Assembly: GCA_951804945.1 (NCBI GenBank)
Contig: OX638157.1
Span: 34,472,001 to 34,536,000 of the forward strand
Length of the DNA stretch: 64,000 bases
Direction: 5' to 3'
Source of the DNA: Podarcis cretensis
Taxonomy: Eukaryota
Below, one piece after another: positions 1 to 64,000 of the stretch (position 1 is its first letter; every line of letters starts with the position of its first letter). Below the pieces are notes generated by a model. It was not told the DNA's origin, searched no databases, and saw only the letters and a list, made by a program, of their open reading frames with translations. The translations under genes and the position numbers were made by a program.

Positions 1-46
1 TGGATCGGCAAGCCCTAGGCTTAGTGGTTTAGACCACAGCGCCACC
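1..46 (-). mobile_element. Sauria SINE, 5' end (continues off the window edge)
   Basis: Reverse complement (ggtggcgctgtggtctaaaccactaagcctagggcttgccgatcc) overlaps the start of the Sauria SINE copy at 29149 (ctgagcctagggcttgccgatc). Confidence 0.8.
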
Positions 47-620
47 TGCATCCTGTCAGCATCGATACTTGTACCCAATTGGTATGAGGGGAGGGGTAAT
101 ATCTCTGGTGGGGGACACATGCTATTTCTGGGGTAGCTTGTCCACCTTTGGTCCCCACCCTACATTCAGCTCTCACCTGTGGCTTTTTAGAAGTTGTCAG
201 CATGTGACAGTGGCTGCAACCTGGGGGATTTGACTGGATGACTAAACCAGGTGAGGGAAGCTGATGGGTCTCAAACCCTCAATGAGTAAGGGACTTCCCC
301 TGAATGTGAAGACAAGCTTTGGTGGATTGAGCGGACAAGACAAATAGTAGGTCCAACTGTCAAAAAGGCAGTTTCTTCACGTACTGTAGAGGGAAGTGAG
401 GGGCAGAGGGGGCTTCTCCACCTGGGAAGGTAGCCCACCTAGGAGAAGGAAAACCCTGATTCTAAAACTCTGTTGCTTTGTGGCTATACCCATCCATGAA
501 AAAAGCTTTGGGAATAAACTTCAATGAAAAATCTGTACCTGCTGCCTTGCAAGACATCTTTCAGAGAAGAAAAAGCTAATCTGGGGTGGGGTCCCTAAAA
601 TGGTTTGATGGCACCTTCTG
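47..620 (+). mobile_element. RTE-like LINE 5'-region-derived non-autonomous repeat, copy A
   Basis: Aligns by eye with 7090-7330 (gggaaggtagcccacctaggagaaggaaaaccctgattctaaa vs gggaaagtagcccatctaggagaatgaaacctctgattctaaa); this motif is typical of RTE-clade 5' UTRs. Boundaries approximate. Confidence 0.55.
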
Positions 621-1039
621 ACAAGTTGTTGGACATAACTTGTGAATATTATGACTTCATCATGTGATTCAGTGCTACAGATATTATTATACATTTTATT
701 GTATTTCTTTCTTGAAATGATGATTGAATAATATTGTTCCACTTAAATTGTCAGAATGTTTTGTCTGTCTGCTATGCTTTGAGACTTGCCAATAAATAAT
801 TCAAACTATATGCATCTATATTATGTTCTGTGGCTACAGTGAAGAGGGTCAATCAACTAACCACTCACACTGAAATCTGTACTCTTGATGGCTTCAAGAA
901 CACCTTCCATAGTCTCTCCTTTCTCTTTACTTAGAAGTGGTTTAAATCTGTTAATCTGTCTAAATGCAGCAAAAGTAGAAGCAGGATGAGCAAATATGTT
1001 AACTGTGGTATCTCTTAGCTCCTCATTTTTCTAAGACTT

Positions 1040-1340
1040 CAATTTTTTACATTTTCACATCATTTTAGTGTAAATTTTCCCCAAAATACCCAATGCATGC
1101 AATCTTGCCTGGTATACATTTTTTTTCTGCATGAATATAATGCATTTTGTATGCCGTGTTCATGACTATATGAATTTTATGCATATTTCACCATAATATT
1201 TGTGTATACATTACTTGTTTGGAGAACTGCACTGCAATATTTAGAGATGTGCAGATATTGAAGAATATCTGTGTTTTGGATCACAAACTGCTTTGGAAAG
1301 TTTGGGTTAGGTAAGTCTGCTTTTGAATGTGAGCTAAATT
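1040..1340. mobile_element. Decayed AT-rich non-autonomous DNA transposon (hAT-like ...CCCATCCCTA terminus)
   Basis: Ends in ctcccatcccta; related decayed copies at ~5900-6260 (inverted) and ~15550-15745. Confidence 0.45.
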
Positions 1341-1530
1341 GAATTTTGCTCCCATCCCTAGTGGTAAAGCAGATGTGTATTAGATAGGTGGCAGCCTAAA
1401 CTTAAGGTCCTTTCGTACTTTACCACTGTGCTTTGAAAGTATTACAAAAATGTACCTAGAAATAATAATAAAAGAACCAGAAACCCATGAGAGTCACCAA
1501 TGATGTTTCCTTCTGACTGTAATGCTAGGG

Positions 1531-1666
1531 CAGGCTTCCTCAATATTGGCCTTCCAGATGTTTTTGGCCTACAACTCCCATGACTCCTAGCTAGCAGGAC
1601 CAGTGGTCAGGGATGATGGGAATTGTAGTCTCAAAACATCTGGAGAGCCGAGGTTGAGGAAGCATG
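1531..1666. mobile_element. hAT-type palindromic MITE
   Basis: TIRs CAGGCTTCCTCAA / TTGAGGAAGCATG, internal palindrome (ccagatgttttt...aaaacatctgg), perfect 8-bp TSD TGCTAGGG at 1523-1530 and 1667-1674. Confidence 0.9.
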
Positions 1667-3539
1667 TGCTAGGGATTCAAATAGAAGACAAGTGCAAAGT
1701 TTGGACAATAAAGATGGGTGTTTTTCTATTTATTTTCAGTAGGTTTAATATCATCTGCTGGTAGATTTTTCAGAGATAGAAATCAGAGAGATCGCTGAAT
1801 GTGCAAGCAGTTGAAAAGGATAATATCTCTATTTCTTATCTATATGTTTGAATTCAGTGAATTCTATTATAAAACGAAGGTCCACTCCTGGGTTCACATT
1901 AAGTTCACATCTAAGCAGTCTGTCTTATCTTTTACTTTTTGCTTCTCTTATTTAATATATGAAAACCACAGGAAGAGGCTTACAAATTTGTCCAAAGAAA
2001 ATATAATCTTGTTGTATGGGGCGGTATATAAATTCAATATTTTTTTTTAAAACTGCTGTATTGCTTTTTTAAAAATAAATCATTAGTTGTCTGATTTCAA
2101 GTGGAAGCAGCACTGGAGATTGCCATGAAAGCAACAAAGGAAACTGCATCTTCAATCATGTTTGTTTCATAAAACACATAGAAGTCACATAGGCCAAACT
2201 GAGTGCCAGAATATTATTTTACATAATAATGCTCAACCTTCATTTATAAGAAAATCCATTTATGATTGCAGTAAATTTCTGCAGCTTGGAACCAATCAGA
2301 AGCATTATGACTTATTAATTTTAATGTAATTCCTTTCACTTTTGATAAATAATACAGCTGTCTCTTCTCTTTTAATACATATGAAACAGAATTAGGAATT
2401 ATTGCAACATTGCTAGTAAACCCATTCTCTTTAAAATACATTTTTTTAAATAGATTCTTCCTCTCTCTCTTTATGCTAGATAATTGCCATTTGAAATACT
2501 CAAAGATACAAAAATAATAGTGCTCATTCCCATCCTCATATACTTATAATATTGTAAAATTATATTTAAAATTAAAATTGTAGCATTATTGCAGCACAGT
2601 TCCATTCCATAAAGTCAATAGCTAAACAGTTCATTGTCTGAGACCCATTAAGTGATGTTGTTGTTTATGGATTAATTGATTTTAATACTTTTCATTTTAT
2701 GTCTCCCTTTTATCTATTTTTTTTTAAAAGGAAAAAGGCTCATCCACTATTCAAGAGTAATATGGAAGAAATGTAATGGATTCAGTGGTATATTTGGTGC
2801 ACTTAAAAAAAGCTGCATCAGTCCTATCTAGAAATAATTGCTGTTTTATTTATCATATTCTGCTAACTAGACTGGTTACTAAATCTAGCAATCCCTGCTG
2901 CACCTCATTTCTCTTAGTATTATTTGTCTGGGTTTTTATTGAAAATTAAAAAAGAAAATTTCTCTAAGGTTTGGGTATTATCTGGGCATTAGCAAAATGA
3001 ACTAATGTGCCTCATGTTATACCCTACTCCATGTCTACATCTATCTATGAGCACAAAATACACAGAGATAGGATTTCAAAAAGTAAAAACCAGGACACCC
3101 TGAAAGTTATTGAGCTTTTTTTTTTTTTTTACAAAAACTCCAAAAACATGTGGAAATCAACAACAAACCACCGCCTTCTGGAAATTCCCTCCGGATATGA
3201 CCCCTACCTTTGAAATCCTGGTAATGTCCCTACACACAGAGAATGTGAAATATAAAGTTAGATACAAAGAGCCCAGAGTGGAAGGCAAAGTTTCATAAAT
3301 TCTGCAAATTCACAGAGCTCAATTACACAGTTCTATAGCTGTTTTTTGCTTGGGTGAGAGATTGCACAATTTGCAACATAGGCAGAACCAGAATGACATC
3401 TTTGAATTTAGTTGTCCTTCTTCATAGAGCACATTCCAAAGAAGAACATCTTTGGATCAGAGCAACACGCAATAGAGTCTCTCAGAGATTTGCATCGGCT
3501 ATAAAGATCTAGTTTTGCTATCATGATGATGATGATGGT

Positions 3540-3655
3540 TTTATTATTTTTACCCCACCCATCTGGCTGGGTTGCCTCAGTCACTCTGGGCAGCTTCTAA
3601 CACATATAAAAACATAATAAAATATCAAACATTAAAAGCTTCCTGATACAGGGCT
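3540..3655 (-). mobile_element. L2 LINE 3' end fragment
   Basis: Reverse complement matches the 3' end of the L2 copy at 58570-58680 (cccagagtggctgggg...ccagccagatgggtggggta). Confidence 0.75.
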
Positions 3656-6600
3656 ATCCTGCCATTACCAGTTTTGATTCATTTCTACATATATGTACCG
3701 TCTTATAAAACTAGGCAATGCAAGAAACAAAAACAAAAACAAAAACACTGGGGAAACAAATACCCAAAATGTTCTTCATCTTTTACTTGAGATAAAAATT
3801 GTCACTGTACTGTTTTCAAGTGCACTAATACCTCATGAGGTTTTGGTATCTGCTTTGAAGCATCCCAGCTGCTGAATGTTCTAGAGAATATATCCTAGAA
3901 AACAAATCAGCTCTGCATGTCAGTAAGCTTAGATTTCTCTGTATGGCACGCAAATACTAAAAATGTTTACTTGGTTTCAGTGGAATGTAGACAACCCAGT
4001 CATAAAAACTATATTGAGGTAGGGTGGTACGGACAGGGGATTCCACCATAACAACTAAAACAATATTCATGAGCAATATCAATAAGCTCAACAGCCTTCC
4101 TTCGAATTTGAACCTTTTTTTGGGTGTTTCCAGTCCCAAGGAGAAATATCTCTATGTATATAGCTGCACATGCAGGGGATCTCTTTGATGTTCTGCTGAA
4201 GTCATGGAATATGGGCATTCATGATCCCCAGCCTCACAGCTACCACTGTGTATAAGAAGATTGGGAGAGCTCCTTCTGTCCAAGATCCATTAGATTTCTC
4301 AAGGAAAGAAGGAAAGGAGACAATTTTTTCTATCCCTTTCCTCCCTGGCAGCAGGTCTGTCTTAAGCATATGCGGCGCCAGGGTGCAAAGATCTGCCCAA
4401 TGCCCCCCACCCCCCAGGTTGCCCAGAGTTGTCAACCTTTTTTTTTTTTTTTTTTTTTTTTAGGGAGCTGACACCATACTTATCTCTGCTCAGGAAAAGA
4501 AAACAGGAAACATTAGGAGCCCAGTGCAACAAACCAGCCCAAGGTGCCAATCCCAGGCTCGCTCACCTCCAAACTCATGGCACAAAGCCATCCGCAGCAG
4601 AAGAGCCAACTGCGGTGCTTCAACCGATGGGCGGGCTCTTCCCTGGACTCCAACTGGGCTCCGCTCCCCTGGTGCCTATGGTTAAGGTGGACCTGCCTGT
4701 CAGTACCTAAGCTCCCTCACATTCCACTATAAAAGGTCCTCCTAATGCAAGATGAAGGGTCCTGTGTGATAGGCAGGATCAAAAGGGTCCCTCAGGATGG
4801 GAGGCTGGGGGAAGAGGGGGAAGCTGCCAGGTGAGAGCTGGGAGGGCTGATGCTTCTGTGTGTGGAATAAGGGTTAAGATATAATGGTGACAGAAGGCTT
4901 GGTATTTGCTTGCTTGCTTGTTTCTCGTTTTTCTTCTCTTCTTTCTGGTCTCCTAATCTCTATTCCTTGGATTATTTTGATTTTTCTAGTGTTTTATGTT
5001 GAAAACTTCAATCAAAAAGTGATTTTTATTTATTTTTAATAAAAAGGGTCTTCAAAGCATCTGAAGCAAATTTTCAGGGGGCACAGAAAGCTGCAGGATG
5101 AACGAAGAACTGGCAGATATTGCCTCTCCCCCCCCCCCTTCCTCTTGCACAAGATTGAGAGTCTGGATTGAACCTATATACATAATATCATGCCTTGAGG
5201 ATTCATTGTTGGGTAGGAGAAGCAAAGATCCAGCTGTGTTCTGGCAGTGCTCCAGTGTTCTTGTATTTCTCAGGCGATGAATTGTAACCTACATGAATAC
5301 TCTTATAATTGTTTAGCCGGGCTGTTGTGGAAGCAAGCCCTGCAGGTTGGTCCTTCAGTCACCTCTGCAGAGCTGCCAGCCAATATTAAAGAATACAAGA
5401 GTAACAAAATATTGCTTGAAATATCAGTAGAAGAAACAGTGACTTTATCTAAGCCACTTGCCAAGGAACGTGTAGAATAACAAAACCAGGTCTGCTTCCA
5501 TCTGTACCAACTGCACCTGAACGGCTGTCTCTGATACCAGTGTCACTACAGCAGGTTTCCTTATGGATCAAAAGTCTGAAAGACAGTCAAGCAGTTGAGC
5601 CAGAGAGGACTCAGACCACATGTATAAGGAAAGGGGGAGAGGGGAAGTGAAATATCTTCCTTCTCAAATCGCTGTCTCCAGCTCTGACAGTCTCGCAGGA
5701 GACTCACATTTCAGACTTACTTTTTTTTTCTTTTCTTTTGACAGCTTACCAGCACTGTCACTACCAGTAATAACATGGCCAGGAAGAAACTAGAGCTAGA
5801 GTGTATGTTTTGGAAAATGCCTAGAATCAGAAATAGAATGGGGCACTTAGTAAAGGGGTGGGGGAGCCAGGCCAGGGTTGATTGAAATGAACATAACAGT
5901 ATGTTATGGATGGAGGACAAATTTTATTTGGTTCACATTTAACAGCCAATTTACATAATTCACACTTTCTGAAACAATGTAGTAACTGAAACACATCTAT
6001 CCTTTGAAATTCACACTTAGCTGAATTTTCTAGTAATGTGTTTTTTTTTAAAGCACATGCTAAGGTAAAGTGTGCATCAAAATACATATAAGTAAAAATA
6101 GCACAAAAATGCATTATATTAGGGGAAATGACTGCAAAAATTGTATATTAAAATACGTATCTTAGGAGAAATTCACATTCAAATACTGCTGAATTTTCAT
6201 AAGCACTTCATTTTTGTTTTTGTTTTAAATACAAACTGATATGGAAACGTTGATAAATTATAAAAATGAGAAACAAAATGGTTGAATTCTTTAAAATAAT
6301 GAAACATGGAATTAAAAAACACCTCATAGCAACCCCCTCTCATTTAAATCCAGAAAATACATCCATTATGAATTATTGTATTGAAATTGTCAAGTCTACA
6401 AGGAGGGCAGCTTAAGGCCTAAGGAGCAATTTGGATAATGTCCTCCATTTTCAATTGAGCTGAAACATATGCTGCCATTTCCAACATGATTATTATTTCA
6501 CATCTATTCCCCGAAATGCCTGCCGAGCCTTCTGCAGTAGCTGCCACTTGTACCTGACATCTGTTGCTTCTTTCCACATAGACATCTCAAAGTCTTCCTC

Positions 6601-7089
6601 GCTGTCATGTCTGTGCCCAAATTGCCACTTGTCACTTACATGTGTGAGAGAGGTAAGATCAAATATCCTTCCTGAAGCCAGTGACTGTAACAGCATCTGC
6701 TGTGTCACAAGATGAAGAACAAAAGCAGTCATTCTCACATAAATAAACAAAAATTATTCATTTATTTGGATATGATCCCAAGATATTTTTAATTAACTCA
6801 TAACTGTGGAGTCTCTAATGAGTGGGGAAACTTTACTGTAGTAGGATGTGTGTCAAATTTTTAATACGATGGTAGCCTGTGCCAAAAATTACACACAACT
6901 TCTCCTCTAAGTTCCACTTTAGAATGTAAGAAGAGCCTCTGAGAAGCAAACCGGAATTATTTTTCCAGGTGTTTTTGGATATTCTATGAAGACAACACCC
7001 TTCCCCTTTAGTTTGTTCCTCACATTAGAAGTCTATAACTTCTAAAGATGATGTTTCTACTTCAATCAGATGTCGTAAGAATGCACTAA

Positions 7090-7520
7090 CAGTGGGTCCA
7101 ACAGTCAAGAAGCACATGCTGCAGAGGGAAATGAGAGGCAGATGGTCCTGTCAACATGGGAAAGTAGCCCATCTAGGAGAATGAAACCTCTGATTCTAAA
7201 CCTCTGCTGCATTGTAGGATATCTTTGGGAAAAGAAAAGAAAAGACAAAGGAGTAAACCCTACAAAATCTGGAGTGGAATTCCTAAGATGGTTGGAAGCT
7301 GCCTTGTATGACTCCTTCTGGTAACTCCTTCAGTCAAGTTGGTGTCAAACACATTGCTCTGCTTTTCTTTGGACCACATTAGTGAGGGCAGCCCAGAACC
7401 TCCACACACACTGCCCTGCTTGCACCCTGGCGTGGTCACTTTGGTGCTGCTAATACAGCACTTTGGCTTCATCCCCAGAAGTGCACTCCATTATCTCTCA
7501 AGACAGATGAATGCCAGCAA
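7090..7520 (+). mobile_element. RTE-like bipartite non-autonomous element, copy B (5' region joined to 3' end)
   Basis: 5' part homologous to 345-620. The 3' end gcactccattatctctcaagacagatgaatgccagcaac recurs inverted at ~57930-57990. Confidence 0.55.
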
Positions 7521-8339
7521 CTTAATAGTGTATGCAAAGTTCTTTTGGGCTGGTACTAGAAACACTGGAGTCTCCTGAGGGTCAAATGATGAAAAGATAT
7601 GTGGGTGGTGGTGAGTTTAGAGACACCTGGCATTTCCATGAATGGAATTTAACCTACTGTTCAGTTTAACCTACTGTTCAGTCATAACTATTGCTCCACC
7701 TACTTTTTGCCTCTAACCAATGGCATGTACCCCCCCCAATATTGCCCATGATAGATTGTGGTCCATGGGTTGATTGTGGTCCATGGGTCGAGTAAAGCTA
7801 GGAAGGACCTGCCCCTGGAAAGCCACAGGCTAGATGGACTGTTGTTGTGCCTGACATCTCAAAAATCATGTACCACTTGCATCAACACATTTGTGAACCA
7901 CTCTGAGATCTTTGGATCTCAGGGGGGTATATAAATAACAACAACAACATCATCATTATCAGGCTAGCGGCATGCTTCCTTTAGCTACAAATAACTGGAG
8001 TACTCAGTTATATTCCACGAATTCATCACACATAGCAAGTTCCTTTTGAACAAGATGGCAACTAAATGGAATATATTCACAGATCATAGAATTATAATAT
8101 TATAGAGTTGGAAAGCCACCAGGCATTAGAGGCAAGTGAGGAGAGGGAGTAGAAAATAAAATACACTATAATGCTCCAGCCTTTTGGCTCTCATTTACAA
8201 GATGAATCAGTGGACAGTGGAAAGAAAACTGAATCAGTTGTTTAGATCTAGTTCTGAGGCAAACACTTACATGCATCCTTAATTTTACTACCGGAGAATT
8301 AATAGGATGCTTCAAAGAACTGTTTTTGGTAGGAAGCAT

Positions 8340-8343
<4 letters not shown>

Positions 8344-8374
<31 letters not shown>
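8344..8374 (+). repeat. Poly(A) tract
   Basis: Run of ~31 A. Confidence 0.9.
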
Positions 8375-8376
<2 letters not shown>

Positions 8377-8803
8377 CTAAATAATTCAGTGTTGTTATTG
8401 GTGGTAGTGGGGAAATGAAGCTAACTGTGATGTAATATTTCTCTAATAGTGTCCAGTAAATGAAGCAATTCTGCAAACCTAAAGTTTCTATTTATCAAAT
8501 AGGCCCCTGATTTAGCAGCCTCATAACTATAAAACCCATAATGTGCGGGGACTAGAGGCAATCTGGGTAAATTAAAATGGCAGATGGCTGGAGACCAGCA
8601 CTTTGTGTTGCAGGATGCCTACCTATCAGATTAAAAAAATAAAAACTATAAAGATAATCTGAGAGGCAGGGAGCTCATGAGCACCAAAGGAGGTGTCTGT
8701 GGGGAAAGCAGAAATAGGTAGCAAGAAGCTTGCATTGCAGTTCTTTTGACCTTTATCTCATTTTACTTTTAAAATGCATGCACATTTTGCTTTTTTTAAA
8801 TAA

Positions 8804-9074
8804 GGGCTTATCCACACTTACATTTCTTGGCATGGTCTGTCCTTTAAATCTCCAGTTCTGAGCATCTTCCAGAGCATTGCCTGCAAAAACCTGCTCTTTA
8901 AAGCTGAATAGGAGCAAATGGCAACCTGCTGTTTGTCGAGCTTCAGCTTTAAAGAGCAGGTTTCCAATGGGGAAAGCTCCAGAGAAAAGGGGAGGGGGAG
9001 TGCTCAGAAACAGAGCTTAAAGTGTGGGTCAGTGCTGGGAAAGAGTGGTTCAAAAGGTAAGTGTGGATAAGCCC
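8804..9074. mobile_element. PIF/Harbinger-type MITE
   Basis: 18-bp perfect TIR GGGCTTATCCACACTTAC / GTAAGTGTGGATAAGCCC, TAA TSD at 8801-8803 and 9075-9077, internal inverted repeat aaacctgctctttaaagctgaa / ttcagctttaaagagcaggttt. Confidence 0.9.
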
Positions 9075-9115
9075 TAAATCTGCTTTAACTTCTTGATTGC
9101 CAAGCAGGTGCATTA

Positions 9116-10512
9116 TGTGACCCACAAGAGCAGCAAAGAACCAGACTGTACAATGGTGATGGGATAAAATCAAGCCAAATATTCATTGACAGGGTAAGGG
9201 TTAGTATGGCATTGGGGCCAGGATCAGTTCATCAATCCACAAATCCCATGTTGATGGAATGGGTGCACAGGGTTTGGACCACCCAAAGCCTGTTTCCATG
9301 GGAGTCGGCCAGTGTTGAACCTTGCTGTGGTGCAAGCCAAACAAACAAGGTCTCACTGGGTGACCAGGGTGCAGATTTCAACCAAGCAGATACTCCAACC
9401 CAAGCTTGAGAAACCAGGAGATTTCACCCCTCCCATATCCAAGAATCTCCTGATGTCTCTGCTGATTCTCCAGAGAGGAGGGGGCGGTGTTCTGCTCTCT
9501 ACTTATTCTACTCCAGCACCACATCAAAGAGTCAGTCAGTCAGTGTGTCGGAGAGAGAGAGACTGAGTGTAAGAGATTGTGTGTATAGATAAGATTGCTG
9601 CTAGGAGCAGCTGCAGACACTCAGTGCAGTTCAGCATTCATTTATGCTTAGACCTCATTTAGCTCTGTATATAGTTGTATAATAGTTGTAGATAGAATAA
9701 AGAATAAAGAAGATATTCTACAGAGCTGCTCTCCGAGTCGTTTATATGCTCTGCTAGACTCTGCTATACTCTGCTGTGCGACGACTGTCTTCTTGTTGGA
9801 GTGAATCCGGTGCTCACAACTCTAAGCTGTGAGTCCACAGTACTTTGACCTGTTCCTGTGCAGAAGGTGGTCTCTGGAAGTGCTACCTAGCTCGCCTAGC
9901 CCATTCGGGCTGAAGTGTATGAGTCCAGTTAGTGGTACTGGTTCAAGGGCGATGCTGACAGTCAACCCTCCCCTCAGACCCCTTATGGCGGGACGGTGAG
10001 TGGGTAGGTGGGACACTATACTATGTTGATCCTGCCCAATGCCATCTCCACCCTCATACAAACATTCTTCCACTTAACAAAAGGGGGGCATAATTTCACT
10101 GAGGGAAAGATGGGGGTAAATTATCCAGGTTGGGAGAAAACAAATTCCGTTGAGGCCCTGTCAGCCAGCAACCCAAAAGTACTCAGTGAAGGCTCTAACC
10201 CTAGGGTGAGTGGGCAGGAAGCTCCTGAGTCAAAATAACCCAAGACCTTCAGGGTAAGAAGCCTTATATCAACTTTCCTCCCTTACTTGCAAGGGCTCAT
10301 GGGACAGTTTTTCCCCATGAGGCTATTGCATGGGCAAGATGCTGGTCAAAACCTTGTCCAGTATTTTGCTGCAATCTATGGGCCCCAGCACCGCTGGGCA
10401 AAGACACCTTGTGCTTATTGGCATGAAATGACCCATATCATGACTCTGGAACTGGATTTTCTCTACCTATGCAACCGCAATTCAGACACTTAAACCCATC
10501 CCTAAATATGAC
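9116..10512 (-). mobile_element. LTR-like/DIRS-like promoter-polyA cassette, copy 1, interrupted by a nested LTR
   Basis: Collinear homology with 38564-39550 on both sides of the nested insert; tgtga...tgaca ends; CCAAT and TATAA on the minus strand. Confidence 0.6.
9395..9960 (+). mobile_element. 5'-truncated LTR nested in the preceding element
   Basis: Absent from the paralogous copy at 39060-39095; tandem AATAAA (~9696-9708); ends in ...gctgaCA at 9960, where homology to the host element resumes (gtcaaccctccc vs gtcaatctttccc). Confidence 0.55.
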
Positions 10513-12329
10513 AGTGCTTCTTGTATTAGAGTCTTGAGAAGTGGTAGCCGATAGCAGGTGGCTAGAACTTTCACAATTTAGCAGACTCCGAACCCTAAGT
10601 CGATCATGAACTCATGGCATCATTCACTTTCCTTTCGTCTTCCTTTATGTATTTATAAACTACAATATATTGAAAATATGTGGATACTTTTGGGAGTTTG
10701 TCTTCCTTTCTTGCAAGAAATCTTTCATCCCAGATGAAATTGTCAGGGGAAAGCAACCCACGAATATGCTAATTTTCAGTCGTGGCGAAAGTGATTGCAG
10801 CACATCACTGAATGTGCTACTATGATCTTCAGTTATAATACGTTAATGTTAACAAAAATAGTAAAGGGAAGGATTGCAGTTTGTCTTTTACTATCTAGCA
10901 ATGGATAGATTATCCAGCGTGTAGGGAGCTTGTGCAGATTTCTGAGTGGTTGTAAGATGAAAATGAAGTGCATTCCACTAATGGGGCATGTTTTTCCTTG
11001 CTGAATACAACTTTAGTCACACAACTGCAAGGAATATATTTAGAAGTGCAGGCACAAAAAGTTGAATCTCAATTACAAGGGAGTAAAAGGGAATAGTCCA
11101 CTCTTTTGCTGACATCTCAACTAGCACTGTATTAGTACATATAATGCTTATCTGTCAGTGCACTGCAATTAATTCTGAGCCATCAGTCATCCTGTCCTCT
11201 TCCCAAAGAAGTGAAAGCAGCAACAATACCCAGAGAACTAGTGAGGGCTAGCTACTCTAATATTGCTTCCATAATTGACATCTTAAGTATCATTCCAGAT
11301 AAGTGGATCCATGTGGCAGGCACTGAGAGTGTGTACACTTGCTATGTTGACAATGGTGTCATTGTAGTACCTGCAGTGGAAACGGTGGTTCTGTAAACAT
11401 CTTTTGCTTTGCAGTGCTTTTAATCTCACTGTTTGGGATAACCTTGGGAATACACACACATTGTGTGTGTGTGTGTGTGTGTACAAGCATTTCAAAGGCA
11501 AAGCCTCTCTCCTCCTGTGTCACAGATGTGGTAAATGTAATTGTACATCTAAAACATTTTCAAGGGAAATGTAATATGCCCCAGCATACATTTATTAAAA
11601 ATGTATCTCACAATTTCAGTCCCATTTCCTGCTAATTGGCTCAGCTTAAAAGAAGGAAAGGCATACATCCTGACTATGAATGTGGCAATGTGAATTCACA
11701 GTAATTCTGATTCCTGATCTGCAGTTACCCTGCATACTCTGGTAAATGAGATGAACATTTGCCTGTTTCTCCTATATCACTGCTAAAAAAGAAACATTGC
11801 ATTTATGGATCACTTCACAAAGAGGATCCAGAATGTTGGTTGCTGCTGCTGTTGTTGTTGCTGCTGCAATAGCTTGCTAGAGATCCTTAAGAAATCAGGT
11901 GAGGCATGCCATCTCTGGAAGAGTGCATGTGGCTTAGCAGTGGATGAACTCTATTTCCAGTTCACAGCACTGTTGCAATTCCTCATTCATAAGTCCTTTA
12001 CATCTCATTTCTGTTTTAATCTGTTACTTTAAAAACATCCTCACAAATGCCCACAATGGTGAGTCGTTCTCAATTTTGGAGGTTGAGAAGCTTACCTGTT
12101 CTGGGTGTGGTTTCACTCTCTCTAAACGGTATGTAGTTTTTGTTTTGTTTTTTTCTTAAATTTATTTAATTTAATTTATCAATAATTTAATTAATTTATC
12201 AATAAACAGGAGAGAGAGAGAAGTATAAAACAAAGTGCAGAGAAAAGAACTCTGAGTGCCAGGTATAAAGAGGCAAGCAAATGGGTGGAAAGAATAATAA
12301 TAATAATGAGATGGGGGAAGGAAGCCACA

Positions 12330-12820
12330 CAGACAGGAGGAAATAGAAAGTGGGCAAGCAAGCGGCCAGTGGGCACAGGGACTCAGCCTTCCTCTGCCCC
12401 CGCCCTGCGAGTGCGCGGAGCCTCCCACCTCCCTCTACCCCGCGGCTTCTGAGGTTCCGAGGCGCCAAGTCTGAGAAGCCATGCGTGCATCCCCGCCTCC
12501 TGCTCCTTCCCCTTTCAGAGGAGAAATAGTGATGGCAACGGCTATAGTGGCCGCCTGCAATGTTTCCTGCGATGGAAAGGGACTTGGGCTGCTCCAGAGC
12601 CTGCCTGCGTGCAGTCTCTCCCAGGAAAGCCCCGCCCCACGTAGATCCCATCTTTGCGGCAAGACTGCATTGCCACGTGGAGCTGCCTGAGCCAAAACAA
12701 TTGTGCGCCTTCCCCCCACTGCTTGCTCCCTCTGTAGTGCCTGGGTAATTGCTGGGTGGGCTGGGTTCAGGACCCTGGAGGACTGGATCCAGCCCTTGGG
12801 CTGTAGTTTGAGGACCCCTG
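12330..12820. mobile_element. GC/CpG-rich hAT-Charlie-like non-autonomous element fragment
   Basis: Right terminus ...tagtttgaggacccctg followed by gtttagag, typical of Charlie TIR and target; left end not found. Confidence 0.55.
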
Positions 12821-14237
12821 GTTTAGAGCTTACCATACAAGAAATGGGATAGCTGATAGACTGTGACTGTGAAAACAATGCATGTCTTAAGATGTTACTT
12901 CTATTTAAATTGAATATTTCACTCCTAATTTATGTTTATTTTAGAACACACATACAGTGCTGAGGTGTCACAGAGGCACTTGTAGAGCACTGTGAAAGGA
13001 GGCTAAACATTAAGAGCATCCCATGAAAGTAACAAACTAATATCTCAACCAAAGCTTCTGTGCCATGGCATTAAGTTGAAAGAGATATGGTCCAGATTTG
13101 GACTGCAGAATGAACTAGAGATGTGTGTGCATGCAAACATGGGCTGTGCTTACTCACTACTTTGCCCTTTTGGCTAATGTTCCTGTTCGTGTTGCTTATA
13201 TATGTTGCTTGATTTAATGGTGAGGAGACTGGTCATCATCTTGCTACCAAGCCTTTATTTAAAGCTGCTAGAAGGAAACTGCAGTCTGTTTTGCAAGAAT
13301 CACTGGAGGAGTGTGATATACTCGATGCAGGAAAGGTATGCAGATAGCATAAGTAATCATGTGCATGCAGAAATGTATGTTAGAAAGTATGTGAAGAGGA
13401 AAACAAGAAAGAGGCTGCAGGAAATTCACAGCCAGGCTGATTTAAGAACATGTCATGTCAAATAATCGTATGAGAAGCATGAGCCTTAAGGCTATTCAGA
13501 TTCCTAGGTCAGCCACCTAAAGTAGCATCTCGATATGCCTGGCAAAAGGGCAAACACATCATCTGCCCACTACTAGCATGCTGCTTGTAACTAGAAACCA
13601 AGGACAGGCTTAGTTTCAGACTACCAAGATTAAGAGTGCTAGATAAATTCTGAAAAGGGACCACAGTGATTCAGATTGATATGTCTGGTCCTCCACTTTA
13701 CCTAGCATTGAGGTCAGAGCTTTCCTCCAGGCCCCAGTCTGGTGGTTCCCCAATTTATGTAAAAGCCAGGTAGCCACTGGATATAAATACTGGATATAAA
13801 TACTGGATATAAATACAGTAAAAGATAATAGCTGTGCTTGGATTCATACATGTTTTGCATGAGTTGAAAGGGATTTCTGTTCATGCAGGACAACCTCACC
13901 AAATTCTCCCAATTTCTCCATCTCACTGCTGCCCCCATATTCCATCACAAGCTATTCCAGACAGTCACGAGACCTCCAGGAGCAGCTTTTCAGAGGGCAG
14001 CAAGGACATGACTGGTAGTGTATCCTGCGTGGGTAGCAGTTGTGGCTCCTCACCTTTTGCCATCATACCTGACAGTCAGAAACAAACTTCTTTGGCCAGC
14101 TGCTGGGAATTACCCCTGGCTGGATAGGATGTGGGGTGGGACTTCCTGTCAAAAGATAAATTTGAAAGGGCCAATCAGAGCCCCCTCCATCCCTCAGAGC
14201 AAACCAGGGTGGATCACAGCATTAGTAACAATATATA

Positions 14238-14478
14238 CAGTGGTACCTCAGTTTTCATACGTCTCCATTGATGAACATTTCAGTTTTTGAATGCCATAAA
14301 TCTGAAAGGAAATGCTTCGGTTTTTGAACATGCCTCGGAAGTCAAACATGCCATGCGGCTTCTGCTGAGTGCAAGATCCTGAGGCCTAGCTGTTGGCTAC
14401 TGAGTGTTCAGATTTTGAATGTTTCAGAACTCAAACAGTCTTCCAGAATGGATCGTGTTAGAAAACCGAGGTACAGTG
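14238..14478. mobile_element. Tc1/mariner (Tigger-like) MITE
   Basis: TA-CAGTGGTACCTCAGTTTTC ... GAAAACCGAGGTACAGTG termini; related to 53050-53290. Confidence 0.8.
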
Positions 14479-17350
14479 ATATAGGGGAAATGCTTCACAC
14501 ATAAGCCTACATAAAACAAAGAGATTTTTTTGCAAAAATGTTAGACTACATACATCTGCTGGTCCAATTAGACAAGAAACAATTACCATCCTCTTAGCAC
14601 GCATTCCAGGGCTCATAAAGGCACACATAAGGATTCTTAACTGGGGATTTAGGAAGAGAAAGTGAACAATGCTAAAATCATTGCAAATGCATGAAAGGGA
14701 CAATTCAAATACCAAACCCTTGATTAGCATATTTATATGTTTTGCAGTGTTATTTAACTAAATATTCTTGTCCTTTGCTTAGATTTATTTGTGAATGCAT
14801 TTGAGATACCAGGCTTTTGTTTTCTTTAATTGAAAGGTAATGCATTAATTAACAGTTCCATTGAAGAAGAAGAAAACCTCAATCCCCCATTCTTTGATTG
14901 TTTTTCACATCTCAAAAACATGAATCACTTTATTAGCAATTTTAATTGGTTTGCTCCACAGCAAATGCAACTTTAGACACCCACTTTTTCAGTTGCAGTG
15001 ATCTTTAATATGCTTTAGGCTCATTTTGGCATTTCTCATAATGCACAGTTGCTAGCTTTGAGTTGTACTGAGCCTTTGGCTACTTTCATTCTACTCCTCC
15101 CTCCTGGAAGCACAGTTGTTTGCTACCTCCTTCCCCTATAGCCTTCCACTTCCACACAATTCCTATATTATTTATTGATCTATTGCACTGCATGTCAACC
15201 CAAAGTACTCCATTGTGCATAGAGCTGAAGAGGGATAGTGGCTTGCCTAAAGCTACCCAGCAGTTCTTTCATGGCTGAACTAAGATTTGAAGTGCAGACT
15301 TCCAGTTCAGAGCTCATCCTTATAGCCATAAGCAGTAGTCACAACTCACTATCCAGATTTTTCTACAGTGACAGTCAGTTATTAAATTGTGTTGGAACAC
15401 ACAGTTGGGTTCCTTGCCCCATTCCTTGCTACAAGGATTTGGATTCCAACCTTAAGTTCAGTTTGTCCCACATCTACATGAATTTATGAGGTGGTTGTGT
15501 GGTTGTTGTTTTTTTTTAAAAAAAAGCCTACAAAAGAAAAGTAATGCCACTCTTTCCAATATATGTAATTTTATACACAATTTTGCATGCAATTTTATCG
15601 GTGTAATGTAGTTTTATAAATTATCTTCACTAATATGTGCATCCTTGTGTGTACATTTTGGCTGGAAAACTACAGTGCAAAATGTAAAGAAGTGTAAAAA
15701 TTGAAAGGAAGTTGGTTTGCAAACCATGAGTGGGATTTTTTTTTTTTTTTTTTTTTGGCCTCTGATGACCACATGTGATGGTGGGTGGTGACTGAAGGAA
15801 ACATGCATGTGGCAGACAAGGCTGTCAGTGGCCAGAAGTAGAGCATGTGCTCTTCCCCTCTCTCACACAGTTTTCCCCTCCACACAAAGGCAGACCCAGT
15901 ATCCCAACAAATACCCTCACATTCATCCTAGCAGGCCGGCTGATAAGCATTAGGAATAACTGGGTGACTCAGCCTCCCTGCTTCCCTGCTACTTTTAGGG
16001 CTAATCAGCTGGAGAGAGGGTGATGTTCCTGTGTGCTGCATGGAAATAGGCATGGATCATATGTGGTCTGCAGGTAGCCCAGATGGGACTTATAATACCA
16101 TTGCCATACATACCATCATTGGTTAATAGCTGGGTATTTAACTCTATGTTATTATGAGTGTTATTTTCCTTCTATAGAGTGTCACTCTCTTTTCAGTGAT
16201 CTGACTTCTGTTGTTCCATCTTTGAGAACTATACCTACATTATATACTGTATATATAATCTCAGAGGATGCCATACCTAACCATTGGGCACACTTCATAG
16301 CAACCATGCAAAATTATTTAAACAAAATCGAGAATTTAAAACATTTCAAGTGGACGGGGGAGGGTCCATTCATTCTGTTTTTCTGAGATACAGTGGATGT
16401 AAACGTAATTTCAGCTAGATGTAGTTTACAACTAAGAATTACAAATATGTAATTCTCTAGGTCACTGCCAAATATTGAAATAAAAATTGATACCCAATAC
16501 AACAAATTGGCATGTTAGATCATGAACACAGGAAGACACAGAATAGTGAGAAAAGGAAGCAAACTCTAGCTACTGAGACTGAAAGGATTCCTCTCTCCTT
16601 CAGTTCCTTTATTATGATATGGATTTGCTATCCTCTGCACCCCCCTAATTATGGTTTTAAGTAGCATGATTTCTATAATTACCTTCTGCCACTAGGTCCT
16701 AGAAAAGGGCTGCCTCACTCCTCTACCTATTCTGCAGGTGGCTGCCTGAACATAGTACCAGCTAGTGGCCTTTTGGGAAATGCTTCATTCTACTTATTCC
16801 TGCAATCATATCTTTTTCATTTTGCATGTTTTATCCAAGTGTCCACACAACTTACCCAGAAATATCCATCCTCTCTAAAAATGGAAGCTGATTTTCTGCT
16901 TCTTTCTTTGGATGGTGGGAGAAACCTCTGTGGTTGGTGCTTACCTTACGAGGTCATGCCAGGAAGTGTGGCTCATGGGAATCAGTGGAGAGAGGTTGGA
17001 AGTGCTTCCCAGCTGCCATATTTCTTGGAAGGCTTTGGAGGCAACATAACGCAACATGGTGTAAGTAAGTGTCATTCCCATGCATTCCAAGAAGTGTGGG
17101 AAGTGGGAAGCTGCAAAAAGAGTCATGTAGCACTCTAAGTGGTGTGGGTTTAAAAGGAGGGGAAAGCAAGAAACAAATGAAAAAAGTTGCACATTCTTAA
17201 GGTTCCAGCAAGCTATAGTTTGGCTCATCTTGACACATGAAGCTGAATATGATTTTTATGCTTTGACACACTTTTAATCAAACAGCATATCTCTTATGCA
17301 ATCAGTTGAAAAAGAATGTCACTAGCATCAGTGTTTGTTTGGGGTTTTTT

Positions 17351-17358
17351 TGTGTGTG

Positions 17359-17444
<86 letters not shown>
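17351..17444. repeat. Compound microsatellite (TG)n(TC)n(TG)n(AG)n
   Basis: Directly visible. Confidence 0.95.
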
Positions 17445-17557
17445 TCAAAATTTCCTGAATTAGTATCATTGATTATAATTTAAGCCAGGGATACACTAAA
17501 TAGTTTATGAAGCACATCCCAAGAATTTCAGAGGTGAATTCTGTCAAAACCTGTGGG

Positions 17558-17588
<31 letters not shown>

Positions 17589-19420
17589 CAACAACAGTTT
17601 TTGTTGTTGCCTTTGTGTCATTCAATGCTTGAATGTCTCCAAGGCCAGCCATAAAGCTTCAGTGACTCACTAAAGGCTTTGGAGCATCAGCATTTTATTT
17701 TTCTTCCATTCCCAGGGAGCTTAATGTTGAAGAAACTGCTACAGTTGCTTCACCTCCCTATCTGCCCTCTGTCTGCAGAGACACACATTGAATGGATTCT
17801 AGAGAACCAGCAGTGTTTGTTTTCAAACCATAATAAACCAGTACAAAAGGGCCATGTGAGTGTTCTTTCTCTATCAGAAAACGAAGTCTGAGGATGAAGG
17901 CAGAGAATATGAAATGCTTTTAGACGTTTACAGATAATGGATTTGAATTTGTTATTGCTCTCAGTTTAAGTGATACATACTGTATATATGACTCGACCTG
18001 CTGGATTTAAACACAGCCCTGAATGCCGATAGTTCTTTCCTGCTCAGGATTGTCTGTATTGTTGCATGGAAGATCCAAATCAGTGTTATCCTCTCTTCTC
18101 AATCTGCTTCACTGTTACTTCCATCTCCATTGTTGCAAGACACCACCATCACTTCTCGCTCATTGCCATTCCATATGCATCAATGTGTAATTGGAAATAG
18201 TGTAGTTGTGCTATAAAAGCTGGCTTATGCATGACTGGTCCTATATGCATGCAAGCCTATATACATCATTAGCAGTGAATGCTGCCACATGAGATGGCAG
18301 CAAGGGGTAAATGGGTGACAGATACAGTGACCATCCTGATGGAGACAGACAAATGGCAACAGTTACAACACTGGAAAGTATACTGAGATATTCCTGATTG
18401 GTTGAGACACAGCCTATACTAGACATTGAATAAATTAAAGATATTAGAAACTTGCAGAAAAATATATTTCTGGTTAATCAAAGGTGACATTTCCCTTGAG
18501 TGTTTAGTGTGCCACAGACATCCCATGACATCACAGTGATAATGGAACAGGGAGAACTCAGGCGAAAGAGAGAATGCCAGCATTTTCCTGTGTCCAGCCT
18601 CCAAAGTTTGGGGTCATCCACCAAATCCCATATTTTACTCTTTTTGTTCAGCATCTGGGAGCCCACCTAGTTTATAGGGTAGATTTCACTGGTTGCTGGG
18701 TTTGGAACCACACTGAGGGAGGGATTAAATGCTGTGCTCTTCAGAATGTTCCATCAGTGCAAACATTTCTGCTTACCATATGGAATGATCCCTCTCTCCC
18801 CATTCTGTTCTGGGGATTCTCCTGACTCTCCAGAACAGATTTGGAGAAGGCATGGAGGAAGAAAGGGAGGAAACGCACCTTTGTATGAGCAGAAGCCCTT
18901 CCACTGGCAGGCTATTTGAATCCAGGCCTGGATTGTTTTGTGTTTGTTTTTTGTCATCTTGGCCTGCATTGCTATGTGGATAAACATATCCCCATCAAAA
19001 ATAAGTTAGGTTGCCAAGTTATTAATCCAACAATTTACAAGCTCAGACAGGTGTCATGTTATTTCTCGATAGAAAAGAATTATTATAGTGTTGTTTTCAT
19101 GTGTGCCAAGCAAACCCCATTTCTGAAAATGGCATGCACAACTTGATGTCCCCAACAACCCCTCCAGCATATCATAATGCCCAGGATCACAACACACCTC
19201 CACCTGGATTTTGACTGACTCACCTAAACAAATACATGAGGCTCAAGGGTGAGGTGGACAGGCCATCCTCAACACCTAAATGTAAATAGCACAAGACCCA
19301 GAGAAGCTCACTAAGGGGGGAAATGAGGTAGAATGGTGAACATGCTTCTGTCTAGCTTATTTTGACAGGTCACTCACATGGAGGTGGGAGAGCAATTTAT
19401 GTTAGGCTGTTTCCTATTGC

Positions 19421-19750
19421 ATAGGACCACAGGATGCTGCCTTATACTGAGCCAGGCCATTCGTCCCTAGAGCTCAGTATTATCTATGCAGACTGGCAGT
19501 GACTCGCTGAGATTTCAGACAAGTCTTTCCTAGCCTTGACTAGAGATTTATGGAACTGAATTCGAGATCTTTTGCAGATACCCTTCCACTGAACCATGGC
19601 TGAAACCCAAACCAGTTTCAGATAATACAAGAAACATATGGAGTTGGCTTATATGGAGTCGTAGATCCATCTTGCTTAATATTGCCAGTAGTTGAATCCT
19701 GGAGCTTTTGCATGCTAAGTAGATGCTTTACCATTGAGTTACAGCCCTTA
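19421..19750 (-). mobile_element. Two decayed tRNA-derived squamate SINE copies (Squam2-like)
   Basis: Reverse complement matches the + copy at 63577-63745 (ctgccagtc...gtagatgatactga...agtataaggaag); second, more deleted copy at ~19630-19750. Confidence 0.6.
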
Positions 19751-22700
19751 TAGATCCCTTACAGTGAAATAAAGCTGTTGACTAATTCAAATACAAAGTA
19801 AGTGTTGTGTCCCTTAATGGTGGGTGAATAGGTACAAAGCACCAGCTAACTTCCAACCACTTTCATAGCTAAGAATTTTGCTGCCCAGTGGTTACTATAG
19901 AAATATAGTCCTTCCTCAAACTGGTCATTTGAAAACTAATAAACAGGTGTCATTTCTTGCTGCTCTTTCACAATTCTTGATGACACTTGTTTGCAAGGGG
20001 TGGTGTGCAAAGGATTTCTATACTACTTGCACAAAGGTAGCAATGATAAATTGAAACCATTTCTTTCAAGAGTCCAAATATGAAGGGTTTCTTTTCTATT
20101 AGGAAAAGAAATGATTAAAAAGTGCTTTAGCTTGATATACCTTTTCAAACAATTGCTCCCCAAACACTGTGCTAGGAAAACAGATCACAGACACTTGAAG
20201 GCATAGTGGAAAAATATTTTGAATTTAAACATATGTACTTTTCATGATGCCGAAGAAAAGAACATATGTTTCCCACTCCACAAAGGCATTTACTGTGCTC
20301 ATTTTCTTTTTTAGAAGCTGTTTCTTTGACAAAATACTCTGCAACTTCAAGGACATCATTTTCTCTTTCAGGGCAAATGATGGACTTTACTCAGTTCCTA
20401 TATACCGATGCACACAGCTGCTACTTTCATGGTTTCTGATCACTATGCAATATCCTGCATCTGGAAATCACAAGGGAAAACATGATAGGAGGGAGTGTCT
20501 CCTTCTCCCTCCCTACTGAGACTGTGGGTTCCTCTCCATTCCCAGGACTGCCTGTCTGCTCAACAGGTACGGAGAAAACAAGATGAACCTGATTTGTTCG
20601 TGATGCTCTTTGGCTAATCACATGCATCTTGAAGTATTGTCTTCTCCATTTAACAGCTGTTGAGTGGAGGGGGTGATTCTGGGGTGGTGCTGAAGCTCTC
20701 TCAGTTAGCTTTCCTTGAAGTATCAGCCCCTCTGCTGTTGAGCGTTGGGGGTGATCCTTGGTGAGCAAGGCTTCAAATGGTAGGAAGGTTTTCCCATGTT
20801 GCCAGCCTCATGTTACTGTCTGATGTTATGCCCTTTGACAGCCACAGATCACTTTGGGCCTTTCAACCCAATCTGCAGTGCCCTGTGGCTGTTTGAACTT
20901 GACTTGTTCAGTCCCTCCAAATAGGCCCAATTTGGTTCAGGCCTCAGCCAAATTTGGCACACAGCCCTAGTAAAGTTTCTGGAGCTGCTCATTTCTCCCC
21001 CCTCTAATACAAATAGGCTCCATATCTGGGATCCAAAACACACTATTATGATGGCCCATTTTCCTTCTCTCTCCTCCCTTCCCCAATTAAGATTATGGAA
21101 ATGAATAACTCACTCTCTTCCTCCCCCTTATTTGTAATTAACAAATGCATCTTAACAGATTTTTTTTGGAAAAAAGAGTCCGATCAACATTATAGCACAT
21201 CCAAATTATGCACCATAGACAATCAGAGATAATTAACTGACCTTATGCTGGCACATGAAGTATATCTAATCTAACCTCCTGAATATTGTTTCATGTGCTT
21301 ACCTGCAACTCAAAGAGAATCGTGAATGGAATACTAAGTTAGATTTAAAAGACGGAGGTTAAACACCTTTTTACTCCTCTTTAGCCTTCTTGAGATGCTC
21401 TCTGTTATTGTTCTTCCACCAGTTTATGGATACTTTCCCAATTAGTCAGACATAAGTATGCAGGATTCGCTCAGGTTCAGGAAGTCTCCTGAAATTCCCA
21501 TTTGCTGTGGTCTATAACCTAGCCAAGCTCATCTTTAACATATGGTACTTTCCTCAGTTGGCTACTCTGGCATTCAGTTGTCTTGCAAAGAAGGATGAAG
21601 GTTTGAGTGCATATCAATAATCCGGACACATGAAACAAGATTCTCCAGCACTACACCTCTTTTGAGGTATCAGACAGCTGCTTATGCCTCCCACTTAAAA
21701 GTAGCATACAGTTGCAGGCAGGCAAACACATTACAAAGCAGAATGTTTCTTCATACTTGGATTTTTAAAACAGGTTTTGGAAAACATGGCTAATGTATTT
21801 TTTCATTATCATCTGAATAATGAGTGGAATGGAAGATCTAAATTATCACAAAATTAATATTTGCATATATTTTTGGCTTGATTAAAAACAAATTAAAATT
21901 CTACCATTTTCAAGGAATGAGACTTTTCATGAAGTTTTCTCCCAGTGGTTAGAAACTGAGAAAATTTGGAAACAGTTAATGATCCTTTGCACTTTGGGTT
22001 TTTTTTAAAAAAAATAATGCCTCACAGCAGGAGCCAAACATAGCTTGTGATTGTTGATACAGTCTTAATATCAGTCACACCAAGAGATTACCCCACCATA
22101 GTAAAATATCTCATATATATATTGCAGTTCGGTTTTAATACCAGATATCCACATGTATTTCCAGATTGCTACTCCCATAGCTTTCTGTGACTCACTCTGT
22201 ACACTGTCCTTCAGTATGTGGAAGTACACAGAGGTGTCATTTAGGCAGGGGAAAACAATGTGCTCACCTTAGTCCCATGTTTGAGACCACACAAAATTTG
22301 GGCATGCTGTATCTCTGGCCAGTTCATTCATTCTATAACTATTGTCATACAAATTGAATGAGCCTATGAATAAAGCACAAATCCCTTTACTACTTAATAA
22401 ATAGGGATCAATTGTCTTACATTAATCATAAAAGAACTGCTCAGGAGAACCTCTTCAACGAATAGAGTCTGCACCCCCCACTCCTGCCCACCATCTGTGA
22501 CCCATTATTTCTGCCCCAAATGTCCACATGTAGAGAGGAATGTCAACCAGCACAACCAGCTATGTTTAAGTGAATGGGGATGCATCATTCAGATATTATT
22601 TGATTATTTGCTAGCTAAGACCCTGATGGCACCATCCTACACATAGCTACTCAAAAGTCCTCCTGAGTACCTCTAGAAAAAGAGATGCCAGAACTCACCA

Positions 22701-23229
22701 TTAAGGTCCCCCTTATTCTTTTATCTTGGCAATGGTGCCCACCTGAGAGGTGCTGGAAAGCAGTTCCGGCAAGTTCTGGACTGGAAAAAAGCCCTGCTGA
22801 GTAAAATGGGTCTTATCCCCAAGGTAGTAGACAGAGAGTTGGAACTATTCCAGGATCAGGATGTCCATGCTATCAGTACCTAACTGCATACAGCAGAATT
22901 TTCAAAATTTCAATGCTGAAATAAAATTACCGTAGCTTAAGAATGATTCATTTCAGATATGTACTCAGTGACCAGTGATGATTCTGCTACTGCTGGAAGG
23001 CCATATGGCATTTTAACTTGTAAGAAACGGAAAATGAAAGAAAGTGCAGTGCTGTGCTTTCAAAAATGCAGCAAGAATTTATTCCATAAACAAATTGTGC
23101 TATAACATCCCAGGTTATTTTATTTTATTTGGGTTGTTTATTTGTATGTTCTATTTCCCTATCAACTAGTGACATTTATTGTCTGTATTTGAAATCAGTT
23201 CTTTTAAAGTATTTCATTCCTCTCTTCCT

Positions 23230-23685
23230 TTATTTATTTATTTATTTATTTATAGTATTATTAGATTTCTTTATATCCCACTTTTTCCCTAATGGGACTC
23301 AAGATGGCTTACAGATAACAACATGAAGCACTAAAAAGATAGAAAAATTGATTGTTAAAATACTATTAAACATTTATAGAATTAAAACTATATACATATA
23401 TAAAATCTGTTTAAAACATGCAAATAATTGCAATAAAAACAGCAGCACGGCACCAGCCTTTTAATTAAAAGCAGTCAATTCCCAAAGCCTGTTGGAACAA
23501 GGAAGTCTTTACTTGCTGATGGAAGGACAGTAATGAGGGAGTTGCAAAGTCTGGCAGCAGACACCAAGAAGGCCCTCTATCATGTCCCCACCGTGTGTGC
23601 CTGTGGGGGTGACAGGGATGAGAGAAGGGCATCCTCCTAATATCCCTAAACCCTGGTAGGTTCATATGAGAGAATATGGTCTTGA
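23230..23685 (-). mobile_element. L2 LINE 3' fragment
   Basis: Minus strand reads the L2 C-terminal motif (..SLLSFHQQVKTSLFQQA..) followed by a 3' UTR and a (TAAA)n tail. Confidence 0.7.
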
Positions 23686-24610
23686 TCTCCCACCATTACA
23701 TTTTGTGACATTTGCAATAAATGATTTACAAGAACTGATATGATATTCTGCCCGACATCTCTCCTGCATCTTCTAACTCCTTTTCTGTCCTCTTCTTTCA
23801 TTGTAAATTTCTTCTTCTGTCAAAAGTGGATTCTAGAAACGTGCTGTTTTACAATTTATTGTTCACTCATTCTAAATAATCAGGCATCCATTCAAGAAGA
23901 AGAAATACAAGCTCAGATTTTATAAGGGGGGGAAACGCTACATGTGATATAGATTTACATAATGAACAGGTGTGTTTGGGTATGTGTCTATTTACAGATC
24001 TCCTCGACTTCTATTTTTACCTTAAATTATTTTTGCAGGAAGAGATGCAAGACTAAAAACCTTCATAGCTGCTTTGATCGATTTATCATGTTCCATTAAT
24101 GTTCTGTGCCACTGATCTTCAAATTTCTTGGGTTGGATGACATCCTATATATTCAATATTTCTTAATTTGTAGTTTCTTTATTTTTCTTATTACCTTTTA
24201 CTTAACAAAAGTGCTTACCTCAGCTCATTTAAATCTTTTTGAATGGAAATGAGGGGAAAGTTACTTTTATAATTATGCCCCTTGGTCTTTAGGTAGACAA
24301 GTAAAATGATTTCTAGATTACTTTAATGAGCACAATTAAATGTAATTGAAGGGAATAGATGAGAAAATCTGAGACATCAGTTGTGTACGCTTCATGAGTT
24401 TTAAATATCTTTGAATGGACAAAAGATAATAACCACTGTGTGTCTTTCAGGGGAGCCTTTTCAAGTAAGTATAGTTATGAATGCATTATTAGTGACTATT
24501 TTTATAAATTCCATGAAGCAGTTTCCAATGTGGAATGCACAACTTCTGCTGTTAATTTATAATAATCTGTACTAATGCAATACAATGTGAAATGATTGCT
24601 GCCTTTTGTA

Positions 24611-24670
24611 AAGAAAAGAAAAGAAAAGAAAAGAAAAGAAAAGAAAAGAAAAGAAAAGAAAAGAAAAGAA
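24611..24670. repeat. (AAAAG)n pentanucleotide microsatellite
   Basis: About 12 perfect units. Confidence 0.95.
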
Positions 24671-25329
24671 TAGCAGGTATATACATTGTAAATCTAACCA
24701 TGGAGAATTTTGCAGCATTGCAAAAAATCGCTGTTAATGGTGTCACCATTTTTATTAGGGGGAAATTGTCCTTGCTTTTCTGTTGCTTACACATCACACA
24801 AGACAGGTTACATTAATTAAAATTAGAATGTCACTATTAAACTATAGCACCAATAGAAATATAATAGTGGCAGGCAGGACAAATTTAAAAAACAATCTTC
24901 CGCTTAAAACATTATCTACCTGGCAAGGCAAAAGCCTAGCAGATTATAAACGTCTCCATCACCTTTTGGAAAACAGCAAGACAAAAGGTCCAGCTGAACC
25001 TCATGGGTCTTGGTGATATCCTGTCACTCCCAAGGAGAACTGACTTTTCCCATAAATTAGGGCACATATCCCTGCTCTCCCTGCTCATGTGTAGGTTTGT
25101 CATGTGAGCAGAACACCCTCATATGGCTTGTGGATTATGGTATTTATCCTCCCCCCAAAGGTCATCTCTCTACAGTATGCCATCAAAATTTGCCCTTTGA
25201 ACCTTTGCCCTAGCAGAAGTGGTTCATAGGAAGAAGACTCAGACAGACTGGGGAAGTAGACTATCTTGAAAAATATCAGTAGAAACAGTGCCAAGAAGGG
25301 GTTCTGCCTGATACCTTGGGGAATAGCTC

Positions 25330-25450
25330 ATAGGCAGAGGTTGGATGGTCATATGTCATGGATGCTTTAGTTGAGATTCCTGCACTGCAGTGGGTTGGAT
25401 TAGATGGCCCTCAGAGTGCATTCCATCTCTACAATTCTATAATTATATGA
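25330..25450 (+). mobile_element. CR1 LINE 3' end
   Basis: gggttggattagatggccc...ttccatctctacaattctataattatatga; degenerate (ATTCTATG)n tail. Confidence 0.7.
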
Positions 25451-25973
25451 CCCTTTTACTTATCTGTGTCAGCTCAGCACCCTGAAGAGGCTTAGTGCCT
25501 TAGCCTCAAAAGATTTACAAGAGCATATGGGAAGTACCCCAGTTAAGTAACTGGCACTCTAATAAATTGTAACAGCCATCACCTGTGTTGCTGTGTGCAT
25601 GTGTGTGTCTATACGTGTTAGTCCAATGGAAGGCACAACTGCAGGACATATAAAATGGCCTCTGTACCAGATCTTAGGCGACAGGCAGACTAATAATGGG
25701 AGGAGGTTGCCCTTTAAGTATCTAGGATCCAGACCATTTACAGCCTGAATCACCAGCAATTTGAACTACACCTGGAAACAAACTGCTAACCAGGCAATGT
25801 TCACACGGGCAAGTAATGTAGATCCATAGATTTACCTGAGGGTTTTTTCCCCTCAGCGCTAGTATGAAATAATGGGGAGCATATTTAGATTCTATAGGTC
25901 AAATTCACATTTGACCTATAGAATCTATGGACATTTATGGAACCTATGGACAGTTATACATTACAAAGTTGAG

Positions 25974-26421
25974 TGTAAGGTGCTGTTGCGGTTGCTCGAG
26001 AGTAACCAGGCAGGACTCCAACCTGTCTTTTACAGGCTTTAATTTGGTGCAAACGATTTACAGTGAAGAGCATCATAAGTTCATGTCTGGCTCAATCACT
26101 AGCAGAATCCGGAACTGGTCTGTTTTTGTACCTCTCCCAACGTAAAAATTTCATCACCCCAGCCTTTTCCACCCCTCCCTGCACCTCAAACTACTGCGCA
26201 GGATGGGCGATGGCAAAGGCGTGCCTCCCTCCTCTCCGGCTTGCTCAGGCGCGGTGTTAAGGCTCTTACTAGCATCCTCTGGTCCTTGCACCTTTTCCCC
26301 ACTGGAGGTGGGGCTTCCCTCCTCACCGGAAGAGGAACTGCTTCCCAAGATTTTCAGAGGCTCCCTGTAACACACCTGCCCCTCTATCTCTCGCCTCTGA
26401 GCCGATGGCAGTTCCCTGACA
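25974..26421 (-). mobile_element. Solo LTR (Gypsy-like), 448 bp
   Basis: TGTAAGG...CCCTGACA termini with perfect 5-bp TSD TTGAG (25969-25973, 26422-26426); polyA-like ATTAAA on the minus strand near 26038. Confidence 0.85.
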
Positions 26422-26574
26422 TTGAGCAACACTAGCTGTTTCTACCACTTCTGTGTCTCCAGTCTTAAAGACACATAAGGAAGACTAATGTCTGAAGAAG
26501 GCCATACACAATCTCTGAGATCTTAAAATACGAGGAATTTTTCTAAGGAATAGCTACACACTGGCATAGGCCCA

Positions 26575-26605
<31 letters not shown>

Positions 26606-29148
26606 TCCCACCCTGATAGTTTTGAGTGTGCTTTGATAGAGCCTGAAAGCAGAATTTTGACTCTTTGCCTTCCAGTTAAGGCATTGCCGGTAAGCTGATA
26701 GACAGCATTCAGAGACAATCACAATGATTTCTGTTCATGAGCTTAGAGATATCTCGTTGTATTAGTCCTGAATATCTTAAATGAATAGGATTCTGTTTTC
26801 CTCATTCCAATGGTCCAAGACTCAAGATATGGCATGAAGCTGCCTTGTAAACATTTTTAAAGATTCTTCTTCTTTCTGTTTCTCCTTCTTCGTCTGTTCG
26901 ACAGATGCAGGTCTGCCCTGGTTCCCTTCACATGTTCATTTCTATAGCATTTGGCCATCTGCACAGAGTTTTGAAGAAACCTGAGCTGAATGCATCCCAG
27001 AGAGCAGTTGAATGTTTTAAAAGAATGTTTCTGAAATGCTGCACAGTTTTTTGTTTTTGTTTTAAGGAGAGAGAGAGAGATCTTTGAAATGTTTTTTTCG
27101 GTCATTTCCTATGTATCAGAATCACCCCTGCAACAGAACTTACAAAAAAAGAATACTGTATGTGGAAACTTTATGATCCTATGTGGCAATGCACTTTTCG
27201 CTCTGTATAGTAAAAGGCAGACAGGCAGCAGTTTACAGGGGACAGGACCACAGTTTATAAGGCTATTAATAATATATGCTTAGGGAATTTCCAAATGCCT
27301 TCATCTGACCAGGCTATGTTTAATGGATCTATAAAACATAGTCTGGAATCTCTTTGGTGTATTATAATATATTCTTGAACTTTCAGATTTCATTTTTAAG
27401 AGATAAGGGATTTTTTATTTTTTATTTTTATTAGAAACTCTATTTCAAAGGATATAATAAAACTCTATTTCAAATGATAGATTTCTTTTTGGAAGAAAAC
27501 ACCTGGAATTTTATTCTAATTCTGGAACAGATGCTTCCATAGTAAAAAAAACCAGTCAGGTATGATGAAGCTATTTCTATTTTAAGTAGCAGAGAAACTA
27601 ACTTCAATTGCATACTTTTTGTGTGTGGCATTTTACATAATACCCTGAGAAGCTCCGAGCTCCTTATTTGACATTTTTTTTGTTCTGCACTAGCAGTGTA
27701 ACCAAATACTGTTCAGTGACCCTTTAATTTAAACTTTCATTTTCAGTTAGAAAAAGACAGATTGAGAACAGCAGGCCCCAGTTCTCCTTATTTACTGTGG
27801 CTTTTCTCATAGAAAATTTATCAATCATTCAAAACATATTGTTAAATCCAGATGCAGTGAGCACACAGGAAGCAGTTTAAGAGATTTGAGCAGCTCTTTG
27901 ATGTTCTTACAACTGGTCACATGAGCTGGGCTGGTTGTGAAATTGGTACAGCAGGCATCTGCTTCAGATTCTGGTTGCACCTTACAATACTGAAATAAAT
28001 CCACATTTTGAGAAGCTAGCTAGGAGTCTTCATTGATTTACAAAATGTATATTCAAAATGGATCCCTTTTGAGTCTAATTGATTTCAAAAACAGCTTAAC
28101 TTTTTCTCACTGAAAAGTATAGGGACTAAAAGCGATGCACTTTGGCTAGCTGCCCATGGCCTTTCTTGTGTCTTGGACCCTAATGGGGGGTGGGATAAAC
28201 ATATGAAAGCTTTGGTGAGAATGGGCTTCCCTTTTCTCTGTAGTGCCAGAGGCATCAAAGAACCCTGCTGGATCAAACCAAAGGTCCATCTATTCTGGCA
28301 CCTTTTTCTTGGCACTAGAGGCCAACTAGTTCCATATGACAAGCCTACAAGCAGCATATTAAGTCAATAGCATTCTCCAACTCATGAACCTATGCTGCTT
28401 GTACTTGTGATTATAATTGGGAATTCCACCAACCAGGAATGCTTGTGCATGCATTTAAGCTTTCACACATGTAAAAAAGAGCTGGATGTGAAAATAAAGC
28501 AGTGAGAACTTAGGGAACTATATGTGTTTTGTTTAATCCTTGATGATTCTTTATGTTTTAGAATTGTGCTTACATTCTATAGTAGTGAAGTATATATAAA
28601 TGGATTGTAATGGTTTAACAAATGAATAATTAGTTTAGTTAAATAAATTTATAAACAGCTTCCCAGAACACAAAGCCTATGAGAGAGTAAGAATAAAATA
28701 CAGTGCTACAGAAAAAAAAATTACATGAGCATATTATAAAAACATCACCTCCTAGTGGTGCCACAATAAAACAGCCTGCACATTTGCAAAGCTAAGCCGG
28801 TCAAGTATGGTTTCAAATTGGAACCATGTGTGGAGGAGATTCCTGCATTTCAGAGGGGCAGACTGGATAACCCTTGGGATGCCTTCAAACTCTATGGTTC
28901 TATGATAATTTTCTATGATATTTTTTTCCAAATGAGTAAAAATATACAATCATTGGTGTTTTAATTGTCCAGTAGATAAAAATACATATTTGCCTGGTGC
29001 CTAGACAATGACAATGCTGGTGTGAGATGGGTCTTCTTGAGGAGAGCATTCCATAGAGGGGGAACTACTAAAAAGCCCCGTTTTCTCATAACTACCCTCC
29101 ATACCTTTCAAAGGTGGCATTTTCAGTATAGGAGCACATTTCCTTGTA

Positions 29149-29490
29149 CTGAGCCTAGGGCTTGCCGATCAGAAAGTTGGCGGTTCGAATCCCCGCAATG
29201 GGGTGAGCTCCCGTTGCTCAGTCCCTGCTCCTGCCAACCTAGCAGTTCGAAAGCATGCCAAAAAGTGCAAGTAGATAAATATGTACTGCTCCGGCAGGAA
29301 GGTAAATGGCATTTCCGTGCACTGCTCTGGTTTCACCAGAAGCGGCTTAGTCATGTTGGCCACATGACCCGGAAAAACTGTCTGCGTTAAAAGTTGGCTC
29401 CCTCGGCCAGTAAAGTGAGATGAGCGCCACAACCCCAGAGGCGTTCACGACTGGACTTAACTGTCAGGGGTCCCTTTACCTTTACCTTTT
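29149..29490 (+). mobile_element. Sauria SINE (slightly 5'-truncated)
   Basis: tRNA-like box B ggttcgaatcc, conserved body ctcctgccaacctagcagttcgaaagca...gtgcaagtagataaata, and (ACCTTT)n tail. Confidence 0.92.
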
Positions 29491-32299
29491 AATGGCCCAA
29501 GAATCAGACATTTAAGTACGCCTATAGATGTACATTATTTTAAGTGCAATCCTACTATGTCTACCCAGAAGTAAATTCCATTGAGTTCATTGGGGTTCTC
29601 TCCCTAGTTAAGTGCCTAAGTGGCTGAAGTACCATTGAATCATATTCACCACAGTACATGCAAACTTTCAGTTTAATATATGGAATTTTACATAAAAGGG
29701 GGAACACACTTCAACCAATCTGCAGCTAGAGTGGGCTGCGCACAGCACTGGTTGCCCGGTGTCTGTGATATTACAGGTCCCTTTCTCTTTCCCATCATGG
29801 AGAAGTTTTGGAAGATGTTTAAAACAGATTTTCTTCATTAACAAAAATGAAAAGATGAATGGACATTTAAATGAACACACAAATAGACAGAAAGCCTACC
29901 TAACATCAGAGAAATGAGCAAGGCACACAACAGAATATGCACTGGTAAGTTAGTTAAATGTGTTGTGATTGCAAAGCTGAGTTCACTCAACAAAAGAGGA
30001 AACACAGTGATTTCTGTTTAAAGGGACATCTGTAACTCTATGCATTCTATATAAGGTGGAATTTCCTGGATGCATGATGATATTCCTTTTTAAGAGACAC
30101 CCAGCTGAGCATGATCTTATTGGATTTCAATATTGCTGCTGACCCTAAGTCACTTCTTAATTTAGCCTTCACTGAATCAAACTTAATATTTAATATATTT
30201 GTCAAATAAGGACAGACCTTTATGGATCTATGTCAAATAATTCACTGGTGAAGCAAATGATAAAAGGTTTCTTAGAAGACCAAACACAGGTACAATACTC
30301 CCATGAAAGAGGATGGTTTGGATAATAAAAACAACTCTTAAAGGTTTTCCTCCCTTTGAAATAGCTTTGCTTATAGCCAAACAATCTCTCCTCCAAATGG
30401 AATTCTATATATTCTCCCCACCCACAAAATCTGCATTTGACACAACTGCTACCTACACCACACAAATTACTGAAGTTGCTGCAGGGGGGGGTTTGGGGGG
30501 ACCTCATTGTTAAGAAAAGTGAATTCTGTATCAAAGTGCCTGAAACAATGATCAAATTGGATCTTGATTATTTTCATATTTTTTATATTAAATTCGGAGA
30601 CAAAACTATCAAAGATGGCTTAACTAAGCATAGTAAAAGAAAGTGTAGCACCCTGCTTGTGGTTAACGCTTAGCTGGAATGAAATATTCAACGCAGCAAT
30701 AGAGAAATTAAAATAATAATTTATTTGTCAGACAAATAAATATGAGGCACAGTGGTATATGGTTACCAAGCTCTGGCCTGGCCTCCTGCCATTCTGGCCA
30801 GCACTTATATTTCCTTAATCCAGCCCCCTTGCTCCTCCTGTGGCTGCCTCTGTCCAATCAGCCTGGTTGAAATTCCTATTGGTTGTTTGCTAGAACCAAT
30901 CACAAAAGATACACCCATTTCCTTCTGTCCTTTTATGGGAATCAAAAAGCTATATATTCTTCTATCTATAAATGACAAATAAGTAGTAATATATCTTACA
31001 TGTGTCTCAACAAGGAATCTTAATTACCAGCTCACCTCTTGCCCTCCTTGCCCTATTGCCTTCCAAAACAGATGGTTAATCTTGAATTTTTATCTTAAAC
31101 ATATGTCAAGGATTTTGAGTTCACATCAACATTGAGAGATCTCCTTCATTTGAAGGTTTCTAAACAAAAGGCCTGACAACCATATATCAGGAGTGCTCGA
31201 TGGCGTCTCCTGTCTGGCAGGAGGCTGGGCTGGTGGCTGACTTAATTTCAGGATAGTTACAACTCTTACAACTATATGAAATAAGAATCTAGCATTTCTT
31301 AAATCCTTTGCATAATTATATTTAAACTAATATATTTAATACATAAATAACCTTTTAAAAGGAAAAGAAATCTTAAAAGGATCTTAGTTTAAGAAAGAAA
31401 CAGCTTTAGAAAAGATTTCCCAAAAATGCTCTCTTTCTGCCAGCCAGACCAGTTGCTTTTCAATTTGCTCTTGGCCTTTTTAACCTTAGGAAGAAGATAT
31501 GGCTCATTTTACTATTTATCAACCCTTAATTTGTAGGGTCAGTGTAACCTTGGCTCTCAGCCTGTAATTCCCTTTTTTACGACTTTGAGAATTGTTTTCT
31601 GCTATAAATCAGGGCCCCCCCCCTTGTCTAGGAGTAAAAACATTGCCAAGGTTCTTAGGCAGCTGCTCTTCTGCCTGGCATGAACATTTGAAAATCTTTA
31701 AGCTCATTTTAAAATACAAGCCCTGATTAAACATATAAGCTTTAATAAAAATGCAGGCTTATGATTAGATGCCTCAAAAGAAATACAAAAAACTGCAATG
31801 GGAATTCCCCTTCCTCTGCTCCTCAAGTGCTCTAAATGTCTCCCAGCTAGGGATGGAAGAAGGCAGTGATTTCTGTTCTGGCCTGAATTTGTCATAATCA
31901 GCTTTTCTTTCGGTCTGCTGCAGTTCATTTCCCTCCAAATACAGCCCATGAATTGTACAAAATAGAACTGCTTGTCTCTTAAGTATAAAGTTGCTATTCC
32001 AGTAATCGGCAAAGAAAGACAATGATTTCATCTTGATTTTTGAAGTGACATCTTGCAAAATAGGCTTTATTTATTTATTTACTTTAAAAAACACACCATA
32101 AGTTGATGGGAATTGTGAGGTTTGCCGGTGCATAAAAATGCAAATCTGTGCAATCACAAATAAGTTACCTATTAATTCTAGATCTACTAATTCTACCAAG
32201 AATTTTAAATACTGTATCCCAAAATTAGAGGGAGCTACAGAGGCGAGTATTTAGCTGTGACAGCTACTTCCTAAAATTCTCAGTTTGAGTACGATGGTA

Positions 32300-32541
32300 C
32301 AGTGGTACCTCGGGTTAAGTACTTAATTCATTCCGGAGGTCTGTTCTTAACCTGAAACTGTTCTTAACCTGAAGCACCACTTTAGCTAATGGGGCCTCCT
32401 GCTGCTGCCGCACCGCCAGAGCATGATTTCTGTTCTCATCCTGAAGCAAAGTTCTTAACCTGAAGCACTATTTCTGGATTAGTGGAGTCTGTAACGTGAA
32501 GCGTATGTAACCTGAAGCGTATGTAACCTCAGGTACCACTA
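32300..32541 (+). mobile_element. Tc1/mariner (Tigger-like) MITE
   Basis: TA TSD, TIR CAGTGGTACCTCGGGTTA, internal TAACCTGAAG repeats; same family as 58803-59044 in the opposite orientation. Confidence 0.9.
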
Positions 32542-34082
32542 TACCGTATTTCTTAAATTCTACATTGATAGGGAATCCTTGATATGCATGAGATAGCCAC
32601 TAGGAGTGCCATATCCAAATCCTACACAAATTGACTTTCTGGCGTATGTAGAAATGCACACTGTAATGTTACATAGTAAAATGATTGCATACAATCAAAT
32701 GCATTCAATGAAACTCAGTGGCATTTACTTTTAGGTGAACATACACAGGATGGTGCAGCAGAACTCTGTGAAACAAGTGTTGTGTTGTAATGCTGTGCTA
32801 TACATACAATATATGCCTTCTCCCTTTGTACTAGCTGCCTAGATTCAGTTTAGGGCTTGTTGCAAGTAAATGTGCTCAGTCTCATACTTAGGTGACCTGG
32901 GCTGACCCGAGCCTCGCTGTAATTATATTGTAAGAACAGCTGGCATTCCTGGCTAAATAAATGTTTGATACTGAGCATTTTCTGTTCTGTGGCATAAACC
33001 TTTAGCATGAAGCTATCCTTGACAAAGAAGGAACTGTGACCTTGCAGAAGTGTCTAGGACTTGGCTCTACCATTAAGCTGAGTGAGGTGCCTGTCTCAGG
33101 CAGCAGGTCTTGGGGGAGAGGGCGGGGAATGGCTGCAGCCCTCGGACTGTTCCTCATGCAGCTCTATTGGATGATAGAGCTGTGTACACACGTGGCTCTT
33201 CAGTCAAGCACAGCATACCAGCCCACTGCCAGACTTCTCTGTAAGTGGAATAGGAAGGGAATGGCATCTTGTTCACCTCAGGCAGCAAAATGTAGTTTGC
33301 CACATCTGTAGGGGGCCAAACCTCCATATGCCCATTGAGAGTGTGTCATGTTTCCTTATTAATCTAAATGACTCTTGTGGGGGAAGAGAATATCAGTGTG
33401 GCTGTACACTTTCATATACTCCAATTATACTGCTGTGCATTCTTCAGAGAGCAAATCAGGAATAACTTTTAAAGCGCATAGGAACTATAATGAATTTTGA
33501 GACTTCTAGGTCTACTTTTGATTTTATTGCAATTTCCCCTAGAATAAAAGAATCAATGGAGTAATGAATGAACGTACAGGCACCTAATTATAGATTGCCT
33601 GAACTGTCTCTCATGTATTTTAGAGCTTTTTTCTGTTTCTTCCAACCTGGCATTATTTTGGAGCTTTTAAATATGCATCAGAAGACAATAACCCAGCTGT
33701 GAGAAAGCTGAGTATGGTGTTATTTTTAAGTCAAACAAATGTAGGTGGAAAAAAGAAGTGTACAAATACAAGGTCGTCTATAAATGTTAATGCATGTATT
33801 TATGTGCACGATTCCGGAGATTTTGTTGTGTATTTTTGGAACACCACTTGACTTGGCAAGGAAGCAACGTCTCAGACTATGAACTACTATATGGGCAAGT
33901 AAACATGCTTTTCTATTTGTTTCCCTGTTTCTCCTTATCAAACTATATACCGTACTTTGCATTTTAGCTACTGTCATGCCATCTTTGTTTTTCTAGATGT
34001 CCTTAAGCATGACACAGAGGAGATTAAGTGATTCACATTTCCTCTTTAAATGTTTTTGTATCTTTTCAAAAACCAGGAAGTC

Positions 34083-34890
34083 TGTAGGAAGATCCTCATA
34101 ACCCCCATCTGTTGCGCATCGAGGTCCCCAAGTCACCCCCAAAGAAAAACACAATTGACACTTAATTTTTGTTTAAGGTTTTTGGCATAAATTTGGCCGC
34201 AACTTTATTCAAATTACAGCAATGTGAGTAGTTGCTTAGGCATTGGTAGCACTAACTGACCCCACACGGGGACAGCTCTGACATTCGCACCCCCTGCGAA
34301 GTCAGAAAGAGTAAGTCACCTGGGGAGAGAGAGACAGGACTGGGAACCATGCCTCACCTCTCCCCAGAATGCTCCCAGGGGCTTGCATGGCCCTAGCCCC
34401 TTGCCAGGGGGTTTCGGACAAAAGCATGGGGAGCCCCTGAGTTCTCTTAATGGAAAACCCTTGAAGCAGCAGCAGCATTTTGGAGGGGCAGGCACAGCCG
34501 AATCCATACCCCTCCACCAACCAATTCCCAGACCAATGCCTAACCGCAACCTTACAAGTTGTGACGATTTGCTACGCAGTAGGCAAAAACCAAATGGCAC
34601 ACACTGATCAGCCAAATGGACAAAATTCCTACCGGGCCCCTGCCCCAAAGCAGACGACCCCATGACAGGCATAGCAAGGTCAAGAAAACAGCCTAACATT
34701 AGGGAAGGGAGGGCGGGTGATCCGAAGCACGCAGCGAAAAGAGGACGTTCATCACTGCATGCATTGTATTTTAACAAATAGGGCTGTCAATCAACAAATG
34801 GCAACATCTAGATTTCCCCAGTAACAGCCCGCCCCTGCTTAAAGGATCGCCAAACCATTTGCCTAGCAACAGTGAGGTGTCTCGTCAGCC
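34083..34890 (-). mobile_element. LTR-like/DIRS-like promoter-polyA cassette
   Basis: CpG-rich island in an AT-rich context; minus-strand AATAAAGTTGCGGCC at ~34194-34208, shared with 41341-41355. Boundaries approximate, no TSD seen. Confidence 0.5.
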
Positions 34891-37800
34891 CCAACTGCAA
34901 CCCATGCTCTCCATGAGGGAGAACACGCTTTGTAATAAAACATAAAGTGTGTGTGTATGAGAGATAGAGGATCTGCATGGGCTATCCCTGCCTCCATCAA
35001 GGCAATGTGACTCACTGGATCCGGATCCCCCACATAGTGTGTTTGAGAGGGTTGAGGACCTGTCAGAACAGCATCAAAGGCATCACAAGGACTGCAGTTG
35101 GAAAGGGGAATCCTGGAAAAAACGCCTCCCCTTCTACAATAGCAGAAACTTGGGCTGGATCAAAAGCTGTTTTGCAAGTCTAATGACAGCACTGGATTTC
35201 CCCCACTATCTGCAGCAGGCTAAGCATCTGTTGAATGAACCGTTAATGAATACCAATACTCTCCACCTTTGCCTTTGATGGCTTAAAATCTTGAATATAT
35301 AAAACCTGATTGTATGGAATTCAAGTGAGCATGAATTTTTATTTGAACACATTCTGCCATTCTCAAATGCCATTATTTATTCTTGTGGAAGCGCTAACAC
35401 GAAAAATGCTTTTTAAGAGAAAAGGAAAATGATCCATCATCTACAATGATAGATGAGCATTCTTCCTATGAAAAGGCCTTCTAGCTCTCAGCTGTGTTAT
35501 GTAAAGCAGCTTGTGAAAAGCAACTCAGGGAAGTGGGGTATCAGGTGCTTTGAGTTTCCTTCTGCAGGTGTGTGGTCACCATCACCTTCTACAAATAAAC
35601 CTCCAAAGAGAGCAGTATCCTAAATATGTAAGATTGGTTTGGATATATTTTTCTTGTTTTTGTTTTTGTTCTTAAATGGTTTTGTTGGAAGTGATAGATA
35701 AATGGAATTTAATAAATAAATAAATAACGTTGCACAGAGACTGGGTGGCAGGCTTAAGCCATAAGAAAAAAACACAGCACAATGTGTGGATTTTGTTTTT
35801 TTTTTTTTTTTGTATCAAAAAAGCTTGGTTTTATTTAACACTTAATAACTAATTAAATAAACCCAGGATTTAAATATTAGTCTTGTAAAAGTTGCTACAA
35901 TCAGGCACCCATGCAGAATGATATATACTGAAGCTAGCCTATAGCACTAACCTCGGTAGAAGCACAAAGACTCTTTTGTATATGAATGACACAGTTTTAT
36001 TATGTACACGGATAAGAAGGAAGATAGACGACTCCCCTCACATTATAAAACAGTTGGTACAAATGTGTGTGTTTTTTACCTTCCTCTCGCATGTGTCATA
36101 TTATCACAGAGACCCTAACATGCTGTGCTCTCGCATGAGAAAACGGGATGTCCAGGTTTTTTGCAGGACACTTGTGGGGGGTATGACATTTTTATCTGTA
36201 AATGTATCCTCACAGAATATGTTCACAATCACAGTGTTTATGTTGTTGCTGTTTTTTAATCATAGAGTGTCTGTCCAGAACAACACCTGTAGTTACAGTG
36301 ATGGAGGAAACCAACAATCTCCAGTCACTTGCCACCAGCTGAGGTTTTTTGGGTTTTTTTTTTACAACTTTTCTAATGTTACGCAATTTCCAAGTGAGCT
36401 GCAACCATCAAAAATGTTCTCAGGTCTTTATGAAGATTGTTATATTTATCAGCAAGTACCATTAGCAGTATGTATCTGGGATACAGCTTGATCATTTGCT
36501 TAGTAAACTGAGATATCTTATGGAATATCTCTCCTGAGCACAATGTCTATAATTACTAAACTATGCTCCTACAACTTTAGCAGAGGAGGCAGCTTATGTG
36601 ACGTGCCTGCTATTATGTTATGCAGTGTGTAGGATTCATAGTGTTGCAAAATAGATGAGTTGCATTGGGAAGTAATGCTCTTGGATAGGAATCATTATAT
36701 TCTAACTCCAGCTCATATATCTGAGGCCCTATGTAGCCAAGGGATATATATGTCTCTCTAATTCAGCCTGTTACTGGGACCAAATTATATCTTCTAAAAA
36801 CAAAACTCTGTTTTCCCTACATTCATAATTACGGGGAATCAAACATGGGGAATCCCTTCAACCCCCTCCAATTGCACATAACTGGATAACCCTGTCTCTA
36901 TCATTCTAAATTGTCAGGAGGAATTCAAAAATGTTTCTGTTTGCTCAGACATTTGGTGATTGAAGAATACTGTTCCTGGCAACTCTTAAGATGAGTGGAT
37001 GGAATAATGTTTTGTAACTGTGACTGTTTTTATAATTTTTTTAACTGTAGTCATTTTTGATTTTTTTTAAAATCTCAGTTGTTTTTAGAATAATTTAACT
37101 GTTCAAGAATGCCTTTGCTATGCTTGTTTTAAAATTTTGTAACTCCCCACCCCACTCCTGGGCTCCCTGAGCAAGAAAGGTGAGGTATAAAATCAATCAA
37201 TAAAATTTTCTGAACTGAGCATGCTCAGTGGACATGGTATCGTGACTGCTGGAGGGTAGAAGTTGAGAACTGGGGCAGGGTGTGTGTGATGAAATGTCTG
37301 GAATCCTCAACTAAAGCTCTCTGTGCTGCAACATTTCTTTAATTCTTTTGCAGGTTCCACTTGTTCAGCTGAAACTGGTTCACATAATTCAAAAGTGAAC
37401 CTAAGAGTGAGAGGTTATCAAAAGCACAAGTATCTCTTTATCTCATGAGAAGAAACCAAGAAACCTGACAGATGCTAGGAAATTCAAATAATAGCTCCCC
37501 AATATAAGAACAAAAAAAAAAAATTAAGCTTCTTCTCTCTTTTTGTTTTTTTAATGGAAACCCATAGAGGAATCACAAGAAAGGCTGAGAGAGAGAAATA
37601 TCCTATACCACAAAAGACAGTCCTGACCGTTTATCTAACAAATAAGTCATTTCAGTCATTCTGCTCTCTCTGCACTTTCTCTAAAGACAGGAAGAGACAA
37701 AAGAGGCAGGAGGAGACAAGAGAAAATGACCCCATGCAGTCACTAGTTCATCAAGGCACTTGGAGACTTAATGTAGACTTCCTCTGTTCGGAAACGCTGT

Positions 37801-38337
37801 AAAAGAATGTGCTTAAGTTTCTGAAGAGTTTACAAGAGCAAACTTGAAAACAGTAGAAGGCTGGCAGTTCTCCTGTTGGTACTGCAACCATGCCAGCATG
37901 CTTTGTTCCTCTGTGAGGTTTACAGACTCTGGATAGACAATGAGCACACAGTGCTTTTTCTTCAGTAGGATTTCACTGGAACACAATTGCAACTGCCTCG
38001 GCAGTAATGATGTTCTTCTCCACATGGGAAACGATGTGACATGTGAGGCAATGTCATCTTAGCAGTCAGAAGTCGCAAACTTTTCATGATGTGACATTCC
38101 AGCCAGAAAATCACCTGTCCATTTCCATGATGACTACCAACACAGGTAAATCTGATGTCAGCAGGTTCAAATCTTTGTCCCAGATCATCGGTGCTAATGT
38201 CTCTAATCTTCCCCCCTCTCTCCACAAATCATTGCATTGTCTGAAGGACAAACTTCTAGGAAGAAACTTTCTCAAAGTTCAGCTACAAATGTCAAACATA
38301 TAATGCACATAAGAGTCTGTATGGTCTGCAAGGCAGA

Positions 38338-38393
<56 letters not shown>
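38338..38393. repeat. (TG)n(AG)n microsatellite
   Basis: Directly visible. Confidence 0.95.
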
Positions 38394-38397
<4 letters not shown>

Positions 38398-38563
38398 GAG
38401 GTAACAAAAGAGTGCAAGCTGAAAGCTCTGGAATCATGGTAGATTATGTCTTCGTAGATGGAAATTGTTCATGCGCTAAGTGTGCCTTTGGTTGCACTTA
38501 CAGACAGAAGTCCAAGATCAGACATTTTATGATATCTATGTATTTGTATTTATTTGTGCATTA

Positions 38564-39550
38564 TGTGATCCATGAGAGCAGCAAATAACCAGACTGTAGA
38601 ATGGTGGTGGGATAAGATCAGGCCAAATCTTTATTGCCATCAGCAGGCAGGGTTGGCATGGCATTGGGCTCCAGGATCAGTTCATCATTCCACAAACCCC
38701 ATGTTGATGGACCCGTCAGGTTTGGACTGCCCCAAGCCTGTTACATAGGAGTCAGCCAGTGTTGAACCTTGCCATGGTGGAAGCATGTGTTGCGGGCCTC
38801 CCCGGGTGTCACCACTGAGGGGGGTGACAAAATGCCAGGTGGCACTCACCATGGGGTCTGCAGCACGCCTGAGCCACGCATCTCTCCTGGGAGAGACGTG
38901 GTGGATTGGGCATGCGCATGCTCAGTTATGCCCGCTGCTCCCCCTCTCCTCAGCTGTAGGATGGCTAAGTGGGAGGAGGCAGGCAGACTCTGGAGCCACT
39001 GGGTGGAAGCCAAGCAAGCAAGGTCTCACTGGGATGCTAGGGTACAGACTCCAACCAGGCAGATACCCCTTCCCAAACATGGAGGTGCTGTTGTCAATCT
39101 TTCCCTTAGGTCCCTATGGGAGCCCCCCCCCCCCCCGTATGATCCTGCCTAATGCCATTTCTGCCCACATACAAACAATGTTCTTCCGCCTAACAAATGA
39201 ATGCCACAATTTCACTACTGGAAAGGCAAACAAACAAACAAAAAACACCCAATCAGGTTGAGAGAGAAAATTCCTTGCTGGCCCTGTCAACTAGCAACCC
39301 AAAATTTCTCAGCGAAGGCTCTCACCCGAGAGTGGGTGGGCAGGAAGCTCTTGGGGCAAAATGGCCCTGAGCTCCAGGGGAAGCAGCCTTATATAGGCTT
39401 TCCTCTCCTCCCCCTGTGCAAGGGCTCAAGGGACAGTTTTTCTTATGAGCCCACACAGACTGGAGATTGGGCAAATTGCCCAGGGCTTTGCTGCAATCTA
39501 TGGTCCACAGTGCCACCTGGCAAAGGCATCCCATGCTTATTGGGCATGGA
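38564..39550 (-). mobile_element. LTR-like/DIRS-like cassette, copy 2 (same family as 9116-10512), truncated, with a 217-bp insert
   Basis: Collinear homology to 9116-9395 and 9961-10430; insert 38785-39001 flanked by a GGTGGAAGC duplication. Confidence 0.65.
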
Positions 39551-39689
39551 AAGAGGCTTATTTAAGTAATTTATTTAGAATGCATGAGGAGGATTGCTGA
39601 ACTGATGTGCATAGAAACCATATCTTTACTATCTATCTGTTTGACTAGCACAGAAAGGTGGCGGTGGACAAAGCTGCTCGGGCACCTGG

Positions 39690-39995
39690 GGTGGCACACT
39701 CAGGGGCAGGACGAGCCACCCTTAGGGCGGGGTGCAACGCGGCTCCTCCGCAGTCCGCCTGCCTCCTTCCACTCAGCTGTCCTACAGCTGGGGGGGGGAG
39801 GCAGTGGGCGGACCGTTTGTGCAGCGTGAAGCCTGCATGCACCCACACCACTGCCTCTCTCCCAGGAGAGACGCGTGGCTCGGGCATGCTGCAGGCCCTG
39901 TGGTGAGTGCCACCTGGCATTTTGCCACCCCCACCTCAGTGGTGACACCCGGGGTGGCCCACACCAACCGCACCCCCTTCCCCCTCCCCTGCAGT
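39690..39995. mobile_element. GC-rich MITE-like repeat; inverted paralogue of 38790-38998
   Basis: gtgagtgccacctggcattttg...ctcagtggtgacacccgggg is the reverse complement of ccccgggtgtcaccactgag...caaaatgccaggtggcactcac. Confidence 0.65.
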
Positions 39996-40352
39996 ACATA
40001 TGTACCAGTGTATACATTTTAAGTACCTACATGTCAGGGTGAGTGTGTGCTCTGATTGGACCAGAGTTCTGCCTCATGTGGAACATGTACATCAGCACTA
40101 AGCTTATGTGGTCCCATAACCCCATCCCATATTCTTTCAAAGTGGAGAGGAGTTGCCTAAAGCTCCCTATCATGACTGTGCATGGAACACAGAAAACAGC
40201 ACAATTTCCTACTTGTTGCATCACTTCTGACACATGCTGGATCATCTACCGCTATCCTTTGCACATGCACTTCCATGAAATTATCATTTTTACTCAATTA
40301 TTTTTATAAAAAATTCTAAACCACTTTCCATTCATGAGAAGAATAAAATGGA

Positions 40353-40387
<35 letters not shown>

Positions 40388-41016
40388 AAACCAAAGTAAT
40401 CCATATACTTCATAATGCAAATGCATCTGGGACTGATACTAAAGGGGTTACAAAAGGCCAGGGTAAACAAATGGGTCTCTAACTGCCTAATTTCCCTCGG
40501 GAGCATTCCACATAGTGGACATCACAAAGTAAAAGGCCCTTCTTTGGACTCCCACCAATCCAACCTTTGTAAACTGTGGTACTATCAGGACAATGGAAGC
40601 AAGGAGGAGCTGGTCCTGCAGTCCTGAACTCTTTAGGTCTTTGTGAACCAAAACTAATGCCATAAACTTGGGTAACTGGCAGATATTGCAGCCCCTTTGC
40701 TCACATTGGTAGTATTTACCTTTATCCTTACTACTTTTAGGAGCATGTCATGTCCAAGGTCATATCAGCGTAAGGACTCCAAGCTAGAGCTGCACACCAG
40801 GTTGTCATTGACTCTTTTTACAGTGTTCTTTCTAATCTATCCTCAGTGAAATGTGACATTTTTCTATTGCTCCAGTAAAAATTGCAGAAGAGCAATGGTG
40901 AAATCTGTGCTCCTGTGTAATGTTCTGTAATTAATTACATATAACTGAAGTTATAAGCCAAGGTCCTGAACACTTATCATAATAGATTCAGTTACATTTT
41001 CATAACAATAAGCCAT

Positions 41017-41087
41017 CATGCTTGGCAGGGGGTTGGACTCGATGGCCCTTGTGGTCTCTTCCAACTCTATGATTCTATGATTCTATG
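41017..41087 (+). mobile_element. Young CR1 3'-terminal fragment
   Basis: ggggttggactcgatggcccttgtggtctcttccaactctatgattctatgattctatg; near-consensus (ATTCTATG)n tail, flanked by gccat on both sides. Confidence 0.85.
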
Positions 41088-41286
41088 CCATTGATGGATC
41101 CCAGTTCTGGTTCTACGTCATACTAGCTGCTGCTCAATATGCAGTTTCCACTCCTTGTTAATGCTATGTGTTTGTTAGCAAATGCACAAGTGTCTCCTCT
41201 CTCTCAACAATAGCATTGTCACTAAACAAACTTGTAATTTGCTTCCATGGAAAGCACAGTTTGTGAGTTGAGCCCCCTCCCCCCTT

Positions 41287-41850
41287 TGTAATGAAATAAG
41301 ACACATGGACACAAGTATTTTATGTTAATGGGCTAAAAAAGGCCACAACTTTATTGGTTACAGAATGTGAGTGATATTGGCTTAGGCATTGGGCCCAAAC
41401 AGACTATACTTGACTCCTGCCTGCTCTGCAGGGAGTCACACAAGGGTTAACAACCTGTAGGGGGAGCTTGTTGATGCGAATCAACTGGAAGCTTTCCCTA
41501 GAGTCACCGGAGGGTTGTGTCATGGCCCTAGCTACCACCTGGGCATTGGACAGGAACCACAACCTCCTGATTCCTTTAATTGAACACCCTTCAAGGGAAG
41601 GGGTAGGTGATGGCCACAACCTCCCGTCCAACACACAACGTCATTTCCAATGCCTAACTGCCACCTGAGCTGAAGCCAGGAACAAGAAGGAGGAGCTTGT
41701 GTGCCCACAGCTGTTTTAAATGGCTAAAACCACACCTACCAGCCAGCTGGATTGGCTGGCTGGAGTGCATGACGCGGGCACAGGATTCCAGTGACACAGG
41801 GGGCCCAGCCACACCTCCCCTGTGCACACGGGAAGCAATTTCCGCTCACA
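41287..41850 (-). mobile_element. LTR-like/DIRS-like promoter-polyA cassette
   Basis: TGTAA...TCACA ends; minus strand has CCAAT, ATTTAAAA and AATAAAGTTGTGGCC in promoter-to-polyA order; flanked by cccctcccc on both sides. Confidence 0.55.
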
Positions 41851-42231
41851 ACCCCTCCCCTCCAGGAAGAGGAGAGTCTTTGTTGAAACTGCTTCACCTA
41901 ATTTTATTATTTTTTAATACAGAAATTCATCTTGTGTCATTTGCTCTTAATGAGAACTACTGGGAATTGTTTTCAAGATACTTCCATTGGCATATAATAT
42001 CTATGAATCTTCAGGATAAGGGGTATGGCAAATAAATACGCACAATTAATTAAAATGTTAAAGCAATACTTTTTGACACATAATTTGTTAGGCGTTCACA
42101 TACCTTCCAACAAAGATGTTATCCAAGGTATATTAACCTACATGCTTAACCTCTTGCTGAGAGTACGGTACTGGGAACATTTCATGGGGTCTTGTTTCAC
42201 AAAGTGAATGAAGCAATGCTTTAGAGTTTAA

Positions 42232-42445
42232 GGGCTGTATCCAGTGCTGCAGGACCACTGGTACATAGGACTTAAGTATGTGCAATGGTTCTTCCTCTCC
42301 CCCTCCTTGTCATCTCTACCCTCAAAATCAGTTTTGGGAGAAAAGATAATCTAGAGCAGATTTGGGGGGCATGTGAGTGGATGAGAGAACACAGAAGTTC
42401 CATTGCACAAGTGGAACTATGCATATGGAGCACTGGATACAACCC
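42232..42445. mobile_element. PIF/Harbinger-type MITE
   Basis: TIR GGGCTGTATCCAGTGCT / AGCACTGGATACAACCC, preceded by TAA. Confidence 0.7.
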
Positions 42446-43097
42446 TGGGCTTATGAATATTGCAGTCAGCCTTCTGCAAGAGTGTATGATGTGTTGTTGC
42501 TAATTATTGTAATTTCTTATATAATATTTTATTATGTATTTATGTATCTATTTATTTATTTGTATATTATTCACTTAAAAATATGACCACTGGCAGGTGC
42601 TTGTCCAACATGGCTTATAAACTCATAGGTTTTCAATCGATGCAGGTTTACACAAGTTGTACTGAAACAAAATCCAAATTCAGAGTTCTACCAATTCAGA
42701 AGAACCATTTGCAACTATTTCTCAGGATTTTCTATCCAGGTGTTTTAGGAAAGCTAAGAATTGTAGTTTGTAGCTTACAAGCATGTCATCAGTAAGAAAT
42801 GAATGGCTTAGAGGGTGCCTTTCTATTAAAATGAATAACCACAACCAGGGCTTTTTTCCCCAGCCAGATCTTGCCGGAACTCAGTTCTGGCACATCTCAG
42901 GTGGGTGTCATTGACATTCTAAGAGAACAAGGGAGGTGTGATCCAGAACTGTTGAAATGTGCAAAGCAAAACACCCACATTATTCCAGGTTTCCAGAGTT
43001 GCAAACAGATCCCCCCCCCCCCCGGAAGTATTAATATAGAAATGAGCACTAAACTTTCACAAGATTTCCAGAAGCAATTTTTATACTGTGTGAAAGA

Positions 43098-43137
<40 letters not shown>

Positions 43138-44366
43138 ACTGAAACATCATGAAGATGGAACAAAGTGCTGTCTGAATGCAGCCAAATATATTTAATCAAG
43201 TTTTGATATAATTGTTTTAAAGCACAGATAAAAATAGAATTGGAATGAAATTATGGATAAAAACATGGGGAAGTGTGATGAAGTAGAATTTATAAATGTT
43301 TTTATTTGTATTTGAGAAAGGTGAGAGTCATTCTTCCCCCTCTCCAATAACCCCTTTCAATCTACTTCAGAAGTCCTCCAACTTTCTGGAACAAAAAGTT
43401 GAGTCTGTTTTGGGATCTGTTGATGGGGTTGGAGGGAAAAGAAGAAAACAAGAAGTCCCATTGTATCAGCTAATTTCCATGGTTCAAGTGCATAGGCATA
43501 AATGGATTTTGTCCATTGTTTTCTGACATTTAAAGCCTGCTTCCAATTGTTTCAATTTTTATATTATATAAGAATATTGACCTTTTTTATTCTATTAAAA
43601 AGTTTATGGAAGATAACACATGGAATAGTGGAGATTCAAAGCATTTCAGATGCAAAAGAAGTTGTTTTCAAGAACATGTGCAATATTAGACATTATTTTC
43701 TATACCAGGCCATGGGAGAAAAACAGACATTTCAAAGCATTTCTCTGAACTGGCACTGAATGAGTTCCATTGATTTAGAAGAGCTTCAGAAATTGTTTGT
43801 TCTCATCTCTTTCTCTGAATTCAGGCAGGCAGAGATGCTTACCTGTCAACGATGGGAAAGATGTCAACAATATCTACTTACAAAAGAACAAAAATAACCC
43901 CAAGATTCAACTCAAAAATATTTTAAATACATTATTAAAGGACAGTTGTTATTGAAGTGCCATGAAAAAGGACCAAAAATAATTTCTTTGAATTTGATGT
44001 TGATTTTGCTGCTGCTGCTGTTGACTAACTTCTCATCTTGAAGGATATATCTACCTGTCACTGTCGGATCTCATGTTTCCCACAGCACAGCATCTGACAT
44101 AGCACACAGATGAGTCCAAAACCAGTCTGTATAATATTTGTTTCTGCACCTATCATATAAAATTCTTCAAAGAAGTGGCTGTTCCCTTTATGAACCAAAG
44201 TGCTGCCCTCCAGCTAAGAATGTGTGTCCTCATGTTACCTTATCTTAACCCTGTAGAATCACTGCTAAGGCAAAAAAGTGCTTTTAGTCTTTATAGCATT
44301 TCATCTGGTTAGCATTTCATCTGAGACAGAGTCCTAACAAGACGATTACTGGCCAGTCAAAGATAA

Positions 44367-45906
44367 CACTGGTCAACAACAAATTTGTTGTCTGCGTTTT
44401 TTCAGTTGATTTAGGATGAATCTGATGCACTGAATCCAAAAATCACATTGGTTTTGCTCAATCAGGTCAAGTTTTTGAGTTATGGCCACATGTCATTTTT
44501 TTACATTTTTGTTCACATGTACGCTTGTGTGGAGCATTTTAGAAGAAGTTGGTGGGGGTAAAATCCCATGTCGAATAATTGTTTTGATTGGAAATGATTA
44601 TTTTAATGACAAGAAGTATTCAGGTCCGATAGTTCTGGGTGATTATGTTGAAAAGGGATCAGTTTGAAGTCATAAAACCTCGAAATCTACCATAAATTGG
44701 TGCTGCAAAGCATAAAGTTGGGGGGATCAAAACTACGTTAATGGGGCAGCCGCCCCACGAAGTGTATAGGAAACTCCACCCACGCATGCCACAGTACGAA
44801 CCCAAAGATTGGAGACTGTTCATTGACAGCAGCAAGTGATCACTGAAATGTGTTCTGCTGCACAACGGCAACCAGTTTGCCTCTATACCCCTGGCTCACT
44901 CGAGTACACTGAAGGAGAACTATGAAGCGGTGAAGTATGTGCTGGAGAAAATTGGTTATGATCAGCATAAGTGGTTTATTTGTGTTGACCTGAAGATGGT
45001 GAACTTTTTGTTGGGACAACAGTCTGGCTTCACCAAGTACCCATGTTTTCTGTGCATGTGGGATAGTAGGGACCGTGCTCAGCATTACACAAAGAAGGAC
45101 TGGCCTGTGCGGGAGGAATTGGTGCCTTGCAAAAAAAGGAACGTCATCAACAACCCTCTGGTGGACAGAGACAGAATACTCTTCCCACCGCTGCACATCA
45201 AGCTCGGCTTAATCAAGCAGTTCACCAAGGCTCTGGACAAGGATGGTGACTGCTTCACTTACTTGTGCCAGGCTTTTCCAGGATTGACCATGGAGAAGTT
45301 GAAAGCTGGCATCTTTGACGGTCCTCAGGTCCATCAGCTCATCAGAGATCCAGAGTTTGGAAACTCAATGAACTGGAAGAGCGGAAGGCATTTGTTCTGG
45401 TAGTGAAGAACTTTCTTGGCAACAATAAGGCCAGAAACTACGCAGAACTTGTCAACAACATGCTGACCTGGGCTGCAACATAAGCGTCAAGATGCACTAC
45501 CTATTTTAACATATGGACTGGTTTCCTGAGAACCTGGGTTCAATGAGTGACGAGCAGGGGGAGAGATTCCATCAGGACATGAAAGAGATGGAGACCAGGT
45601 ATCAGGGTCGCTGGGACGCAGTCATGATGGCTGACTACTGTTGGACTCTGAAGAGAGACCTCCCTGCTGCTGAGCATTCCAGGAGTTCCAGGAAATGGAA
45701 GTTCAAGCCCTGAAGTTTAAAAAATGGTGAAGCAACATGCAATTTACGTGTACTTACCTTTATCAATGCCCACCATTCAGTTTACAGTAAACCAGACCTG
45801 ATGGAGAGAAACGGATGCCATTTCCTGATTCAGCAGTGCAAAAATACCCTAAATCAGTTGTAGAAATCTAGACAACATTCAAAAAGTAAAAAATTGTTGC
45901 CCAGTG
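44367..45906 (+). mobile_element. Chapaev3-type (CMC/Transib-related) DNA transposon, internally deleted, 1,540 bp
   Basis: TIRs CACTGGTCAACAA / TTGTTGCCCAGTG, 3-bp TSD TAA (44364-44366, 45907-45909), imperfect subterminal inverted repeats, internal DDE transposase relic. Confidence 0.85.
44786..45713 (+). pseudogene. Disrupted Chapaev3-type transposase catalytic core
   Basis: Reconstructed motifs WRLFIDSS, ICVDLKM, KYPCFLC, LFPPLHIKLG, FDGP, KNFLGN, KMHYLF*H, SDEQGERFHQD, RYQGRW. In-frame stops at 44837-44839 (TGA) and 45507-45509 (TAA); frameshifting deletions near 45370 and 45467; N-terminal part missing. Confidence 0.88.
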
Positions 45907-45907
45907 T

Positions 45908-45943
45908 AATGAATGAATGAATGAATGAATGAATGAATGAATG
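45908..45943. repeat. (TGAA)n microsatellite abutting the transposon's right TSD
   Basis: Directly visible. Confidence 0.9.
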
Positions 45944-46261
45944 ACAGGGCCCATCCACCCCTCATCAGAAGGGGCTAGTAAAGATCTATATCAGAAACAA
46001 GGGAGAATAATGAAGATCTACATGAAGACCTTCTGCCTCTGTGGATCTGGCAACCTGAGGTGGTCACTTCACCTTACTTCATGGGTGGGATAGACTATCA
46101 GCATGTGAGGGAGAGGGATAGATTTTTAAGAATGGGATTTATAGTACAGATAAACTCATTTCACATGAATGAGATTGGCAACTTTGGAGACAACAGAACT
46201 GGATAGTGAGCCAATTCACATGGAAGCTGTCTGGCCATGAGATGACCTCATGATTAAAATC

Positions 46262-46312
46262 TTCCTTCCTCCCTCCCTCCCTCCCTCCCTCCCTCCCTCC
46301 CTCCCTCCTTCC
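46262..46312. repeat. (CCCT)n/(CCTT)n microsatellite
   Basis: Directly visible. Confidence 0.9.
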
Positions 46313-48292
46313 TTTTTTCTTTTGAAAACAGCACAATGGAATGCTTCTTTGGCAGCCAACTTCTTGAGGATAGCACTGAGCAAGCCCTATTTCTGATTAT
46401 GCAGTAGTGGGGAATCTACATGGAAATTATGGTCTGGAAAGGACAAATCCCTTGTTAGGAGGAAGTGACCTGCCTATTTTGTGAAGAAACCCACCTGCTT
46501 CTGGTTACCTCTCCCATTTTGCAGATGCAACCAGATTTCTTCTTTCAAAAAGGACAAACCAGAAGTGGAAGGGAGAAGCAGAAAACAAGTGATGCTTTGA
46601 CCACAATCCAGATGTACATGGCCCTAACTAAGAACAAGGCACCCTCTTTTTTGGAGTTGGGGAGGTTTGCTTTTCGAAACCACCTTTTGAATATTAGCTA
46701 TTGTAAAGCAGGGGGCAGTAAAGCAGTATGGTCCTCCACATACAGTTGGGCTCCAGCTGCTGGTTAATGGTCAGGGATGAGGGGAGCTGTAGTGCAACAA
46801 TATCTTGAGAGCCACGGGTTGGACACGCTCATTCTAAAAGATAAACCTGCTGAAGTTTGTGATCTAGCTTTCTTGGTAATCAAATCAATGCTGACCCAAA
46901 TGAAGTAAAACAACACAATAAAAGTGAATTAATCTGCAGGTTATTTAGTTTAGTAATAACCTTTACCTTCAGGGGTTTTTTTTATGTAAAGCTTGGGATT
47001 TTGGTTCTGAACATTTCTACTAGCATTGCTTTCTAAAGTCTGAGGAACTGATTTCTGAAATGACAGAGTAATGTCAACTTTTATAATGCTTCACCTAAGC
47101 ACTTTTTTTTGGTGATGCAGCAAATGTTGGCATTGGGCTGCTTTGCCATCTTAGCTAATTGGGACAAACTGGCCCCAGTGTTCAATATGTGATACCTTTT
47201 AAATTTTATCTTGTATTATAAATTTTTAGTGTTTCTTTGCATTTTCATATTAAAGGGATTCATATTACAACGGTTATCTGTCCAAGACTCTTTGTATTTT
47301 CTAATTGGGCTGTACAGTGTCTTTTATGAGCCTCAAGATAAATAATCAAAGAACCACAGGCTTGATGCTGCTTTTTGTTACTCATATAAAACACACAGAG
47401 AACACACACAGCCATTGTTACATATAAATACTTAAATTTCTACCAACATATCTATATCATTTTAATTGATTATTGTGTTATTCAAACAAAAGCATATCCT
47501 ATAAGTGAAAGCCCACCTGGGCCTTAATAATCTTGATAACATTTGGAGACAACAGAGGCTGCATTCAGACATCACTTCATCCCATTTTCCTGACATACCC
47601 TTATGTCATAATTTATGCATTTTAAGTGACCTTTGACATGATGGAAAATCCACTTCTTGAAATCTGGTAGAAGGTTAACATTCATTTTCATGTTAATTGC
47701 TTACAGGAATAAACAAACAAACCTGTTTTCATGCCTTTTAACCCAGAAAATAATTGGAGGAGGCGGGTTCTGCTGTAATCTTCCAGCTGTTTTCATAGAT
47801 TGCGCCATGTGATAAAATCTGGAGCAGGACTTCAGCATACGGTTCTTTCTGGCTGTTTTCATGGGTGAATCATGGGGAACAGAAACACATATGAACAGAA
47901 AGGGTCATAACACGGCCAATCACATCCACTGCTTTGTTATACCATGCCCACTGGTATGAAAGAATTTTACTGTGACATGGTGGTATATTGATCAAAAAGG
48001 CCCAGTTCCAAAGTGTTTATCCACAGTTTCTTTTGTGCTGTGTTTCTAGGCACAGGCCTGAGCTTTCAAGGTCTGTGTCCGATCAGGGATTTTGTGTTTG
48101 TATGTCCTGCCATTTTCCCTGGGAAAACCCATCACTGAATTGGAGTAAACAGCAATCTGTAGATAACAATTTTATTATTTATACCCCACCCATCTGGTTG
48201 TGTTTTCCCAGCCACTGTGTGGTTTCCAGCACATATAAAAACATTTAAAAAATGTCCAGTAGCACCTTAGAGACCAAGTGAGTTTGTTCTTG

Positions 48293-48330
48293 ATATAAGC
48301 TTTCATGTGTATGCACACTTCTTCAGATAC
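48293..48330 (-). ncRNA. Minimal type-I hammerhead ribozyme (core intact)
   Basis: Minus strand: GUAU-CUGAAGA-A-GUGUG CAUA CACAU-GAAA-GC-UU-AUAU, i.e. stem I, CUGANGA, stem II, GAAA, palindromic AGCU stem III, and NUH site CUU. Confidence 0.7.
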
Positions 48331-48344
48331 ACTGAAACAGAAGT

Positions 48345-48382
48345 GTATCTGAAGAAGTGTGCATGCACACAAAAGCTTATAC
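48345..48382 (+). ncRNA. Minimal type-I hammerhead ribozyme (G12>A, likely inactive)
   Basis: GUAU-CUGAAGA-A-GUGUG CAUG CACAC-AAAA-GC-UU-AUAC; GAAA has become AAAA, consistent with CpG decay. Confidence 0.6.
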
Positions 48383-49380
48383 CAAGAACAAACTTAGTTG
48401 GTCTCTAAGGTGCCACTGGACATTTTTTTAATTATTTTTTAATATATTTTGACTGCGTCAGACCAACACGGCTACCTACCTAAATATAAAAACATAATAA
48501 AATGTCAAACATTAAAACTTTCTGATACAGGGCTTGTTCTACTTCAGTGGTAAAACAGGGGTTTTCCCGGGAAAAGCGCCAGGACAAAAGCCCATTCAGA
48601 CATGGACCTGGAATGTCTGGAACTGGACCTAGAAAAATGGCACAAATGGAACTGTGAATGAGTCCTTAGTCTCCATGTACCCATACTTTCCCTTGGCCTT
48701 CTAGGTCTAAATCCAGATGGGGAGGTCAAAATGCTTGAGATTAGCAAATCTGTCCAGGAAAACTAACCTGATAATCCGAATGCACCCAGAGTTGCTTAAG
48801 CAACTTGGATACTGAAGAACTGGGGCAGGTCCACACATTGATTCTTGCTCTACTGAAATAAAGACAGAACTTTGAAGAGGAAGGCTTGGAGGGATCACAA
48901 CGGAGTCTGCTCTTTCCTTAGCAACGGCACACACCTCAGAGACACTTGAAATATAGGAAATCAAAGTAACACAGATTCATACCATATGAAAATTAGGCGT
49001 ACCTTGTAGCCAGAAAATAATATTGGATGCTTTCATTTCTTTGCTGCATTTGCTTGTTCGAAGTGACCTCTGAAGTACTGAACAGCACTCCTCTGAATAC
49101 CACTTGCTCTCCTGCCATGCTTTTGGGCTTATCAGAGACATCTGGTGGGCCATTGTGAGAACTGAATGGTGGACGACATAGACCTTTGTTCTGATCCAGC
49201 AGGACTATTTTTATGTTGGAAATGTTAGGAAATCAACAAGATTCCTGGGAACTTGTGAAAAAAAATTAACAATCCCCATCTCCCAGCAACATACTTGCTC
49301 ACATTTACATGAACTCACATAGGATCTAAGTAGATGTTATATGGAAGTCTCATGAGTGTATCTCTTGACATAATTTTCCT

Positions 49381-49520
49381 GCTCTTACAGCTCCGTCAGT
49401 AGAGCCTGGGACTCTTAATGTCAGGGTAACAGGTTCCAGCCTCACAAAAAGATTTCTGCATTCAGGGGACTGGGCTAGATGATTTTGGGGAGTCCCTTCC
49501 ATCTCTACAATTCTGAGTCT
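49381..49520 (+). mobile_element. SINE: tRNA-Lys(CTT)-like head plus CR1 3' tail
   Basis: agctccgtcagtagagcctgggactcttaatgtcagggtaacaggttccagcc resembles tRNA-Lys; followed by gactgggctagatgat...cccttccatctctacaattct. Confidence 0.65.
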
Positions 49521-50915
49521 ATGGGTATTTGGAAGAAAAACAACAGTTGTGGCAACTCTCTTTTCATGCAATGCTGTGGCCCATCCTAGTGATCTACTGC
49601 TCAAGAGGGCAACTTTGGGGTGTGAGGGGGGAACATAAGCAAAATATGAGTGCCTGAAAGTTTTCCAAGTTGTAACTAATGGAAACTAGGGAGGGAGGAG
49701 ATTTGTATCAGATAATCAGTGTGAGGGGGAAAGAGTTAAACCTTCTTTCCACTTGCATGCAAGCCCTTATTTAAACCATTCCCCTCACACAGATGCTTTT
49801 AGGAGAAAGAAAATACATTGGGAGAGTCAAGAATGCAGCATCTAGTTATACCCTCAGTTGACCACCATTGAGGGGTGCCAACGTAAATAAAATATTGCGA
49901 GGGCCCAGGTAAGCCCAGCCCCACATAAGCAATCACATGACACAGTGCACACACCCCATTTGAATGGCAATGTCCATCAACTTTCTGTGGGCCCAGCCCC
50001 TTCAAATAATTTATTGTGGGGGCCCAAGCCCCCATGACCCCTCGGAATTGGCTCTTGTGCCACCATCTGTCTCTATCACTTCATCTGTGACACCCTATTG
50101 TACTGGAAAGTGTTTGGAAAAAGCACTGGGGGAAATGTGCAAAATGCTTTAAGCACATTAAATTATACTATATGTTTATGATTAAGAATACACTTGTGGA
50201 TGGGAAAGAGGGGGGAAAGAACAAGCATCCATTTTTTAAAGCCAACTTGTGTTTCAGAACAACACATCCTGAATTGTGTTCAGTTTTGTCTGGAAATTGT
50301 GTTTCCCACTAAATAGGGACATTATTTAGGCTTCCGCTGATTATCAGTTTTTTCTTAAGAAAGCAAAGCATTAATTGCTTGTGTTTTATAGTCTTACATA
50401 ATTCGTTCATGAAAACAATATAGACTCAGGAGAGTTATTAGTCAGCGTCTAAGTGCATAAGAAATTACTTTAATGGTTTGCTTTGTCAGGGCCACGAGGA
50501 TGTATGGGGAAAGAAATGTGTGGGGTGCCATTTGGTGTTCCACGTCAGGCAGCAAAGTATCTTGGGCTGGCCCTGTTGAGAGCAATGTGATATATAAAGC
50601 AGTTAGTCACGGTGGATTACATAAAATCTCTATGCAGAAAACTACCAGCATAACAGATATTCTAGCTAAAGGCAAGAGAGACAGAGCTATTTCCCTTGCT
50701 ATGACTCTTGCTTACAGGAGTGCACATACTTAGACTTACTTTCAAGGTGGAAATGAGGTTGTCCTACCCATATCAATTATTGAATATACCTGTGTCTGAC
50801 TCATTCTTACCTTATTATTTTTATATATGCTTACAGGCAGATTTCTGCGACTGATAATGTGAGAATTTTAGAACATTCAAAGCTCTCATGGATACCTTCA
50901 AGTGTTGGCTAACAG

Positions 50916-51097
50916 NNNNNNNNNNNNNNNNNNNNNNNNNNNNNNNNNNNNNNNNNNNNNNNNNNNNNNNNNNNNNNNNNNNNNNNNNNNNNNNNNNNNN
51001 NNNNNNNNNNNNNNNNNNNNNNNNNNNNNNNNNNNNNNNNNNNNNNNNNNNNNNNNNNNNNNNNNNNNNNNNNNNNNNNNNNNNNNNNNNNNNNNNN
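50916..51097. other. Assembly gap (182 N)
   Basis: Run of N. Confidence 1.
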
Positions 51098-51254
51098 ATT
51101 TGGTCATCCTACTTTTCAGTGGTTTCAGTCAAGCTGTCAAAGTTGAGGCTTCATAGCAGGATTGTTATTGAGCAGAACCAAGTATGGGTGGGCCAAGAAG
51201 CCAAGGGTATGTTCTGATGGCACATGATGCCATCACATTGCTGAAGCTCTGTAG

Positions 51255-51370
51255 GTCAGTGGGTTTCAATCAGGGATCTCTCCCAGCTCTACCCAGAGAT
51301 GCTAGGGATTGAACCTGGGACATTCTACATGCAAAGCAGATGTTCTACCACAGAGATATAGCCCTTCCCC
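51255..51370 (-). mobile_element. tRNA-Ala-derived squamate SINE (Squam2-like), 5' part
   Basis: Reverse complement ggtagaacatctgctttgcatgtagaatgtcccaggttcaatccctagcatctc is tRNA-Ala(TGC)-like. Confidence 0.7.
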
Positions 51371-53049
51371 ATATAAAGTTGGACTGGAGTAGGCATCGAC
51401 TGGGGGCTAGGAGAATCTTGGATATGACACTGTTTATATAGATAACATTTGAAAAGTATATTCAATTAAATTAGCTACAACTGAAATATATAGCAATGAC
51501 AAAACTGCTTTGCATATGTGCAGTATATTCGTGAAGCTGATCTGCTTGCTTCTATGCACATAAGGAAAAGGAACAATCTGGAGAATACTTCTTCCTCCCT
51601 ATGGATTATCAATCTGGAAAAGCTAAAGATAGAGAATGATTAATGAAATCTAAATCCAACTTCAATGTTCTAAGACGGTTCTCACTGAGAAGGTCCAGCT
51701 AAGGTTCCTGTTGCAAGGTTAAGAAAACTAGCATTATTCACTCGCTTAAAATGCTAAATCTATACCAGCAAATATGGAGGAGGAGGGGAACATTTTAATA
51801 ATGGATTAAAGTTTGTGAACAGGACAAAAGATAAATGATATTGGCTCAAAGTCTGACCCAGGAGCATATTATTAATACTAAAGGACAACAGTGTGTCAGT
51901 GATTCTTGAGCTATGAGACCCATGCATAAATGCAAACACAAAGCACCATCTGTTTTAAATGTATGTGGCTTTGCAATGTTTGTAAACTATGAGAACCTTT
52001 TAAAGCTTTCAGTTATTATTTCATCTTTACCATTTTTGAAAAGAGCATTTCCTTCAACAATGCATATTTTAAAACTATATTTTTCATAGAAATCACATGT
52101 ATTATTTGAAATATTCTCGTTATGTGAAATATTTCATGACAAAGTAAAAAAGAGCAACCCTGGGAGGTATTGAATGCAGTCATTGTGCTAGTACAAAGAT
52201 TTACACTTGCACAATGAAAGCTTCCTCTCTTCCTTGTGCATCCTCTGGAGGATTTATAACCCAGAATACAGTACATTTAATGGGCATGAGGCGGGGGGGG
52301 GGGGAAGTTCCACTGTAAAAACATGAATTCTTGTATTAATTAAACAAGTTACTTAATGCTACATTGGATACAACCCTCTGTTTCCTCTTTGGTCTTTAAT
52401 TTTCTAACTAGTGCCATGCCTATTGGTTCCAATTAATTCTGCACTATATTTAATGGTGTTCATGGAATTTGACAAGAATAGAAAACATTTCATTCACTTC
52501 AAGATGGGTGTTTCTACACATTTCACAACCCTAAAGAACATTCTAAAATGCACATTAATATTGTTGATGGAAATCTTCCAAAAATAAAGAGAAATGTGTC
52601 TTTAGAAAATTAAAATATCTGATCTGTAAACATTGTTAATCAATTCTAGTATAATATTAGAAGCATTTGTATGTTCTTTATTCTATAACCCTCCTAATAT
52701 GCACATACCATAAAGAATTTCTGGAAAGCCAACTGTTTATGATGAGTTTGGGCCAAAGAGGTTGATTAATTTAGAACAAGAAACCATTTGTTATAAGAAT
52801 GAAAGGAAAAAAGATGCTTGTTTCTTCAAAATCACAAATCTAAAGGATTCCTGATATTCTGGTTTCTGTGGCTGCTTTGGGGTTAGGATATCTAAAATTA
52901 CTTAAAGATCAGATAGCAGATTTTGGTAAGAATATAGTATTATGCTGAAAACAACAAAGGCAACAGTTGTTAGGCTCATATATAGAAACATCAAATATCC
53001 CAACTAACTGTAGTTCTTCGGCTAGTGGGCCTCCAGTATTTAACAAATA

Positions 53050-53290
53050 CAGTCATACCTTGGTTCCGAATGCCTTGGTGCTCAGACGTTTTGGCTCCCG
53101 AACACCGCAAACCTAGAAGTGAGTTTGCGAACTTTATTTGGAACCCGAACATCCGACGGTGCTTCTGTGGCCTTTGATTGGCTGCAGGAGCTTTCTGCAG
53201 CCAATCAAAAGCCACTCTTTGGTTTCCAAATGTTTTGGAAGTTGAATGGACTTCCGGAACAGATTCCGTTTGACTTCTAAGGTATGACTG
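53050..53290. mobile_element. Tc1/mariner (Tigger-like) MITE
   Basis: TA TSD, TIR CAGTCATACCTT / AAGGTATGACTG, central palindrome tttgattggctgcag...ctgcagccaatcaaa. Confidence 0.88.
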
Positions 53291-54311
53291 TAGTCATATT
53301 AGATAATTTAACAAATAGTTAAATTAGATGAACTTAATTAGTTCCAGAAAGGGAATATGGATAAATACCGGTAAATAATGGCTACATTCTAGAACTATTG
53401 AAATAAATGGGATGGATCCAATAACTGGGACACGTGTAGCTGCTAGCACCGCTCTGCTTGTGTAAGGATTTGTGCAGTGCTATAATGGGTTGATGTTAGA
53501 GCTGTTTTCATCATTCCATTTCTGATGGGGGTTATGCAAATCCACATGGAAACATAATAAGATATTTGGTTTGAGTTTCATATTGCAGTGGTTTAGCACA
53601 GAGTGAAAAACAGCCATCCATGCCTGGAGATGCCCCCCACGTGTAGAAGGGCATAGTTGTATCCCGAAATAAATTTGAAGGAATATGGATGAGACGATGA
53701 TTCAGCTAATAGCATATAATTATTCTGTGTTTCAGAATTAATTCTTGTTTTCTGTTGGTTGGTTTGATTTTGGATGTGGTTAAAATAAATCAGCGCAGAC
53801 TTCAAAGCTTACTGTTACTTCTTTTTTCAAAGTCAAGGTATACACCAGTACAATACAATCCATATATTGTAACTCTGTTCATATAGGCAGTTATATATAG
53901 GCTCAACTGGGATGCAAAGCTTTTTTCATTTTAAACCCTTTTAAATTTCAGCCCTCCAGATGTCATTGGGCAACTCTCATCAACCCCAGACATTAGACAT
54001 CCTGGTTGGGTCTGAAGGAAGTTGGAGTTTAGCAACATCTGCAAGGTCACTCCCATTTTAATATTTTTTAAAGACAATGGGAAATTATTTAATTTAACCA
54101 GGTCCCTCTTATTTGTTTTAGGCTGCAATCCTATTCACACTGAGCAGAGATAGAGAGGATTTCATTGTTAGAGAAGGGAAATCCTCATGCAGAAACAAAT
54201 CATCTCAGAATGACTCAGAGCCCAGCATAACATGAAAGTGCTAATTTGAATATATTGTAACTTCAAGTGATCTCAATGACTAGTCATTTTTCATTTCTGT
54301 TGGTGCTTTTT

Positions 54312-54890
54312 GTGACCAGTCCAAGCATAAAGAGACAAAACTCAAATAATGGGTTGCATCCGCGGAAGGAAGCTAATAACCTCAGGCTCAGGCAAGTCAA
54401 ACCCTGCATGTAAATGCATAGCCTTAAAACCTACAGCCCACTTCATGGGCAATAGGGAGGCCTTCATTACTTACCCCCTCCAACAGACCCACAATTTCAG
54501 TCAGGTGTAGAATAGGCTCCTTATCCAGGCTAAGGGCCCCACAGCCAAGAGCAGGTAGCCTTCAGAAACACCCTTCACCTCTAAAAATGCCTAAGGCTGC
54601 CCACCTGTTCCCTTATCTAACATTAACTGTTCTCACACCTTCCTGTCAACAAGGTGACCAAAGTTACTATACAACCAAATAAACCTATTTAATTACCCCT
54701 ACCCCTTGGCCCTAACGTCCCCTGAGGCAGGTACAGAGTAGGGTTAAAAAAAAGCTGCACAACTCAACAAATTTGTGAGCAGGCAAAAAATAAGTCCTGC
54801 TTAATCTCAAAGCAACTGGAATTCTAGAAGAGGATGTTAGGTAGGTGTAAATAAATGGCCAAAATGTCCACATAGAGGCATCACTAGGGT
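54312..54890 (-). mobile_element. Probable LTR-like/DIRS-like cassette (decayed)
   Basis: Starts tgtga, with the same C/A-rich plus-strand composition as the 9116, 34083 and 41287 cassettes; no TSD seen. Confidence 0.3.
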
Positions 54891-54947
54891 CTATAAAGCA
54901 TATGGCTGCACCCCCAGACTAAGATGCCTCATGTTTGTCTGCAGTCT

Positions 54948-55080
54948 TAGAATCAAAGAATTGTAGAGTTGAAAGGCACCCCAAGGATCATCTAGTCCAG
55001 CCTCCACACAGCCATCCCTTGGTGGGCTTGAACCCCCAACCTTCTAGTTAACAGCCAGATGCACTGACCCATTGTGCCAT
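54948..55080 (-). mobile_element. SINE: tRNA-Asn(GTT)-like head plus CR1 3' tail
   Basis: Minus strand tggcacaatgggtcagtgcatctggctgttaactagaaggttgggggttcaagcccaccaagggatg, then ggactagatgatccttggggtgcctttcaactctacaattct. Confidence 0.7.
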
Positions 55081-56110
55081 AGTGCTTTCCCCCACTCCCA
55101 GAGCAGTTGCAACAAAGTTATTATATATGATGTTGTCCTGCTGTCAGGAGTAGACTCATATTTGCCATTCGTGAAGAACTTTGCTAACTCTTACATAAAC
55201 TTGAACATAATACTGTACAAATCTAAAGATTTGTGTATGTTTCTTATGGTGTAAGAGTGTTGGATTTGACATATAGGTCCAAATCCTTGCTTAGCTGTGA
55301 AGCTAACAACTGAATATTCTTCTCTAGGAAGCAACTCCCTTGCTTCAAGTATTCTCTTGCTGTTGTTTCCTTGCTTCAATCTCAGTTTCTTTCAATTATG
55401 CAGATGGGGAATCTTCTGACATTTTGGGATTCAGAGGCAGTAAGGGACTCTGTGCTGTAGTATTTTTAATGTATTGTTTAAAAGCTAGAACTTGTAGAAA
55501 AACATGGAAGCAGAGTCCATTATGCAGGTAGTGTTGATAATCCTTCGGAAAGTATTTTTAACTTTAGTTACTATATTAGGCAAAAATATATGAGACTCTA
55601 ACGGCAACACAGCCCTTCTTACAGTAAGCTGTAAACTTTTCTAAAATGGCTTTGTACAATGCCTGTGTTGTTTTCTCAGTTATATCAGAAATGTGTGAAG
55701 CTACACACAAAGAATTCCAGTTGACAATAAAGTGTTATTCCTACATTTCTAAATAATGAAGCTGTGTTAATAGCCCTCTGGGGCTTACTTTGCCGACCAG
55801 ATTGCACACGCTGAACTGTTAGCTTATTACAAGGGTAGAAGAGCAAATTAACAAAGTGCATCACAATTACCATTAAAAAGAGCCTGTCTCTTTGCTGGAT
55901 GATAAACCAAGATTGGTGTGTTTGAGACAACCTGTTTTCTATTCAGTATCAGTAGTTTGCTTAAACTGAGGTGGCAAAGGGGAAATTATTTTGTTTTGTA
56001 CTTGTGTGGAATAAGACAAGAGGCAAGGTAGGAAAGAAAACTAAGCAACATAACCATTTCTGTGTATAAGAGGTGTTACATTATGTAAAGCTCTCCCCAC
56101 AGCCAGTGTT

Positions 56111-56403
56111 AGGTGGCATTCACATGACAGTTTATTTCACTTTCCCTAACTGTCAATTTCCACATTATATCTGAGCTTTCACACAATGTAAAAGCCACTT
56201 CTGGAACTATAGTGGGATATAGTGCCGGTTTAGCACTCATTAACATATTATTTGAAAATGTGTTTTCTTTTTCTGCACGCAAATAACATAGAAATGAGCA
56301 CTAAACTTGTATTATATTTCCCTATAGTTCCAGAAGTGGCTTTTACATTGTGTGAAAGCTCAAATATTATGAAGAACTGAGAAAGCTGGATCAGTTGTCT
56401 GAC
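56111..56403. mobile_element. Harbinger-like palindromic MITE with a 41-bp perfect internal inverted repeat
   Basis: Decayed termini resemble ggctgcattcagac (47557) / gtctgaatgcagcc (~43170); shares atagaaatgagcactaaact with ~43036. Confidence 0.6.
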
Positions 56404-58176
56404 AATAGTATAAGGCAGATTCCTATATCCCTAACAGCTGAAGGCAGATCAGAGCTCAAGTCACTTATTGATGAGTATCTAATGTGTCCCAAGATTCAGT
56501 GATTTGCACAACTGAACTTCCAGGTAATGGTGAAAAAAGAGGAAGGTTTTAGGAAGCTAGGTTGTCAAGAATTTACTAACTACTTCTCCAAACAACTTTT
56601 CTCTACGCCAGATGTGAAGAGCCTGGGTACATTTCAACAGGGGGAAAAAATAGTTTGCTGTGCGAAACATTCATACTAGAGACTAGTTCATAAATACAAG
56701 AATATTCAGGAGTATTATCTACAGTACTTTATGGTCTCTTGTTGTAGAGTAATAGGAAATGGTATATAGTTTCTGCTGGTTGGTTAACACTACAAGCCCT
56801 ATTAACCATATTACTCATGCAGAGAGTATTGCCATGTATTTTTAGGCAAATCACCAATGGGGTGTTTCCCTCCTTACACTACCACGGGTTGCCTGAGAGA
56901 TCAATATTCATATGTACAAGCAGGAGCGCCATGTGACTGAGATACCTGCACAACTGGGTGTCACAATTGCATGGAAAACCACACATGACTAGGAGCTCAT
57001 ACTTTGGACTCCTACTTCAAAAAACCACAGGTAATTCACTGTTGAGGATGAGGCAACATCAGGAGTGGGCCTAAAAGCATGGCTCACTCCAGAGTTATCA
57101 CAGTGATGCCCTACAATCAAAATATGTGAATAGAACTACAGACTACTGACAGTTATTCAGAAAAAGAAAGCCCATAATCAATCAAACGCTTGTTTGGCTG
57201 GGAAGAAAGCACTCTTTGCTTTGACGTGGCCCTGGAGAAGAAGGTTAATATTCAGTTAACTTACTTTCAAATTGCATTAACCATGTCAAACTTCATACAA
57301 TAGCTCCAAATCACTTGTGCTCCTTGAGGAACACAATGCAAAGTATTATGGGCAACTTTTAACATCTTAAGGGAAAGCTGACATCTAGGTTATAATTTAG
57401 GTTGCTGATTGCTACATGCACAGATTCCAAAGGGCTGCAATTATGATCTTTGTTTTTGTGTGGATGGTGGGAGGAACACATCATTTCCATAAAATTGGAA
57501 CAGAAAGCACATAAATATCTGCTTTCACAAACAGCAGTGCTGGAAAGTCAGAGGAGAAAGGGAGAAGGCTATTTGCTTCTATACCACAACCCATTCATTT
57601 GCCATTCCTAGATCTTCTTGTAACAGGGACACACAGCTTACATTTTAAGTTTAAGATACCAATCTATCACAGATAGATGACAGTGTTGTATGTATATTAA
57701 TTCTCTCTCACCCATATTTAAATGGGGATAATGGCTCTCTTGCAGAAACTTCTCTCCTTACCTCAGTTTTTCAACTGTGTCCCTTTTCAGAGAAGATGAC
57801 TTTTACCCTTAATATATTCTCATAAATTTGTTTGTTTTGTTTTAAATGTGCCTTCTGGGTATAGTTTTCATTGACACACACCCTACCTTCCCATTTACTC
57901 ACAAGTCATCTCAATTTATATAAATATTGCTGTTGTTGGTATTTGTCTATCTCAAGAGACAATGGAGGAGAGTGTGCTTTTGGGAGTGACGGCAAATTGC
58001 ATATCAACAAAATATTCACATAACACACAGAACTGGTGCCATTCATTCACATATACAATCTAGTCACCTCATTCACTAACATAAGCCTCCTTCAGATAGC
58101 CTGTTTATCCAGCATTCACCCTGATTTGCTTAAAAAATGTTTGATATGGTTATTAAACTATGTCTGGTCTTTATTG

Positions 58177-58680
58177 AGGGTACCTTTGAAAGTGACACAG
58201 AAGCTACAATTAATGAAGAATGCTGCAGCTAGACTGGTGACTTGGAATGGCCACTGAGACCATATAACACTGGTCCTGAAAGACTTCTAGTATTTTTCCA
58301 AACACAATTCAAAGTGCTGGTGCTGACCTTTAAAACCCTAAATGGCCTCAGCCCAGTATACCTGAAGGAGCGTCTCCACCCCCATTGTTCAGCCCGGACA
58401 CTGAGGTCCAGCGCCAAGGGCCTTCTGGCGGTTCCCTCACTGCAAGAAGTGAGGATACAGGGAACAAGGCAGAGGGCATTCTTGGTAGTGGTCGCCCCCC
58501 CAGTGGAACACCCTCCCATCAGATGTCAAGGAAATAAACAACTATTTGACATTTAGAAGACATCTGAAGGCAACCCTGTTTAGGAAAGTTTTTAATCTTT
58601 GATGTTTTATTTTATTTTTTAATATTGTTGGGAGCCACCCAGAGTGGCTGGGGAAACCCAGCCAGATGGGTGGGGTATAT
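58177..58680 (+). mobile_element. L2 LINE 3' fragment (ORF2 C-terminus plus 3' UTR)
   Basis: Translates to PLKVTQKLQLMKNAAARLVT and QFKVLVLTFKTLNGLSPVYLKERL, hallmark L2 ORF2 C-terminal motifs; frameshifted. Confidence 0.9.
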
Positions 58681-58802
58681 GATTATGATTACTGAGATAT
58701 GAATTTTCATTGATGACAACTCACTTCATCAGATGGATGAAGTGTACTGTGGAGAGTTGAAGTGCAGTAGAGGATAAAACAGATACTTCCTGGATCCTAA
58801 TA

Positions 58803-59044
58803 CAGTGGTACCTCGGGTTACATACACTTCAGGTTACATACGATTCAGGTTACAGACTCCGCTAACCCAGAAATAATACCTTGGGTTAAGAACTTTGCTC
58901 CAGGATGAAAACCGAAATTGTGGTGTGGCGGCACAGCAGCAGCAGGAGGCCCCATTAACTAAAGTGGTGCTTTAGGTTAAGAACAGTTTCAGGTTAAGAA
59001 CGGACCTCCAGAACAAATTAAGTACTTAACCCGAGGTACCACTG
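58803..59044 (-). mobile_element. Tc1/mariner (Tigger-like) MITE
   Basis: TA TSD, perfect TIR CAGTGGTACCTCGGGTTA / TAACCCGAGGTACCACTG; inverted paralogue of 32300-32541. Confidence 0.92.
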
Positions 59045-61003
59045 TAGTTGGTTTGCAATAGTAGTAGTAGTAGTAGTAATATGCAATATATAATGTAAGC
59101 ATATTCACCTGGACAATTGCTTTCTGTTGTGAGAGAACACACAAAACTCATTTGAGTAATTTGCTAATTCTGTTGAAATGCTTCACTCACTCCAAAATGC
59201 TGCAGTCATCAAATTATTCTCATTATTTTGCTTTGGATTAAATTTGGTAGCACCTTAGGGTGCCTCCAGATTGTGGGCGGAATTCAAACACATATCGCAA
59301 ATTAGGTTTCCACAATTAAAGTGGATTAAAGCACTGTTTCCCTAGTGCAACAAATCCACTTAAATTTTTTTGTGTGTGATTTGGAAAGTGATGGAAGAAT
59401 GCATTGGAAAAAGTAGTACAAATGATTACCAAGAACATGCGTAAATACCCTGCAAGCATAACAATATGGGGACCCAGCAAATAAATAAGAACAAAAAAAC
59501 CAGATGCAATCTATTATCCACATTAGCGTTGTGCAAGCAAATAAAGATGAATCCTCAATAAATAGGTTGTTTGGAGGAGTCCTTAGGTGAAATGCCCTTG
59601 GGAATTTTGACAATCTTATTCTCCCTGGGCTTCCCCTAAAATTATTCAAGATGTGTTGCCCAAACAGTAACCTCTCAATTCACTTCCAATGAAATTTGCT
59701 ATGCTGAAGGCACCAACCCAATTTCTTGTTGAAATTCAGGAAATTTGTATTAAAGAAATTTGTTCAAATAAATTCTGACTTTGGATTCATGTGTTTCTGA
59801 AATCTATAGGAATGGATTCTATGCAAATATGTTCCAAAATAAAGGGTAAGGTTACCTGGTTAGGGAGAAGAAAACATATTTGAGGCATGATATTGCTGAT
59901 TGCTCAACACTTCGTCTGCTTTGAAATGAAGACTTGCTTATTGAAAAACACTTGGATGACTGGAGGTCTCTTTTTTTCTACTGGCAGAGCAAAAGTGCTA
60001 TTTGAAATCTGACATTCGATCTCAAACAAATCAGCCGGGTCAGAGAATTCTAATAGAGATAATGTCTGGCTACAATGAACATCTCGAGGAAGATGTCATT
60101 TTGTTGGGATCCAGACTGTGAAAATCTGTGAAGGAACTAAATATGTCTAATTTTTTAAGACCAAAGTCCTCCCATTACTGTACTTGCTTTTAATATTTCA
60201 GAGAAGATCTTAAAAGGCAAATGCCCCTCCCCCTTCTCCTCTATACAAGAGAGGTTCAGCAAGTTCAAAGATTCAAAATACTTTTCACCAAGGGCTGTAA
60301 AAATCTACTCCCTATGTGTGGGGGAAAAGTTTGTTAAACTTAGTTAAGGCTGGCATTTCTGAGTCTGGGGTCATAGAGCATTCTAATGAGTGCCAATTTG
60401 GGACAAAAGTAATGCAGGAGAGAGAGCAATTTTCCTTTCCATCTACGGTATTTACATGGGGAAAGGGTAATGTCAACCTTCTAGGTTGGAGAGCAGCAGA
60501 CACTTTAAAACTGATTAGGGAAGTTCTCAACATCACCTGGCTTCGTGTCTAATTAGAAATCCTGGTTCTGACCTGCTTTTCAGCTGCTAAGAGCAGCAGG
60601 ACATCTTCAGAACAAAAAAATAATGAGCTTCGAATTGTTGCATATGATCTCTACAGATTGTTTGACATATTGTTCTAAGGCTAAAACTAAACTAATTCAA
60701 TCCCTGGCTCAAACATTTTTCAAAACAATATAATATGCTATGCAACAAAGTAACTTGGACATCTTTAGTATAATGTCTCTCCATCTGATCTTTCACCTTG
60801 CCTTTGAATTCCAAATGTTTTATTGTTTCAAGTCAGCTTATTTGTTTGATTTATATAGTGAGCATCAAGGACTCACAGTCTACTCACCTGTGATTATGAA
60901 CCAAGGGCAAGCCAAAGTACAGTGGACCATCGTGTTAGCTATGCTAGAAAGAAACCAAGTTGCTGAGGGGCCTGTGTGCTCCATGCACAGAATCAAAGTA
61001 AAG

Positions 61004-61363
61004 CAGAGGTGCCAACTTGTGCCCAAGATTGAGGGAGCCTGATGTGCAAATCACACATGTGACGTCAGGTGCTCAGTGCACAGCATGCATGTGTGTGACA
61101 TCATGTGCCCAGCGGACATCATGCACAAGTAGCATTACACATGCAATGCACATCACATCATCGGAAGGAGGCCATGAGTGGAGCCCAGTGTGGCACAGCT
61201 TTAATGACTTGTGGCTCCTTAGGAGGAAGCAGCTGCGGAAGTCACGCCTCAATCAGCCCCATGCTTGGCCTCCTTCATCCTCTCAACATTGAGAGGGCCC
61301 GCCCCCCAAAAAATATTGGGGCAAGGCTAAAGACACCTCAGCCCCATAGGGCTGGTGCCCCTG
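61004..61363. mobile_element. hAT-type MITE
   Basis: CAGAGGTGCCAAC / GCTGGTGCCCCTG termini with perfect 8-bp TSD AAGTAAAG (60996-61003, 61364-61371); related copy at ~49871-50057. Confidence 0.85.
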
Positions 61364-62145
61364 AAGTAAAGGGTTACATGCTTAAACTAAAGTCCAGTGT
61401 TCTATTTGTGCGTTTATTTAATACATGGCAGGGTAAGAGGGGACTGGGAATATTAAGTTCCCACAATTGCCTTCCCCAGGTTGGAGATTGAACATCTGAA
61501 CCAAGGAGGTTCCTTGCATGATTAAGAACCCTGGTGGGTGGGGACCTTCCACAAGTACAGGAGCATCTTCAAACCTCTGAAGTTTGACTGCCATCTTATG
61601 AAAGGTGTCTAGGGTGGCAACAGGAAGAGTTTAGTGAGCTTTCAAAAACTCTCCTCTATGTGAGCTAAATCTACATTTAAAATAGAACAGCTAGGTATTT
61701 CTAGCCTTTATAGAACCAGATATGAGAGACAATTTGTTAAAACTGATTTATGTATCCTGCCCTGGAACTTCATGGTGACAAGCTGCTAAGGGAGCTAACA
61801 AATAAATAAATAAATATGTGCAGGCAGTATTCTACCTAATCATTTTGTGAAGCATGAGCCAGCTTCTACTGTCAAACCAGTGAAGGAAGACACAGCTAGG
61901 ATTGACGCATAAGGGAAACAGTGATATCAACAGAGAAAAGAAATCCTGAAGTAACAATTCAATTGTCCAGAGATGGAACTTCCTTGTTCACAGTACCTCC
62001 AGGGCAGAAGTGTGAACTGCCGAAAGAAAACAACGAATCTTTCCAAACATATTGATGTGCTGATGCCAATGCATTCCATTATCCTCATATTGCAGTTTAG
62101 AGGTTGGGTGAGGGAAATTTAGATTTCCATTTCCAAAATACCTAA

Positions 62146-62545
62146 TGTCATGGACTGGTTGGACACAGAGAAATGGGGGGGGACCATCTGGGGAGCCCTC
62201 AAGGGGAAAAGGCTCAGAGCCTAGGGAGTGGTGGTGAGATGACAATGAGTGGTCAAAGGGGGAAGAGGGAGAAGTTTGGGAGAAGGAAGTGTCAGAAACT
62301 GAAGAGGTATCAGGGCTTAGTGAGCTGAGAGAGTCTGTGGCAGAGAGAAGTCCAGAAGCAGAAGCAGAAGCAGAAGCAGAAGCAGAGGCAGGCAAGGGGG
62401 AGGAGGGAGACCAAGAGGCAGAGATGAGTCAGGCTCAGGAAGAGTCATGGGTGTCTCCATCTCTTACTGTAACAAGCTCCCCTCCCACTTGTCTCCCATA
62501 ATCAGAAGAGGCGTGAAATGGGCAGAGAAGAGGTTGGCTTTACTC
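62146..62545 (+). mobile_element. 3'-truncated Gypsy-like LTR with an internal (GAAGCA)n expansion
   Basis: Begins TGTCA; purine-rich U3 with the same architecture as the minus strand of 25974-26421. Confidence 0.6.
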
Positions 62546-63576
62546 AAGGAGGTGTCTATGCTACATGGGTATCTCATTTTTTATATGAAGCTTTTTTCTA
62601 TATGCAATTGTTTAAACTGTTTTTTTTTTATTATTTAGAAAAATAAATTTGTTTCTATGTGATTTTCTGCATGGAAGCCTTTTTGAACAGCATTTGTATA
62701 TGGAATTGGTTTTAGTTGTTTTACATAGTGCTACTGGTGCCATGTCGTGGGACATTCTTCCAGTGGAGTTTCAACAGCTCTTTATTTTTTATTGTAGATT
62801 AGCAAGTCACCTTAATGATTACCTAGATCTGTATCTGTATTTTTTTAAGTACATGTAACTGCTTTACTTTTTTACACTTGTTTTATGATTGTAACTGTTT
62901 CAGTTTCATGATAGCATATTTTATTGTGGTAGCATGCTCTGGGACATGATTATAAAGGACAGGTAACAAAAAAAATCTAATAAATAAAATATCTGGTTTA
63001 TGTACACTTTTATTGCACTGCAAGGTTGATTTGTGATGTGCCATAGGAAGCAATTTATAAACGAGATAAAAACAAAGAGATAAATCTTCAACCTGGATTC
63101 AAGCACCAGATCAGTTGGCACACACTTGTTCATTGTAAGGTATGCTAAGGAGGCACTGATCACCATCTCACTCTGACTGGTAAGCCTTAGACATTATGAG
63201 ACCATCTAGGCCCAATGTAGGTCTCCTTGCATACTCCCTTAAGCCAAAGGGCTGTGAATGATTGATTACATAACCACCTGTTCACCATAAAGCTATTCCC
63301 TAGCGCTGACCAGGATTACCTCTGGAATTAAAAAATAATTCACCAAAACAGCCAAATGACTCCATTGCCCCACTATAGCATGAAGAAGGCTTTAAAAATA
63401 ATGAGCTCCAGATTGTGAATTAAGAGACAGACCCAAAATGTATTTTATGTGACTTAATTAGTCAACTGACTAGTTAGTCAACTGACTAACCCCATGCTGA
63501 ACATCTGGGGTGGGGCAGAGCTGCTGCTACATATATTAAAAACTGGAAGAGAGGTGGTGGTGCTTGCCTTTTAAGG

Positions 63577-63745
63577 AAAGGGCTTGGTAGTTATAGCATC
63601 TGCTTGGCATTAAGAAGTTCTCATGTTCAATCCTGGCATCTCAAGGTAGCGCTGAGAAAGACTGCCTTCCAAAACCCTGGAGAGCCATTGCCAGTCCATG
63701 TAGATGATACTGAATAAGATGGACACAGTATAAGGAAGTTTCCTG
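63577..63745 (+). mobile_element. tRNA-Ala-derived squamate SINE (Squam2-like)
   Basis: tagcatctgcttggcat...gttcaatcctggcatctc...ccctggagagccattgccagtc...agtataaggaagtttcct. Confidence 0.7.
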
Positions 63746-64000
63746 CATTTCCACAACCTCTATTTCTCTCTTATTGGCCCCTCCTAGCCCAACAGGTAAC
63801 CTGGTGCTCCATCTCAAGCAGGAGATGAGACAAACTAGCTAAACACTATCATGGGCCATCTAGATTAATGGTCACTTGGACACCTGTCCCAACCCAGCAC
63901 TGAAGTGCATCCAGAAGAGCCTTGTGCTTCATTGACTTACTTGCATACACGTTGCATTTAGAAATGTTTAAAAACCCCTCAAAGAAATGATGTTTTGGTG

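Follow-up and report, generated by a model that had tools for sequence, protein, structure and literature searches.

Introduction

Among the systems described so far, the closest to the sequence analysed here are Penelope-like elements (PLEs). For the Neptune-type EN+ members of this group, an inverted truncated copy and a one-sided tail are described as the usual arrangement, and a C-x4-C-xx-C linker is assigned to Neptune and Nematis (PMC8557442). Pairs of hammerhead motifs on opposite strands, 100-700 bp apart, have already been reported in PMC4209133. The account of integration given in PMC11167929 concerns a lizard Poseidon element: cutting and extension affect both target strands, the tail is delimited by two internal sites from which reverse transcription starts, the element favours A/T-rich targets, and it can do without hammerhead cleavage. 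Penelope of D. virilis is described as having an internal, TATA-less promoter and a composite arrangement, in which the 3' UTR belonging to the upstream unit serves the following one (PMC2377424).

In this context, we analysed a 64,000-nt stretch of the Podarcis cretensis genome (the window; assembly GCA_951804945.1, contig OX638157.1, forward-strand positions 34,472,001 to 34,536,000), in which a palindromic insert carrying a hammerhead motif on each strand had been noticed from the letters alone. The palindrome is an ordinary decayed double insertion of a Penelope-type end, one of hundreds with differing junctions. The locus itself is a textbook remnant of known architecture, and palindromes of this kind mimic MITEs or miRNA precursors. 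A pile-up of 5' ends across the whole family carries more interest: the many copies that start at one base with an extra G likely mark a capped transcription start at ribozyme base 1. We found no paper on this pile-up in the literature searched, and one may exist.

Anatomy and parentage of the insert

The insert comprises 239 bp (48245-48483) and stands between the two copies of an exact 12-bp duplication, ATATAAAAACAT, at 48233-48244 and 48484-48495. Its inverted arms (48247-48333 and 48342-48428) measure 87 nt each, lie 8 nt apart and are identical at 80 of 87 positions, with 7 mismatches; a tail (48429-48483) directly follows the plus arm. Insert length, duplication, arms, their spacing and the tail had been recognized in the original prediction, and so had an empty site near 3600-3655: when the insert is excised in silico, the restored site is 85% identical over 117 columns to a repeat at 3539-3655. 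The host repeat split by the insert (48169-48540, minus strand) is about 120 bp long and belongs to an abundant dispersed family, with 80% identity to 58574-58679 and many matches in the retrieved loci. It is a putative L2 3' end, as originally labelled, the comparisons themselves demonstrating its repetitiveness only. A degenerate inverted repeat (48019-48145 and 48545-48659, 70-82% in two segments) flanks the host repeat near-symmetrically and suggests a three-level nest, with the Penelope insert inside the host repeat and the host repeat inside an old palindromic element.

The parent was sought in the genome (1.5 Gb, 51 contigs), where the sense arm gave 2485 candidates, 40 of which were scored, and a 26-nt anchor had 3210 exact matches. 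Long copies were reached through a decayed ORF piece beside the copy in L014, which led to 67 matches and from there to 14 longer regions that were examined. Three frames of the decayed piece gave no Pfam match, and family membership was established from the longer copies. In one of them, L173, three pseudo-LTRs recur at a spacing of 3011 bp. Two open frames of 925 residues accompany them, with matches to RVT_1 (E 1e-11) and, at the cutoff of that family, to GIY-YIG (E 1.4e-4), and a C-x4-C-xx-C linker lies upstream of the GIY-YIG motif. Both arms of the insert align to the L173 pseudo-LTR, and the tail corresponds to the sequence with which the ORF region begins. The proposed Penelope origin is thereby borne out, the arms matching the pseudo-LTR of elements that combine a reverse transcriptase with GIY-YIG. 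Judged from these alignments and domains, the insert is a derivative of an EN+ Penelope-like element with a Neptune-type linker. We presume Neptune rather than Nematis, on the understanding that vertebrate elements of this kind are Neptune.

L173 represents a sister subfamily, 81-83% identical to the insert over the arm and, between natural copies, at 37 of 38 positions over the hammerhead. An intact master of the insert's own subfamily was not found among the retrieved copies, all long open frames belonging to the sister subfamily. Within the family, a young subfamily (L173 1739-7888, L174, L176, L178, L180 and L181) consists of copies more than 99% identical with intact frames of about 925 residues, which suggests recent activity; such near-identical copies would suit a Neptune-type in vitro system.

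Positions in the element are numbered here from q1 (window 48342), so that q4 (48345) is base 1 of hammerhead stem I and the predicted cut falls at q37/q38. In the alignment to L173, the 8 nt between the arms are element sequence upstream of the hammerhead, borne by the minus arm alone, and not the loop or spacer for which they had been taken. With these bases included, the minus-strand arm occupies 48245-48344; it extends to q-11 at 48344 and runs into a T-rich tract at its other end, without the tail. The sense arm and tail (48342-48483, plus strand) align to the pseudo-LTR and the ORF start. The two share AGT at 48342-48344, a microhomology at the head-to-head junction that either arm may own.

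Hammerhead motifs in the two arms

Both arms present the layout GUAU / CUGAAGA / extra A / 5-bp stem II / GAAA / AGCU / NUH, at 48293-48330 on the minus strand and at 48345-48382 on the plus strand. An Rfam scan to E=10 found no hammerhead family, and the call accordingly rests on pattern and fold; the generic hairpin and miRNA matches that the scan did return all lay below their gathering scores and were dismissed. Intact copies of the family show the full set of features of a minimal type I hammerhead, namely CUGAnGA, the extra base, stem II, GAAA, a palindromic 15.2-16.2, NUH and a short stem I. Neither arm of the locus is a clean ribozyme, because the plus arm carries G12>A (48371) and the minus arm C11.1>U (48305). 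The former change had been predicted; the latter, together with a stem I C>U (48293) that leaves AUAU in place of AUAC and a loop II G>A (48310), contradicts the intact core attributed to the minus copy. The assignment as minimal hammerheads thus stands by motif layout and family fold, with the cores of both arms damaged. G12 is the general base of the hammerhead. Neither arm combines an intact G12 with an intact G10.1-C11.1 pair, which is termed highly conserved in PMC4209133.

The two core changes affect one and the same CpG. Across the family, 16 of 46 sampled hammerheads are fully intact, G12>A occurs in 9 and C11.1>T in 7. Set against 13 arms sampled from its subfamily, the locus shows five private changes in the minus arm and two in the plus arm, none of them compensatory, and later mutation of the locus looks neutral.

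Efficient cleavage as dimers, initially stated for such motifs, is too strong a wording: PMC4209133 describes an inactive monomer and only low activity of dimer and trimer, and PMC11167929 cleavage only when the element's protein is present. Fold prediction for two copies of the minus motif of the locus did not yield a hammerhead-like dimer. RNAs of the family with various ends were folded to see whether the upstream sequence might act as an anti-ribozyme switch: the core is predicted to be open in q4-45, q4-140 and q-15-45, and masked in q-40-80 and q-100-140 but in q4-80 as well. In intact copies, stem II and its loop form a perfect 14-nt palindrome (L173 4762-4775, in the q13-26 region; window 48357-48370), and two copies are predicted to co-fold with intermolecular stems I and II at -30.6 kcal/mol. 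Pairing of this sort could offer a second way to dimerize, in addition to the usual swap of stem III.

Head-to-head copies across the family

The exact 23-nt junction of the locus occurs twice in the genome, the second time in L032. That copy belongs to another subfamily and contains extra repeated fragments, so its junction is an independent event. A head-to-head pattern with a spacer of 0-30 nt has 838 matches, an exact-match count in which some loci figure twice. Among the 50 matches listed the junctions are many, the commonest being seen five times and that of the locus not at all.

An unbiased sample was formed by the 99 anchor matches, out of 3210, that come first by position; they represent 87 insertions. 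An inverted partner of the family lies upstream of 49 of these insertions and downstream of none. The tail is similarly one-sided: among the 60 arms with a partner, it is present on one arm only in 47 and on both in none, with neither tail detected in 13. Flanking repeats of 11-14 bp were found by automatic detection at 22 of the 87 insertions. L174, L176, L178, L180 and L181 have kilobase inverted arms, one ending near +134 and the other near +96, and L173 is a partial tandem of pseudo-LTRs. The architecture of the locus is the published Penelope architecture.

Two further observations concern the family at large. In many junctions, both in L022, L028, L032 and L153 and among those listed, brief stretches from the initial 10-20 nt of the hammerhead have been copied again, which points to repeated switching of template at the RNA 5' end. 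Several copies (L067, L068, L071, L077, L122, L124, L163 and L166) break at one common point shortly after the anchor, beyond which other abundant repeats follow; this suggests that the pseudo-LTR contains a target hotspot for these repeats.

A pile-up of 5' ends at ribozyme base 1

The 5' ends of the 99 sampled arms, a count that includes 4 unanchored alignments, are concentrated at one base: 22 fall at q4 and 35 within q1-q5, with 21 upstream and 43 spread over q6-q47. A peak at the cleavage site was considered and rejected, since only 3 of 99 ends lie at q38, no more than at its neighbours, and each follows the C of a subfamily variant. Among 30 arms that stop at q4, 13 have G as the preceding base and 9 have T, while A and C are found 4 times each (p = 0.008). 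In the whole genome, exact copies of the 19-mer that begins at q4 follow the templated T in 6579 cases and a different base in 2567; G accounts for 1680 of these 2567 non-templated bases, 65% against the 31% expected. The control position q8 has 393 cases, with G in 14 of 100 among the matches listed, and q-5 has 54, with G in 16 (30%). A point mutation of the templated T was rejected as the source of the extra G: C, the transition, is the rarest base listed, and upstream those copies stop there. The other conspicuous classes differ in composition, q2 having 1642 non-consensus neighbours (T in 80 of 100 among the matches listed) and q1 372, mostly A; they may be secondary starts or junction microhomology.

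Upstream of q4, 80 longer copies (from all retrieved loci, duplicates kept) show a TATA-like motif at -31 in 21 cases and at -33 in 29, and lack it in 27. The locus copy is without the box; its sense arm fits a start at q4, but without the extra G.

The 5'-end signature is a real statistical feature and has a likely cause. From its position and composition, q4 is probably the main capped transcription start. A TATA-like box located within the 3' UTR of the unit upstream would drive this start, and the many short copies would be run-off cDNAs of uncleaved RNA in which the G was copied from the cap. An untemplated 5' G in L1 has been read as possible cap copying (PMC9341517). The extra G is better evidence of an RNA end than of a cap, since terminal-transferase activity could add a base at any RNA end. 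If q4 is the capped start, the ribozyme lies at the very 5' end of the RNA.

It is less probable, by a good margin, that the insertion took place as described below while the pile-up at q4 came from an upstream splice acceptor, from cutting within the hairpin loop of a cDNA or from pausing of the enzyme. Upstream, the sequence resembles a pyrimidine tract closed by CAG at q2, and the D. virilis intron is described as ending at the 5' end of helix I (PMC4209133). Splicing, however, would produce an exon beginning at q3 behind a common upstream exon, whereas the copies that end at q4 share only one G upstream. A small TTCAG/CTGAA hairpin could place q4 in its loop, and the ends are scattered over q1-q5, yet neither a pause nor a hairpin cut gives a reason for 65% G where the controls have 14% and 30%.

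RNA data were available from four 2026 runs of a species bearing the family, which may be another than that of the genome; 6-12% of each run was covered, and none was a small-RNA run. On L173, pseudo-LTR pieces appear on both strands with loose ends at q4, and the 5' part of the ORF is near zero depth. The loose ends mirror genomic junctions and are therefore not independent evidence. Molecule starts on L173 form no pile at q4 or at the cut site, and fragmented Illumina libraries are unable to show one.

Taking a capped start at q4 together with the priming sites discussed below, the thousands of short copies could form a fossil map of the element's RNA, a reading about which we are evenly divided. 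The capped start would lie at hammerhead base 1, and cDNAs primed about 95 and 140 nt downstream would resemble strong-stop products, end by run-off at the cap and be inserted either alone or as head-to-head pairs. Ribozyme cutting 34 nt below the cap would act as a decapping switch, and a jump of the cDNA to the 3' repeat would rebuild pseudo-LTR tandems. So short a run-off product recalls the strong-stop DNA of LTR elements. Literature searches for a Penelope 5'-end pile-up, a TATA start, a cap-added base, strong-stop products or an inverted hairpin in Neptune or lizards found no account, supplements and many subscription papers lying outside their scope; the insertion ends mapped in Fig. 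S2 of PMC11167929 may already reveal such a pile-up.

Origin of the insert

We hold with considerable confidence that the insert is a head-to-head pseudo-LTR copy, 5'-truncated in both arms and encoding no protein, likely made in one event from two cDNAs and likely inert since. Its parent family, architecture, duplication, varied junctions and decay are directly observed. A merely truncated inverted insertion had been the second option of the original prediction and is the correct one of its two.

To judge from the account in PMC11167929, the endonuclease would cut both target strands about 12 nt apart in A/T-rich DNA. Reverse transcription would then be primed by one target strand at the tail, at about q140, and by the other within the T-rich tract, some 45 nt further upstream; these priming steps draw on in vitro data for a Poseidon-clade element of another lizard, outside the family of the insert. 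The first cDNA would run to q1-q4 and the second to q-11, and their ends would be joined over AGT. The minus arm of the locus and 21 of the 99 sampled arms extend upstream of q1, which requires a longer template.

Instead of two separately primed cDNAs, a single cDNA could have folded back on itself. Short internal inverted repeats exist in the region and junctions often carry re-copied fragments. We nevertheless regard this origin as improbable: the arms overlap only up to differing 5' points, the outer ends lie at two fixed positions, the tail and the T-rich tract, which match the two start sites described in PMC11167929, and with the most evident fold-back at this site the sense arm would begin again at q17, not at q1-q4.

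It is very doubtful that the copy was recruited as a regulatory hairpin within a read-through transcript, be it to serve as a precursor of small RNAs, as a substrate of editing or as a masked ribozyme. Either strand is predicted to form a hairpin with an 87-bp stem at about -140 kcal/mol (-139 computed), and pieces of the family, inverted junctions included, do appear in RNA on both strands, from other loci. Were the locus transcribed, the originally proposed hairpin would be expected to form; the suggested supply to Dicer or ADAR finds no support in these data. Read-through RNA at the locus, by contrast, was not seen in the four runs: the unique flanks (46886-47866 and 48521-49174) have zero depth, save 0.1 in one bin of one run, and 96-98% of the reads placed on the window run on into other loci. 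The differences between the arms are uncompensated, and the miRNA matches stay under threshold. Two candidate signals in the reads were discarded. Apparent A>G editing at 48371 and 48305 corresponds to the intact bases of other copies, and a 117-nt GT..AG skip from 48345 (5 reads), which resembled an intron, has sides of 20 nt with a letter between. Elsewhere in the window, a small fragment of a different, highly transcribed repeat occupies 41019-41087; reads in the hundreds have one common upstream sequence there.

The least probable reading, which can largely be set aside, is a self-propagating mini-element, non-autonomous and of MITE or retrozyme type, in which the palindrome would be copied as a unit: a clean duplication, the lack of an ORF, ribozyme motifs, one short junction type seen five times among the 50 matches listed and the existence of non-autonomous hammerhead-bearing Penelope derivatives (10.64898/2026.07.22.740005) speak for it, but arm lengths and junctions vary freely, a head-to-tail array and a TATA-like box are absent from the locus copy, and in 1.5 Gb the exact 23-nt junction, which had been suggested as the test of a fixed-junction element, occurs twice, once independently, against 838 varied head-to-head matches.

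Comparison with known systems

The family of the insert resembles the Neptune-type EN+ PLEs of PMC8557442 in having a reverse transcriptase followed by GIY-YIG in one ORF, the CX4CxxC linker, partial tandems that form pseudo-LTRs, an inverted truncated copy at the 5' side, a one-sided tail and a hammerhead in the pseudo-LTR. In contrast to the elements described there, the locus copy is a terminal remnant of 0.24 kb only.

PAc, the Poseidon element of Anolis carolinensis (PMC11167929), likewise has an A/T-rich target, two internal starts of reverse transcription bounding the tail and extension of both strands, with uncleaved RNA as the main template, which the few 5' ends at the cleavage site parallel here. 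Its ORF starts inside hammerhead stem II, whereas in the present family the first ATG lies about 100 nt past the motif start, and PAc is not known to show 5'-end pile-ups or an extra G. The start proposed at q4 differs from the internal TATA-less promoter reported for D. virilis Penelope and fits its composite arrangement (PMC2377424).

At the level of the ribozyme, the motifs share with the minimal hammerheads of metazoan PLEs, as presented in PMC4209133, a short stem I, the extra base between 9 and 10.1, a palindromic 15.2-16.2 and the lack of loop III; copies there are mostly solo, and reptiles are noted. They differ in that both copies at the locus are mutated at the C11.1-G12 CpG and that stem II and loop of intact copies make up a 14-nt palindrome. 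Non-LTR retrozymes as described in 10.64898/2026.07.22.740005 are also protein-free, derived from pseudo-LTRs and equipped with a type I hammerhead. They are recognized by tandem units in head-to-tail order that include two or more complete hammerheads in succession, unlike the locus, which is a single damaged head-to-head pair.

Finally, the extra G at the 5' junction is paralleled in full-length L1, where it is read as possible cap copying; in contrast to L1 as described in PMC9341517, the run-off product here would be about 140 nt long, because priming is internal and near the 5' end of the RNA.
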